Source of the DNA: Dehalococcoidia bacterium
GTDB taxonomy: Bacteria > Chloroflexota > Dehalococcoidia > DSTF01 > JACRBR01
Assembly: GCA_041494685.1 (NCBI GenBank)
Contig: JBGQBE010000031.1
Span: 1 to 35,476, forward strand
Reading direction: 5' to 3'
DNA: 35,476 nucleotides
Shown here: positions 1-35,476 of the stretch, piece after piece
Position numbering within the stretch: the stretch's first letter is position 1
How the letters are laid out: each line of letters opens with the position of its first letter
Translations under genes and position numbers: made by a program
Notes under the pieces: generated by a model
The model's database searches: none
What the model was told of the DNA's origin: nothing
What the model saw: the letters and a program-made list of their open reading frames with translations, nothing else

Positions 1-132
1 GCGCCCCCGCGCGCGGGCGGGCCTCGCGGGCGGCCGGGGGGGCCCCTCGGGGGGGGGGACCCCCCGCGGTGGGGTCGCGGGTGGTTTATTGGTGGGGGGG
101 GGGGCCGCGGTCGCGCCCCCCGCCGGGAGTCC

Positions 133-672
133 TTAGCGAGCGGCGCGGCGCCGCAGCGCGCCCGCGCCCATCAGCGCGGCGCCCGCAAGCGCGACCGCCA
201 GTGCGATTGGCGCGAACGGTGAGTCGCCGCCGGCCGTGGCGCCGGTGCCGGTGTTCGGCAGGTTCACCTCGGAGGCTACCTCGCCGCTGCCGACCACGAC
301 CGAGGCGGCGCAGCCCGTGCTGGCCGGAGATGCGGACACTTCCACCACACCCGCCTTGCTGCCGGAGTGCAGGGTGGCCGTGATCTGGCCCTGGGCGTTC
401 GTGACGCCGCTGTTCGGCGTAACGGTGGCGTCGCTGCCCGGCTGCTTCGTGACCTGCAGCGTCACAGCCTGGTTCGACGCAAGGTTGCCGTTGACGTCGC
501 GCACCGTGACCGTCAACGTGACGCTCCCGTTCGCGTTCGTCGTCGTCGCGCTCGTCGCGACGCTGCAATTGCCGTTCGGCGCCGGGTACTGCGCGTGCGC
601 GCCGCCAGCGTGGAACGCGGCCACCAGCACGGCGGACGAGATCAGTCCGGCGATCGTCAGCTTCGAAAACAT
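133..672 (-). CDS. Secreted single Ig-like (Big_1-type) surface protein with LPXTG sortase sorting signal
   Basis: Signal peptide ending AHA|Q; Big_1-like VTLTVTVRDVNGN...GVTNAQGQITATL; C-terminal LPNTG + hydrophobic helix + RRRAAR tail; SD AGGGAGGAAG upstream. Confidence 0.8.
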   Translation of the reverse strand: MFSKLTIAGLISSAVLVAAFHAGGAHAQYPAPNGNCSVATSATTTNANGSVTLTVTVRDVNGNLASNQAVTLQVTKQPGSDATVTPNSGVTNAQGQITATLHSGSKAGVVEVSASPASTGCAASVVVGSGEVASEVNLPNTGTGATAGGDSPFAPIALAVALAGAALMGAGALRRRAAR

Positions 673-811
673 GGTCTTCCTCCCTTTCGCTTCACAGAGT
701 AACGCGCCACCCCGGCCCCGTCACGCTGCGCGCAAACTTTCTCCCGCGCGACCCCGACGCACACCAGCCGGGCGCGGACATTCGGTCGTTTCCAGTCTCT
801 CGCAATCGATA

Positions 812-857
812 ACGTTAGTCGAGCGCGATTTGTACACGATCTTGACCGCGACTTGAC
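812..857 (-). promoter_or_regulatory. Putative promoter (-10 TAACGT) with 11-bp-phased direct repeats over the -35 region
   Basis: Minus strand GTCAAG (857-852), GTCAAG (846-841), GTACAA (835-830) at 11-nt period; TAACGT at 817-812. Confidence 0.35.
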
Positions 858-913
858 GCGCCACGCCTGTCGCTCCGTCCTATGTCAAGTATCAGCGCTC
901 CTACACCACTCGC

Positions 914-1942
914 TCAGCCCAGCGCCGGCACGACGAGGATCTTCGCGTGGGCGTCCGGCGACGCCAGCGTCCGGAACGCCTCCGGCACCCCCGCGATGCC
1001 GACTTCGCCCGTGATCAGCGGCGCCACGTCGATCTGGCCGTCGGCGATCAGTTGGAGCGTGCGGCTGAACTCCGCCGGGTCGTAGCCCAGCGCGAATTGC
1101 ACGTTCAGCTCCTTGCCGATGCCTACCATCGGCCAGATCTGATCCTGCTCCATGCAGACGCCCACGACGAGGACGCGCGAGCCGCGGGGAGCGTCGCGCA
1201 TCGCGCGGTCCAGCATGCCCGGCACGCCCACTGCCTCGAACAGCACCAGCGGCTGCCTGCCGTCGACGCGCTGCCAGGCTGCGAGGGCCGCCTCCTCGCG
1301 CGGGTCGACGGCTTCGTGCGCGCCAAGGCGCTTCGCCAGCCCGCGCCGCATCGGCGAGAAGTCAGCGGCGACGATCGAGGCAATGCCCGCGATGCGCAGG
1401 GCCGCGACCACGGCGAGTCCGACCGGACCGCAGCCGTACACCAGCGCGGCGTCGCCCGGCTTCACGCCGGACTTTGCGACAGCGTGCAGCCCGACGGCCA
1501 TCGGCTCCGTCAGCGCGGCATGGCGCGGGTCCAGGCCCGCGGGCACCTTCACGCACAGCGGCGCGCTCAGCACCATGCGCTCCGCATAGCCACCGGGGTA
1601 CTGGTTCGAGTAACCGAGGCCGACGATCCCCTCCAGCGCCAGCAGCACCGGCATCGAGACGACGACGTCGCCCTCGCGCAAGTCCGTGACACCGGCGCCG
1701 AGGCCGATCACCCGCGCGGAGAACTCGTGCCCCATGACGAGGTTCTTCTCGAGGTCGAAGATGAACGGCGCGCCGCTCGCCTCGGCGGACGCGGCCATCT
1801 GCTCCGGGAACTTGAGCGCGTGCAGATCGGAGCCGCAGATGCCGCAGGCGATGACCTCAACGAGCACCTGCGCCGGCCCCGGCGAGGGCTCCGGCACGTC
1901 TTCCACAAGAAGCTGCTTCGACCGCATGACCGCCGCGCGCAT
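914..1942 (-). CDS. Zinc-dependent medium-chain alcohol dehydrogenase
   Basis: CGICGSDLH, GHEFS, GCGPVG NAD-binding motif; lacks the 4-Cys structural Zn loop; SD GGAGGAG. Confidence 0.9.
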   Translation of the reverse strand: MRAAVMRSKQLLVEDVPEPSPGPAQVLVEVIACGICGSDLHALKFPEQMAASAEASGAPFIFDLEKNLVMGHEFSARVIGLGAGVTDLREGDVVVSMPVLLALEGIVGLGYSNQYPGGYAERMVLSAPLCVKVPAGLDPRHAALTEPMAVGLHAVAKSGVKPGDAALVYGCGPVGLAVVAALRIAGIASIVAADFSPMRRGLAKRLGAHEAVDPREEAALAAWQRVDGRQPLVLFEAVGVPGMLDRAMRDAPRGSRVLVVGVCMEQDQIWPMVGIGKELNVQFALGYDPAEFSRTLQLIADGQIDVAPLITGEVGIAGVPEAFRTLASPDAHAKILVVPALG

Positions 1943-2041
1943 ACATCGCTCCTCCGCTCCTCATCGCCCGTCGGCGAGATGATGACAGCGGCGGGAACAG
2001 CGCGCCAGCGGGACGGCGGACGTTTGCTCTGCGTGCAATGC

Positions 2042-3430
2042 TCAGGCGGGGGCGCCTGCCGCCCCGCCAGCGAGACGCCCCCGCGCGCGTTCGACGACGA
2101 TCCACGCGCGGGGCGCGATCGCGCCGGTGAAGGCGAGGAAGAGCAGGATGTTGATGCCCGCGCCCGCCAGGAACTCGGGATTCGCGTAGTGGAAACCGTC
2201 CCAGGACTTCACCGGCGGCGCAGCCCCGACCAGGTTGAAAAAGAACATCGCGCTCACCGGGACGTACAGCCGGAGCCAGCGCTGCTCGACGATCGCGACC
2301 GGCAGCAGCAGGCCCAGGAACGGGAAGAGATAGCGTTCGTGCGTCGTGACGGGCAACAGGTAGAACGCAAACGCCAGGTACGCCGCCGCGATCAGCGCGC
2401 CGCGCAGATCCGGCCGCGCCCAGGCGTACGCCAGGGCGATCGCCGCCGCGGCGGCGCTGAGCGCTATCCCCACCATGCGATACGTCGCGAAGAACAGCTC
2501 CGGGTCGTCGGCGGCCGGACGCGGCCCCGCGTCCCAGAAGCGCCAGAGGTTCCATGCCTCCCACGAGAGTTGCGGCGCCCGGTCGTGGAACAGCAGCCGG
2601 TAGACCTTCAAGATGCGGATCAGGTCGCCGTGCAGCAACCATGGCCCTGTCACCACGAGCCCCACGACCGCGCCCGCGGCGCCCGCTTCCAGCAGCGCGC
2701 GCACGCCCCCGCGCCGCACCGCGAGCAGCACGAGCAGCGGCAGTACGACCACGGGCTGCGGCTTCATCAGAAAGCCGAACGTCCACGCCGCGCCCGCGAG
2801 CCCCATACGCCCGCGGAACGCCAGCACGACGGCGGCCAACATCGCGATGGTCACGAGCGAATCCGTGTTGGGCCAGACCGCGCTGTCGTAGATAGCCGCG
2901 GGCTGCAGCGCGATCACCACCCCGGCGATCAGCGCAAGTCGCGTTGGGTTCGCTCGCGCGGCCGCGGGGTCTTCGCCGGCAAGGAGCCGCGTGACGGCGT
3001 ATACGGCGCCGACCAGCCCCAGGTCGAACAGGAGCATCGGCGCCTTCACCAGGAAATGCAACGCGCCGCCGGCGCCGTGCCCGTACGTGCCGCCGAACGA
3101 GGCGTAGACCGCCGAGAGCGGCCAGAGCACCCAGTGATAGCCGACGTAGTTCGTATCGGAGGTCCGAAAGACGTTCAGCACACCATGTTCGTGTATGGCC
3201 TGCATCCAGCCCTTCCAGTCCGACTCGTCGAGCGTGCCGTCGGGCAGGTAGGCGTACGCGGGCAGGAAGGGCAGCCGCACGAGCAGCGCCAGCACCAGGA
3301 CGCCGGCGAACGGCCGCCAGCCGCTCGTGAGCCACAGGACCAGCGGCGTATGCGCAGCGCGAGGTTGCGCCTGCGCGGATTGCGTCGGCTGCCGGTTCTC
3401 ACGTGGCAGTGACATCTTGGACACGGTCAT
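2042..3430 (-). CDS. Polytopic GT-C-fold glycosyltransferase (GT87/GT39-like mannosyltransferase)
   Basis: Many hydrophobic segments; motifs LVKAPMLLFD, PAAIYDSAVWPNTDS, MKPQ, THERYLFP typical of lipid-linked sugar transferases. Confidence 0.7.
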   Translation of the reverse strand: MTVSKMSLPRENRQPTQSAQAQPRAAHTPLVLWLTSGWRPFAGVLVLALLVRLPFLPAYAYLPDGTLDESDWKGWMQAIHEHGVLNVFRTSDTNYVGYHWVLWPLSAVYASFGGTYGHGAGGALHFLVKAPMLLFDLGLVGAVYAVTRLLAGEDPAAARANPTRLALIAGVVIALQPAAIYDSAVWPNTDSLVTIAMLAAVVLAFRGRMGLAGAAWTFGFLMKPQPVVVLPLLVLLAVRRGGVRALLEAGAAGAVVGLVVTGPWLLHGDLIRILKVYRLLFHDRAPQLSWEAWNLWRFWDAGPRPAADDPELFFATYRMVGIALSAAAAAIALAYAWARPDLRGALIAAAYLAFAFYLLPVTTHERYLFPFLGLLLPVAIVEQRWLRLYVPVSAMFFFNLVGAAPPVKSWDGFHYANPEFLAGAGINILLFLAFTGAIAPRAWIVVERARGRLAGGAAGAPA

Positions 3431-3536
3431 GCAGCCATCTTAACGTCCCGCGCCACGCTTCGTGCCACGCTCGCCGGACATCTCGCGTCAAGCACGCCCG
3501 CGGAACGGCGAGCGCGCCCCCGCAGCGACAAAGGTT

Positions 3537-3558
3537 GAGCGAGTACACGCACTCGCTC
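3537..3558 (-). terminator. Hairpin downstream of the cupredoxin gene
   Basis: GAGCGAGT-acacgc-ACTCGCTC 8-bp stem; weak U-tract. Confidence 0.35.
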
Positions 3559-3588
3559 CGCTCCGTCAGTCTCGGCGCTGATCGGCGG

Positions 3589-4149
3589 CTACTGCACGAT
3601 GAGTCCGCCGCGCATGCCGGACTGGTAGTGTCCCGGGACGTTGCACAGGTAAACATACTTCCCGGGCGCGAGCCTCATCGTCGCCTGCTTCACGTCCTTC
3701 GGCTCGATGTCGTCCGCTTCGCCGGGACTCGAGCCGGCGGATTCTTCATCGATCTTCCCGTCCTTCACCGGAAACGATGCCGGGTCGGCATCCGTCCGGA
3801 AGAGGACGAACTCGTGCTGCGTGGTGCCGGCGTTGATCACGTCGAACTTGATCTCGCCCGCCTTCAGGGGGCCGATGGCGGCGCTGCTTGGGCCCGTGAT
3901 CTTCCACTCGGACAGCGAGACCTCCACGGTCTGCTCCTTCTCGCTGTCGGGGCCGACGGGCCCCGCCGTCGGCGTCGGCGCGGCCGTGCCGGCGGCTGCG
4001 GAAGTCGTGGCAGCCGTCGTGGCGGCGGGCGCGGCCGTGCCCTCGTTGGATTTGCTGCTACTGCTTCCGCAGCCGACCGCGAGCGCCGCCATGCTCAGCG
4101 CCACGGCGGCCAGAACCAGACCCACCCTCGTCGTCCCTGACCGTTCCAT
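3589..4149 (-). CDS. Blue-copper (cupredoxin; auracyanin/sulfocyanin-like) lipoprotein
   Basis: Lipobox LAVGC; Ala/Thr/Pro linker; type-1 Cu ligands QHEF and YLCNVPGHYQSGM (C-x4-H-x4-M). Start ATG 4149 or TTG 4152. Confidence 0.85.
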   Translation of the reverse strand: MERSGTTRVGLVLAAVALSMAALAVGCGSSSSKSNEGTAAPAATTAATTSAAAGTAAPTPTAGPVGPDSEKEQTVEVSLSEWKITGPSSAAIGPLKAGEIKFDVINAGTTQHEFVLFRTDADPASFPVKDGKIDEESAGSSPGEADDIEPKDVKQATMRLAPGKYVYLCNVPGHYQSGMRGGLIVQ

Positions 4150-4301
4150 CAATTTCCTCTCTTGATAATTGCCGTCGAAGTGGGTGGATCATACTTGGCC
4201 GAACGCACAAGCGGAAAGCCGCGCCGCCGGCACTCGGACGCGGCTCGCTCAGGCGACTGGCGCGTGGGGGAAGGCGAAAGAACAACCGGCGCACAACGCG
4301 C

Positions 4302-4330
4302 AGCGGCCCGCCTGAAACAGGCGGGCCGCT
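4302..4330 (-). terminator. Perfect 13-bp hairpin after the redox operon
   Basis: AGCGGCCCGCCTG-aaa-CAGGCGGGCCGCT between the lipoprotein and cupredoxin genes. Confidence 0.6.
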
Positions 4331-4401
4331 CGACGGCTGTAGCGAGTCGCCAACCGGGGCCGGGTCAGCGAGGTACCCGGCTGGCGGGCGCGGGTGCCGG
4401 A

Positions 4402-5217
4402 TTACTTCAGCTTCGCCGCCGCCTGGTCGAGGAGCGGCAGTACTTCCTGCGCGTACGTCGCGATCGCCTTGACGTCCGTGGTGCTGGAGTCGGCTTCCTT
4501 CTCGATCGCCAACTCGCGCTGCTCGATCTGGTCAGCCAGCGCCGGGTCTACGGCCCGCGTCGCTTTGACGACCGCCTCCATTTGCGTGTCCATCGTGCCC
4601 TCGGTGTCGCGCGTACCTTGCACGTCACCGGCGTTCGCCTTGGCGATCACCGCATTCATGATCCCCTTGAGATCCTGAATGTCCTTAGCCAGCTCCGCCG
4701 CACTCGGGCCTGCGCCCGTAGAGACATCGAGCTTCAGCGCGATGACGATCTTGTCGAGCTGGGCCAGCGCGTCCGTCGCCTTCGCGGCGATCACGTTGAG
4801 ATCCGTCGTGCTGGCGTCGGCTTCCTTCTCGATCGCGAGCTCGTCCTGCTCGAGGGCGTCCGCGAGCGCAGGGTCGACGAGCCGCGTCGCCTTGATGGTC
4901 GCTTCCATCGACGTGTCCATCGTGGCCTCGGTGTCCTTCGTGCCCTGAAGGTCGCCGGCCTTGGCCTTCGTGACGACGTTCTGCAGAATCCCCTTCAGCA
5001 GCGTCACGTCATTCGCCAGCTCCTTTGGCTCGACCGTCGTCTCCGCCGCGGCGGTGGACGCCGTCGTCGCCGCGGCGGCTGGCTTGGTGGCGGCCGCAGC
5101 CGTCGTCGGCTTCGGTGCCGGGGTCGCCGTCTTGTCGCTGCTGCTACTTCCGCCGCAGGCGCCGGCGACCACCGCCAGTCCCACTATCACGCTCCCGATC
5201 AACAGCTGCTTCTTCAT
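4402..5217 (-). CDS. Lipoprotein with two tandem ~97-aa acidic helical repeats, function unknown
   Basis: Start MKKQ after GGAGGAGGAG; lipobox AGAC; A/T/P linker; repeats at 5022-4729 and 4695-4405, 61/97 identical by manual alignment. Confidence 0.8.
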   Translation of the reverse strand: MKKQLLIGSVIVGLAVVAGACGGSSSSDKTATPAPKPTTAAAATKPAAAATTASTAAAETTVEPKELANDVTLLKGILQNVVTKAKAGDLQGTKDTEATMDTSMEATIKATRLVDPALADALEQDELAIEKEADASTTDLNVIAAKATDALAQLDKIVIALKLDVSTGAGPSAAELAKDIQDLKGIMNAVIAKANAGDVQGTRDTEGTMDTQMEAVVKATRAVDPALADQIEQRELAIEKEADSSTTDVKAIATYAQEVLPLLDQAAAKLK

Positions 5218-5292
5218 GACCTTCTCCTCCTCCTTCGAACTCGCTCCGAGCTCCCTGTACGTACCCGATTCCATTCGCGCCAGACTTTGCGT

Positions 5293-5730
5293 CTACTTCT
5301 TCGCCTGGATGAACGCGATCAGCTTCTGCAGGTCGTCGTCCGAGAGCATGCTCGTCGTGAACGCCGGCATGCCCTTCGGCCCGTCCCTCACCTTCGTCTT
5401 GATCTTGGTTGCGCTCGCATCGGTCAGGTCCTTGCCGACGGCTCCGCCGCTGCCGCTGGGGCTGTGGCAGCTCGCGCAACCGTACTGGAAGAAAAGCAGC
5501 CGCCCATCGTGCACCGGGTCGCCCGTCTGGGCGTCCTGCGGCTTCGCGAGCGGCATACCCTCGAAGAGGTACTCGTCGCCGATGTACGCAACCTTCGTAC
5601 GAGTGTAGCCCGCGGCGCTCGCAAGGTTGCCGTGGGTATACGGGCTGCGGGCAACGATGATGGCGATGATGGTGATCGCGAGACCGCTCATCCCGATCGC
5701 CAGCACCATGGGAACAAGAAATCGTCTCAT
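5293..5730 (-). CDS. Membrane-anchored monoheme cytochrome c
   Basis: N-terminal TM helix, CASCH heme motif, distal Met in KGMPAF; ATGA overlap with the upstream gene. Confidence 0.88.
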   Translation of the reverse strand: MRRFLVPMVLAIGMSGLAITIIAIIVARSPYTHGNLASAAGYTRTKVAYIGDEYLFEGMPLAKPQDAQTGDPVHDGRLLFFQYGCASCHSPSGSGGAVGKDLTDASATKIKTKVRDGPKGMPAFTTSMLSDDDLQKLIAFIQAKK

Positions 5731-6317
5731 CGCACACTTCCCCGTCCAGCGGGCACCGCCAGCGCCAGACCGTCGGCCCTCCCCGCCCTGGCAATACGGA
5801 TGATCGTCACGCCGATAAAGATCAGCGTCCCCCAGACGACCGTGAGCAGTCCCATGATCAGCCATGAGTTCAGCCCGGGGACCTGGATGCCCGCCTTCTG
5901 CACGTACATCTGGGGCGCTGCGCCGTCAACAGCGATCGCGGCCGTCGTTTGTTCCACGGCGCTGCCGGCGGACCCGGTGTAGTCGACACGGATGTCGTGG
6001 GTGCCGCTCTCACGCGGCACAAATGAAATCGCCGCGACGCCCGCGCTGTTGGTGACGGCTCGTCCGATCTCCATGAAGCCATCGACCCGACCGAACGTCG
6101 CGTGCGCGTAGAACGTCACGCTCACTCCCGCGACCGGCGCGCCGGTGTCGGCGGACGTCACGGCTGCGTCGACCTCACTCGGCTGGCCAACCAGAGCGGT
6201 GGTCGGTTCGCTGACGCGCGTGAGCAGATGCGAGGCGTGCGCGGTGGTGGCCGCGGATCCGAGCGCGAGTACCGTGCACGTGAGAAGTCCTGCAGCTATC
6301 AACACCAACCGCTTCAT
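5727..6317 (-). CDS. Exported Ig-like beta-sandwich protein with C-terminal TM anchor
   Basis: Signal peptide (AHA|S); GAPVAGVSVTFY...AVTNSAGVAAISF beta pattern; C-terminal hydrophobic helix; ATGA overlaps at both ends. Confidence 0.7.
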   Translation of the reverse strand: MKRLVLIAAGLLTCTVLALGSAATTAHASHLLTRVSEPTTALVGQPSEVDAAVTSADTGAPVAGVSVTFYAHATFGRVDGFMEIGRAVTNSAGVAAISFVPRESGTHDIRVDYTGSAGSAVEQTTAAIAVDGAAPQMYVQKAGIQVPGLNSWLIMGLLTVVWGTLIFIGVTIIRIARAGRADGLALAVPAGRGSVR

Positions 6318-7672
6318 ACCGCACCTCCCGCTGGTTCGCCGGCGAGCTGTGACCGCACGCCTGGCAACGACTCCGCGATTGCTGTCTGGGATTCTTCGCG
6401 CTGCTCCGTGATCTCCCAGATGGCAAGCAGCGGAAAGACTTTCACGAAGAGGGTGATCAACAGGCCGAACAGCGCGAAGGACGCTGCGATGATGGACCAC
6501 TCGACCCAGGTCGGGCCGTAGTTTCGCGGCTCATACGGCATCAGCGGCACGCGCAGGGTCGCGACGACGATAAAGTAACGCTCGATCCACATGGCGACAT
6601 CGATGAGGAACGCGGCGGCGACGACGCCCCAGATGTTCCGCGTCCACGGGATCAGGATGAGCAGCGGCGGGATGACGAGTCCGCCGATGAAGTAGTACCA
6701 GTAGAATCCCGCGAACTGGCCCAGGAAGAGTTCGCGGAAGTGGAACTCTACGCCCGCCTCCATCTTGTAACCGGTGGTGATGTACTCGGACAGGTTGCCG
6801 TAGATCATGATCAGCGCCATCGCCGCGAGCAGGTAGCCCAGGTACACGAAGTGCTTCTCAAGGATGTACTCCTCGAGGTGGTACACCTTCCGCAGGATCG
6901 CCATGATGATGACCAGCGTCGCGACGCCCGAGAAAATAGCGCCGGCCACGAAGAACGCGCCGAAGATCGTGCTGTTCCAGCCGACGCGCAGGTTCATCGC
7001 GAAGATCCACGAGACCACCGTGTGCACCGATACCGCGATCGGGATGATGAGGATCATCATCGTGGCGATGATCGTCGCGAGCATGCTGCGCTGGCGGCTT
7101 TCGCCCGTCCAGCCGATCGCCAGCACGCTGTAGAGCCACTTGCGCCAGCCCGTCGTCCGGTCGCGGAAGATCGCCAGGTCGGGGATCATCGGCAGGCCCA
7201 GATAGGTGATGCTCGCCGTCAGGTACGTGGTGATGGCGACGACGTCCCAGATGATCGGCGACTGCCAGCGGCCGTACAGGATTACGTTCTGCACCCGGTC
7301 CGGCCGGCCGAGGTCGATGATCGGGAACAGCGCGCCGCAGCACAGCGCCACGACGGTGACGAACTCAGCCATGCGCGTCACCGGCGTGCGCCAACCCGCC
7401 TTCGACACGCGCAGGATCGCCGAGATGAGCGTGCCGGCATGGCTGATGCCGATGAAGAACACGAAGTTTGTGATGTAGAAGCCCCACGAGATGCGGTCGC
7501 GCAAGCCGGTGACGATCAGCCCGTCGCGCAACTGCACGTAATACGCGTAGCCGCCCCACGCGATGACCGCGAGCAGGAAGGAAAGCCACACCCAGTAGAT
7601 CTTGCTCGTGTGCGCGATCGGCGCGTAGGTCGTGTCCTCCAGCCGTTGCCGCCAGGGGCCTATCGCTTCCAT
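6314..7672 (-). CDS. NrfD/PsrC-family quinone-interacting membrane subunit, ActC-like
   Basis: WGFYITNFVFFIGISHAGTLISAILR, RMAE, DLGRP, SPIIWD, SVHTVVS, WIERYFIVV, YGPTWVEW; about 10 TM; start MEAIG after GGGGGCGAAG. Confidence 0.9.
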   Translation of the reverse strand: MEAIGPWRQRLEDTTYAPIAHTSKIYWVWLSFLLAVIAWGGYAYYVQLRDGLIVTGLRDRISWGFYITNFVFFIGISHAGTLISAILRVSKAGWRTPVTRMAEFVTVVALCCGALFPIIDLGRPDRVQNVILYGRWQSPIIWDVVAITTYLTASITYLGLPMIPDLAIFRDRTTGWRKWLYSVLAIGWTGESRQRSMLATIIATMMILIIPIAVSVHTVVSWIFAMNLRVGWNSTIFGAFFVAGAIFSGVATLVIIMAILRKVYHLEEYILEKHFVYLGYLLAAMALIMIYGNLSEYITTGYKMEAGVEFHFRELFLGQFAGFYWYYFIGGLVIPPLLILIPWTRNIWGVVAAAFLIDVAMWIERYFIVVATLRVPLMPYEPRNYGPTWVEWSIIAASFALFGLLITLFVKVFPLLAIWEITEQREESQTAIAESLPGVRSQLAGEPAGGAV

Positions 7673-8610
7673 GTCTTCGCCCCCTTCGCTCGCTGCACCC
7701 AGGGCCACACGGTCGCCATGCGTCCCTTCTTCGCTGAATCCCGCCCGACGAACTCGCCGTGGCCGGGGACGTAATAGACGCGCGGCTTCGTGCCCAGGTC
7801 TTCCTTGAGGTTGTAGGCCTCGTGCTCCGAGAGGAACCGGCTGACGGACACGATATCCTTGCCGTTGGTGGCGACGTCCTGCTCGAGGTCGCCGTAGTAG
7901 ATCGCCTTGTTCGGGCACCCCTGAGCGCAGTACGGCAACGTGCCGGCCCGCGCCATGTCGGGGCAGAAGTCGCACTTCATCACGGTGCCCCTCTTCGCCG
8001 GCGTCTGGTGCTCGATGTCGTAGTGCGCGAGCATCGCTTCCGGCGGAATCGGCGCGTCGCCCCAGTTGAAGAAGCGTCGGTCGTAGGGGCACGCCGCCAT
8101 GCAGATGCGACAGCCGATGCAGCGGTTCTGGTCGATCAGGATGCTGCCTTCCGGCGTCGCGAAGGTCGCGCCGACGGGGCAGACGTTGGTGCACGGCGGG
8201 TTCTGGCACTGCTGGCACGGCGCCGGGATGAACTGCGTCCCGCCGCCATGCAGCGGTGCCTCGAAGACCTCGATCCACTGCATCGGCTCCGGGGCGAAGT
8301 GCCCTTCGATGCAGGCGGTCGTGCACTGCGGCGGCTTGCCGACACTCTGGCAGCCGTCACAGTAGCGCAGGTCGATGATCATCGTCCAGCGGCGCACACG
8401 GCCGTTCGGCGCGAGCGCCGGGTCGTAGTCGGCGCGGACGGGGCCCTTGCGGGGCGCGAGCACCGAGCTCAGCACATTCGGCAGAAGCGGGAGCGGTGCC
8501 ACGCTCAGCGCACCCAGCCCGAAGAGCTTGAGCATGCGCCGGCGGCCCACCTTGCCGTCCGGTTGTCCGGTCTGCTCCTGTGCCAGCGAGAGGTCCTGAT
8601 TCGTCTCCAT
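7660..8610 (-). CDS. TAT-exported four-cluster [4Fe-4S] protein (NrfC/DmsB/DsrO-like)
   Basis: GRRRMLKLF twin-arginine signal; 16 Cys in four groups (CDGC-x8-CTTAC, CQQC-x4-CTNVCP, CIGCRICMAACP, CDFC-x11-CAQGCP); LGTKPRVYY. Confidence 0.92.
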   Translation of the reverse strand: METNQDLSLAQEQTGQPDGKVGRRRMLKLFGLGALSVAPLPLLPNVLSSVLAPRKGPVRADYDPALAPNGRVRRWTMIIDLRYCDGCQSVGKPPQCTTACIEGHFAPEPMQWIEVFEAPLHGGGTQFIPAPCQQCQNPPCTNVCPVGATFATPEGSILIDQNRCIGCRICMAACPYDRRFFNWGDAPIPPEAMLAHYDIEHQTPAKRGTVMKCDFCPDMARAGTLPYCAQGCPNKAIYYGDLEQDVATNGKDIVSVSRFLSEHEAYNLKEDLGTKPRVYYVPGHGEFVGRDSAKKGRMATVWPWVQRAKGAKTWKR

Positions 8611-8798
8611 GACCGCTCCGATCCGTCCGTGGCTCCGGGTCTAGAGCCACCTACAGGATCGGTGAACGGGCCAAACGTGGCATCGGAGCATGCGGCAGAT
8701 TCGGCCGGTGCGATATACGCATGGCGGGCAGGGGTGAATTGCGCGAAATACCTACCCGCCCTGCCGGGCTGCCCGATGAAGGCGGTCGCGCCAGCCCG

Positions 8799-8804
8799 TA
8801 GAAT
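8799..8804 (+). promoter_or_regulatory. -10 box TAGAAT of a short-leader response regulator transcript
   Basis: TAGAAT 9 nt upstream of ATG 8814; no SD. Confidence 0.5.
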
Positions 8805-8813
8805 GCCAGCACG

Positions 8814-9518
8814 ATGCAAGACACAGCGCAACCAGAACGCATCCGCATCATCATCGCCGAGGACCACGCGGTGGTCCGTGAAGGGACGCGCCAGCTGCTG
8901 GAACGCGAACCTGACCTGGAGGTGGTGGGCGAGGCGGCAGACGGCGCACAGGCGGTAGCCCTTGTCGAGCAGTTCCGCCCGGACGTCGCCATCATGGACA
9001 TCTCGATGCCGGTGATGACCGGCATCGAGGCCACGAAGCGGATCAAGGCCAGCCACCCGGCGACCGCCATCCTGATCCTCTCGGCGTACGACGACGACCA
9101 GTACGTCTTCGCGCTGCTCGCCGCCGGGGCTGCCGGCTACCTCCTGAAGGACGTGCCGTCCGCGGAACTGGTGCGCGCGGTACGGCTGGTGCACGCCGGC
9201 GAACCGGTGCTGCATCCGGCCATCGCCCGCAAAGTGCTCGCCCGGTTCGCAACACCGTCGGGGCAGCCGGCAGCCGCCCCACCGACAGGAGAGCCCGCGC
9301 GGCTGCTACTCACCGACCGGGAGCAGGAGGTCCTCCAGCTTGCCGCCTGCGGGCTGAGCAACGCCGAGATCTCGGCGCGGCTCTATCTCAGCATCAGGAC
9401 CGTGCAGGTGCACCTGACGCACATTTTCGGCAAGCTGGGCGTCGGATCGCGCACGGAAGCCGTGATCGCCGGCTTGCGAAGCGGCCTGCTCAAACTGGAG
9501 GACCTGGGTGAAGACTGA
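8814..9518 (+). CDS. NarL/FixJ-family response regulator (REC + LuxR HTH)
   Basis: AEDH, DVAIMDISMP, GYLLK; LTDREQEVL...SNAEIS...RTVQVHLTHIFGKLGV. Confidence 0.95.
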   Translation: MQDTAQPERIRIIIAEDHAVVREGTRQLLEREPDLEVVGEAADGAQAVALVEQFRPDVAIMDISMPVMTGIEATKRIKASHPATAILILSAYDDDQYVFALLAAGAAGYLLKDVPSAELVRAVRLVHAGEPVLHPAIARKVLARFATPSGQPAAAPPTGEPARLLLTDREQEVLQLAACGLSNAEISARLYLSIRTVQVHLTHIFGKLGVGSRTEAVIAGLRSGLLKLEDLGED

Positions 9519-11079
9519 GATGGAGCTCGCCGCGACCCGGTCGCCCGCGCAGCTCCCCGCCCGGCTCGCGCACGACATCATGGTGCCGATCCGCCGGCTG
9601 CCCGACCGCCTGCATGACGGCCGCTTCTGGCGGATCCAGTTGATGGTGTTCGCGGCGACGGCCCCGCACTACATCATCGAAACCGTCGGCTTCACGAATC
9701 CGTTCGAGACCTTCCACGGCCTGGCGATCACCCTCTATGTGATCCCGCTCCTCTACGCCGCCATCGCCTTCGGCTGGGAAGGCGCCATCCTCACTGCGGT
9801 CTGGATCGTGGTGCTCACGTCGCCCAGCATGTGGGTGTGGCACCGATCGTCGTACCACTGGCTGACCGAGGTCGGGCAGCTGGCGATTACGCTGCCCGCC
9901 GGCATCATGGTCGCCTGGCGCGTGGATCTCGAATCGAAGCAGCGCCAGCGCGCCGAGCAGACCAGCGCGAGCCTCGGCCTCCTCAACGAGATCGGCGAGC
10001 GGCTGAGCCACACCCTTGACGTCGAACAAGCGCTCCCGGGAGTCGTGGCGCTCCTGGTCAGCGAGCTGCCGGTCGACGCCGTCTGGCTGTGCCTGGAGCC
10101 GGAGTCCCCCGGCGGCGAGCGGAGGGTGATCCGGGAGATGCGGCATCCAGCCGCGGGGCGAGCGGACGTCGACGTAGACCGGCTGCACGAGATCGCGGCC
10201 GCGACGCGCGAGCCCGTGCGGCTCGGCGGACGCGTCGTCGCCGTGCCGCTTTCCGGCGAGGGCGGCATCCTCGGGTCGCTGGGTGCGGCCATGCCCGAGG
10301 GGTATGCATTTACCGATGACCAGGAGAAGCTGCTGGCGACCGTGGCCCATGAGATCCGCGTGGCCGTCGAGAACGGGCGGCTGTACCAGCAACGCCAGGA
10401 GAGCCTGCAAACGTACGCACGGCAGGTGACGCAAGCGCAGGAGGACGAGCGCCTGCGCATCTCTCGCGAACTGCACGACGAGACCGCGCAGGAACTGGTG
10501 CACATCGTGCGACGGATCGAGCGACTGGGCGAAGCCGCCCACGCCGACGTGCCAAAGCAGGTCGACGAACTGCTGACGCTGGCGCGCGGTACGCTGCAGT
10601 CCGTCCGGCGCTTCAGCCGCGATCTGCGGCCGTCGGTCCTCGACGACCTGGGCCTGGTGCCGGCGATCGAGCTGGCGGTAGAGGCGACGAACACGCGGCT
10701 GCCCGGCGGCGCGAAGCTCGACGTGACAGGGGAGCCGCGGCGGCTTGGACCGGCGGTGGAACTGGCGCTGTTTCGGATCGCGCAGGAGGCCCTGCACAAC
10801 GTCGAAAAGCACGCCGAGGCCACGTCGGCGTCCGTACAGCTCGCGTTCGAGCAGGGCGCGGTCCGGCTCGACGTCACGGACGACGGCCGCGGCTGCGAGC
10901 TGCCGCAGCACGTCTCTCAGCTGGCGCGCAAGGGGAAGCTCGGCGTCCTCGGCATGAAGGAGCGCGCGGAACTGGTCGGCGGGTCGTTCGACTTCAGCTC
11001 CATACCGGGTCAGGGCAGCCGGGTCAGCGTCGTGGTGACGCAGGACGAGGCTGAAGACGCGCGGATCCCCATGCGCTGA
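9508..11079 (+). CDS. Membrane sensor histidine kinase (TM domain + GAF + HisKA_3 + HATPase)
   Basis: About 4 N-terminal TMs; ELHDETAQ H-box; LRPSVLDDLGL; QEALHNVEKH; DDGRG; GMKERAELVGG. Start GTG 9508 or ATG 9520. Confidence 0.92.
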   Translation: MKTEMELAATRSPAQLPARLAHDIMVPIRRLPDRLHDGRFWRIQLMVFAATAPHYIIETVGFTNPFETFHGLAITLYVIPLLYAAIAFGWEGAILTAVWIVVLTSPSMWVWHRSSYHWLTEVGQLAITLPAGIMVAWRVDLESKQRQRAEQTSASLGLLNEIGERLSHTLDVEQALPGVVALLVSELPVDAVWLCLEPESPGGERRVIREMRHPAAGRADVDVDRLHEIAAATREPVRLGGRVVAVPLSGEGGILGSLGAAMPEGYAFTDDQEKLLATVAHEIRVAVENGRLYQQRQESLQTYARQVTQAQEDERLRISRELHDETAQELVHIVRRIERLGEAAHADVPKQVDELLTLARGTLQSVRRFSRDLRPSVLDDLGLVPAIELAVEATNTRLPGGAKLDVTGEPRRLGPAVELALFRIAQEALHNVEKHAEATSASVQLAFEQGAVRLDVTDDGRGCELPQHVSQLARKGKLGVLGMKERAELVGGSFDFSSIPGQGSRVSVVVTQDEAEDARIPMR

Positions 11080-11221
11080 TCCCGTCCTCCACGCGACGGA
11101 ACCCGCATGCGTCCCGAGTTCCTGACATCTCGCAGCGGCGTTCGGAGCCGGATGGCCCTGTGAGCGTACGCGGCGCCACGACTACGCTGTGAAGAGGCAG
11201 TACGGGTGCGTGGAGGTACGT

Positions 11222-11710
11222 ATGAGGATCGCACTCGTGTTCGCAGCGGTCGTCGCGACTGCGGCGCTGACGGCCGGCATCGCATGCGGCGGCGACAGCA
11301 AGAGCGCCGCGCCAACGGCCGCGCCAACGGCGGTGCCGACCGGCGGCGGATATCCCGACAAGCTGCAGCTCACCGACAGCGACAACGGCAGGACCGTGCA
11401 GCTCGCGCGGGGCGGCCAGGTGATCGTGACGCTCGAAAGCAATCCATCCACCGGCTTCAGCTGGTATGTCGCCGGCATGGCCGGACCGGAGCTTGAGTTG
11501 GCCGGCGAGCCCCGATACGTGCCGCCTGTTTCGGCGACACCTGTTACAGGAGCGAGCGGCGCGCAGGTCTTCACGTTCCGCGCGACCGGCGTGGGGATGC
11601 CACCCGCCGGCACGCCGGCCGTCGTCCAGGTGGAGATCGACTACAAGCGGAGCTTCGAGCCGGACGTGCCGCCCGAGAAGAGCTTCCGATTCACCGTCGA
11701 GATCAGGTGA
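11222..11710 (+). CDS. Chagasin-like I42 cysteine protease inhibitor lipoprotein
   Basis: Lipobox GIAC; hallmark ESNPSTGFSW, GASG, YKRSFE; SD GGAGG. Confidence 0.85.
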   Translation: MRIALVFAAVVATAALTAGIACGGDSKSAAPTAAPTAVPTGGGYPDKLQLTDSDNGRTVQLARGGQVIVTLESNPSTGFSWYVAGMAGPELELAGEPRYVPPVSATPVTGASGAQVFTFRATGVGMPPAGTPAVVQVEIDYKRSFEPDVPPEKSFRFTVEIR

Positions 11711-11825
11711 GCGGCAGTGTCCGTCAGCGGCGGCTCCAGCGCCGGGCGACGAGCCAGCCTCCCGCCGCCCGGAGGATGTTTCATCCGAATCGCTAGCAGG
11801 TGCTTCGGCCGGCCGCGACGGAGCG

Positions 11826-13211
11826 CTACTGGGGCAGCACGATGAGGTGCGAGCCTGCTGCCAGCGCGCCCGCGACGGTCTGGAATATGCTGGTCAGCTG
11901 CGATGTCTTGGGAAGGCAGAAGAAGTGGTCCCCATCGGTGTTCTCCGCACTCGTGCAGCCGTTGTCGACCGACGTCGTCGCCATGTCCGCGAGGAGCGTC
12001 GTGGCGGGCTTGTTCTTGTACGTACCCGACGAATCGGGACACACGTCGGTGCCGGCCAGGCCAAAGCCGATCGTAAAGATCTCGATGCCCGCGGTCTTGG
12101 ACGTCTGCGCCTCGTTGAAGGCCGCTTGACACGTGAAGTCGCTCGCTGTGCCGGCACTGCTGAAGTTCGGGGTGCCGTCCGTCTCCAGGATGATCCCCTT
12201 CTTTGCGCCCGCGCGGCCGTTGGCGAGCAGATACTGCCTGGCCATCTTGACCGGCGTTGAGAGATTCGTACCGGTGCCGGACGTGTTGAAGCAGTTGATC
12301 GCCTTCACCAGCGTACTGCTGGTGTTGAGCGTCCCGTTCGCGTTCAGGTAGGCCTCGTTGACGGGCGCGCCCGTACCGCTCAATCCCACGGGGACCCACT
12401 TCGAGACGGTCGTCGTGTCGTACTGACCGCTGCTCGCGGCGAGGCCAAACGCGCCGGAGTTCGCGCCGGTGCACGACGATGTAGTCTGGCTGGGCCCGAG
12501 CAGCCCGAGCGCGATCCACTGGAGCTTCGGGTCCCACGTCTGCAGGATGGCGTTGCCGGCGGCCCGCGCGTTCGTCAGGTCCGTGCTACTCATGCTTCCG
12601 GTGCGGTCCATGATGAGCACGGCATCGACGAGCCCGCTCGGCGGTCCGCCGCACGAGCCTCTACACGCAGCACTGGTGACGCTCCCGGTGCTGCCCTGCT
12701 TGATGCCGACAGCCGGCGCGAGCAGGTAGTTCACGGTGTTGCTGGCGCTCACGACGATGACGTTGCACTTGTCTCCATTCGCCGGGACGCACGGGCTCAC
12801 GGCGAGGCCGTTCTTCACGAACCAGCTGGCATCGGCTTTCGGATCGCACGACGCCGGTATGTCGGCGGCATCGGGGATGCCGTCGCCGTTCCGGTCTCCG
12901 ACGAGGCAGCGGAAGCTCACGCTCACCTTGGCGGCCGTCAGCGCCTTGTCGTTCGACAGCGTGTACTGGAGCGCAACCGACGCGGCGTTCACGGTGTCAT
13001 CGGGCAGCAACTGGGCGCCGGCCAGCGCGCCCGCGTCGACCGCGCCCTGGACGCTCTGGCGCTCGTGGATCATGAAACCCAGGTCAACGGCGAGCGCCCC
13101 CATCCCGAGGACGATCGTCAGCACCAAGGCTGCCAGCACCAGCATCTGGCCTCGTTCGTGCGACGGCGAGGACGGCTCGCCACGGCGTCGGATGCGCATC
13201 ATCATGCCCAC
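11826..13211 (-). CDS. TadG-like pseudopilin with vWA domain
   Basis: ERGQ prepilin site + hydrophobic helix, DAGALAGA Tad motif, MIDAS-like DRTGS, GTN, ETDG, IFTIGFG; Cys-rich. Confidence 0.82.
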   Translation of the reverse strand: MGMMMRIRRRGEPSSPSHERGQMLVLAALVLTIVLGMGALAVDLGFMIHERQSVQGAVDAGALAGAQLLPDDTVNAASVALQYTLSNDKALTAAKVSVSFRCLVGDRNGDGIPDAADIPASCDPKADASWFVKNGLAVSPCVPANGDKCNVIVVSASNTVNYLLAPAVGIKQGSTGSVTSAACRGSCGGPPSGLVDAVLIMDRTGSMSSTDLTNARAAGNAILQTWDPKLQWIALGLLGPSQTTSSCTGANSGAFGLAASSGQYDTTTVSKWVPVGLSGTGAPVNEAYLNANGTLNTSSTLVKAINCFNTSGTGTNLSTPVKMARQYLLANGRAGAKKGIILETDGTPNFSSAGTASDFTCQAAFNEAQTSKTAGIEIFTIGFGLAGTDVCPDSSGTYKNKPATTLLADMATTSVDNGCTSAENTDGDHFFCLPKTSQLTSIFQTVAGALAAGSHLIVLPQ

Positions 13212-13212
13212 C

Positions 13213-13635
13213 TTACTCGTGCCTCATCGTCGACGTGGACGTCATCGTGATCGGCCCGCTCAACAGGTGGACGAAATTCCCCAGCGGCGTGACGAAGGTG
13301 TAGGTGTAGGTGACGGTCACCGCCATCGCGTCCCCGGAGCTGCCCTGGCAGGTCGAGGGAGTGATGGTCACCGTCACTGGCGGGGTCAGCCCGTGCGCCA
13401 CGGCCTGCGCCTGGTTCGTCACCTGCGTGCACGACTGCCCCAGGGCGAGGACGCGGGCACCCTCGCGCGAGGCGTTGGTCACGGTCAGCCACGCCTTCAG
13501 GCCAAGGCTGAAATCAATAATGCCGAACAGGAGAATGAGAAAGACGGGCATGACCAACGCAAACTCGGCCAGGCTCTGGCCGCGTTGGGACGCATGTCGC
13601 CGTCCCTTCCGAAGTAGTCGCGCTGCGCCAACCAT
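13213..13635 (-). CDS. TadE-like pseudopilin
   Basis: RGQSLAEFALVMPVFLILLFGIIDF...NASREGAR; SD GAGGAG. Confidence 0.9.
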   Translation of the reverse strand: MVGAARLLRKGRRHASQRGQSLAEFALVMPVFLILLFGIIDFSLGLKAWLTVTNASREGARVLALGQSCTQVTNQAQAVAHGLTPPVTVTITPSTCQGSSGDAMAVTVTYTYTFVTPLGNFVHLLSGPITMTSTSTMRHE

Positions 13636-13758
13636 GGCGTTCTGACTCCTCGCGCACCTCCCGGGGCCCTGTCTTGGGGCGACGACCGGCCCGTGACACG
13701 CGCCGTCGTCCTCCGGTGGGGGTGCCTAGTGCGGAGCATGCTCCGACCCTCTCCCTAT

Positions 13759-13784
13759 ATATCGGCCAGCAGTGACGGATCTGG
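13759..13784 (-). promoter_or_regulatory. Putative sigma-28 (FliA/WhiG)-type promoter for tadE-tadG
   Basis: Minus strand CCAGATC-N11-GCCGATAT; -10 matches the GCCGATAA consensus, -35 is weak. Confidence 0.45.
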
Positions 13785-14075
13785 TGGCCTATAGCGACGT
13801 TTTTCGAAGCAGCCTGTGCGAGGAATAAGCGAGTCTGCTGGCAGGCCGAAAGGCTCACCCGACGGTCCGCTGCGCCGCCCGAACCGGGGTGTTCGTGACC
13901 TGCGGCGAACAGGTCAACGCTTTGCTCCACTGACCTTTCGTCGTCCAAAGTGAGTCCCAGAACCGCACCCTGGTGGCATCCATCCAACCGCGGCGCGATG
14001 CTCCTGCTCCTCGCACCTCCCGCCCTCACACGCGCGCTGTCACGTCACCCCCGCGGGCGGTAACCTGCCCCACGC

Positions 14076-14927
14076 ATGAACCTCGACGCCCTGCCCTACA
14101 CGTCGTACATCGTCCTGATGGAGTTCTCGGTCGGCTGCATGATGGTGTGCCTGTTGGCGCAGGCGCGCGGCCGCGTCGCCGCCAGCTTCATCAAGCTGTG
14201 CGCGGCGATGGCGGCGTGCGGCGCGGCAGTAATGCTGCTGAACCTGATGGTGCTCGATCCGAAGTCCATCATCGGCGGCTACCGGCTGGACGCCGGCGTC
14301 TACGGCGCCGTGCGCGCCGCCTCGGTCGTCTTCTTCCTGGCGACGCTGCCGTACAACTGGGCGGCGCTGAAGGAAGACCGTCACCTCTCGATGATCACGG
14401 GCGCGGGCGCCTGCATCGTGGGCGCGGCGCTGGTGGCGATCGTGGCCTGGTACGTGAGCCTGCCGGCGTGGAGCTACGCGGGGACGCTGCTGGCGCTGGG
14501 CTCGGGCACGCTGGCGGTGGGCGCGGTGGTGCTGGCGATGACGCTGGGGCACTGGTACCTCGTGACGCCGCGACTGCCACGCGAGCCGCTGGTGGAGCTG
14601 ACGCTGCTGCTGGTCGGCGCGGTGCTGCTGCAGATCGCGCTGCTGATCCTGAACGTCGCGATCCCGGCGCGCGAGGTGCCGGAGGCGACGGCGTTCCTCG
14701 GATCGACGACGCTGGGCGCGAACCCGGCCTTCTGGCTGCGCATCGCGATCGGGCTGCTGTTCCCGGCGGCGCTCGGCTACATGTCCTACGTCTCCAGCCG
14801 CGGCTACCCCGCGAACGAGAACGCCATGATGTCCGCGACCGGCCTGCTGTACATCGCCGTCGGCGCGGTGCTGGTGGGCGAGGTGCTGGCGCGCGGGCTG
14901 ATGTTCCTGACCGGCGTCCCGGTCTGA
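14076..14927 (+). CDS. Polytopic membrane protein (about 8 TM) with LGHWYL motif, DmsC-anchor-like C-terminus
   Basis: Hydrophobic throughout; AMTLGHWYL; MSATGLLY...GEVLARGL. Confidence 0.7.
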   Translation: MNLDALPYTSYIVLMEFSVGCMMVCLLAQARGRVAASFIKLCAAMAACGAAVMLLNLMVLDPKSIIGGYRLDAGVYGAVRAASVVFFLATLPYNWAALKEDRHLSMITGAGACIVGAALVAIVAWYVSLPAWSYAGTLLALGSGTLAVGAVVLAMTLGHWYLVTPRLPREPLVELTLLLVGAVLLQIALLILNVAIPAREVPEATAFLGSTTLGANPAFWLRIAIGLLFPAALGYMSYVSSRGYPANENAMMSATGLLYIAVGAVLVGEVLARGLMFLTGVPV

Positions 14928-14937
14928 GGGTGCGACG

Positions 14938-15504
14938 ATGCGACTCGTCTACCTGATCCGCCACGCCTCCCCCGCCGTGCAGCCGCGGGCGCCCGCCGAC
15001 GAGTGGCTGCTGTCCGAGCGCGGCATCGACGAGGCGCGGGCGCTGGGCGCGATCGCGGCCGGCTGGGGGCTGCGCGCCGTGTACAGCAGCACCGAGCCGA
15101 AGGCGCTGAGCACGGCGGCGCTGATCGCCGACGCGACGGACCTCACGGTGCACGCCGTCGAGGGCTTCGAGGAGCTGCGCCTCTCCGGTGGCTGGATCGG
15201 CAACGCGGACGCTTTCTCGGACACGGTGCGGGCGGTGCTGGAGCAGCCGGAGCTGTCGCTGCGCGGCTCCGAGACGGCGGCAGCAGCGGCGGCGCGGTTC
15301 GCCGCCGGGATGGGCATCGTCGAGGCGGGGCCGTTCCCGACAGCGGTCGTGAGCCACGGGCGGATCATCGTGGCGTACCTGGCGCAGCGCCTCGGCGTCG
15401 AGGAGCCGTTCGCGCTCTGGCGCTCGATCGGGACGCCGGGGTGGGTGGCGCTGGACCTGGACGGTCCGAAGCTGCTGGGCAGCTTCGAAGGGCTGCCGGC
15501 GTAG
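14938..15504 (+). CDS. Histidine phosphatase / phosphoglycerate mutase family protein
   Basis: LIRHA, LSERG, VVSHG motifs. Confidence 0.85.
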
Positions 15505-15513
15505 GTTCGATTC

Positions 15514-15542
15514 TTGCGAGAGGGGCGTTCGGCCGCTATCCT
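15514..15542 (+). promoter_or_regulatory. Sigma-70-type promoter of rplS
   Basis: TTGCGA-N17-TATCCT, 9 nt before ATG 15552. Confidence 0.6.
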
Positions 15543-15551
15543 GCCCCAGTT

Positions 15552-15896
15552 ATGGACGTATCCAACCTGGTCGAACTCATAGAGAATCCCGCGATCGAGG
15601 CATTCGGCCCCGGCGACACCGTCAAGGTGAGCGCGAAGGTGGTCGAAGGCGAGCGCGAACGCACGCAGGTCTTCGAAGGCGTGGTCATCCGGCGCAACAA
15701 CGGCGGCGGCGGCGCGAACTTCACGGTCCGGCGGGTCGCCCACGGCGTCGGCGTCGAGCGCTCGTTCAACATCCACTCCCCGCGCCTGGAGAAGGTGCAG
15801 GTTGTGCGCCAGGGCAAGGTGCGCCGCTCGCGGCTGTACTACCTGCGCGGGCTGACAGGCAAGGCCGCCCGCATCAAGGAGAAGGCGCGGGTCTAA
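15552..15896 (+). CDS. rplS: 50S ribosomal protein L19
   Basis: PGDTVKV...[15 protein letters not shown]...FTVRR..GVGVER...[23 protein letters not shown]. Confidence 0.97.
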
Positions 15897-15919
15897 CCGC
15901 ACTTCACGCATGTATCATC

Positions 15920-15953
15920 GGGAAGACAGGACAACTGCCTTCCCTTTTTGTTT
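15920..15953 (+). terminator. Rho-independent terminator after rplS
   Basis: GGGAAGaCAG-gacaa-CTGcCTTCCC followed by TTTTTGTTT. Confidence 0.8.
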
Positions 15954-15983
15954 GTCCGAAGGGACCGCCGTTTGACCAGCGCC

Positions 15984-18674
15984 ATGCCCGCCGCCGCGAA
16001 GCAGCTCTATGCCGAGGTCGCGGTCAACTCCACGTTCCCGCACCGCCAGACCTTCAGCTACGCCGTGCCCGAGGGAATGCCGGCGCGCGCGGGTTCCGCG
16101 GCGTACGTGCCGTTCGGGCGGCTGACGCTGCAGGGCATCGTGCTGGAAGTCCACGCCACCCCCGTCTTCGCCGAGCCGGAGAAGATCCGCTCGGTGCGCT
16201 CGCTGATCGGCGAGCGGCCGCTGCTGGACCCGGAGCGCGTGGCGCTGGCGCACTGGATCGCGCACGAGTACATCGCGCCGATCTTCGACGCGGCGGCGCT
16301 CATGCTGCCGCCGGGCTTCGAGCGCCGGCCGCTGACGATCGTCCACCCGCTGGTGGACCGCGACGAGATCCCCGGCCTTGATCTGTCCCCGCGGCAGCGG
16401 CAGGCGTTCGAGGCGTTGTTCGCGGACGGCGCGCGCGATATGGACGCGGTGAAGGAGCGGCTGGCGTTCTCGGGCGCGGAGGCGGTGCTCGCGCAGCTGG
16501 AGAAGCGCGGGCTGCTGGTGCGCGAGTACACGCTGGCGCGCCCGCGCATCGGCGCGCGCACCGTCGCGGTGGCAGCGCTGGCGGTCGACGCGGACGAGGC
16601 CCACCTCCGCATCGACCAAGCGGAGGCACCGAAGCGGTCGCGGCGCGGAGACGTGCTGCGGCGGCTGCTGGAGAGGCGCCGCATCTCCGACGAGGAGGCG
16701 ATCCGCCTCGCCGGCAGCCGCGCCAACCTCGAGCGCCTGGTGCGCTCGCTCACCGTGCGGTCCGACCGCGAGGCGCACAGCGTCGAGCTGGCGCTGTCGC
16801 GCCCCGAGGCGGAGGAGGAGCTGCGGCGGTTGACGCAGACGAAGCGCGCGGCGCAAGCGCACGCCGCCATCGCCACGATCGCGGCCGAAGGCGAGCGCAC
16901 GCTGCCGGAGTTGCGCGCGGCGGGCATCGACACCGCCACGGCGGCGTGGCTGGCCGACATCGGCGTCGCGACGCTCGGTGAGCGGGCGGTCGAGCGGCAT
17001 CCGCTGGCGCACATGCCGGACGTGACGCGCCAGCCGCCCGCGGCGCTGCTGCCGGCGCAGGAGGCCGCCGCCGGCGCGATCTGCGCGGCGCTGGACGCGC
17101 GCCACCACGAGACGTTCCTGCTGCACGGCGTCACCGGCAGTGGCAAGACGGAGGTCTACCTGCACGCGCTGGACCGCTGCATCGCGCAGGGGCGGCGGGC
17201 GATCGTGATGGTGCCGGAGATCGCGCTGACGCCGCAGACGGTGCGGCGCTTCCGCGAACGCATCGACCGCGTGGCGGTGCTGCACAGCGGCCTCAGCAAC
17301 GGCGAGATGTTCGACCAGTGGCACGGCATCGCCGACGGCCGCTACGACGTGGTGGTCGGCTCGCGCTCGGCAATCTTCGCGCCGCAGCCGGACCTGGGGC
17401 TGATCGTCATCGACGAGGAGCACGAATGGACGTACAAGCAGCACGACGCGCAGCCGCGCTACGAAGCGCGCGCGTGCGCGGTCGAGCTGGCGCGTCTGAA
17501 AGGCGCCGCGGTGGTGCTGGGCAGCGCGACGCCTGACGTCGTCTCGTACGAGCGGGCGGAACGCGGTGCGTACGCCTTGCTCTCGCTGCCGGAGCGCGTG
17601 CGCCCCGTCGCGGACGGCGACGGCGTGATGCGGCCGCAGGCGACGGCGGCGATGCCGCAGGTTTCGGTGGTGGATCTGCGCGACGAGCTGCACGCGGGCA
17701 ACCGCGGCATGTTCAGCCGCGAGCTGCACGCCGCGATCGACGGGGCGCTGGGGCGCGACGAGCAGGTGATCCTGTTCCTCAACCGTCGCGGGTTGGCGGG
17801 GCACGTGCAGTGCCGCGACTGCGGCTTCGTGCCGCAGTGCAGCAGCTGCTATGTGGCGCTGACGTTCCACCGCCAGTACGACCGGCTCGTCTGCCACCAG
17901 TGCAACCGCCACTGGCGCCTGCCGGCGACGTGCCGCCAGTGCGGCAGCCCGCGTATCCGGCTGCTGGGCGTCGGCGTCGAGAAGGTGGAGGCGGAGGCGG
18001 CGCGGGCGTTCCCGCACGCGCGGCTGCTGCGCTGGGACCGCGACGTGACGCGCGGCCGCCACGCGCACGAGCAGATCCTCGGCGCGTTCCTGCGGCGCGA
18101 GGCGGACATCCTCATCGGCACGCAGATGCTAGCGAAAGGGCTCGACCTGCCGGCGGTGACGGTGGTAGGAGTCGTGAACGCGGACGTGTCGCTGCACCTG
18201 CCGGACTTCCGCACGGGCGAGCGCACGTTCCAGCTGCTGACGCAGGTGGCGGGGCGCGCGGGCCGCGGCGAGCGCGCGGGCCGCGTGATCATCCAGACGT
18301 ACACGCCGGACCACTACGCCATCGACGCGGCGTCACGCTACGACTACGAGGGATTCGCGGCGGCGGAGTTGGAGAGCCGGCGACGGCTCGGCTATCCGCC
18401 GTACGGGCGGCTGGTGCGGATGAGCATGAGCCACGCGAACCCGCGGTTCGCGCGGGAGGACGCGCTGCGCGTGCAGCGAGCGCTGGCGCACCGCCGCGCG
18501 GAGATCGGCAGCGACACGGAGATCATCGGGCCGTCGCCGGCGTACGTGCCGCGGGTGCGCGGCCGCTGGCGCTGGCAGCTGCTGCTGCGCGGCCGCGAGC
18601 CGGCGGAGTTGGTGCGGGACTTCGTCCTGCCGCCGCACTGGGGGATCGACGTGGACCCGGTGAGTTTGCTGTAG
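15984..18674 (+). CDS. priA: Primosomal protein N' (replication restart helicase)
   Basis: GVTGSGKT, VPEIALTPQ, DEEH, GSATP, LNRRG, four CxxC pairs, GTQMLAKGLD, QVAGRAGR, YPPY. Start uncertain (15972 or 15984). Confidence 0.97.
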   Translation: MPAAAKQLYAEVAVNSTFPHRQTFSYAVPEGMPARAGSAAYVPFGRLTLQGIVLEVHATPVFAEPEKIRSVRSLIGERPLLDPERVALAHWIAHEYIAPIFDAAALMLPPGFERRPLTIVHPLVDRDEIPGLDLSPRQRQAFEALFADGARDMDAVKERLAFSGAEAVLAQLEKRGLLVREYTLARPRIGARTVAVAALAVDADEAHLRIDQAEAPKRSRRGDVLRRLLERRRISDEEAIRLAGSRANLERLVRSLTVRSDREAHSVELALSRPEAEEELRRLTQTKRAAQAHAAIATIAAEGERTLPELRAAGIDTATAAWLADIGVATLGERAVERHPLAHMPDVTRQPPAALLPAQEAAAGAICAALDARHHETFLLHGVTGSGKTEVYLHALDRCIAQGRRAIVMVPEIALTPQTVRRFRERIDRVAVLHSGLSNGEMFDQWHGIADGRYDVVVGSRSAIFAPQPDLGLIVIDEEHEWTYKQHDAQPRYEARACAVELARLKGAAVVLGSATPDVVSYERAERGAYALLSLPERVRPVADGDGVMRPQATAAMPQVSVVDLRDELHAGNRGMFSRELHAAIDGALGRDEQVILFLNRRGLAGHVQCRDCGFVPQCSSCYVALTFHRQYDRLVCHQCNRHWRLPATCRQCGSPRIRLLGVGVEKVEAEAARAFPHARLLRWDRDVTRGRHAHEQILGAFLRREADILIGTQMLAKGLDLPAVTVVGVVNADVSLHLPDFRTGERTFQLLTQVAGRAGRGERAGRVIIQTYTPDHYAIDAASRYDYEGFAAAELESRRRLGYPPYGRLVRMSMSHANPRFAREDALRVQRALAHRRAEIGSDTEIIGPSPAYVPRVRGRWRWQLLLRGREPAELVRDFVLPPHWGIDVDPVSLL

Positions 18675-18697
18675 GGCCACGCCGGCCGCGCTTCGCG

Positions 18698-19102
18698 CTA
18701 CAGCTTCTCGAGCACGCGGCGGAGGCGATCGTCCACCTGGGCGGCGATCTCGGCGAGGGCGGGGTTCGCGGTGGCCTCGAGGATCGACTGCGGGTTGATG
18801 ACGCCGACGTGGACGGCGCCGCCGCGCTCGCGCACGATGACGTTGCACGGGAGCAGCAGCCCCATGTCGGGCTCCAGCTCGATCGAGCGGGCGGCGAAGT
18901 GGGGGTTACACACGCCCAGGATGATGTACGGCTCGATGTCCTTGTCGATCTTCTCCTTCAGCGTGCGCTTCACGTCGATCTCCGTCAGCACGCCGAATCC
19001 CTCTTCCTTCAGCAGGTCGCGCAGGCGCGCGATCGTATCGTCGTAGCCGCTGCTCGAAGTGCGGGTGATGCCGTAGGCGTGTGTCGTCAGTGTCGCGGTC
19101 AT
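18698..19102 (-). CDS. DUF302 domain protein
   Basis: GFGVLTEIDV, YIILGVCNP, GLLLPCNVIV; SD AAGGAGG. Confidence 0.9.
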   Translation of the reverse strand: MTATLTTHAYGITRTSSSGYDDTIARLRDLLKEEGFGVLTEIDVKRTLKEKIDKDIEPYIILGVCNPHFAARSIELEPDMGLLLPCNVIVRERGGAVHVGVINPQSILEATANPALAEIAAQVDDRLRRVLEKL

Positions 19103-19177
19103 GCTGTGCCTCCTTGGCCTGATGATCGAATCTAGCACGGGCCGGGTCTCGACCGCACCGGCCATGCGGCCCGAGTG

Positions 19178-20095
19178 TTACTCCGCGCGCAGGGCGGCGA
19201 GGGCGCGCTCGAAGTCGGGCGGGAGGGGCGCTTCCAACTCCATCGTGGCACCGGTGATCGGGTGGGCGAAGGCGATGCGCCAGGCGTGCAGCATGTGGCG
19301 CGCGGCCAGCGGCGACGCCTTGCCGTAGAAGCGGTCGCCCAGGATCGGGTGGCCGATGGCGGCCAGGTGGACGCGGATCTGGTGCGTGCGGCCGGTCTTC
19401 GGCCGCGCCTCCAGCAGCGACGCGCCGCGGAAGCGCTCGACGACGCGGTAGCCGGTGACGGACGCGCGCCCGTCCTGCACGATCGCCATGCGCTGCCGGT
19501 TGCGCGGGTCGCGCGCGATCGGCGCGTCGATCACGCCCTCCGGCGGCTTCGGCGTGCCCTCGACGATCGCCAGGTAGGTCTTCTCGACCGTGCGCTCCTT
19601 GAGCTGCCGCGCCAGCGACTGGTGCGCGGCGTCGTTCTTGGCGACGAGGATCACGCCCGACGTGTCGCGGTCGAGGCGGTGGACGATGCCCGGGCGCAGC
19701 ACGCCGCCGATGCCGGAGAGGTCGCTGCAGTGCGCGAGGATCGCGTTCACAAGCGTGGCGGTGGTGTGGCCCGGCGAGGGGTGCACGGTCATGCCGGCGG
19801 GCTTGTCGATGACCAGCAGGTCGGCGTCCTCGTACAGCACGGTCAGCGCGATCTCCTCCGGCTGCGCGACGCCCTCTTCCGGCGGCGGCACCTCGACGCT
19901 GACGCGCTGCCCCGCCTCCAGCCGCAGCGACGCCTTGGCGCTGTGGCCGGCGACGACGACGTGCCCGTCGTCGATCAGCCGCTGGACGCGCGAACGCGTG
20001 AGCGGCGGCAGCCGCCGCGCGACGAAGACGTCGAGCCGCTCGCCGGCGGTCTCGGCGACGAGATCAGTCTTCGTGTGGTGCGCTCGTTTCGGCAC
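19178..20095 (-). CDS. rluD: RluA/RluD-family pseudouridine synthase with S4 domain
   Basis: GERLDVF S4 domain, DKPAG, RPGIVHRLDRDTSG, GRTHQIRVH, LHA. Start GTG approximate. Confidence 0.9.
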   Translation of the reverse strand: MPKRAHHTKTDLVAETAGERLDVFVARRLPPLTRSRVQRLIDDGHVVVAGHSAKASLRLEAGQRVSVEVPPPEEGVAQPEEIALTVLYEDADLLVIDKPAGMTVHPSPGHTTATLVNAILAHCSDLSGIGGVLRPGIVHRLDRDTSGVILVAKNDAAHQSLARQLKERTVEKTYLAIVEGTPKPPEGVIDAPIARDPRNRQRMAIVQDGRASVTGYRVVERFRGASLLEARPKTGRTHQIRVHLAAIGHPILGDRFYGKASPLAARHMLHAWRIAFAHPITGATMELEAPLPPDFERALAALRAE

Positions 20096-20639
20096 GGGTC
20101 TGCGGGCGCTGCTGTTTCGCGGCGGCCGCCTCCTGCAACGCAAAGAAGATCAGCACCGCGGCGATGCTGACGCTGATGCTGGAGTCGGCGACGTTGAACG
20201 TCGGGAAGCGGCCGATGTCGATGAAGTCGGTCACCTCGCCGACGCGCACGCGGTCGATCAGGTTGCCGACCGCGCCGCCGAGCTGCATGCCGAGGGCAAT
20301 GCGGATCAGGCCGTGGTCCATCGGCGGGTAGACGTAGTACATGACGATCGCCACGAGCCCGAGGAGGCTGGTGACGATCAGGAACGGCGTCGCTCCCTGC
20401 AGGATGCCGAACGCGGCGCCGCTGTTGACGACGTGGATGATCCGCGCCCCGAAGATCGCCTTGTCGGGCCACTGCTCGTAAAGGCGCAGGTGCTCGCGAA
20501 CCTGCCACTTGGTGAACTGGTCCAGGCCGATGACGCAGGCGGCGACCGCGAAGAACGCCAGGTCGCGGCGCCAGCGGGCGCGGAAGCGGGCGGCCAGGGA
20601 CGGTGCGGAGGTGGCTGCGACAGCTTCGGATTCGTTCAC
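20064..20639 (-). CDS. lspA: Lipoprotein signal peptidase II
   Basis: DQFTK, NSGAAFG, GGAVGNLIDR, VTDFID, FNVADS. Confidence 0.95.
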   Translation of the reverse strand: MNESEAVAATSAPSLAARFRARWRRDLAFFAVAACVIGLDQFTKWQVREHLRLYEQWPDKAIFGARIIHVVNSGAAFGILQGATPFLIVTSLLGLVAIVMYYVYPPMDHGLIRIALGMQLGGAVGNLIDRVRVGEVTDFIDIGRFPTFNVADSSISVSIAAVLIFFALQEAAAAKQQRPQTRAETSAPHED

Positions 20640-20736
20640 TGAATGCAGGATAACACGCGCCCCGACCCCGTATTCCCGATTGCGCTGTAGATGTTACAGT
20701 GGAGGTCCGACCCGTGACCGCCGAAAGGAGACCACC

Positions 20737-21339
20737 GTGGTTCAGCAGCAGCAGAGCGTCGTCACGCCCGAGCGCTACGCAAAGGGCAAGACGTACGCAG
20801 AGTACGTCGCGAGCATCGAGCGCAAGGCGCGCTTCGACGAGAACTACGCCGCGACGACGGTCTCGGCCGAGGATACGGCGGCGCTGAAGGCGCTGATGGC
20901 GAAGCCCGGCGGCCCGACGAAGATCCTGGTGATCGGCGAGGACTGGTGCCCGGACGTGTTCCGCGGCGCGCCGGTGTTCCAGCGCATCGCCGAGGCGACG
21001 GGGATGGAGTTCCGCTTCTTCGAGCGCGACCAGAACAAGGACATCATGGGCGAGTTCCTGAAGGACGGCGAGCACGAGTCGATCCCGGTGGTGGTGTTCT
21101 ACAACGACGCCATGGAGGAGCTGGGCCACTTCACGGAGCGCCCGCATCTGGCGTACGACGAGATGCGGACGCTGCTCCGGCCGATGTACGAGAAGATGCG
21201 CAAGCCGGACAAGACGCCGGAGGAGCAGGAAGCCGCGAAGCAGGCGAACATCGCGTTCCAGAACGGCCCGGTCTGGGCGAACTGGCGGCAGGAGACGATC
21301 CGCGAAGTCATCGCCATGCTGACCGCGAAGCTGGGCTGA
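20737..21339 (+). CDS. Thioredoxin-fold protein (Thioredoxin_9-like), monothiol WCPDV
   Basis: GEDWCPDV, SIPVVVF, ERP; SD AAAGGAG before GTG. Confidence 0.8.
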   Translation: MVQQQQSVVTPERYAKGKTYAEYVASIERKARFDENYAATTVSAEDTAALKALMAKPGGPTKILVIGEDWCPDVFRGAPVFQRIAEATGMEFRFFERDQNKDIMGEFLKDGEHESIPVVVFYNDAMEELGHFTERPHLAYDEMRTLLRPMYEKMRKPDKTPEEQEAAKQANIAFQNGPVWANWRQETIREVIAMLTAKLG

Positions 21340-21363
21340 CGCCCGCCACAAATCGAACACGAC

Positions 21364-21394
21364 GGAGGCACGCCCCGCGGCGTGCCTTTCCTTT
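21364..21394 (+). terminator. Rho-independent terminator
   Basis: GGAGGCACGCC-ccgc-GGCGTGCCTTT then CCTTT. Confidence 0.7.
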
Positions 21395-21532
21395 GCGCAC
21401 GGCCGGGGTGGCTGCGATCGATGCTGATGGCGCGCTCCAATCTGGCTCTCACGAGGGCATGCGCCTCTTCGCGACGGGTTCGTGCCGGATGGCACGCCGG
21501 CCCGTGGCTCCGTCACGTATGATGGAGAGGCG

Positions 21533-22675
21533 ATGACAAGTTCCTTCAAGCTCGGCCGCATCTTCGGCGTCGAGGTCGGCGTCCACTGGAGCTGGCTCTT
21601 CATCTTCGGCATCGTCACGTGGTCGTTCGCCGACGGCGTGCTCGCCAACTTCTACCCCGAGTGGTCGGAGCTCCACCTCTGGATCGGCGGCGCGTTCATC
21701 GCGGCGGTGTTCTTCTGCTCCGTGCTGGCGCACGAGATGTCGCACGCGATCGTCTCGAACCGCAACGGGCTGCCGGTGAAGAGCATCACGCTGTTCGTGT
21801 TCGGCGGCGTCGCGAACCTGACGAAGGAGCCCGACCAGCCGGGCCTGGAGTTCCGCATCGCGATCGTCGGGCCGCTGACGAGCCTGGCGCTCGGCGGCAT
21901 GTTCGCGATCCTGTGGCTGGCGCTCGGCAGCGTCAACGAAGGCGTCTCCGGCATCTGCGCCGAACTGGCGCTGATCAACACGTCGCTGGCGATCTTCAAC
22001 ATGCTGCCCGGCTTCCCGCTCGACGGCGGGCGCGTCTTCCGCTCCGCCGTCTGGAAGCGCAACCACGACCGTCTGCGCGCCACGCGCACGGCGTCACGCG
22101 TGGGCGAGGGCATCGCGTACGGGCTGATGGCGCTCGGTCTGGCGCTGACGCTGGTCAACGCGTTCAGCGGCATCTGGCTGCTGCTCATCGGCTTCTTCCT
22201 GCGCAACGCCTCGGCCGGCAGCTACGAGCAGCTCGCCGTGGAGACGGCGATCGGCGGCGCTACCGCGGCCGACGTGATGAGCACGGTGTTCGAGCGCGTG
22301 CCGCCCGACATGAGCGTCGACGAGCTGGTGCAGGAGCACATGCTGCAGCACCACGCGCGCTGCTACGCCGTGATGGCCGCGGGCGACTTCGCGGGGCTGG
22401 TGACACTGGCGGACGTGCGCAAGATCCCACGCGAGCTGTGGCCAACGACGAGCGTGTACCGGGCGATGACGCCGGCGAACGCGCTGAAGGTCGTGTGGCC
22501 GGCGGAGACGCTGCCGAACGTGCTGCGCATCATAGCGACGAGCAACGTGAACCAGCTGCCGGTAATCCAGGGGCGGGAGCTGGTCGGCATGATCAGCCGC
22601 GCCGACGTGGTGGAGTACATCCAGCTGCGCCGCAGCCTCGATAGCAGCGTGCCTGCGCCGCCGGCCGCGCCGTAG
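21533..22675 (+). CDS. Site-2 protease (M50) with tandem CBS domains
   Basis: HEMSH, FGGVA, AIVGP, FNMLPGFPLDGGR; C-terminal CBS pair. Confidence 0.93.
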   Translation: MTSSFKLGRIFGVEVGVHWSWLFIFGIVTWSFADGVLANFYPEWSELHLWIGGAFIAAVFFCSVLAHEMSHAIVSNRNGLPVKSITLFVFGGVANLTKEPDQPGLEFRIAIVGPLTSLALGGMFAILWLALGSVNEGVSGICAELALINTSLAIFNMLPGFPLDGGRVFRSAVWKRNHDRLRATRTASRVGEGIAYGLMALGLALTLVNAFSGIWLLLIGFFLRNASAGSYEQLAVETAIGGATAADVMSTVFERVPPDMSVDELVQEHMLQHHARCYAVMAAGDFAGLVTLADVRKIPRELWPTTSVYRAMTPANALKVVWPAETLPNVLRIIATSNVNQLPVIQGRELVGMISRADVVEYIQLRRSLDSSVPAPPAAP

Positions 22676-22678
22676 CCG

Positions 22679-23518
22679 CTACCCCCAGGGCGTGCGGATG
22701 CCCTCGCGCTGGAACGCTTCCAGCAGCCGCGCGCGCAGGACGCCCGCGACCTCCCATTGCTTGCCCGGCACGACGGTGCCGTTCACCTGCACCGAGACGC
22801 CGCCCATCATGTCGATGCTGTCGACGCGCAGATACTTGGGCGCAGCGAGGATCATCGCGCCGTACTCCGGATCCTCCGCGAGCGCGCGGCCGACCTCGTC
22901 CGCCACCGCGCGCACCTTCGCGAGGTCGCTCGTCGGCGTCACCGGGATCGACACGCGCACCTTCGAGAAGTCGCGCGTGAAGTTGGCTGACACCACCACG
23001 TTGCCGTTCGGCACTGTGTACAGCACGCCGTCGAGGTCGCGCACCAACGTCCGCCGCAACGACACGTCCTCGACGGTGCCGGTGACGCCGGCGAGCGTGA
23101 CGATGTCGCCCTTCGCGTACTGGTTCTCGCTGAGGATGAAGATGCCATTGATCGCGTCGCGCACGAGCGACTGCGCGCCCAGCCCGAGTGCGATACTGGT
23201 GATGCTGACGCCGGCGAGCACGGCGCGGATGTCGAACCCGAACTCCGGCAGGATCGTCAGCACCGCGAACGCGATCAGCACGATCTCCGCGGTCCGGACG
23301 ATGACGCTGCTTAGCGTCTCGACGCGCCGTTCCGTCTCCGTTTCCGGCCGCCCAGTCATCTGCCGCGCGATCGCGGGCCGCAGCGCATGCGGCACCACGC
23401 GCCGCACCAGCACCGAAGCCACGAGCACGAAGATCAGCGTGCCCAGCACGGCGGTACCGTGGTTGCGGAACCAGTCGCCGACGTCCTCGCGAGTGATGGC
23501 CAGCAGCAGTGTCATCAT
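22679..23518 (-). CDS. Small-conductance mechanosensitive channel (MscS family)
   Basis: LGLGAQSLVRDAING, GDIV, GTVEDVSLRRT, VPNG. Confidence 0.9.
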   Translation of the reverse strand: MMTLLLAITREDVGDWFRNHGTAVLGTLIFVLVASVLVRRVVPHALRPAIARQMTGRPETETERRVETLSSVIVRTAEIVLIAFAVLTILPEFGFDIRAVLAGVSITSIALGLGAQSLVRDAINGIFILSENQYAKGDIVTLAGVTGTVEDVSLRRTLVRDLDGVLYTVPNGNVVVSANFTRDFSKVRVSIPVTPTSDLAKVRAVADEVGRALAEDPEYGAMILAAPKYLRVDSIDMMGGVSVQVNGTVVPGKQWEVAGVLRARLLEAFQREGIRTPWG

Positions 23519-23622
23519 GTCGATTCGGCGGCAGTGTACGCCGCGGCGGAAGCCGCGCGCCACGCCCGGCGCTGGCGCCGGAGCCGCGCTCGGGCGAGAA
23601 TCACGTCTACAAGGAGACGCCG

Positions 23623-24180
23623 ATGCCCGACGATGAAGCCCCGCAGTACGCCCGCGTCCGCCGCAGCGACCGTGCCGTCGATGACGACGCCTGGATCGCC
23701 GCCTTCCTGCGCACAGCGCCGATGGGGCAGCTCGCGACGGTGCACGACGGCCAGCCGTTCATCAACAGCAACCTCTTCGTGTTCGACGAGGCGCAGCGCG
23801 TCATCTACATGCACACCGCCGGGGCGGGCCGCACGCGCTCGAACGTCGAGGGCGATGAACGGGTGTGCTTCAGTGCCAGCGAGATGGCGCGCCTGCTGCC
23901 GTCGCCGCGCATGTTCAACATGAGCGTCGAGTACGCGGGCGTCGTGGTGTTCGGGCGGGCGCGCACCGTGCCGGGCGACGCGGAGAAGCGCTCGGCGCTG
24001 CGGATGCTCGTGGACAAGTACTTCTCGCATCTGCGCGCCGGCGACGACTACGCCCTGCCGTCCCAGGCGGAGTTCAACGCCACGTCCGTCTACCGCATCG
24101 AGATCGAATCATGGAGCGGCAAGCGGAAGCAGGTCGAGGAAGACTTCCCGGGCGCGTTCGGGTACGCGCCGCAAGCGTAA
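23623..24180 (+). CDS. Pyridoxamine 5'-phosphate oxidase-like / NimA-like flavin-binding protein
   Basis: RRSDR, DGQPF, IYMHTAGAGR, EYAGVVVFG, WSGK; SD AAGGAG. Confidence 0.85.
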   Translation: MPDDEAPQYARVRRSDRAVDDDAWIAAFLRTAPMGQLATVHDGQPFINSNLFVFDEAQRVIYMHTAGAGRTRSNVEGDERVCFSASEMARLLPSPRMFNMSVEYAGVVVFGRARTVPGDAEKRSALRMLVDKYFSHLRAGDDYALPSQAEFNATSVYRIEIESWSGKRKQVEEDFPGAFGYAPQA

Positions 24181-24224
24181 GGCCGCTCCGACTTGCGACG
24201 CTCGCGCACCACCCGCAAGACTGT

Positions 24225-24815
24225 ATGGACGCACGCCAGACCGTAGCCGTGAAGGGCGAACCCTTGAGCGCAGCATCCGTCATCTCCGTCAACTCCAAGG
24301 ACACGCCCGGCGTCGGGAAGATCCCGCGCGAGAGCGTGCGGCTCGTCGCGAACTACGGCGTCGAGGGCGACTACCACGCCGGGGCGAACGTGCGGCACCG
24401 CTCGCGCGCGGCGAAGGATCCGGACCAGCCAAATCTCCGCCAGGTGCACCTGGTGCACAGCGAGCTGTTCGACGAGATGGCGGCGCTCGGCATCAGCGTG
24501 GCGCCGGGGGAGATGGGGGAGAACATCACGACGCGCGGGCTGGCGCTGCTGGACCTGGCGCCAGGCGCGCGGCTCCACATCGGCGAAAGCGCGGTGGTGG
24601 AGATCACGGGCTGCCGCAACCCCTGCGCGCAGCTCAACGGCGTCGACGAGCGGCTGCTGTCGCAGGTGGCGCTCAAGGCGGACGACGGCAGCATCGTCCG
24701 CAAGGCCGGCATCATGGGCATCGTGCTGGAGGGCGGCACCGTCCGCCCCGGCGACACGATCCGCGTCGAAGCGCCTGCGGGCGTGGCCACGAGCGTGCGG
24801 CTGGAGCCGGTGTAG
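24225..24815 (+). CDS. MOSC domain protein
   Basis: GVEGDYHAG, NLRQVHL, GENITTRG, CRNPC, GTVRPGD. Start uncertain. Confidence 0.88.
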   Translation: MDARQTVAVKGEPLSAASVISVNSKDTPGVGKIPRESVRLVANYGVEGDYHAGANVRHRSRAAKDPDQPNLRQVHLVHSELFDEMAALGISVAPGEMGENITTRGLALLDLAPGARLHIGESAVVEITGCRNPCAQLNGVDERLLSQVALKADDGSIVRKAGIMGIVLEGGTVRPGDTIRVEAPAGVATSVRLEPV

Positions 24816-24844
24816 CCGGCGGGCGACGCTGATGCATCAGGCGA

Positions 24845-24862
24845 CGCGGGCTGAAGCCCGCG
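24845..24862. repeat. REP-like palindrome
   Basis: CGCGGGCT-GA-AGCCCGCG between convergent genes; single copy in the window. Confidence 0.4.
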
Positions 24863-24924
24863 CCGCGAGGAGGAATTGTTCCTCCCTGATACGGCTACCC
24901 AACTACTAACTACCGATTCCGGAC

Positions 24925-26121
24925 CTACTCAAACTCCCAGACGCCGCCGGCTTTGAACGTGCGCAGGACGCGGCGCGCGACGACCATGCGGTGCACTTCG
25001 TCCGGGCCGTCGTAGATGCGGGCGGCGCGGGCGTTGCGGTACATGCCCTCCAGCGGCGTATCGCCGGAGACGCCGCGAGCGCCGTGCACCTGGATTGCCC
25101 GGTCGATGACGTCGTGCAGCACCTTCGCGCCGAAGAACTTGATCGTCGAGATCTCGACACGCGCCTCGTCGTCCTGGTCGATCTTGCTGGCGGCGTGCAT
25201 CGTCAGCAGGCGGCACGCCTGGATCTCGGCGGCGGAGTCGGCGATCCAGTTCTGCACCGTCTGCTTGTTCGCCAGCGGCTCGCCGCCCACTTCGCGCTTC
25301 AGCGCGTAGTCGCACATGATCTCGAACGCGCGCTGCATCTGGCCGAGCCAGCGCATGCAGTGGTGGATGCGCCCCGGCCCCAGCCGCTTCTGCGCGATGC
25401 GGAAGCCGTCGCCGACCTCGCCGAGCACGTTCGTGACCGGCACGCGCACGCCCTCGTAGCGGATCTCGCAGTGCGCGCCCTCCGTCTCGCCCATCACGGG
25501 CACGGGGCGGATGATCTCGAAGCCGGGCGTGTCCGTGGGCACGATGATCTGGCTCATACGGCGGTGCCGGTCGCCATCCGGGTCGGTGACGCACATGACG
25601 ATGGCGAAGCTCGCGCCGATCGCGCCGCTGGTGAACCACTTGTGGCCGTCGATCACCCATTCGTCGCCGTCGCGCACGGCGCGCGTGCGCAGCCCCGTCG
25701 GGTCCGCGCCCGAGACCTCGGGCTCCGTCATGCTGAAGCAGGAGCGGATCTCGGCGTTCACCAGGGGCTTCAGGTAGCGATCCTTCTGCTCCGGCGTGCC
25801 GAACTGGAGCAGTATCTCGGCGTTACCGGTGTCGGGCGCCTGCGATCCGAAGGCGCGGGGCGCGTACGGGCTGCGGCCGAGGATCTCGTTGATAAAGGCG
25901 TACGGCAGGAAGCCAGTGCCCGTGCCGCCGGCCTCGGGGCCGATGAACGGCGCCCACATCCCCATCGCCTTGACGCGGGCCTGCAGGTCCTTCATCAGCG
26001 CCTCCGCCTCGGCGTCGTGCTGCGCGAGCACCGGCTCGGCCGGGATGACCTGCTCATCGACGAACGCTTTAACCTTGCGTCGCAGCTCTTTGATCTCGGG
26101 CGAAAGCGTGAAGCTGATCAT
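24925..26121 (-). CDS. Acyl-CoA dehydrogenase (ACAD10/11-like)
   Basis: APDTGN, FSMTEP, GHKWFTSG, RLGPGRIHHCMR, QVHGARG, RIYDGPDEVH. Confidence 0.95.
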   Translation of the reverse strand: MISFTLSPEIKELRRKVKAFVDEQVIPAEPVLAQHDAEAEALMKDLQARVKAMGMWAPFIGPEAGGTGTGFLPYAFINEILGRSPYAPRAFGSQAPDTGNAEILLQFGTPEQKDRYLKPLVNAEIRSCFSMTEPEVSGADPTGLRTRAVRDGDEWVIDGHKWFTSGAIGASFAIVMCVTDPDGDRHRRMSQIIVPTDTPGFEIIRPVPVMGETEGAHCEIRYEGVRVPVTNVLGEVGDGFRIAQKRLGPGRIHHCMRWLGQMQRAFEIMCDYALKREVGGEPLANKQTVQNWIADSAAEIQACRLLTMHAASKIDQDDEARVEISTIKFFGAKVLHDVIDRAIQVHGARGVSGDTPLEGMYRNARAARIYDGPDEVHRMVVARRVLRTFKAGGVWEFE

Positions 26122-26323
26122 GTCGGCACCTCGGGCTGGAACTGGAGATTAGAGATCGGAGGCTGGACTCTGCCGGGCACAGTGTCCCGCGTCCGCGTGC
26201 GAGCGTCCAGCGGCCGGGTGGACCCGGCCGGTAAGGGAAAAACGCCCACCCTCCGTGCCCACGAACCGCGTGGCACAGCCGTCCCCGGCTGTGGCGTCCG
26301 GCGAAGCCGGACCAGCGAGCCAC

Positions 26324-26372
26324 CCAGTCACCAAGCGACCAGTCACCAAGCGACCAGCGACCAGCGACCAGA
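26324..26372. repeat. Short tandem repeat array
   Basis: (CCAGTCACCAAGCGA)x2 + (CCAGCGA)x2 + CCAGA directly after the yceI-like stop. Confidence 0.8.
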
Positions 26373-27179
26373 TTACTGACCCTGCGCGACGATCTGCACC
26401 TGCAGCGTGATGTGGTCCTCCACCGAGACGAAGCCGCCGATGTCGGGCGGCGAAAGCTTGAAGTCCTCGAACGGGAACGTGACCGTGGCGAGCGCCGTGA
26501 TGACGTTGCCCTGCTTGCGCGCCTTCACGTCCCAAGTGATCTGCTTCTTCACGCCGTGCAGGTCCAGGACGCCGGCGAGCTTCAGCGACTGCTCTTCCCC
26601 CGCCGCGATGACCGGGTCGAAGCCGGTGGCGCTCGTGACGGTGAACGTGGCGGTCGTGTAGGTGGCGGTGTCGAGGGTGGCCTGCACGCGGCGGTCGCGC
26701 CGATCCTGGTCGCTCTTCAGCGTCGTCAGATCGACGGTGAACGAGGAGGGCTGCGACGCGTCGAGCGCCGTGCCGTCGGCGGTCAGATGGAACCGGCCCG
26801 TGATGCCCTTCGTCGAGCCCTTCGCGGTGGAGGGCACCGGCAGCGACGCCAGCTTCTCGTCAGCGAAATACGCGGCCTCGCTGCGGTCGGGCAGGATCGT
26901 GAACGTCGTGCCTCCGGCGGCGACGGCGCTGCCGGCCGCGATCGTCGGCACGCCGGCGGCGCGCGCCGTGGCCTCGGCGGAGCCGGGTGCTCCGCTCGCG
27001 CCTGTGGCGGCGGACGCCGGTGACGCGGTGCCCTTCACGAGGTCGGCCGGGATCGTCGGAGCGGACGTCGCGAGCTTCGCGTCGTCGCGGATGAAGAACC
27101 ACCATCCCGCGCCCGCCGCGGCGGCCAGGACGATGGCGGCGACGGCGCCGCCGATGAGTATGCGTGGGAAGCTGGACAT
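26373..27179 (-). CDS. Membrane-anchored YceI-family lipid/polyisoprenoid-binding protein
   Basis: N-terminal TM; DRSEAAY, VDLTTLKSDQDRRD, GVLDLHGVKK; SD GAGGAG. Confidence 0.85.
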   Translation of the reverse strand: MSSFPRILIGGAVAAIVLAAAAGAGWWFFIRDDAKLATSAPTIPADLVKGTASPASAATGASGAPGSAEATARAAGVPTIAAGSAVAAGGTTFTILPDRSEAAYFADEKLASLPVPSTAKGSTKGITGRFHLTADGTALDASQPSSFTVDLTTLKSDQDRRDRRVQATLDTATYTTATFTVTSATGFDPVIAAGEEQSLKLAGVLDLHGVKKQITWDVKARKQGNVITALATVTFPFEDFKLSPPDIGGFVSVEDHITLQVQIVAQGQ

Positions 27180-27347
27180 GGCTGCTCGACTCCTCTGCTG
27201 CGGCGTTCCCGGGCATGCTACCGGCCGGTCGCGCATGGTATGTTTCAAAGCGGTTGCACATCCAACCATACTGGGTTCGCCGCGCCATCGACCGGCGCGC
27301 GCTACCATTTCCGCACAACCAGACTCACACGCACGACGGAGGCACCG

Positions 27348-28193
27348 ATGACCGCAGGCGGATTGATGGCGATCTTCGCGCACCCGGACGACGAGACGTT
27401 CGGCGTGGGCGGCACGATGGCGCACTACGCGGACCGCGGCATCCCGATCACGATGGTCTGCGCCACGCGCGGCGAAGTCGGCGAGATCGCGCCCGGCACC
27501 GGCGCCACGCCGGACACGCTGGGCGCGTTCCGCGAGCAGGAGCTGCGCGACGCGATGGCGATCCTCGGCGTGGCCGACGTGCGCTTCCTGGAGTTCCGCG
27601 ACTCGGGCATGCAGGGCACGCCGGAGAACGACGACCCGCGCTGCCTGCACCGGGCCGCGCCGGACGCCGTCGTGGAACCGCTGGTGCGGATGATCCGCGA
27701 GCGCCGCCCGGATATCGTGGTGACGTGGGACGAGAGCGGCGGCTACGGCCACCCCGACCACGTCGCGATCCACCATCACGCCACCGCGGCGTACCACGCC
27801 GCCGCCGACGGCGCGCGTTACCCGCACGCCGGGACGCCCTGGCAAGCCCGCGCCCTCTTCTACAACGTCATCCCGATCAAGGAATGGATGGCGATGCAGC
27901 ACGAGCTACGCGCGCGCGGACTCGCGCCGGACGAGGCGCCCGGCGGCAACGAAGGCCTGGCGAAGCTGCGCCGCGTCGAAGCTAACTGCGTCGTGGACGT
28001 CAGCGGTCAGTACACGCGCAAGCAGCAGGCGCTGCGCGCGCACCGCACGCAGATCAGCGAAGACGACGTGTTCCTGCGCCTGCCCGAAGATCTCGCGGCG
28101 CAGTTCTTCGGCCGCGAATGGTTCCACCGCGCCGACCCGCCGCTGGCGCCGGGCGTGATGCTCGCTGACCTGACCGACGGACTCGACACCTAA
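27348..28193 (+). CDS. PIG-L family deacetylase/amidase (MshB/Mca-like)
   Basis: AHPDDE, TRGEVGE, FRDSGM, GGYGHPDH, AHRTQ; SD GGAGG. Confidence 0.9.
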   Translation: MTAGGLMAIFAHPDDETFGVGGTMAHYADRGIPITMVCATRGEVGEIAPGTGATPDTLGAFREQELRDAMAILGVADVRFLEFRDSGMQGTPENDDPRCLHRAAPDAVVEPLVRMIRERRPDIVVTWDESGGYGHPDHVAIHHHATAAYHAAADGARYPHAGTPWQARALFYNVIPIKEWMAMQHELRARGLAPDEAPGGNEGLAKLRRVEANCVVDVSGQYTRKQQALRAHRTQISEDDVFLRLPEDLAAQFFGREWFHRADPPLAPGVMLADLTDGLDT

Positions 28194-28211
28194 TCCGCGA
28201 CCAGGGCGGCG

Positions 28212-28242
28212 CGCCCGCCGCCTGCTGTCGAGGCGGCGGGCG
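28212..28242. terminator. Bidirectional hairpin between convergent genes
   Basis: CGCCCGCCGCCT-gctgtcg-AGGCGGCGGGCG 12-bp stem. Confidence 0.55.
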
Positions 28243-28308
28243 GTCCTGGTGTGGTGCCGCCCGCCCATCCCGTGGCACCCCGCCTCAACGCGGGGCGGGA
28301 CGGGCAGA

Positions 28309-28545
28309 TCACGCCGGCGACGACCCGACGGCCGCCCGTGCGCGCCGTCGCCGCTTGCGTGCTGGTACTGAGGACGCGGCTGGCGCCCTCTGCGCGGCCG
28401 CAGCGGCCGCCGGTTCGAACCGGGCGACCCGCTGCGCCGTGCGTCGGCGTACGGGCGCGGCGTCCTCCTCAGGATCGGCCTCCGCGCCCGCCGATGTCAG
28501 CGCAACAACCTGCTCGACCGCCTTCTTCTTATCGAGGATCAGCAT
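28309..28545 (-). CDS. Small hypothetical protein, acidic middle and Arg-rich tail
   Basis: ATG overlaps the end of the HTH gene; mostly G/C third positions in the first half; ends before the 28212 hairpin; no recognisable domain. Confidence 0.4.
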   Translation of the reverse strand: MLILDKKKAVEQVVALTSAGAEADPEEDAAPVRRRTAQRVARFEPAAAAAAQRAPAASSVPARKRRRRARAAVGSSPA

Positions 28546-28741
28546 TGATGGCGTTGAGTTCCTGCCGCACGATCTGGCTGACGCGCTGCCGCGTGACGCC
28601 GAAGTGCTCGGCGAGCCGCGACTGCAGGCCCCAGCGGCCGCCGTTGCCCGCGACGCCGCGCTTGATCAGCACGCGCGCCGCGATCCGTAGCTTCTCCGTG
28701 CGGCTCAACTCCTCTTCGAAGTGCTGGACTTCCATGGTCAT
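28529..28741 (-). CDS. Small (~70 aa) helix-turn-helix protein
   Basis: LQSRLAEHFGVTRQRVSQIV is a canonical HTH; purine-rich GGAAGGGG upstream. Confidence 0.7.
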   Translation of the reverse strand: MTMEVQHFEEELSRTEKLRIAARVLIKRGVAGNGGRWGLQSRLAEHFGVTRQRVSQIVRQELNAINADPR

Positions 28742-28971
28742 CCCTGCCCCCTTCCGATAAACGCCCGTGACCGGGCTGTGCCAGCGAAGCTCGCGGCCTG
28801 ACGGCAGCGAGCAACACGACGATACCGGCGGGGCTCTCACGAGCTGCGTGCGCGGTTCTTACCACCTTTTCCAGGTCTCACCGCGCCGTAAGGGTTTCGA
28901 GGGAGATCACCTAAGGGTGCCGCCGCCGCTGACGCCGACGAGGCGCATGCCGACCGTGGTACGATCTCCGC

Positions 28972-29817
28972 ATGAAACGCGGGATCCTCCTCGCGATCGC
29001 CGCCGCGGCCCTGCCGGTCGCGGCGGCGTGCTCCGCCGGAGCGGCCGCACCGACTCCCACGGTGGTCCCCAGCAACACCGCCACGCTGCCGCCGCCCGAG
29101 CGCACCGCCACGCCGACAGCGACGCCGACACCCGCGATCGGCGTCGGTACGGCGATCGTCGTCGGCGGCGACCTGCGCGTGCGTGAAGCGCCCTCGACGC
29201 GGGCGCCGGTGATGAAGACGCTGAAGGACCACGCCGCCGTCATTATCGACGCGCCCATCCCAGGCGACGACGTGCTCGTGGGCAGCCAGACGTGGGTGAC
29301 GTCGCCGCCCGCATGGACGAAGACGTGGTTCCGCCTGACCGACGGCACGTTCGTCTACTCCGCGTTCGTCTTCATCCTGCAGCCCGGCGAAGTGTCACCG
29401 CTCACGGACGGCGGCGCGCAGGAGCGATGGATCGACGTCGACGTGACGACGCAGACGGTGAGCGCGATGATCGGCGACAAGGCCGTCTACACGGCGGCAG
29501 CGTCGACGGGCTCGCCGCAGTTCCCCAGCCCGATCGGCTCACACAAGATCGAACCCGACGGACGCCTGGCGGTGGAGCGCATGACGGCCACGCAGGCCGG
29601 CTACAACCCCCAGCAGGCGCAGTACGACGTCGAGAACGTACTGTTCACGCAGTACTACGACCGCAACGGCGATGCGCTCCACCTGAACTACTGGCGCCCG
29701 AAAGAGGTCTTCGGCAAGACGGCGACCAGCCACGGCTGCGTGGGCCTGCAGCTGCACGACGCGCAGTACTTCTGGCTCTTCGGCGCGCCCGGCATGCGCG
29801 TCGAGATCCACCCGTAG
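28972..29817 (+). CDS. L,D-transpeptidase (YkuD) lipoprotein with SH3b-like domain
   Basis: Lipobox AAAC; PT-rich linker; LRVREAPS; WIDVDV; ALHLNYW...SHGCVGL catalytic motif. Confidence 0.9.
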   Translation: MKRGILLAIAAAALPVAAACSAGAAAPTPTVVPSNTATLPPPERTATPTATPTPAIGVGTAIVVGGDLRVREAPSTRAPVMKTLKDHAAVIIDAPIPGDDVLVGSQTWVTSPPAWTKTWFRLTDGTFVYSAFVFILQPGEVSPLTDGGAQERWIDVDVTTQTVSAMIGDKAVYTAAASTGSPQFPSPIGSHKIEPDGRLAVERMTATQAGYNPQQAQYDVENVLFTQYYDRNGDALHLNYWRPKEVFGKTATSHGCVGLQLHDAQYFWLFGAPGMRVEIHP

Positions 29818-29825
29818 GACGCGCG

Positions 29826-30950
29826 CTATAGTTGCCCGCACGGGTGCCACTCGCCGCGCGCCGCGGCATCGACGTACAACGACGTAGAGAAGAGAGACGG
29901 CCGGCGCCGTTGCCGCCGCGGCACACCGGTGAGGACGCGATCCTGCGGCTGCGCGACGCACGCGGCCGGCGCGGCGGCGACGCGATGCGCCGGCGCGGAG
30001 AGCGGCCGGGCCGGCCGCGCAGGCGGGGCGGCAGCGGGCACACGCGGCGCGATGCGCGGCGGCTCCGCCGCCCGGCGGTGCGCGCGTTCCTCGCGCTCGG
30101 GCTCGCCCGCATCCGGCGCGACGAACTTCCACTCGCCCGGGATCTCCGGCGCCGGGCGATGGGACTGCGGCAACGGATCATCGGGCTCGATGTCGGCCAG
30201 CCGCTCGCCGAGGCGCGATGAGGCCGACGGCAGGTCGGGGTACTTCGCCACTACCGCCTCGAACACGTCGACGATCTGCGGATCGAGCAGCACGCCACGG
30301 CTCTCCTTGATCGCTTCAAGCGCGTCGGCGGCGGACGTGATCGTGTGCCCCGCGCGGAACGACCGGAGCGAGATGTACGCGTCGGCGACGCCAATGACGC
30401 GCGCCATCGGGCTGATATCAGTGGATCGCAGGCCGCGGGGGAAGCCGGAGCCGTCCCAGCGCTCGTGGTGCTCGTGCATCGCGGCGATCACGTCATCGGC
30501 GAGGCCGGCGCGGGCGACCATCGCCAAGGTCGCGTCCGGATGCGCGTGCATGTGCCGCTCCCAGGCGCCCTCCCTCAGCACTGTTGGCTCATCCATGACG
30601 GAACGCTTGAGCGTGAGGTAGCCGCAGTTCATCAGCGCCGAGGCCGTCGCCAGCGCGATGAGCTGCGATCGCGGCATCCCCATCTCGCGTCCGACGACGA
30701 TCGCGAGTTCGGCAACCTTGATCGGGTGGACGTAATCGCTGCCCTGCTGCGAATCCGGCCCGCTGAACTCGCTGTGCGTGCCATCCATCGGGAAGACGCA
30801 GTCGACGAGTTTCGTGAGTCGACCTGTGAGCGGCTGCGCCTCGTGCGCTTCGATGGGGCGAGCGTCACTGTGGCGGAGGAGCAGAATCGTGTTCAGCGTT
30901 TCCATGACCTTGGCTTCCAGGGGCCGCGGGAAGATGGGGATATAGGGCAC
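29826..30950 (-). CDS. Degenerate HD-GYP domain protein with Pro/Arg-rich C-terminus
   Basis: HP, HHERWDGSGFPRGL, ARVIGVADAY, LDPQIV; canonical LHDIG replaced by LMNCG; GTG start after GGGAGG. Confidence 0.8.
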   Translation of the reverse strand: MPYIPIFPRPLEAKVMETLNTILLLRHSDARPIEAHEAQPLTGRLTKLVDCVFPMDGTHSEFSGPDSQQGSDYVHPIKVAELAIVVGREMGMPRSQLIALATASALMNCGYLTLKRSVMDEPTVLREGAWERHMHAHPDATLAMVARAGLADDVIAAMHEHHERWDGSGFPRGLRSTDISPMARVIGVADAYISLRSFRAGHTITSAADALEAIKESRGVLLDPQIVDVFEAVVAKYPDLPSASSRLGERLADIEPDDPLPQSHRPAPEIPGEWKFVAPDAGEPEREERAHRRAAEPPRIAPRVPAAAPPARPARPLSAPAHRVAAAPAACVAQPQDRVLTGVPRRQRRRPSLFSTSLYVDAAARGEWHPCGQL

Positions 30951-30991
30951 GGAACCTCCCTGCCGCGGCTGATGCGTCACGACTGATCTAA

Positions 30992-31018
30992 TCATCGGCC
31001 ATTCCGCCGCCGATCTCG
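30992..31018 (-). promoter_or_regulatory. Putative sigma-28-type promoter for the HD-GYP gene
   Basis: Minus strand CGAGATC-N12-GCCGATGA. Confidence 0.4.
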
Positions 31019-31167
31019 CCTCCTCACAACAGCGAATCCGGACCAGCCGTCCGCGGCGAATCTGCGCCGAAGGCCGTCCGGCCCTTTCGCGTAGCTCGCG
31101 CAGCCCCGATCCTTAGGCTCGATACGAGCGCGCCGGGTTCCGGCGTCCATCGCGCAGGAGGGGATCG

Positions 31168-32403
31168 ATGTACCTGGACCTGAACAAGGGACTCACGGAC
31201 GAGCAGAAGCTCATCAAAGGGCGGTCGCACGAGTTCGCCGCGCAGGTGCTACGCCCCGCCAGCATCGCGCTGGACAAGCTGTCGCCCGAGGACGTGATCG
31301 CCAAGGGGTCCCAGCTCTGGGACGTGTTCAAGATCGCCTACGAGCAGGAGTGGCACCTTCGCGGCTTCCCGGAAGTGCTGGGCGGCTCCCACCTCGACCC
31401 GCTGAGCACTCACATCGTGAACGAGGAGTTCGGCTGGGGCAGCTCCGACTTCGCCATCGCGATGGGCGTGACGTCGTTCCCGTTTGCGTTCGCCGCCGGC
31501 CAGCGCGACCCCAAGCTGATCGAAGAGGTCGTGATGCCGTTCGTGGAGGACCGCAAGGGTCGCTACATCGGCTGCTGGGCGATCACGGAGCCGGGGCACG
31601 GCAGCGACACGCTGATGCCGGGCACGAGCATGTGGGAGAAGCCGGAGATCCACTACGGCCTGACGGCGGCGCTGGACGGCGATGAGTACGTGCTGAACGG
31701 CCAGAAGTCGGCGTGGGTGTCGAACGGCACGATCGCCACCCACGCGCTGGCATTCCTAGGCGTCGACCGCAAGAAGGGCATGGCAGGCGGCGGCGTGGCG
31801 CTGGTGCCGCTCGAGCTGCCGGGCGTGACGAAGGGACCGCCGCTGAACAAGCTGGGACAGCGGGCGCTGAACCAGGGCGAGATCTTCTTCGACAACGTGC
31901 GCATTCCCAAGTCCTACATGTTCGTGGGAGCGGAAGCCTACACATTCGCCATCGACTCCGTGCTGGCCGGCGCGAACGCGTTCATGGGCTCGACGTTCAC
32001 CGGCATCGCCCGCGCCGCGCTCGAGGAGTCGCTGCGCTACACGAAGGAGCGCGTGCAGGGCGGCGTGCCGATCTCGCAGCACCAGCTGGTGCAGAAGAAG
32101 CTGTTCGATATGTTCGTGAAGGTCGAGGCCTCGCGGCAGCTCTCGCGCGCCACCATCCTCTACAACGACGGAGCATTCCCGCCCGGCACGCAGTACTCGA
32201 TCTCGTCGAAGGTGTTCTGCACGCAGTCGGCGTTCGAGGTGGCCAGCGACGCGATCCAGCTTCACGGCGGCTACGGCCTGACGAAGGAGATGCTGGTCGA
32301 GAAGCTGTTCCGCGACGCCCGCGCGGCGATGATCGAGGACGGCTCGAACGACATCCTGTCGCTGACCGCGGCGCAGAAGATCCTGGAGCAGTACGCCGTA
32401 TAG
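31168..32403 (+). CDS. Acyl-CoA dehydrogenase
   Basis: WAITEPGHGSD, NGQKSAWVSNG, KLGQR, ERVQGG, QLHGGYG, FRDAR, IEDGSND; SD AGGAGG. Confidence 0.95.
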   Translation: MYLDLNKGLTDEQKLIKGRSHEFAAQVLRPASIALDKLSPEDVIAKGSQLWDVFKIAYEQEWHLRGFPEVLGGSHLDPLSTHIVNEEFGWGSSDFAIAMGVTSFPFAFAAGQRDPKLIEEVVMPFVEDRKGRYIGCWAITEPGHGSDTLMPGTSMWEKPEIHYGLTAALDGDEYVLNGQKSAWVSNGTIATHALAFLGVDRKKGMAGGGVALVPLELPGVTKGPPLNKLGQRALNQGEIFFDNVRIPKSYMFVGAEAYTFAIDSVLAGANAFMGSTFTGIARAALEESLRYTKERVQGGVPISQHQLVQKKLFDMFVKVEASRQLSRATILYNDGAFPPGTQYSISSKVFCTQSAFEVASDAIQLHGGYGLTKEMLVEKLFRDARAAMIEDGSNDILSLTAAQKILEQYAV

Positions 32404-32486
32404 CCCCGGCAGATGCCAGGCAGCGCCCAGGGCCGCCCCGCGGAGGTATGGTCACGGGCGCCCGTGCCCGATACCCTGAGGGCCAC

Positions 32487-33560
32487 ATGGACAGTTCGAA
32501 GTTCCTGCATACGCCGATCACCCGCTTCCAGCCGCGCGCCGACGCCTCCCTCCGCGACTTCATCGCCGCGCTGGGCCGCACCGGCGGGCAGCCGCGCCGC
32601 CTCAGCACCGCGATCGACCTCTGGGACAAGATGATCGATCGCGACCGGACGATCTTCTGCGCGATCGCCGGGGCGCCCGTACCGATGGGCTTCGGCCCCG
32701 CCATCGCGTCGTTGATCGAGCAGCGGCGCATCGACGTGCTGGACATCACCGGCGCGCAGCTGACGCACGACATGCTGGAGATCATCGGCAGCATCCACTA
32801 CCAGGGCCAGGTCGCCAGCGACGACGCGGCGCTGGCCGCCGTGGACGTGAACCGCTTCTGGGACACCTACGGCGACGAGAACGACTATCGCCGCGTCGAA
32901 CCGTTCATCTTCGAGTTCGCGAAGACCCTGCCAGACCGGGCGATGACGACGCGCGAGTACATCTACCGCATGGGCGGCTACTTCAAGGGCATCGGCTCGC
33001 AACACGGCATCCTCATCGCCGCGCACGACAACCGCACACCGGTCTACTGCCCGGCGATCGGCGACTCCGTGCTGGGCATGGACCTGGGCTACTTCCGCGC
33101 GGAAGAGGGCAAGCGCGTCGTCTTCGACGTGGTGCAGGACGTCTGCGAGATGACGGCGATCGTGCTGCTCACGGAGGAACTGGGGCTGCGCAGCGCCAAC
33201 GTCATCTTCGGCGGCGGCGCGCCGCGCAACCACATCCAGCAGTCGCAGATCGGCACGTACATGTTCTCGACGAAGGGCAAGGGGCACGCCGAGGCCGTGC
33301 GTTTCAGCATCGAGCCGGCCGAGACCGGCGGACTCTCAGGCTCGACGATCTCCGAGGGCATCAGCTGGAAGAAGTTCGACCCGCAGGTCGAGGCGGCGGA
33401 GGTCTTCCTCGACTCGAACCTCTCGATCGCCATCGCGTCGTCCCTGCTCGCCACGCGCGACGCCGCGCGCTGCTTCGACTTCCACCACGAGGACGACGGC
33501 TCGCTGACGGCGATCTACGGCGGCAAGAGCTACAACCTCTCCGAGAAGTTCCACTTCTAG
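32487..33560 (+). CDS. Deoxyhypusine synthase-like protein
   Basis: TGAQLTHD, CPAIGDS, FGGGAPRN, GGLSGS..SEGISWKK match the DHS family motif order. Confidence 0.85.
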   Translation: MDSSKFLHTPITRFQPRADASLRDFIAALGRTGGQPRRLSTAIDLWDKMIDRDRTIFCAIAGAPVPMGFGPAIASLIEQRRIDVLDITGAQLTHDMLEIIGSIHYQGQVASDDAALAAVDVNRFWDTYGDENDYRRVEPFIFEFAKTLPDRAMTTREYIYRMGGYFKGIGSQHGILIAAHDNRTPVYCPAIGDSVLGMDLGYFRAEEGKRVVFDVVQDVCEMTAIVLLTEELGLRSANVIFGGGAPRNHIQQSQIGTYMFSTKGKGHAEAVRFSIEPAETGGLSGSTISEGISWKKFDPQVEAAEVFLDSNLSIAIASSLLATRDAARCFDFHHEDDGSLTAIYGGKSYNLSEKFHF

Positions 33561-33614
33561 GCCGCACACCGTCTGGCATACTGCCCGCAGGGGAGGCTGG
33601 AAAGGAGCACGGTC

Positions 33615-34973
33615 CTGGATTCCGCCACGAACGGCCGTGCCCTGCGCACGCCTGCCCTGCCCCAACTGATCCGCCCGCTGCAGGAGTTCCTCCGCACCGA
33701 GACGGCCGGCGGCGCGTTGCTGCTCGTCGCAGCGGCCGTCGCGCTGCTCTGGGCGAACGCGCCGCAGGGTGACAGCTACCGCGACTTCTGGGGCGCGCGC
33801 ATCACGCTCGACCTGAACATTATCACGCTCGACGAGCCGCTGGTACGGTGGGTGAACGACGGGCTGATGGCCGTCTTCTTCTTCGTCGTCGGGCTGGAGA
33901 TCAAGCGCGAGCTGCTCCGCGGCGAACTGGCCGGCGCGCGCCGGGCGGCGCTGCCCGTCGCCGCCGCGCTGGGCGGTATGATCGTGCCGGCGGCGATCTA
34001 CGCGGCGTTCAACGCGGGCCGCGACGGCGCGCACGGCTGGGGCATCCCCATGGCCACGGACATCGCCTTCGCCGTGGGCGTGCTCGTACTGCTGGGCGGC
34101 CGCATCCCGCTCTCACTCAAGGTGTTCCTGCTGGCGCTGGCGATCGTCGACGACCTGGGCGCGATCGCCGTCATCGCCGTCTTCTACACCGACGATCTGT
34201 CGCTCGGCTGGCTGGCCGCGGCTGCCGGCATCTTCGCTCTGGTCTTCGTCCTGGGACGGCTGCGGGTGCGAGCGCTCTGGGTGTACGTGGCGGCGGGCGC
34301 GGCGGCGTGGTTGGCGGTACACGAATCCGGCGTCCACGCAACGATCGCCGGCGTGATACTTGGCCTGCTCACGCCGGTCGATGCCCACGCCGAGCCGGGC
34401 GATCTCGACAGCCGCGCGATCAACCTCATCGCGGACCACCATGCCTCGCACGAGCTGCACACCCGCGACGGCGCCGACGAAAGCGGTGCCGCGCTGCGCG
34501 AACTGGAGACGCTGGCACGCGACAGCCGGCCGGTCCTGGACAGGCTGGAGCACACGCTGCACCCGTGGGTGAGTTACGCCATCATCCCGATCTTCGCGCT
34601 GGCGAACGCGGGTGTGTCGCTGGGCGGCGGCGCGCTGCGCGACGCCGCGAGCGCGCCCGTCTCGCTGGGCGTGGCGGCGGGGCTGATGCTGGGCAAGCCG
34701 ATCGGCATCACGCTCGCGTCGCTGGTAGCGGTGCGGAGCGGCATCGCGACGCTGCCGGACGGCGTGCGCTGGCCCCAGATCGTCGGAGTGAGCCTGGTCG
34801 GCGGCGTCGGCTTCACGGTGTCGCTGTTTATCAGCGACCTGGCGTTCGCGGACGCCGCGCTCATCGACCAGGCGAAGATCGGCATCCTGGCCGGTTCGAC
34901 GCTGATGGGCGTGGCCGGCTACCTCGTGCTGCGCCGGGCATCCGTCGTCGGTGCCGCGTCGAGCCTGGACTGA
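33615..34973 (+). CDS. nhaA: Na+/H+ antiporter NhaA (probable CTG start)
   Basis: PLQEFLRTETAGG, WVNDGLMAVFF, GLEIKRE, GWGIPMATDIAF, AIVDDLG, SGVHATIAG, GKPIG, GFTVSLFI, AKIGIL. Start placed at CTG 7 nt after AAAGGAG. Confidence 0.93.
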   Translation: MDSATNGRALRTPALPQLIRPLQEFLRTETAGGALLLVAAAVALLWANAPQGDSYRDFWGARITLDLNIITLDEPLVRWVNDGLMAVFFFVVGLEIKRELLRGELAGARRAALPVAAALGGMIVPAAIYAAFNAGRDGAHGWGIPMATDIAFAVGVLVLLGGRIPLSLKVFLLALAIVDDLGAIAVIAVFYTDDLSLGWLAAAAGIFALVFVLGRLRVRALWVYVAAGAAAWLAVHESGVHATIAGVILGLLTPVDAHAEPGDLDSRAINLIADHHASHELHTRDGADESGAALRELETLARDSRPVLDRLEHTLHPWVSYAIIPIFALANAGVSLGGGALRDAASAPVSLGVAAGLMLGKPIGITLASLVAVRSGIATLPDGVRWPQIVGVSLVGGVGFTVSLFISDLAFADAALIDQAKIGILAGSTLMGVAGYLVLRRASVVGAASSLD

Positions 34974-35078
34974 GCGGCGTTCACCCCGCACTGCCGGAAC
35001 TGCATCGCCCCCGCTGTTGACATACACGCCCCTGATCTGCGGTTATATAGCCGTCGGGTGCCTTTCGGGGGAGCGGAT

Positions 35079-35279
35079 ATGGGGGGTCAACTGCACGCCA
35101 TGTACATCATCGGCGGCTCGTGCCGCAGCTGCGGGGCGTCGCTGGCGCTCGCGGGCGACGGGCGCGGCCGCGCCATCTGCGCCGCCTGCCTGCGCGCGGT
35201 CGACGCGGACATCGCGCAGAAGCGCACCATCCTGCTGCCGGCCGAGCGCACCGCGGATCTGCTCACGGCGCTCGCCTGA
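35079..35279 (+). CDS. Small zinc-ribbon-like protein
   Basis: CRSC-x15-CAAC; GGGGAG SD before ATG 35079 (alternative ATG 35100); GC-rich third positions. Confidence 0.55.
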   Translation: MGGQLHAMYIIGGSCRSCGASLALAGDGRGRAICAACLRAVDADIAQKRTILLPAERTADLLTALA

Positions 35280-35302
35280 CCGTCCGCGCGATGTCCCGGG
35301 AA

Positions 35303-35340
35303 ACGAAGACAGGGCCTCGAACTCAAGGCCCTGTCTTCGT
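35303..35340. terminator. 15-bp perfect hairpin, probably a bidirectional terminator
   Basis: ACGAAGACAGGGCCT-cgaactca-AGGCCCTGTCTTCGT; 10 nt downstream of the CCA end on the minus strand. Confidence 0.75.
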
Positions 35341-35350
35341 ATCACTTGGA

Positions 35351-35364
35351 TGGTGGAGGCTAGC
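35351..35364 (-). tRNA. 3'-terminal fragment of tRNA-Ala (or tmRNA), cut off by an IS
   Basis: Minus strand GCT-AGCCTCC-A-CCA gives U70, A73 and CCA, followed by a terminator; only 14 nt visible. Confidence 0.5.
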
Positions 35365-35476
35365 TGTAGTTCCCACCAAGGTTGTTGACACAAAGAGAGT
35401 GCTCGAGTCGGCTGTGGGTGTTGAAAGCCTGCAGTCGAAAGGAGCACTCTCTTGGCACATGGTAACGCGCGGCTGA
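35365..35476 (+). mobile_element. IS481-family insertion sequence, left end (truncated by window)
   Basis: Begins TGTAGTTCCCACCAAGGTTGTTGACAC right after GCTAGC (NCTAGN target); lower GC; transposase-like start downstream. Confidence 0.8.
35452..35476 (+). CDS. IS481-family transposase, first 8 codons (partial)
   Basis: AAAGGAG SD, then TTG GCA CAT GGT AAC GCG CGG CTG = MAHGNARL, matching the M-x-H-x-N-A-R-L-T N-terminus of IS481-type transposases. Confidence 0.75.

Follow-up and report, generated by a model that had tools for sequence, protein, structure and literature searches.

Structures of the alternative complex III (ACIII), ActABCDEF[GH], have been solved for Rhodothermus marinus (6f0k), Flavobacterium johnsoniae (6btm) and Roseiflexus castenholzii (6lod), with a further entry, 8k9e. 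Part of the article by Duarte et al. (2018; PMC6303296) describes a 'dimeric redox module' (NrfCD/PsrBC/DsrOP), which combines an Fe-S protein with a cofactor-less NrfD subunit and has a quinone site at the outer face. According to sections of that article and of PMC7327174, this module is able to function with no catalytic subunit and to deliver electrons to cytochromes of the periplasm. Gene clusters of Methanoperedenaceae encoding NrfD, 4Fe-4S and cytochrome proteins are proposed, in a section of Leu et al. (2020; PMC7327174), to specify menaquinone:cytochrome c oxidoreductases.

The locus described here lies in a 35,476-nt stretch of DNA (the window, to which all coordinates refer) from an uncultured sediment Dehalococcoidia bacterium (GCA_041494685.1, contig JBGQBE010000031.1). 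Six genes, all on the minus strand, occupy 8610..3589, and a two-component system (8814..11079) is divergent from them:

8610..7660, minus strand: Fe-S subunit P0001, TAT-exported, NrfC/DsrO/ActB2-like, 316 aa
7672..6314, minus strand: ActC-type NrfD membrane subunit P0002, 452 aa
6317..5727, minus strand: Ig-like plus TM subunit P0003, 196 aa
5730..5293, minus strand: monohaem class I cytochrome c P0004, N-anchored, 145 aa
5217..4402, minus strand: two-repeat lipoprotein P0005, 271 aa
4341..4290, minus strand: G+C hairpin (13-bp stem at 4330..4302), then a U-rich stretch
4149..3589, minus strand: type-1 copper cupredoxin lipoprotein P0006, 186 aa
8814-9518, plus strand: LuxR-type response regulator (Pfam)
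9508-11079, plus strand: HisKA_3 histidine kinase with a membrane-embedded N-terminus (Pfam)

A previous, sequence-only reading had proposed that the six genes form one module. The genes and their couplings are present as claimed: the sequence shows a 13-nt overlap between the Fe-S and NrfD genes (7672-7660) and ATGA overlaps between the NrfD and Ig genes (6317-6314) and the Ig and cytochrome genes (5730-5727). The conserved unit, however, comprises the first four genes only (Fe-S, NrfD, Ig and cytochrome c). This four-gene respiratory operon is real and conserved; the analysis shows its gene structure and homology, the linkage of its genes across genomes and the conservation of key residues.

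Linkage was counted in those loci of the NrfD clade with enough flanking DNA. In the same order and on the same strand, 25 of 26 loci had the Fe-S gene, 23 of 26 the Ig gene and 24 of 25 the cytochrome c gene, and the monohaem cytochrome c is a fixed partner. Such recurrence of order and strand is more than would be expected by chance. The genomes of the loci without the Ig gene (L001, L002 and L030) each contain an unlinked Ig-TM paralogue (58-62% identity). Loci with linked Ig and cytochrome genes span the Chloroflexota, the Actinomycetota and a Symbiobacterium MAG. Of 401 Chloroflexota genomes sampled, only 15 gave a match to the Ig-subunit profile, which counts against the main interpretation presented below. 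Among 23 related loci that were scanned, the module has a HisKA_3 kinase as its neighbour in 21 and a LuxR regulator in 16. The stretch is present in sediment metagenome runs and in no RNA run.

No Mo, NiFe or multihaem partner was detected in the operon or its conserved neighbourhood, so the claimed absence of a catalytic partner holds for the operon and its related loci. No description of the Fe-S/NrfD/Ig/cytochrome gene set was found in the literature searched. To that extent the system is undescribed, as had been suggested, but the idea of an NrfC/NrfD-cytochrome system free of a catalytic subunit is already in print, in the sections of PMC6303296 and PMC7327174 referred to above.

The translation of the Fe-S gene contains the twin-arginine motif GRRRMLKLF, and an RRxFL motif is found in the Fe-S proteins of 29 of 35 family members. 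A TAT signal of its own on the Fe-S protein is the NrfC-type pattern, serving Sec-exported cytochromes; Fe-S subunits of Mo enzymes, by contrast, are carried out with the Mo subunit. Against this general background, the signal counts in favour of a four-subunit quinol:cytochrome system. The protein has 16 Cys residues in four ferredoxin-type motifs, corresponding to four cubane clusters. Of 28 core-family loci, 25 retain all 16, and three are cut off by the end of a contig. It matched Fer4_11 in Pfam (65.4 bits), DsrO as the top match in NCBIfam (155 bits, under the cut-off of 200) and, in the PDB, PsrB (2vpw_B; E 2.9e-24) and residues 796-993 of ActB (6f0k_B). The quinol-proximal cluster has four Cys, whereas Thr occupies that position in all eight canonical ActB sequences examined (Cys-x2-Thr, the 3Fe-4S signature). 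With four Cys here and three in ActB, the +140 mV potential of FeS1 in ACIII cannot be assumed for this cluster.

The NrfD protein (Pfam NrfD, 95.5 bits) had been described as ActC-like, and three lines of evidence confirm this. A phmmer search of the PDB returned at E<1e-50 only the ActC chains of ACIII (8k9e_C, 6lod_C, 6f0k_C and 6btm_C; E 1.3e-62 to 2.4e-58, aligned residues 17-433), with no match to PsrC at E<=0.01. The tblastn identities were 33-41% to Chloroflexota ActC genes adjoining ActD and 26-28% to true DsrP. In a 106-row tree of the NrfD family, the proteins form a distinct 38-row clade (SH-aLRT 99), which joins a 36-row clade from pentahaem/Mo-like/Fe-S/NrfD operons at support 82; together these join canonical ActC at support 99, and DsrP lies across the root.

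The operons of the sister clade, from Planctomycetota, Nitrospirota, Acidobacteriota, Binatia and others, are ACIII- or Qrc-like with a split ActB. Their NrfD proteins are 47-52% identical to that of the module and their Fe-S proteins about 35%, with the 16 Cys kept in 33 of 35. The four such loci with listed ORFs encode in the operon a cytochrome with five CxxCH motifs, a protein of 828-877 aa (labelled 'Mo-like' from its size and position) and further multihaem cytochromes and, unlike the module, have no Ig-TM gene. L039, with ORFs listed beside those of the four loci, belongs to the module's own family.

At least 150 columns are invariant among 21 NrfD orthologues. Residues were mapped by hand, through the NrfD-ActC alignment, onto the list given in one part of PMC5928083. 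All 14 residues in ActC's cytoplasmic half-channel are kept (D171, R170, D165, R100, E420, R95, E103, S84, T81, T106, S154, Y150, H78 and H217), and they are invariant or almost so in the 21 orthologues. In the quinol pocket, D169 is the counterpart of D143, and W63, I67, F70, P117 and V220 are kept. Two of the three charged quinol-site residues of ActC differ (His139 is Asp120 and Asp253 is Ile223), and of the six periplasmic half-channel residues just three are retained. For DsrP and QrcD, the relevant part of Calisto & Pereira lists Asp at the position of His139. NrfD is the putative quinol site and proton path of the module, and with these replacements its quinol chemistry and pumping may differ from those of ActC.

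The Ig protein has a signal peptide and a C-terminal TM helix. Its Pfam matches, like those of the cupredoxin, were under the cut-offs, but the Ig fold was confirmed by AF2 (pLDDT 84.8) and by Foldseek, where 22 matches to macroglobulin/Ig-like beta-sandwiches in the PDB reached E<=0.001. An alignment of 26 sequences showed no set of Cys, Met or His ligands to be conserved. This membrane-anchored Ig-like protein is a new subunit type. The cytochrome (Pfam Cytochrome_CBB3, 51.4 bits) has a single CxxCH motif (CASCH) and a GMPAF methionine behind an N-terminal TM helix. Among 21 sequences C85, C88, H89, M121 and P122 are invariant, as is the juxtamembrane motif RSPxTHxN...G(Y/F)xRT (R28, S29, P30, T32, N35, R44 and T45). 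In five Actinomycetota loci the Ig and cytochrome proteins are fused in one polypeptide of 370-385 aa.

A complex of NrfD, Ig and cytochrome alone was predicted with alignments, the Ig protein being scored as partner. The score was 0.66 (runs 0.65, 0.68 and 0.66), as against 0.01 for the best of three controls; when the tool was calibrated, 116 of 157 solved complexes and 2 of 215 mismatched pairs scored that high. Partner pLDDT was at least 69, and at least 57% of contacts were common to the runs. Ig residues 151-180 were predicted to contact NrfD 136-163 and 186-212 and cytochrome 3-27, placing the Ig and cytochrome TM helices against two NrfD helices counted as ActC TMH 4-5. In the Rhodothermus ACIII, the section of PMC5928083 on this contact places ActD on ActC TMHs 4 and 5. 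Binding of the Ig subunit to NrfD and the cytochrome is thus supported by the model, and the lack of a cofactor, with helix packing at the ActD-contacted helices, suggests a structural clamp.

The two downstream genes are not tightly coupled to the four-gene core. The lipoprotein (lipobox VAGAC) contains two four-helix-bundle domains of ~105 aa, of which relatives have one copy; its AF2 model (pLDDT 75.7) matched only generic helical bundles. Its gene has a GGAGGAG of its own and is separated from the cytochrome gene by 75 nt. By tblastn the family was present in 5 of 80 loci (L001, L002, L009, L030 and L040), all close relatives, and the lipoprotein is accordingly an accessory, lineage-restricted protein and not the module subunit that had been supposed. 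The 252-nt gap between genes 5 and 6 holds the 13-bp G+C hairpin. The region 4400..4270 had an MFE of -74.5 kcal/mol (z -4.7), and none of 200 shuffles was equally stable; a simple terminator scan detected only a small second hairpin at 4301-4289. The hairpin at 4341..4290 is the probable end of the operon transcript. The cupredoxin gene, lying behind this strong hairpin, is on that evidence probably transcribed separately, which counts against the main interpretation.

The cupredoxin (lipobox AVGC) has the copper motif His...Cys-x4-His-x4-Met, shares its Cys-x4-His-x4-Met loop and lipoprotein character with the auracyanins of Chloroflexus/Roseiflexus, and falls just under the Pfam cut-off (Copper-bind 20.8 bits; cut-off 21.2). 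Its top solved matches are indeed auracyanins, as had been claimed (auracyanin B 1ov8_A, E 9.3e-5; 6kol, 2e-4; auracyanin A 2aan, 0.019), but the similarity is confined to residues 157-185, the 29-residue copper loop. The four nearest relatives (L001, L002, L030 and L040) gave no tblastn match to it in their loci, which, with the hairpin, argues against a fixed subunit. Of 23 loci across the family, 7 have a cupredoxin within 3.5 kb and 7 others a haem-b EB_dh protein, a distribution that fits a variable acceptor better. The cupredoxin is a candidate electron acceptor.

Taken together, these features recall ACIII: a ten-helix ActC-type quinol subunit aligned over its full length (E about 1e-60), an Fe-S module of four clusters that is a homologue of ActB2, a last haem carried by a monohaem cytochrome c, an extra pair of TM helices predicted at the ActD position and an auracyanin-type blue-copper protein nearby. 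Identity with ACIII was considered and rejected. Besides the four-Cys proximal cluster and the altered quinol site, the module lacks a pentahaem ActA, a Mo-like ActB1 domain and a second NrfD (ActF); ActD (PF11821) had no match in the genome, compared with 58 of 201 Chloroflexota genomes. The predicted helix pair comes from two proteins, with opposite connectivity and without the conserved Glu of ActD; the cytochrome is helix-anchored, whereas that of ACIII is lipid-anchored, and an Ig-like ectodomain is added. DsrO and DsrP are the top NCBIfam matches, but scores for DsrO, DsrP, NrfC, QrcC and QrcD are all under the curated cut-offs, and NrfD is distant from DsrP. The published NrfD clusters have multihaem cytochromes, in contrast to the monohaem cytochrome and Ig-TM subunit here.

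The balance of probability, by a small measure, favours a menaquinol:cytochrome c oxidoreductase with exchangeable acceptors, a stripped-down relative of ACIII. We infer its electron path, direction, acceptor and proton coupling as follows. Menaquinol would bind the outer-face pocket of the ActC-type subunit and electrons would pass to the proximal [4Fe-4S] cluster, through the four clusters of the Fe-S subunit and to the single haem of the anchored cytochrome. From there they would reach an exchangeable extracytoplasmic carrier, here most plausibly the nearby copper lipoprotein and in relatives a haem-b EB_dh lipoprotein or two-domain cupredoxins, and finally an aa3 oxidase or another acceptor. 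The C-terminal helix of Ig and the N-terminal helix of the cytochrome would pair and pack on the NrfD helices counted as TMH 4 and 5. Retention of the complete cytoplasmic half-channel makes coupling of charge translocation to quinol oxidation probable, and the operon would be switched by its own HisKA_3/LuxR system.

The same subunits could operate in reverse and, like Qrc, act as a cytochrome c (or cupredoxin):menaquinone reductase feeding the quinone pool from an extracytoplasmic donor, downhill from a low-potential donor or uphill by proton motive force. Such uphill operation has been proposed for ACIII in iron oxidisers. Four clusters that are all four-Cys and the Asp shared with QrcD and DsrP would suit this direction, as would copper-handling genes and cupredoxins near some homologues (L039, for example, adjoins a Cu-ATPase). 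It nevertheless appears unlikely, since the partners, a class I monohaem cytochrome with His/Met ligands and a type-1 copper protein, have potentials far above that of menaquinone, and menaquinone reduction would need energy input. No hydrogenase, formate dehydrogenase, cytochrome c3 or similar low-potential donor is linked, and NCBIfam scores for QrcC (113.8 of 400) and QrcD (49.1 of 570) are far under the cut-offs. The fully retained cytoplasmic half-channel would also serve a Qrc-type redox loop, which takes up protons on the N side according to PMC6303296; the same article gives QrcC a 3Fe-4S proximal cluster, so the four-Cys motif is no mark of Qrc.

Somewhat more doubtful is an outward conduit in a monoderm cell, in which quinol electrons would pass through the anchored cytochrome and surface-tethered carriers (cupredoxin, EB_dh haem-b proteins) to extracellular metals or minerals instead of an oxidase, with metals reduced or oxidised. 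The accessory proteins are all lipid- or helix-tethered at the outer face, the DNA occurs in sediment, and two further NrfC/NrfD clusters of the genome, paralogous to this one, encode multihaem cytochromes and NHL/Ig proteins and each adjoin a LuxR/HisKA_3 system; the NrfD of the C1 cluster falls inside the 38-row clade and that of C15 outside it, near DsrP. The clusters proposed to serve extracellular electron transfer in Methanoperedenaceae, moreover, have Dehalococcoidales relatives according to one section of PMC7327174. The module itself, however, has one haem and no multihaem wire and is linked to no gene for an outer-surface multihaem protein or metal oxidase, and cupredoxins and class I cytochromes typically donate to oxidases and nitrite reductases. 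Finally, it is improbable that Fe-S/NrfD anchors a catalytic enzyme encoded elsewhere, such as a molybdopterin oxidoreductase, with the cytochrome and Ig as side branches. Such enzymes are plentiful relative to the three NrfD genes in the genome (13 Molybdopterin-family matches in about 11 genes, contigs C4, C15, C16, C21 and C30), but at least two of the Mo genes (L098 and L102) have Fe-S genes with 3-Cys motifs as neighbours, indicating that those enzymes have their own Fe-S partners. The TAT signal of the Fe-S protein also speaks against an anchor, as does the sister clade, which encodes its Mo-like subunit in the operon; from Chloroflexota to the Symbiobacterium MAG, Ig and cytochrome are linked and a Mo subunit is not.

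The favoured menaquinol:cytochrome c oxidoreductase would act in a genome that also encodes a bc-type complex. That complex was counted against this interpretation, and its presence makes the four-gene module an additional route rather than the sole complex III. The bc operon encodes a cytochrome c-cupredoxin fusion, indicating that transfer from haem c to blue copper is used in the organism; class I cytochrome c domains number three in all, and subunit II (302 aa) of the aa3-type oxidase has no cytochrome c domain. With the module, the cell would probably gain a second and far simpler path from quinol in the membrane to carriers outside it.

The genes of the module and the two genes behind it lie on the minus strand, and their translations were assigned as follows.

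8610..7660, minus strand, Fe-S protein with a TAT signal (P0001)
7672..6314, minus strand, NrfD-family membrane protein (P0002)
6317..5727, minus strand, Ig protein with a signal peptide and a C-terminal membrane helix (P0003)
5730..5293, minus strand, N-terminally anchored cytochrome c with a single CASCH (P0004)
5217..4402, minus strand, two-repeat lipoprotein (P0005)
4149..3589, minus strand, cupredoxin lipoprotein (P0006)

The 13-nt overlap and two ATGA overlaps described in the sequence-only reading were read in the sequence exactly as stated. Matches to Fer4_11, NrfD and Cytochrome_CBB3 were above the Pfam cut-offs, and the Ig-like and cupredoxin matches were below them. P0005 begins 75 nt after P0004 and is preceded by its own GGAGGAG. 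The gap between P0005 and P0006 is 252 nt in length and contains a 13-bp G+C hairpin, in a stretch with a minimum free energy of -74.5 kcal/mol (z -4.7, with none of 200 shuffles as stable). Given the length of that gap and the strength of the hairpin, the cupredoxin is probably encoded on a separate transcript. A simple scan for sigma-70-like promoters, which is uninformative for this phylum, returned no sites in 3300-9000. No RNA run was found to contain the stretch, and the runs compared with it are of DNA contigs only.

Other genes of the window were also noted. Directly downstream of the cupredoxin gene, at 2042-3430 (minus strand), is a gene for a 462-aa polytopic membrane protein, with no Pfam match at E<=1e-4, whose sequence by eye resembles an integral membrane protein of the glycosyl/arabinosyl-transferase type. 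A further small Ig-like protein (Big_1) is encoded near the start of the window, at 133-672 (minus strand), a chagasin-family peptidase inhibitor at 11189-11710 (plus strand), and TadE/TadG-like pilus genes with a VWA domain are situated at 11826-13635 (minus strand).

It is apparent that the module, i.e. the four-gene core P0001 to P0004, is real and conserved. Linkage was determined for 32 loci of the Chloroflexota-type clade, filtered by the flanking DNA available for each gene. The Fe-S gene was present in 25 of 26 loci with at least 900 nt upstream of NrfD, the Ig gene in 23 of 26 with at least 700 nt downstream, and the cytochrome c gene in 24 of 25 with at least 1300 nt downstream. The three loci that lack the Ig gene (L001, L002 and L030) are the closest relatives of the window, and each of their genomes contains an unlinked, monocistronic Ig-TM paralogue that is 58-62% identical to P0003, so that the Ig subunit was retained by the genome even after leaving the operon. 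The sequence-only reading had proposed a unit of six genes. The linkage data uphold this for the Ig protein and the cytochrome but not for the two genes behind the core: by tblastn, the P0005 family was found only in L001, L002, L009, L030 and L040, with a single domain there versus two in the window, and none of the loci from the four nearest relatives gave a tblastn match to P0006.

In five loci from the Actinomycetota the gene order is NrfD, Fe-S, and then a single gene for a 370-385-aa protein that combines the Ig domain, both membrane helices and a cytochrome c domain. This fusion argues for the Ig protein and the cytochrome c being a physical pair.

A second copy of the first 178 Ig codons was observed at a contig end in the window's own genome, designated G000 (C67:1-686, L135). 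It has 98% amino acid identity, matches window 5782-6328, and is directly preceded by approximately 140 nt with 86% identity to the Fe-S gene's upstream leader (window 8629-8767); the Fe-S and NrfD genes are absent between leader and Ig. Contigs of two DNA runs, X1 (which may be the source run) and X2, contain this joint as well (6328 joined to 8647 across 21 other letters). This copy could be a second locus, a gene-converted copy of an unlinked Ig paralogue like those in relatives, or a co-existing strain variant.

To identify the NrfD-family subunit, P0002 was compared with all PDB sequences using phmmer. The strong matches were ActC chains of ACIII only (8k9e_C, 6lod_C, 6f0k_C and 6btm_C), with E values from 1.3e-62 to 2.4e-58 over nearly the full length. 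ActF matched at 1e-3, and PsrC gave no match at E<=0.01. The source names for genes of this family are 'polysulfide reductase' or 'HybB-like'. By tblastn, P0002 was 33-41% identical to ActC genes adjoining ActD, 26-28% identical to true DsrP, 45% identical to a paralogue on contig C1 of the same genome, and 47-52% identical to a large group from the Planctomycetota, Nitrospirota, Acidobacteriota and others.

A phylogenetic tree of 106 rows was obtained in a quick IQ-TREE search and rooted at the midpoint. The ActC references were NrfD genes adjoining ActD (PF11821) in eight Chloroflexota genomes, together with eight further ActD loci; the DsrP references all scored above the NCBIfam cut-off and came from eight genomes of the phylum to which one MAG labelled Deltaproteobacteria belongs. 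The reference labels thus denote synteny or NCBIfam scores, not named sequences. Six partial rows (L023, L026, L028, L044, L047 and L069) were dropped, and L068 and L079 (<330 aa), L040 (NrfD match in three pieces) and seven duplicate loci were left out at extraction. DsrP was situated across the midpoint root (99). One ActC-type clade (SH-aLRT 99) holds canonical ActC (97), and joined to it at a support of 82 are two sister clades, of 36 and 38 rows, the second of which is the P0002 family, inside the ActC-type group but outside canonical ActC. Operons of the 36-row clade encode a five-CxxCH cytochrome, an 828-877-aa protein, an Fe-S protein, NrfD and more multihaem cytochromes. The 38-row clade (99) contains the window, its Chloroflexota relatives, five-plus-one Actinomycetota loci, a Symbiobacterium MAG and Ig-NHL paralogues. 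The earlier description of the NrfD subunit as ActC-like therefore holds in the sense of a separate clade within the ActC-type group, and not in the sense of a canonical ActC.

The residue lists for Rhodothermus ActC in the relevant passages of PMC5928083 were mapped by hand onto the alignment of P0002 with the ActC PDB chains. All 14 cytoplasmic half-channel residues in those lists are kept in P0002 (D171, R170, D165, R100, E420, R95, E103, S84, T81, T106, S154, Y150, H78 and H217), and all are invariant or nearly invariant in 21 orthologues. Three of the six periplasmic half-channel residues are kept (R365, E364 and E296), the others being changed (Y270 to Phe, Y323 to Asn and E338 to Val). 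Of the quinol-pocket residues, D169 has its counterpart in D143, and W63, I67, F70, P117 and V220, which are hydrophobic, are kept, but His139 is replaced by Asp120, which is invariant, and Asp253 by Ile223. An Asp at the His139 position is given for DsrP, QrcD and others in a passage of Calisto & Pereira (PMC8076601). The pocket of P0002 is thus a hybrid, with ActC-like residues kept and the His139 position as in DsrP and QrcD.

The Fe-S subunit P0001 (316 aa) consists of ferredoxin domains only, has 16 Cys residues in four motifs, and aligns with ActB over residues 796-993 only. All 16 Cys residues are kept in 25 of 28 core loci (the other three are truncated), in all six Actinomycetota loci and in the Symbiobacterium locus. 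The protein has its own twin-arginine motif, which is also present in 29 of 35 relatives, and three of the misses are truncated genes. The third motif is Cys-x2-Thr in eight of eight canonical ActB proteins and in Rhodothermus ActB, where it goes with the [3Fe-4S] cluster FeS1 adjoining the quinol site, whereas P0001 has Cys167 at that position. The third-motif position decides between 3Fe and 4Fe clusters in DmsB and NarH. Cys167 is a clear difference from ACIII.

Further differences from ACIII were observed. The fused Mo-like B1 domain of ActB is lacking, P0001 matching the Fe-S B2 part only, and with Cys167 at the Thr position the ActB [3Fe-4S] signature Cys-x2-Thr-x2-Cys-x3-Cys-Pro is absent. 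There is no pentahaem ActA, the operon having one CxxCH only, and no multihaem families were found among the 31 window ORFs scanned. ActD (PF11821) had no match in G000 (97.6% complete), versus its presence in 58 of 201 sampled Chloroflexota genomes. The operon contains no second NrfD-like protein (ActF), and the three NrfD matches in G000 occur one per cluster on different contigs. P0004 is a monohaem class I cytochrome and so a candidate counterpart of ActE, but it is helix-anchored and not lipid-anchored. The absence of ActA, fused ActB, ActD and ActF, as claimed in the sequence-only reading, was borne out by these motif, Pfam and alignment checks. A canonical ACIII was rejected, as five defining features (fused ActB1, the [3Fe-4S] cluster, ActA, ActD and ActF) are all lacking.

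The module resembles the NrfCD/PsrBC dimeric redox modules in having a four-cluster ferredoxin subunit (Fer4_11) and a cofactor-less NrfD, encoded by genes that overlap by 13 nt. NCBIfam scores for P0001 were 155.1 against DsrO (cut-off 200) and 113.8 against QrcC (cut-off 400); the top names for P0002 were DsrP (138 bits, cut-off 350) and QrcD (49.1, cut-off 570), both below the cut-off, so that P0002 is neither of these. Membership of DsrOP was rejected on these scores, the low identity to DsrP and its distance in the tree, and membership of Qrc on the QrcC and QrcD scores. No hexahaem or Mo-like gene representing QrcA or QrcB was found in the operon.

Clusters of NrfD, 4Fe-4S and cytochrome genes have already been proposed, in a passage of PMC7327174, to encode menaquinone:cytochrome c oxidoreductases. 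An operon for Fe-S, ActC-like, Ig-TM and monohaem proteins was not found described in the full-text literature searched; subscription-journal papers and supplements (e.g. Fig. S7 of PMC7327174) are beyond that scope and may bear on it. The operon is likewise not described in the relevant passages of PMC8076601, PMC5928083, PMC6303296, PMC7327174, PMC11650866, PMC13332983 and bioRxiv 10.1101/2021.08.23.457424. Specifically, we did not find these features in combination: an ActC-clade subunit together with a proximal cluster of the 4-Cys type, an anchored cytochrome that is monohaem and has a conserved juxtamembrane motif, a dedicated Ig-TM subunit, and acceptors that can be swapped.

The AF2 model of P0003 (pLDDT 84.8) contains a seven-strand sandwich at residues 31-131 and a helix at 151-183. 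Foldseek returned 22 PDB matches at E<=0.001, to macroglobulin/Ig-like domains, the best being the C5 MG4 domain (6rpt_A, TM 0.70 on the target); Pfam Ig families were below the cut-off, and PF11821 was not matched. In an alignment of 26 sequences, a VW within the helix is invariant and a QLY...AGxxVPG segment ahead of it is conserved. A haem or metal site in this protein is not supported, since the same alignment contains no conserved Cys or Met. The sole recurrent His directly follows the signal-peptide cleavage site (A-S-H) in most rows, though not in all; a copper site at the N-terminus was considered and would be speculative.

P0004 is a class I cytochrome c (PF13442 and PF00034, 51.4 and 33.6 bits, both above the cut-off) in which C85, C88, H89 and M121 are invariant in 21 sequences. 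Its most conserved part is not the haem domain but the stretch just outside the membrane helix, where R28, S29, P30, T32, N35, G41, R44 and T45 are invariant in the same 21 sequences.

A complex of NrfD, the cytochrome and, as partner, the mature Ig protein was predicted from these three chains, each with its own alignment. The score was 0.66 (runs of 0.65, 0.68 and 0.66), in comparison with 0.01 for the best of three controls. In calibration, that mark was reached by 116 of 157 solved complexes and by two of 215 mismatched pairs, counts that hold only roughly for a three-chain job with custom alignments. The partner had a pLDDT of 69 or more, and 57% or more of the contacts were common to the runs. 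Confident contacts were predicted between Ig residues 151-180 and both NrfD 136-163 and 186-212, and between the same Ig residues and cytochrome residues 3-27. The model thus supports binding of the Ig protein to NrfD and the cytochrome. On NrfD, the contacts fall on the helix that follows D143 and the one that precedes S215/H217; by hand count these correspond to ActC TMHs 4 and 5. In Rhodothermus ACIII, according to a passage of PMC5928083, the two crossed helices of ActD contact ActC at these same TMHs. As the predicted contacts fall where ActD sits, the single helices of the Ig protein and the cytochrome would be a functional stand-in for ActD. This helix pair differs from ActD in its reverse connectivity (both ends are outside in the fused form) and in lacking the conserved Glu of ActD.

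The genes around the core were analysed further by scanning 144 ORFs from 23 related loci with Pfam, a set in which the ORF filter may have missed some genes and L042 is of the Ig-NHL paralogue type. Of these loci, 21 have a HisKA_3 kinase beside the module and 16 a LuxR regulator. In seven (L005, L015, L020, L021, L024, L030 and L040), the gene directly behind that of the cytochrome encodes an EB_dh (haem-b) protein, and a cupredoxin lies within 3.5 kb in seven (L011, L012, L014, L031 (weak), L039, L051 and L065). The cupredoxins of L011, L012 and L014 have two domains and are encoded between the regulator and the Fe-S gene; that of L039, a locus in a MAG labelled Symbiobacterium thermophilum, adjoins a Cu-ATPase. 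System II cytochrome c maturation genes (ResB, CcsA or DsbD/CcdA-type) were found near the module in L005, L011, L012 and L039. Taken with the linkage counts, this distribution reveals that the core is constant and the genes behind it vary. In two of the operon tails (L024:10616-11269 and L040:10509-11258), EB_dh is followed by an HmuY-like protein, of a haem-binding hemophore family, which hints that the tail genes there deal with haem b.

The lipoprotein P0005 is modelled by AF2 as two four-helix bundles. Nothing meaningful was found for it in Pfam or NCBIfam, and its ESM Atlas matches were to unnamed clusters only (0.91, 0.90 and 0.89). Foldseek found nothing in the PDB at E<=0.001, and its weak rows were alpha-catenin and EfeO/EfeM/Algp7 (TM ~0.3). 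A wide VIA-align search gave Z values of up to 12.8, within the range common for helical bundles, to FAT domains, PsbQ/CyanoQ, cytochrome b562 fusions and designed bundles. A 'split EfeO', composed of the P0005 four-helix domains and the cupredoxin, was considered and dropped, as P0005 has no His and hence no HxxE metal motif. In the PDB, P0006 matched best to auracyanin B (E 9.3e-5), 6kol and auracyanin A, with the similarity confined to the copper loop. It scores 20.8 against Pfam Copper-bind (cut-off 21.2), and a candidate ligand pattern of His, Cys, His and Met is present.

The genome G000 (3.29 Mb, 87 contigs) encodes an aa3-type oxidase, the subunit II of which (302 aa) is without a cytochrome c domain, and a bc-type complex with a cytochrome c-cupredoxin fusion as the last product of its operon. 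It also contains approximately 11 molybdopterin enzymes and only three class I cytochrome c domains. Given this bc-type complex, the module is an additional branch and not the sole complex III of the cell. The bc operon contains the N- and C-terminal parts of cytochrome b, Rieske and then the fusion (C7:38182-39408; L137:2182-3408, minus strand), a 408-aa protein with class I cytochrome c and cupredoxin domains that is an unusual replacement for 'cytochrome c1'. At C3:126881-129265 (L136:4881-7265, minus strand), a CopC-CopD-cytochrome c fusion of 794 aa is encoded, and a second CopC protein is encoded upstream of it.

G000 has two more NrfC/NrfD clusters that contain multihaem cytochromes and NHL/Ig proteins but no catalytic subunit. 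That on C1 (~103.5-108.2 kb; L087:6618-11204) comprises Fe-S, NrfD, a 547-aa Ig+NHL protein, a multihaem cytochrome and an NHL protein; that on C15 (~38.4-42.1 kb; L086:7368-11136) comprises a multihaem cytochrome, Fe-S and a 794-aa NrfD-NHL fusion, and adjoins an aldehyde:ferredoxin oxidoreductase. Each is beside a LuxR regulator or a PAS/HisKA_3 kinase. Molybdopterin oxidoreductase genes (~970-1030 aa) are unusually piled up on C16 (five within ~20 kb) and C15 (three), and at least two of these have neighbouring Fe-S genes with 3-Cys third motifs.

The best-supported reading of the module, held with modest confidence, is that of a menaquinol:cytochrome c oxidoreductase. Quinol would be oxidised at the ActC-type pocket, and its electrons would be relayed along four [4Fe-4S] clusters to the haem c of the anchored cytochrome. 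A tethered carrier, probably the cupredoxin in this genome, would then take them on to the oxidase or another acceptor. Charge translocation would be the task of the conserved cytoplasmic half-channel. The direction from quinol to cytochrome is preferred because His/Met cytochromes c and type-1 copper usually have high potentials, and a flow in reverse, as in Qrc, is considered unlikely. An outward conduit to extracellular metals is quite improbable. That the module merely anchors an unlinked catalytic enzyme is very improbable.

The menaquinol:cytochrome c oxidoreductase may, more tentatively, be a self-sufficient 'mini-ACIII' of monoderm-type lineages (Chloroflexota, Actinomycetota and Symbiobacterium), undescribed before. 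This would be a four-subunit, charge-translocating enzyme in which two unrelated subunits, the cytochrome and a new Ig-like anchor, occupy the ActD position with their membrane helices, with output to interchangeable surface carriers (cupredoxin and haem-b EB_dh) and a two-component switch of its own. Such an enzyme may retain the minimal core on which ACIII and the split-ActB complexes were built. This wider proposal is possible, but doubtful.

Of the alternatives to the bc1 complex, ACIII is, to our knowledge, the only one that has been studied well. Because it is large (23 helices, six haems and four clusters), the coupling of quinol oxidation at ActC to proton movement has been hard to pin down. 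The family presented here appears to be a natural four-subunit version, in which all the ActC cytoplasmic half-channel residues are kept and ActA, ActB1, ActD and ActF are dropped. Tests of which parts quinol oxidation and charge translocation require would be much simpler on this version, and it would reveal the role of the ActD helices, since two unrelated helices appear to take their place. The variable acceptor genes (cupredoxin, EB_dh and four-helix lipoprotein) beside a fixed core would represent a natural experiment in the rewiring of electron-transfer chains, and the module would add a respiratory branch to metabolic models of the abundant, mostly uncultured Chloroflexota and Actinomycetota of sediment and soil.

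Follow-up and report, generated by a model that had tools for sequence, protein, structure and literature searches.

A lipid-tethered acidic helical-bundle protein encoded at the end of a conserved Chloroflexota operon related to alternative complex III

The respiratory chains of Chloroflexota, a phylum abundant in sediments, have been described only poorly. A 35,476-nucleotide stretch of DNA from a Dehalococcoidia bacterium, analysed as a whole and hereafter called the window, raises the question of what is done by a 271-residue lipoprotein (P0001) encoded at positions 4402..5217 of its minus strand, stop codon included, next to a set of redox genes. The DNA datasets that contain this region are sediment or wetland metagenomes. 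A literature search returned no paper on the protein family or on its operon type, and the protein matched no Pfam or NCBIfam family apart from New_glue. The New_glue matches lie on the low-complexity linker and are spurious.

The open reading frame around the gene spans 4402-5274 of the minus strand. The ATG at 5217 is the likely start; it is preceded by a Shine-Dalgarno sequence, AAGGAGGAGGAG, at a spacing of six bases, and coding is supported by a GC3 of 0.87 and by 66 homologues recovered in the first homologue search. Residues 1-21 (5155..5217, minus strand) make up a signal peptide whose end, ...VVAGA-C21-GG, presumably satisfies the PROSITE lipobox rule. Residues A20, C21 and G22 are invariant in 24/24 aligned two-repeat homologues, and C21 is the sole cysteine of the protein. 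Given this signal peptide and its lipobox with an invariant cysteine, the product is predicted to be a bacterial lipoprotein. Residues 22-65 (5023..5154, minus strand) form a flexible, Ala/Thr/Pro-rich tether that differs in length and sequence among homologues.

The rest of the protein is an internal duplication. Repeat 1 (residues 66-162; 4732..5022, minus strand) and repeat 2 (residues 175-271; 4405..4695, minus strand) align without gaps over 97 residues each, with 61/97 identical, and their BLOSUM62 local score of 296 lies far above that of 300 shuffles (40.1 +/- 7.4, maximum 66). The two repeats of about 97 residues described in the original prediction are therefore real, and both conserved blocks quoted there were found in each repeat (TEATMDTSMEA and TEGTMDTQMEA; VDPALADALEQDELAIEKE and VDPALADQIEQRELAIEKE). 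The lack of Cys and His in the repeats was likewise confirmed: C, H, F and W are all absent from residues 61-271. AlphaFold2 (AF2) modelling yielded four helices per repeat, both for the two repeats together (pLDDT 93.4, pTM 0.55) and for a single repeat (pLDDT 97.6, pTM 0.88), so that each repeat is predicted to be a four-helix bundle (pLDDT 93-98), in line with the helical bundle first proposed. The helices of repeat 1 cover model residues 2-24, 28-52, 54-71 and 78-98; repeat 2 is kinked at G207-T208-M209. The repeats carry net charges of -8 and -7, respectively, and have pI values of 4.3-4.5, while across the family the net charge of a repeat unit averages -10 and varies from -22 to -5. The protein is thus a lipid-tethered, strongly acidic pair of four-helix bundles devoid of cofactor motifs.

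The genes upstream of it, all on the minus strand, encode components of a membrane redox module. Immediately upstream lies the gene of a membrane-anchored monoheme cytochrome c (5293..5730; Cytochrome_CBB3, 1.4e-13, and a 21-sequence alignment), with one N-terminal transmembrane helix, a C85xxC88H89 motif and Met121. It is followed, further upstream, by a gene for a protein with a signal peptide, an Ig-like domain and a C-terminal transmembrane helix (5727..6317; Big_3_5 at 1e-5, under the Pfam cutoff), by a gene for an ActC-type, quinol-interacting membrane subunit of the NrfD family (6314..7672; NrfD, 6.2e-27), and by a gene for a Tat-exported iron-sulfur protein of the NrfC/PsrB/DsrO type (7660..8610). 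The latter protein has 316 residues, 16 of them Cys, with a visible RRR Tat motif and Cys motifs; it is a four-cluster protein with a mature pI of 8.3. A Pfam scan of the operon proteins detected NrfD, Fer4, cytochrome c and Ig-like domains only. A NarL-type two-component system, recognized by domain matches, is encoded divergently (8814..11079, plus strand) and consists of a response regulator (8814-9518) and a histidine kinase with transmembrane segments, a weak GAF match and HisKA_3 (9508-11079).

This arrangement is conserved. The cytochrome c gene lies directly upstream of the lipoprotein gene in 26/27 related loci, and in L041, the one exception, there is no DNA upstream of it; the iron-sulfur and NrfD genes are present in every related locus whose contig reaches them, and the divergent two-component arrangement is kept in 7/9 loci extending far enough upstream. 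The Ig-like gene is variable, being present in 15 related loci and absent between the NrfD and cytochrome c genes in 6. The earlier assignment of the lipoprotein to a redox module is borne out by the cytochrome c adjacency. The operon is a conserved one of the Chloroflexota, and the lipoprotein gene is what regularly closes it.

The operon resembles alternative complex III (ACIII; ActABCDEF, with ActG/ActH as lineage-specific additions). Its NrfD subunit matches the ActC chains of four solved structures near full length (8k9e_C, 6lod_C, 6f0k_C and 6btm_C; E 1.3e-62 to 2.4e-58), its iron-sulfur protein corresponds to the C-terminal FeS domain of ActB, and it includes a monoheme cytochrome c. 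In contrast to ACIII, it lacks the pentahaem ActA, ActD and a second NrfD protein (ActF): positions 5293-8610 encode one NrfD protein, one monoheme cytochrome c and no multihaem protein. The iron-sulfur protein aligns only to ActB residues about 680 to 990 and has no molybdopterin-like ActB1 domain. The lipoprotein is a further difference, with its lipid anchor, its long linker and its one to three repeats. The part of the NrfD review that was available (PMC8076601) lists no complex like this one. We conclude that the operon encodes a stripped-down relative of ACIII (mini-ACIII) composed of an iron-sulfur protein, an ActC-type NrfD protein and a monoheme cytochrome c.

The original prediction had compared the setting with FtrABCD iron systems. 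Along that line, the lipoprotein would be either a Met/Glu chaperone of Cu(I) or Fe for the adjacent cupredoxin or a component of iron uptake of the FtrABCD or EfeUOB kind. As in FtrABCD, the window does contain a cupredoxin and an iron-sulfur protein. A type-1 cupredoxin lipoprotein with C-x4-H-x4-M copper ligands is encoded after the lipoprotein gene (3589-4152, minus strand), and a partial cupredoxin is found downstream of the homologue in L042. However, together with a gene for a GT87-like membrane protein (2042-3430, minus strand; domain matches), the cupredoxin gene makes up a strain-specific cassette outside the conserved unit (2020..4298, minus strand). L036, the closest relative, does not have this 2.3-kb indel although the rest of its sequence is colinear, with an identity of 84-88%, and no cupredoxin follows the lipoprotein gene in the remaining related loci with downstream DNA. 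Absent from an 84%-identical relative, the cupredoxin is not conserved along with the lipoprotein. The redox proteins do not fit either: the iron-sulfur protein is not a membrane polyferredoxin but a Tat-exported protein of the NrfC/ActB type, the membrane subunit is an ActC-type NrfD protein, and neither is of the FtrD or FtrC type. The operon has no Ftr1-type permease and no P19; Pfam scans covering its proteins and 78 members of the family detected no Ftr1, P19 or M75 domain.

In favour of this reading, EfeO, EfeM and Algp7 appeared among weak Foldseek matches (E 0.02-0.4), and they share with the lipoprotein an extracytoplasmic location and a build of two four-helix bundles. The metal sites of these proteins are carboxylate-rich, and their hallmark, imelysin-like metal motif is HxxE. 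The lipoprotein differs in having no His in residues 61-271 and, hence, no HxxE motif; PF09375 (Peptidase_M75) gave no match at E <= 0.01 to the window protein or to any of 78 members, and the operon contains neither an EfeU/Ftr1 permease nor EfeB. The EfeO-type structure 7wgu was matched at E 0.02 with TMq 0.39 by the two-repeat model and with TMq 0.75, at rank 40, by the single repeat; other matches were 7q1g (E 0.034) and SMBP (E 0.14), and the alpha-catenin M domain scored equal to the EfeO-type matches. The combination of structure prediction and Foldseek that had been proposed as a check produced no match at E <= 1e-3 for either model, and VIA returned generic four-helix bundles only, with a best Z of 12.5 against a noise level of roughly 13 for helical bundles.

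Residue conservation was calculated over 96 unique repeat units and is given in window-protein numbering. Met100 and Met104 are present in both repeats of the window protein, and the original prediction saw in them an MxxxM motif and a possible Cu(I) site. Across the family, position 100 is Met in 0.52 of units (Gly in 0.26) and position 104 is Met in 0.53 (Ile 0.32, Leu 0.14), so the motif is not family-wide. The top covariation partner of Met100 is the core residue I129, with a swap from M/I to G/Y; we therefore consider Met100 a packing residue, which does not support a Cu(I) site. By conservation and synteny, the copper or iron chaperone version is largely refuted, and we regard it as very improbable.

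The carboxylates behaved differently from the methionines, and here the earlier emphasis on ExxE-type residues was justified: they are the best-conserved feature of the family. E123 is invariant (1.00), followed by D120 (0.94), D101 and E130 (0.93 each), E126 (0.89), D134 (0.85) and E105 (0.84, with His in 0.12). Exchange between D and E is rare at the conserved acidic positions, and only about six basic positions per repeat unit are conserved. Some of this conservation of acids has a structural reason, since D89, D115 and D139 resemble helix N-caps (AGD, VDP and TTD). On helical wheels, the conserved acids of helix 2 and helix 3 lie +49 to +169 degrees off the hydrophobic moment. The opposite (minus) sides covary between helices 3 and 4 (A128, E132 and D125, each with K146) and between helices 1 and 2 (I77-M100 and V71-T99), from which it follows that the plus sides of helices 2 and 3 would face each other; pairs at the same level across these two helices also covary (E105-L127 and E97-D134). 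The covariation has a Neff of 38 and is confounded by phylogeny, and the geometry is derived from helical wheels and covariation rather than from model coordinates. The conserved carboxylates appear, on this basis, to line one groove formed by E97, D101 and E105 of helix 2 and D120, E123, E126, E130 and D134 of helix 3.

The lipoprotein probably binds metal ions or the cytochrome. We tentatively favour the former, and consider it quite possible that the lipoprotein is a cation-binding accessory of mini-ACIII. The surface groove between helices 2 and 3, one per bundle, would be a cation site, occupied most probably by a hard metal ion (Fe, Mn or Ca, for example); the identity of the metal is a guess, because a carboxylate-only site is not selective. 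The tether of roughly 45 residues would let the protein hold or present metal beside cytochrome c, serving the quinol:cytochrome c module as a metal donor/acceptor or as a metal buffer. A divergent group of bundles, type B, carries E105->H in 6/6, E97->Y or F in 6/6 and L127->H in 4/6 (scored by eye). We count these changes, as putative swaps of ligand type, in favour of a cation groove. Further type B-like substitutions are seen in P0108 and P0110, and the variant P0074 carries CxxC in this segment. Counted against the groove were the lack of any significant similarity, in fold or sequence, to known metal-binding families and the fact that the acidic patches could instead dock the conserved Lys/Arg residues of cytochrome c.

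Acidic patches also serve as docking sites for lysine-rich cytochromes. The main rival to the cation groove is a cofactor-less extrinsic subunit that would dock on the Lys-rich face of cytochrome c or on the basic iron-sulfur subunit and stabilise, orient or gate electron transfer. The strict adjacency to the cytochrome c gene is in favour of such a role, as are the basic residues conserved around the Met121 loop of the cytochrome (K100, K109, K113, R115, K119 and K136 in 21 sequences) and the contrast between the mature pI of the iron-sulfur protein and that of the repeats. Analogues for docking are PsbQ/CyanoQ on photosystem II and ActH on Rhodothermus ACIII. PsbQ is the most recurrent named family among the structural matches of the lipoprotein: 4yuu_Q2 (VIA Z 12.3, rmsd 2.2 A over 98 residues; Foldseek E 0.067), CyanoQ 3zsu (TMq 0.68), and 8iwh, 6j3y, 8xr6 and 9grx_6, although the matches, including the Z of 4yuu_Q2, are inside helical-bundle noise. 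PsbQ and CyanoQ and, by prediction, each repeat of the lipoprotein are up-down four-helix bundles, roughly 100 residues long, that sit at a membrane redox complex on its outer (P) side; CyanoQ is lipid-anchored, and PsbQ-like subunits also occur in NDH. Unlike them, the lipoprotein belongs to another complex and another phylum context, and neither it nor 78 family members have sequence similarity to PsbQ or match its Pfam family. ActH is all-helical and periplasmic, and the study describing it found homologues nowhere else (PMC5928083); it may serve as a precedent for a lineage-specific helical accessory. A docking role does not readily explain why specific D/E positions, and not merely the overall charge, are invariant, or why type B bundles lose charge through E->H and E->Y changes; one to three bundles on a long flexible tether would also be odd for a fixed subunit. 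We consider a docking subunit possible but rather doubtful.

The position of the gene counts in favour of the cation-binding accessory, and it also suggests another role. The slot after the cytochrome c gene is for a partner of the cytochrome, because distant operons place tethered redox carriers there: in 6/6 scanned distant operons the gene codes for a lipoprotein redox carrier (a seventh locus, L068, has no callable gene after cytochrome c). Two of these slot proteins, from L067 and L083, are helical, lipid-tethered and of the same expected fold class, that of class II (c'-like) cytochromes; they have a C-terminal CxxCH (CNSCH or CNACH) and weak Cytochrom_C_2 matches (E 2e-3 to 3e-3, below cutoff). 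The lipoprotein could by analogy be a tethered electron carrier with a non-covalent redox cofactor, such as haem b held between the bundles by two Met or, in type B, two His residues, or a redox metal centre, which would give it the role that cytochrome c'-like, EB_dh, multihaem and cupredoxin lipoproteins have in related operons. The haem b of bacterioferritin is bis-Met ligated, the window protein has Met100 and Met104 in both repeats, and His105 of type B and its frequent His127 lie at the same level on neighbouring helices. Against a carrier stand the lack of CxxCH, which separates the lipoprotein from cytochromes c' and c556, and of any His or Cys in the repeats of the window protein, as well as the variability of the methionines and the packing behaviour of Met100. 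The cytochrome c'-like lipoproteins showed no homology to it in hhalign (probability below 3%), and the lipoprotein co-occurs with true carriers instead of replacing them (the cupredoxin in the window, an EB_dh protein in L031). An electron carrier of this kind is improbable.

The distribution of the bundles bears on the choice between a cation-binding and a fixed structural role. The family is small, its named members come from Chloroflexota only, and the number of bundles per protein lies between one and three. A further profile search brought it to 104 proteins and revealed no connection to any known family; in a protein atlas the lipoprotein matched unnamed clusters only (score <= 0.90), and a PDB sequence-profile search with it gave nothing meaningful (Syntaxin at E 0.038, otherwise the signal peptide only). 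Among 401 genomes of the phylum, the bundles were matched in the source genome of the window alone, matches in 19 others being confined to the signal and linker (query positions about 1-100). A protein with a bundle on the C-terminal end of cytochrome c (P0116) was set aside as a probable assembly or gene-call chimera, its contig being only 710 nt long. The repeats within a protein are sisters in P0067, P0068, P0013 and P0023 in a quick IQ-TREE tree, and L041 has a second, tandem gene copy; bundle amplification is recurrent. With one to three bundles and a second gene copy, a function that scales with capacity fits better than a subunit of fixed geometry.

A stronger form of the cation-binding reading, which we consider unlikely, is that the bundles are a new class of tethered carboxylate metal-presenting modules whose bound Fe or Mn is itself the redox partner of cytochrome c, allowing oxidation of surface Fe(II) or Mn(II), or the reverse, through a minimal ACIII-type quinone module. 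If true, this would be a metal-redox pathway in single-membrane sediment Chloroflexota that involves neither an outer-membrane porin-cytochrome nor Cyc2; the His/Tyr residues of type B would tune metal preference or potential, and the number of repeats would tune capacity.

The comparison of operons indicates that the outer-face partners of mini-ACIII are tethered lipoproteins that have been exchanged between lineages: a cupredoxin, a multihaem cytochrome, a cytochrome c'-like or an EB_dh-type protein and, in one clade, the acidic cofactor-less bundle described here. Should the bundle bind metal, it could represent a new link between metal redox chemistry and the quinone pool of bacteria that lack an outer membrane. 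As a docking subunit only, it would, like ActH, add to the lineage-specific accessories and interest mainly specialists. In both cases the bundle represents a protein family that has escaped annotation and whose partner is clear and can be tested.

The target gene, encoding an acidic lipoprotein, lies in an ORF at 4402-5274 on the minus strand. The most likely start codon is the ATG at 5217, with a strong Shine-Dalgarno sequence, AAGGAGGAGGAG, six bases upstream of it; the product is then 271 residues long. A GC3 of 0.87 and the 66 homologues recovered in the first search show the gene to be real. A lipobox (...VVAGA-C21-GG) closes the signal peptide; an Ala/Thr/Pro-rich linker follows, up to approximately residue 65, and then two repeats at residues 66-162 and 175-271. 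Ungapped alignment of the repeats revealed 61/97 identity with a score of 296, compared to 40 ± 7 (maximum 66) in 300 shuffles, in agreement with the internal duplication proposed in the original prediction. Both sequence motifs quoted there were found in the repeats, and a composition count of residues 61-271 revealed no Cys or His, as had been stated, and no Phe or Trp.

AlphaFold2 modeling of residues 63-271, with 78 family sequences as input alignment, produced two four-helix bundles (mean pLDDT 93.4) with a less certain linker between them; the pTM of this model was 0.55, so it does not fix how the bundles are oriented to each other. Repeat 2 alone was modeled as four helices with a short kink at G207-T208-M209 (pLDDT 97.6, pTM 0.88), matching the earlier expectation of helical-bundle repeats. 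Foldseek searches with the two-repeat and single-repeat models yielded no match at E ≤ 1e-3, and structure searches returned generic up-down four-helix bundles only. The top VIA-align matches, the GIT1 FAT domain (Z 12.5) and PsbQ' 4yuu_Q2 (Z 12.3, rmsd 2.2 Å over 98 residues), should be read against the tool's stated helical-bundle noise level near 13. PsbQ/CyanoQ chains were the named family recurring most; further matches included SMBP, cytochrome b562 and designed diiron bundles, while EfeO, EfeM and Algp7 matched weakly (E 0.02-0.4), level with alpha-catenin. From these models, no kinship of the target to any structural match is established.

Pfam and NCBIfam contained no model consistently matching the target or any of 78 family members, and a PDB sequence-profile search was empty. 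When 1.84 billion cluster representatives were scanned exhaustively with HMMER, only 25 reached E ≤ 1e-3; a profile search for the family gave 104 proteins (90% clustering). The few records with a name come from MAGs of Chloroflexi or Dehalococcoidia. Among 401 genomes sampled across the phylum, a true family match was found in the window's own genome only, and in 19 others the match was confined to the signal and linker region. The bundle protein is a member of no described family, and the literature covered, including a NrfD-family review, describes neither the family nor the operon type.

All family members carry a lipobox. The 85 proteins with a repeat match contain one bundle (53 proteins), two (31) or three (1). 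In a quick tree of 99 repeat units, the repeats of P0067 grouped together (support 99) and repeats were sisters within P0068, P0013 (84) and P0023 (86), while target repeats 1 and 2 fell in separate clades, each common to P0002-P0009; duplication has thus occurred on several independent occasions. At L041:17-1643 two family genes form a tandem pair with four bundles in total; the second, two-bundle gene directly follows the first, and the first bundle of its product (P0089) lacks several conserved acidic residues. On a 710-nt contig, one bundle is followed by the last ~45 residues of cytochrome c (P0116), probably an assembly or gene-call chimera that could still be a real fusion.

Synteny was analyzed in 27 related loci (5 genomic, 22 metagenomic) by tblastn with the proteins of the window as queries. 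In 26 of the 27, the target gene is immediately preceded by the cytochrome c gene, the contig of the last one starting at the target, and the predicted link to a redox module is thereby upheld. Genes for an FeS protein and NrfD precede the target wherever contigs of the 27 loci extend to them. An Ig-like single-pass protein is encoded in 15 loci and is missing between NrfD and cytochrome c in 6; of the 9 loci reaching far enough, 7 carry a divergent NarL-type two-component system. Since downstream genes are unrelated between loci, the target is the last gene of the operon. At L031:5906-7604, cytochrome c and the target are separated by an insertion of two genes, one EB_dh (haem b type) and one HmuY-like.

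For the NrfD subunit, searches gave matches to ActC from four solved structures of alternative complex III (ACIII), with E ~1e-62. The FeS protein, with a Tat signal and 16 Cys, matches NrfC, PsrB, DsrO and the C-terminal domain of ActB. In contrast to ACIII, the operon contains no ActA, ActB1, ActD or ActF. It thus encodes a minimal ACIII-like quinol:cytochrome c module (mini-ACIII), a new variant of the ACIII/NrfCD kind. Because the same genome also carries a haem-copper oxidase, cytochrome b genes and two other NrfD genes, mini-ACIII is an additional regulated branch rather than the sole route. In the operon histidine kinase (9508-11079, plus strand), several TM segments, identified by eye, come before a GAF domain that is matched weakly (E 6.5e-4 to 1.3e-3, below cutoff); the kinase appears to have no sizeable outer-face domain and therefore may sense a membrane or cytoplasmic signal. 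A neighbouring Ig-like (Big_1) surface protein (133-672, minus strand), distinct from the one of the operon, ends in LPNTG, a hydrophobic stretch and a basic tail, which looks like a sortase anchoring signal. This signal and the tethering of every outer-face component are consistent with a cell without an outer membrane. Beyond the two-component system, region 11189-13211 encodes a chagasin-type peptidase inhibitor lipoprotein (Inhibitor_I42, 4e-18) and a TadE/VWA protein of Tad pilus type.

We conclude with high confidence that the target is a dedicated outer-face accessory of the mini-ACIII module. Residue frequencies over 96 unique repeat units bear on what it might do. D89 (0.98, AGD), D115 (0.81, VDP) and D139 (1.00, TTD) are likely helix N-caps. 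Other conserved acidic positions are D95 (0.76), E97 (0.75), D101 (0.93), E105 (0.84, with H in 0.12), D120 (0.94), E123 (1.00), E126 (0.89), E130 (0.93), D134 (0.85) and D155 (0.86). Exchange between Asp and Glu is rare at the conserved acidic positions, and the mean net charge per unit is −10.

On helical wheels, E97, D101 and E105 of helix 2 and D120, E123, E126 and E130 of helix 3 are offset from the hydrophobic moment by +49 to +169 degrees, which puts them on the flank or outer face, outside the core. Covariation (Neff 38, weak and phylogeny-confounded) linked A128, E132 and D125 on the minus side of helix 3 to K146 of helix 4, and on the minus side of helix 1 it linked I77 to M100 and V71 to T99 of helix 2; same-level positions across helices 2 and 3 were paired as well (M100-I129, E105-L127, E97-D134). 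In an antiparallel bundle, these data suggest that helices 2 and 3 share a single groove on their plus faces, which would carry ~8 conserved carboxylates; the only conserved basic residues there, K/R94 and R112, are at its ends. In divergent type B bundles (as repeat 1 in P0027, P0047, P0052 and P0070, and as the only bundle in P0076 and P0083), inspection by eye revealed replacement of E105 by H (6/6), E97 by Y or F (6/6) and L127 by H (4/6), exactly at predicted groove positions; P0108 and P0110 are further cases. Such Glu/His/Tyr exchange at fixed positions is suggestive of metal-ligand-like behaviour. In one single-bundle sequence, P0074, C-A-T-C replaces the D-T-E-G/A segment of helix 2.

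The reading that we favour, tentatively, is that the target binds cations in this groove, the ion being, as a guess, Fe, Mn or Ca, which the bundle would hold or present beside the cytochrome. It is favoured by the invariance of single D and E positions, the many conserved carboxylates without a conserved basic partner, the ligand-type substitutions in type B bundles and the variable copy number. The main rival is a cofactor-less docking or stabilising subunit resembling PsbQ or ActH, a lineage-specific helical ACIII subunit (PMC5928083); conserved lysines of cytochrome c speak for it, and we consider it possible, if somewhat less likely. For iron oxidisers, a role of ACIII in reverse electron flow has been proposed (PMC13741234), which leaves room for a bolder but rather improbable reading in which bundle-bound Fe or Mn would itself be a redox partner of the cytochrome at the cell surface.

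The original prediction had proposed a metal site in each repeat, pointing to Fe binding by ExxE carboxylates and Cu(I) binding by Met pairs, and had likened the cupredoxin and polyferredoxin context to FtrABCD iron systems. Met is found at position 100 in 0.52 of units (G 0.26, A 0.12) and at 104 in 0.53 (I 0.32, L 0.14). The strongest covarying partner of I129 is Met100, M with I being replaced by G with Y, a size-compensating core swap, so MxxxM is a packing feature of the target's subgroup and not a conserved site. The type-1 cupredoxin lipoprotein gene (3589-4152), directly after the target, belongs to a 2.3-kb cassette (2020-4298) missing from L036, a locus otherwise colinear with the window at 84-88% nucleotide identity; the cupredoxin therefore lies outside the conserved unit, and follows the target at only one other locus (L042, partial). 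The Cu(I)- or Ftr-type reading is very improbable. The cassette also encodes a 462-aa GT87-like membrane protein (2042-3430), the atlas score of 0.99 being no more than a lead. The target and the cupredoxin are both tethered by Thr/Ala/Pro-rich linkers, which this GT-C enzyme might, speculatively, glycosylate.

When the 401 genomes were searched again, now with an alignment of cytochrome c, full-length homologues (37-43% identity) were found in five target-less genomes (G293, G355, G291, G026 and G307), in more distant operons ordered NrfD, Ig-like protein, cytochrome c, X. In 6/6 scanned cases X is a lipoprotein redox carrier: of EB_dh/DOMON type in L066, helical with C-terminal CNSCH or CNACH and weakly matching cytochrome c' in L067 and L083, containing five cytochrome c domains in L069, and a cupredoxin in L070 and L082; a seventh locus, L068, has no callable gene after cytochrome c. 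The position after cytochrome c is thus a slot for a tethered partner, filled in one clade by an acidic bundle free of cofactor motifs. That the bundle itself carries a non-covalent cofactor, like its counterparts in the slot, seems improbable; by hhalign, the cytochrome c'-like slot proteins showed no homology to the target, which sometimes stands alongside true carriers (the cupredoxin in the window, EB_dh and the HmuY-like protein in L031). The swapped slot lipoproteins point to a modular electron-exit system in Chloroflexota.
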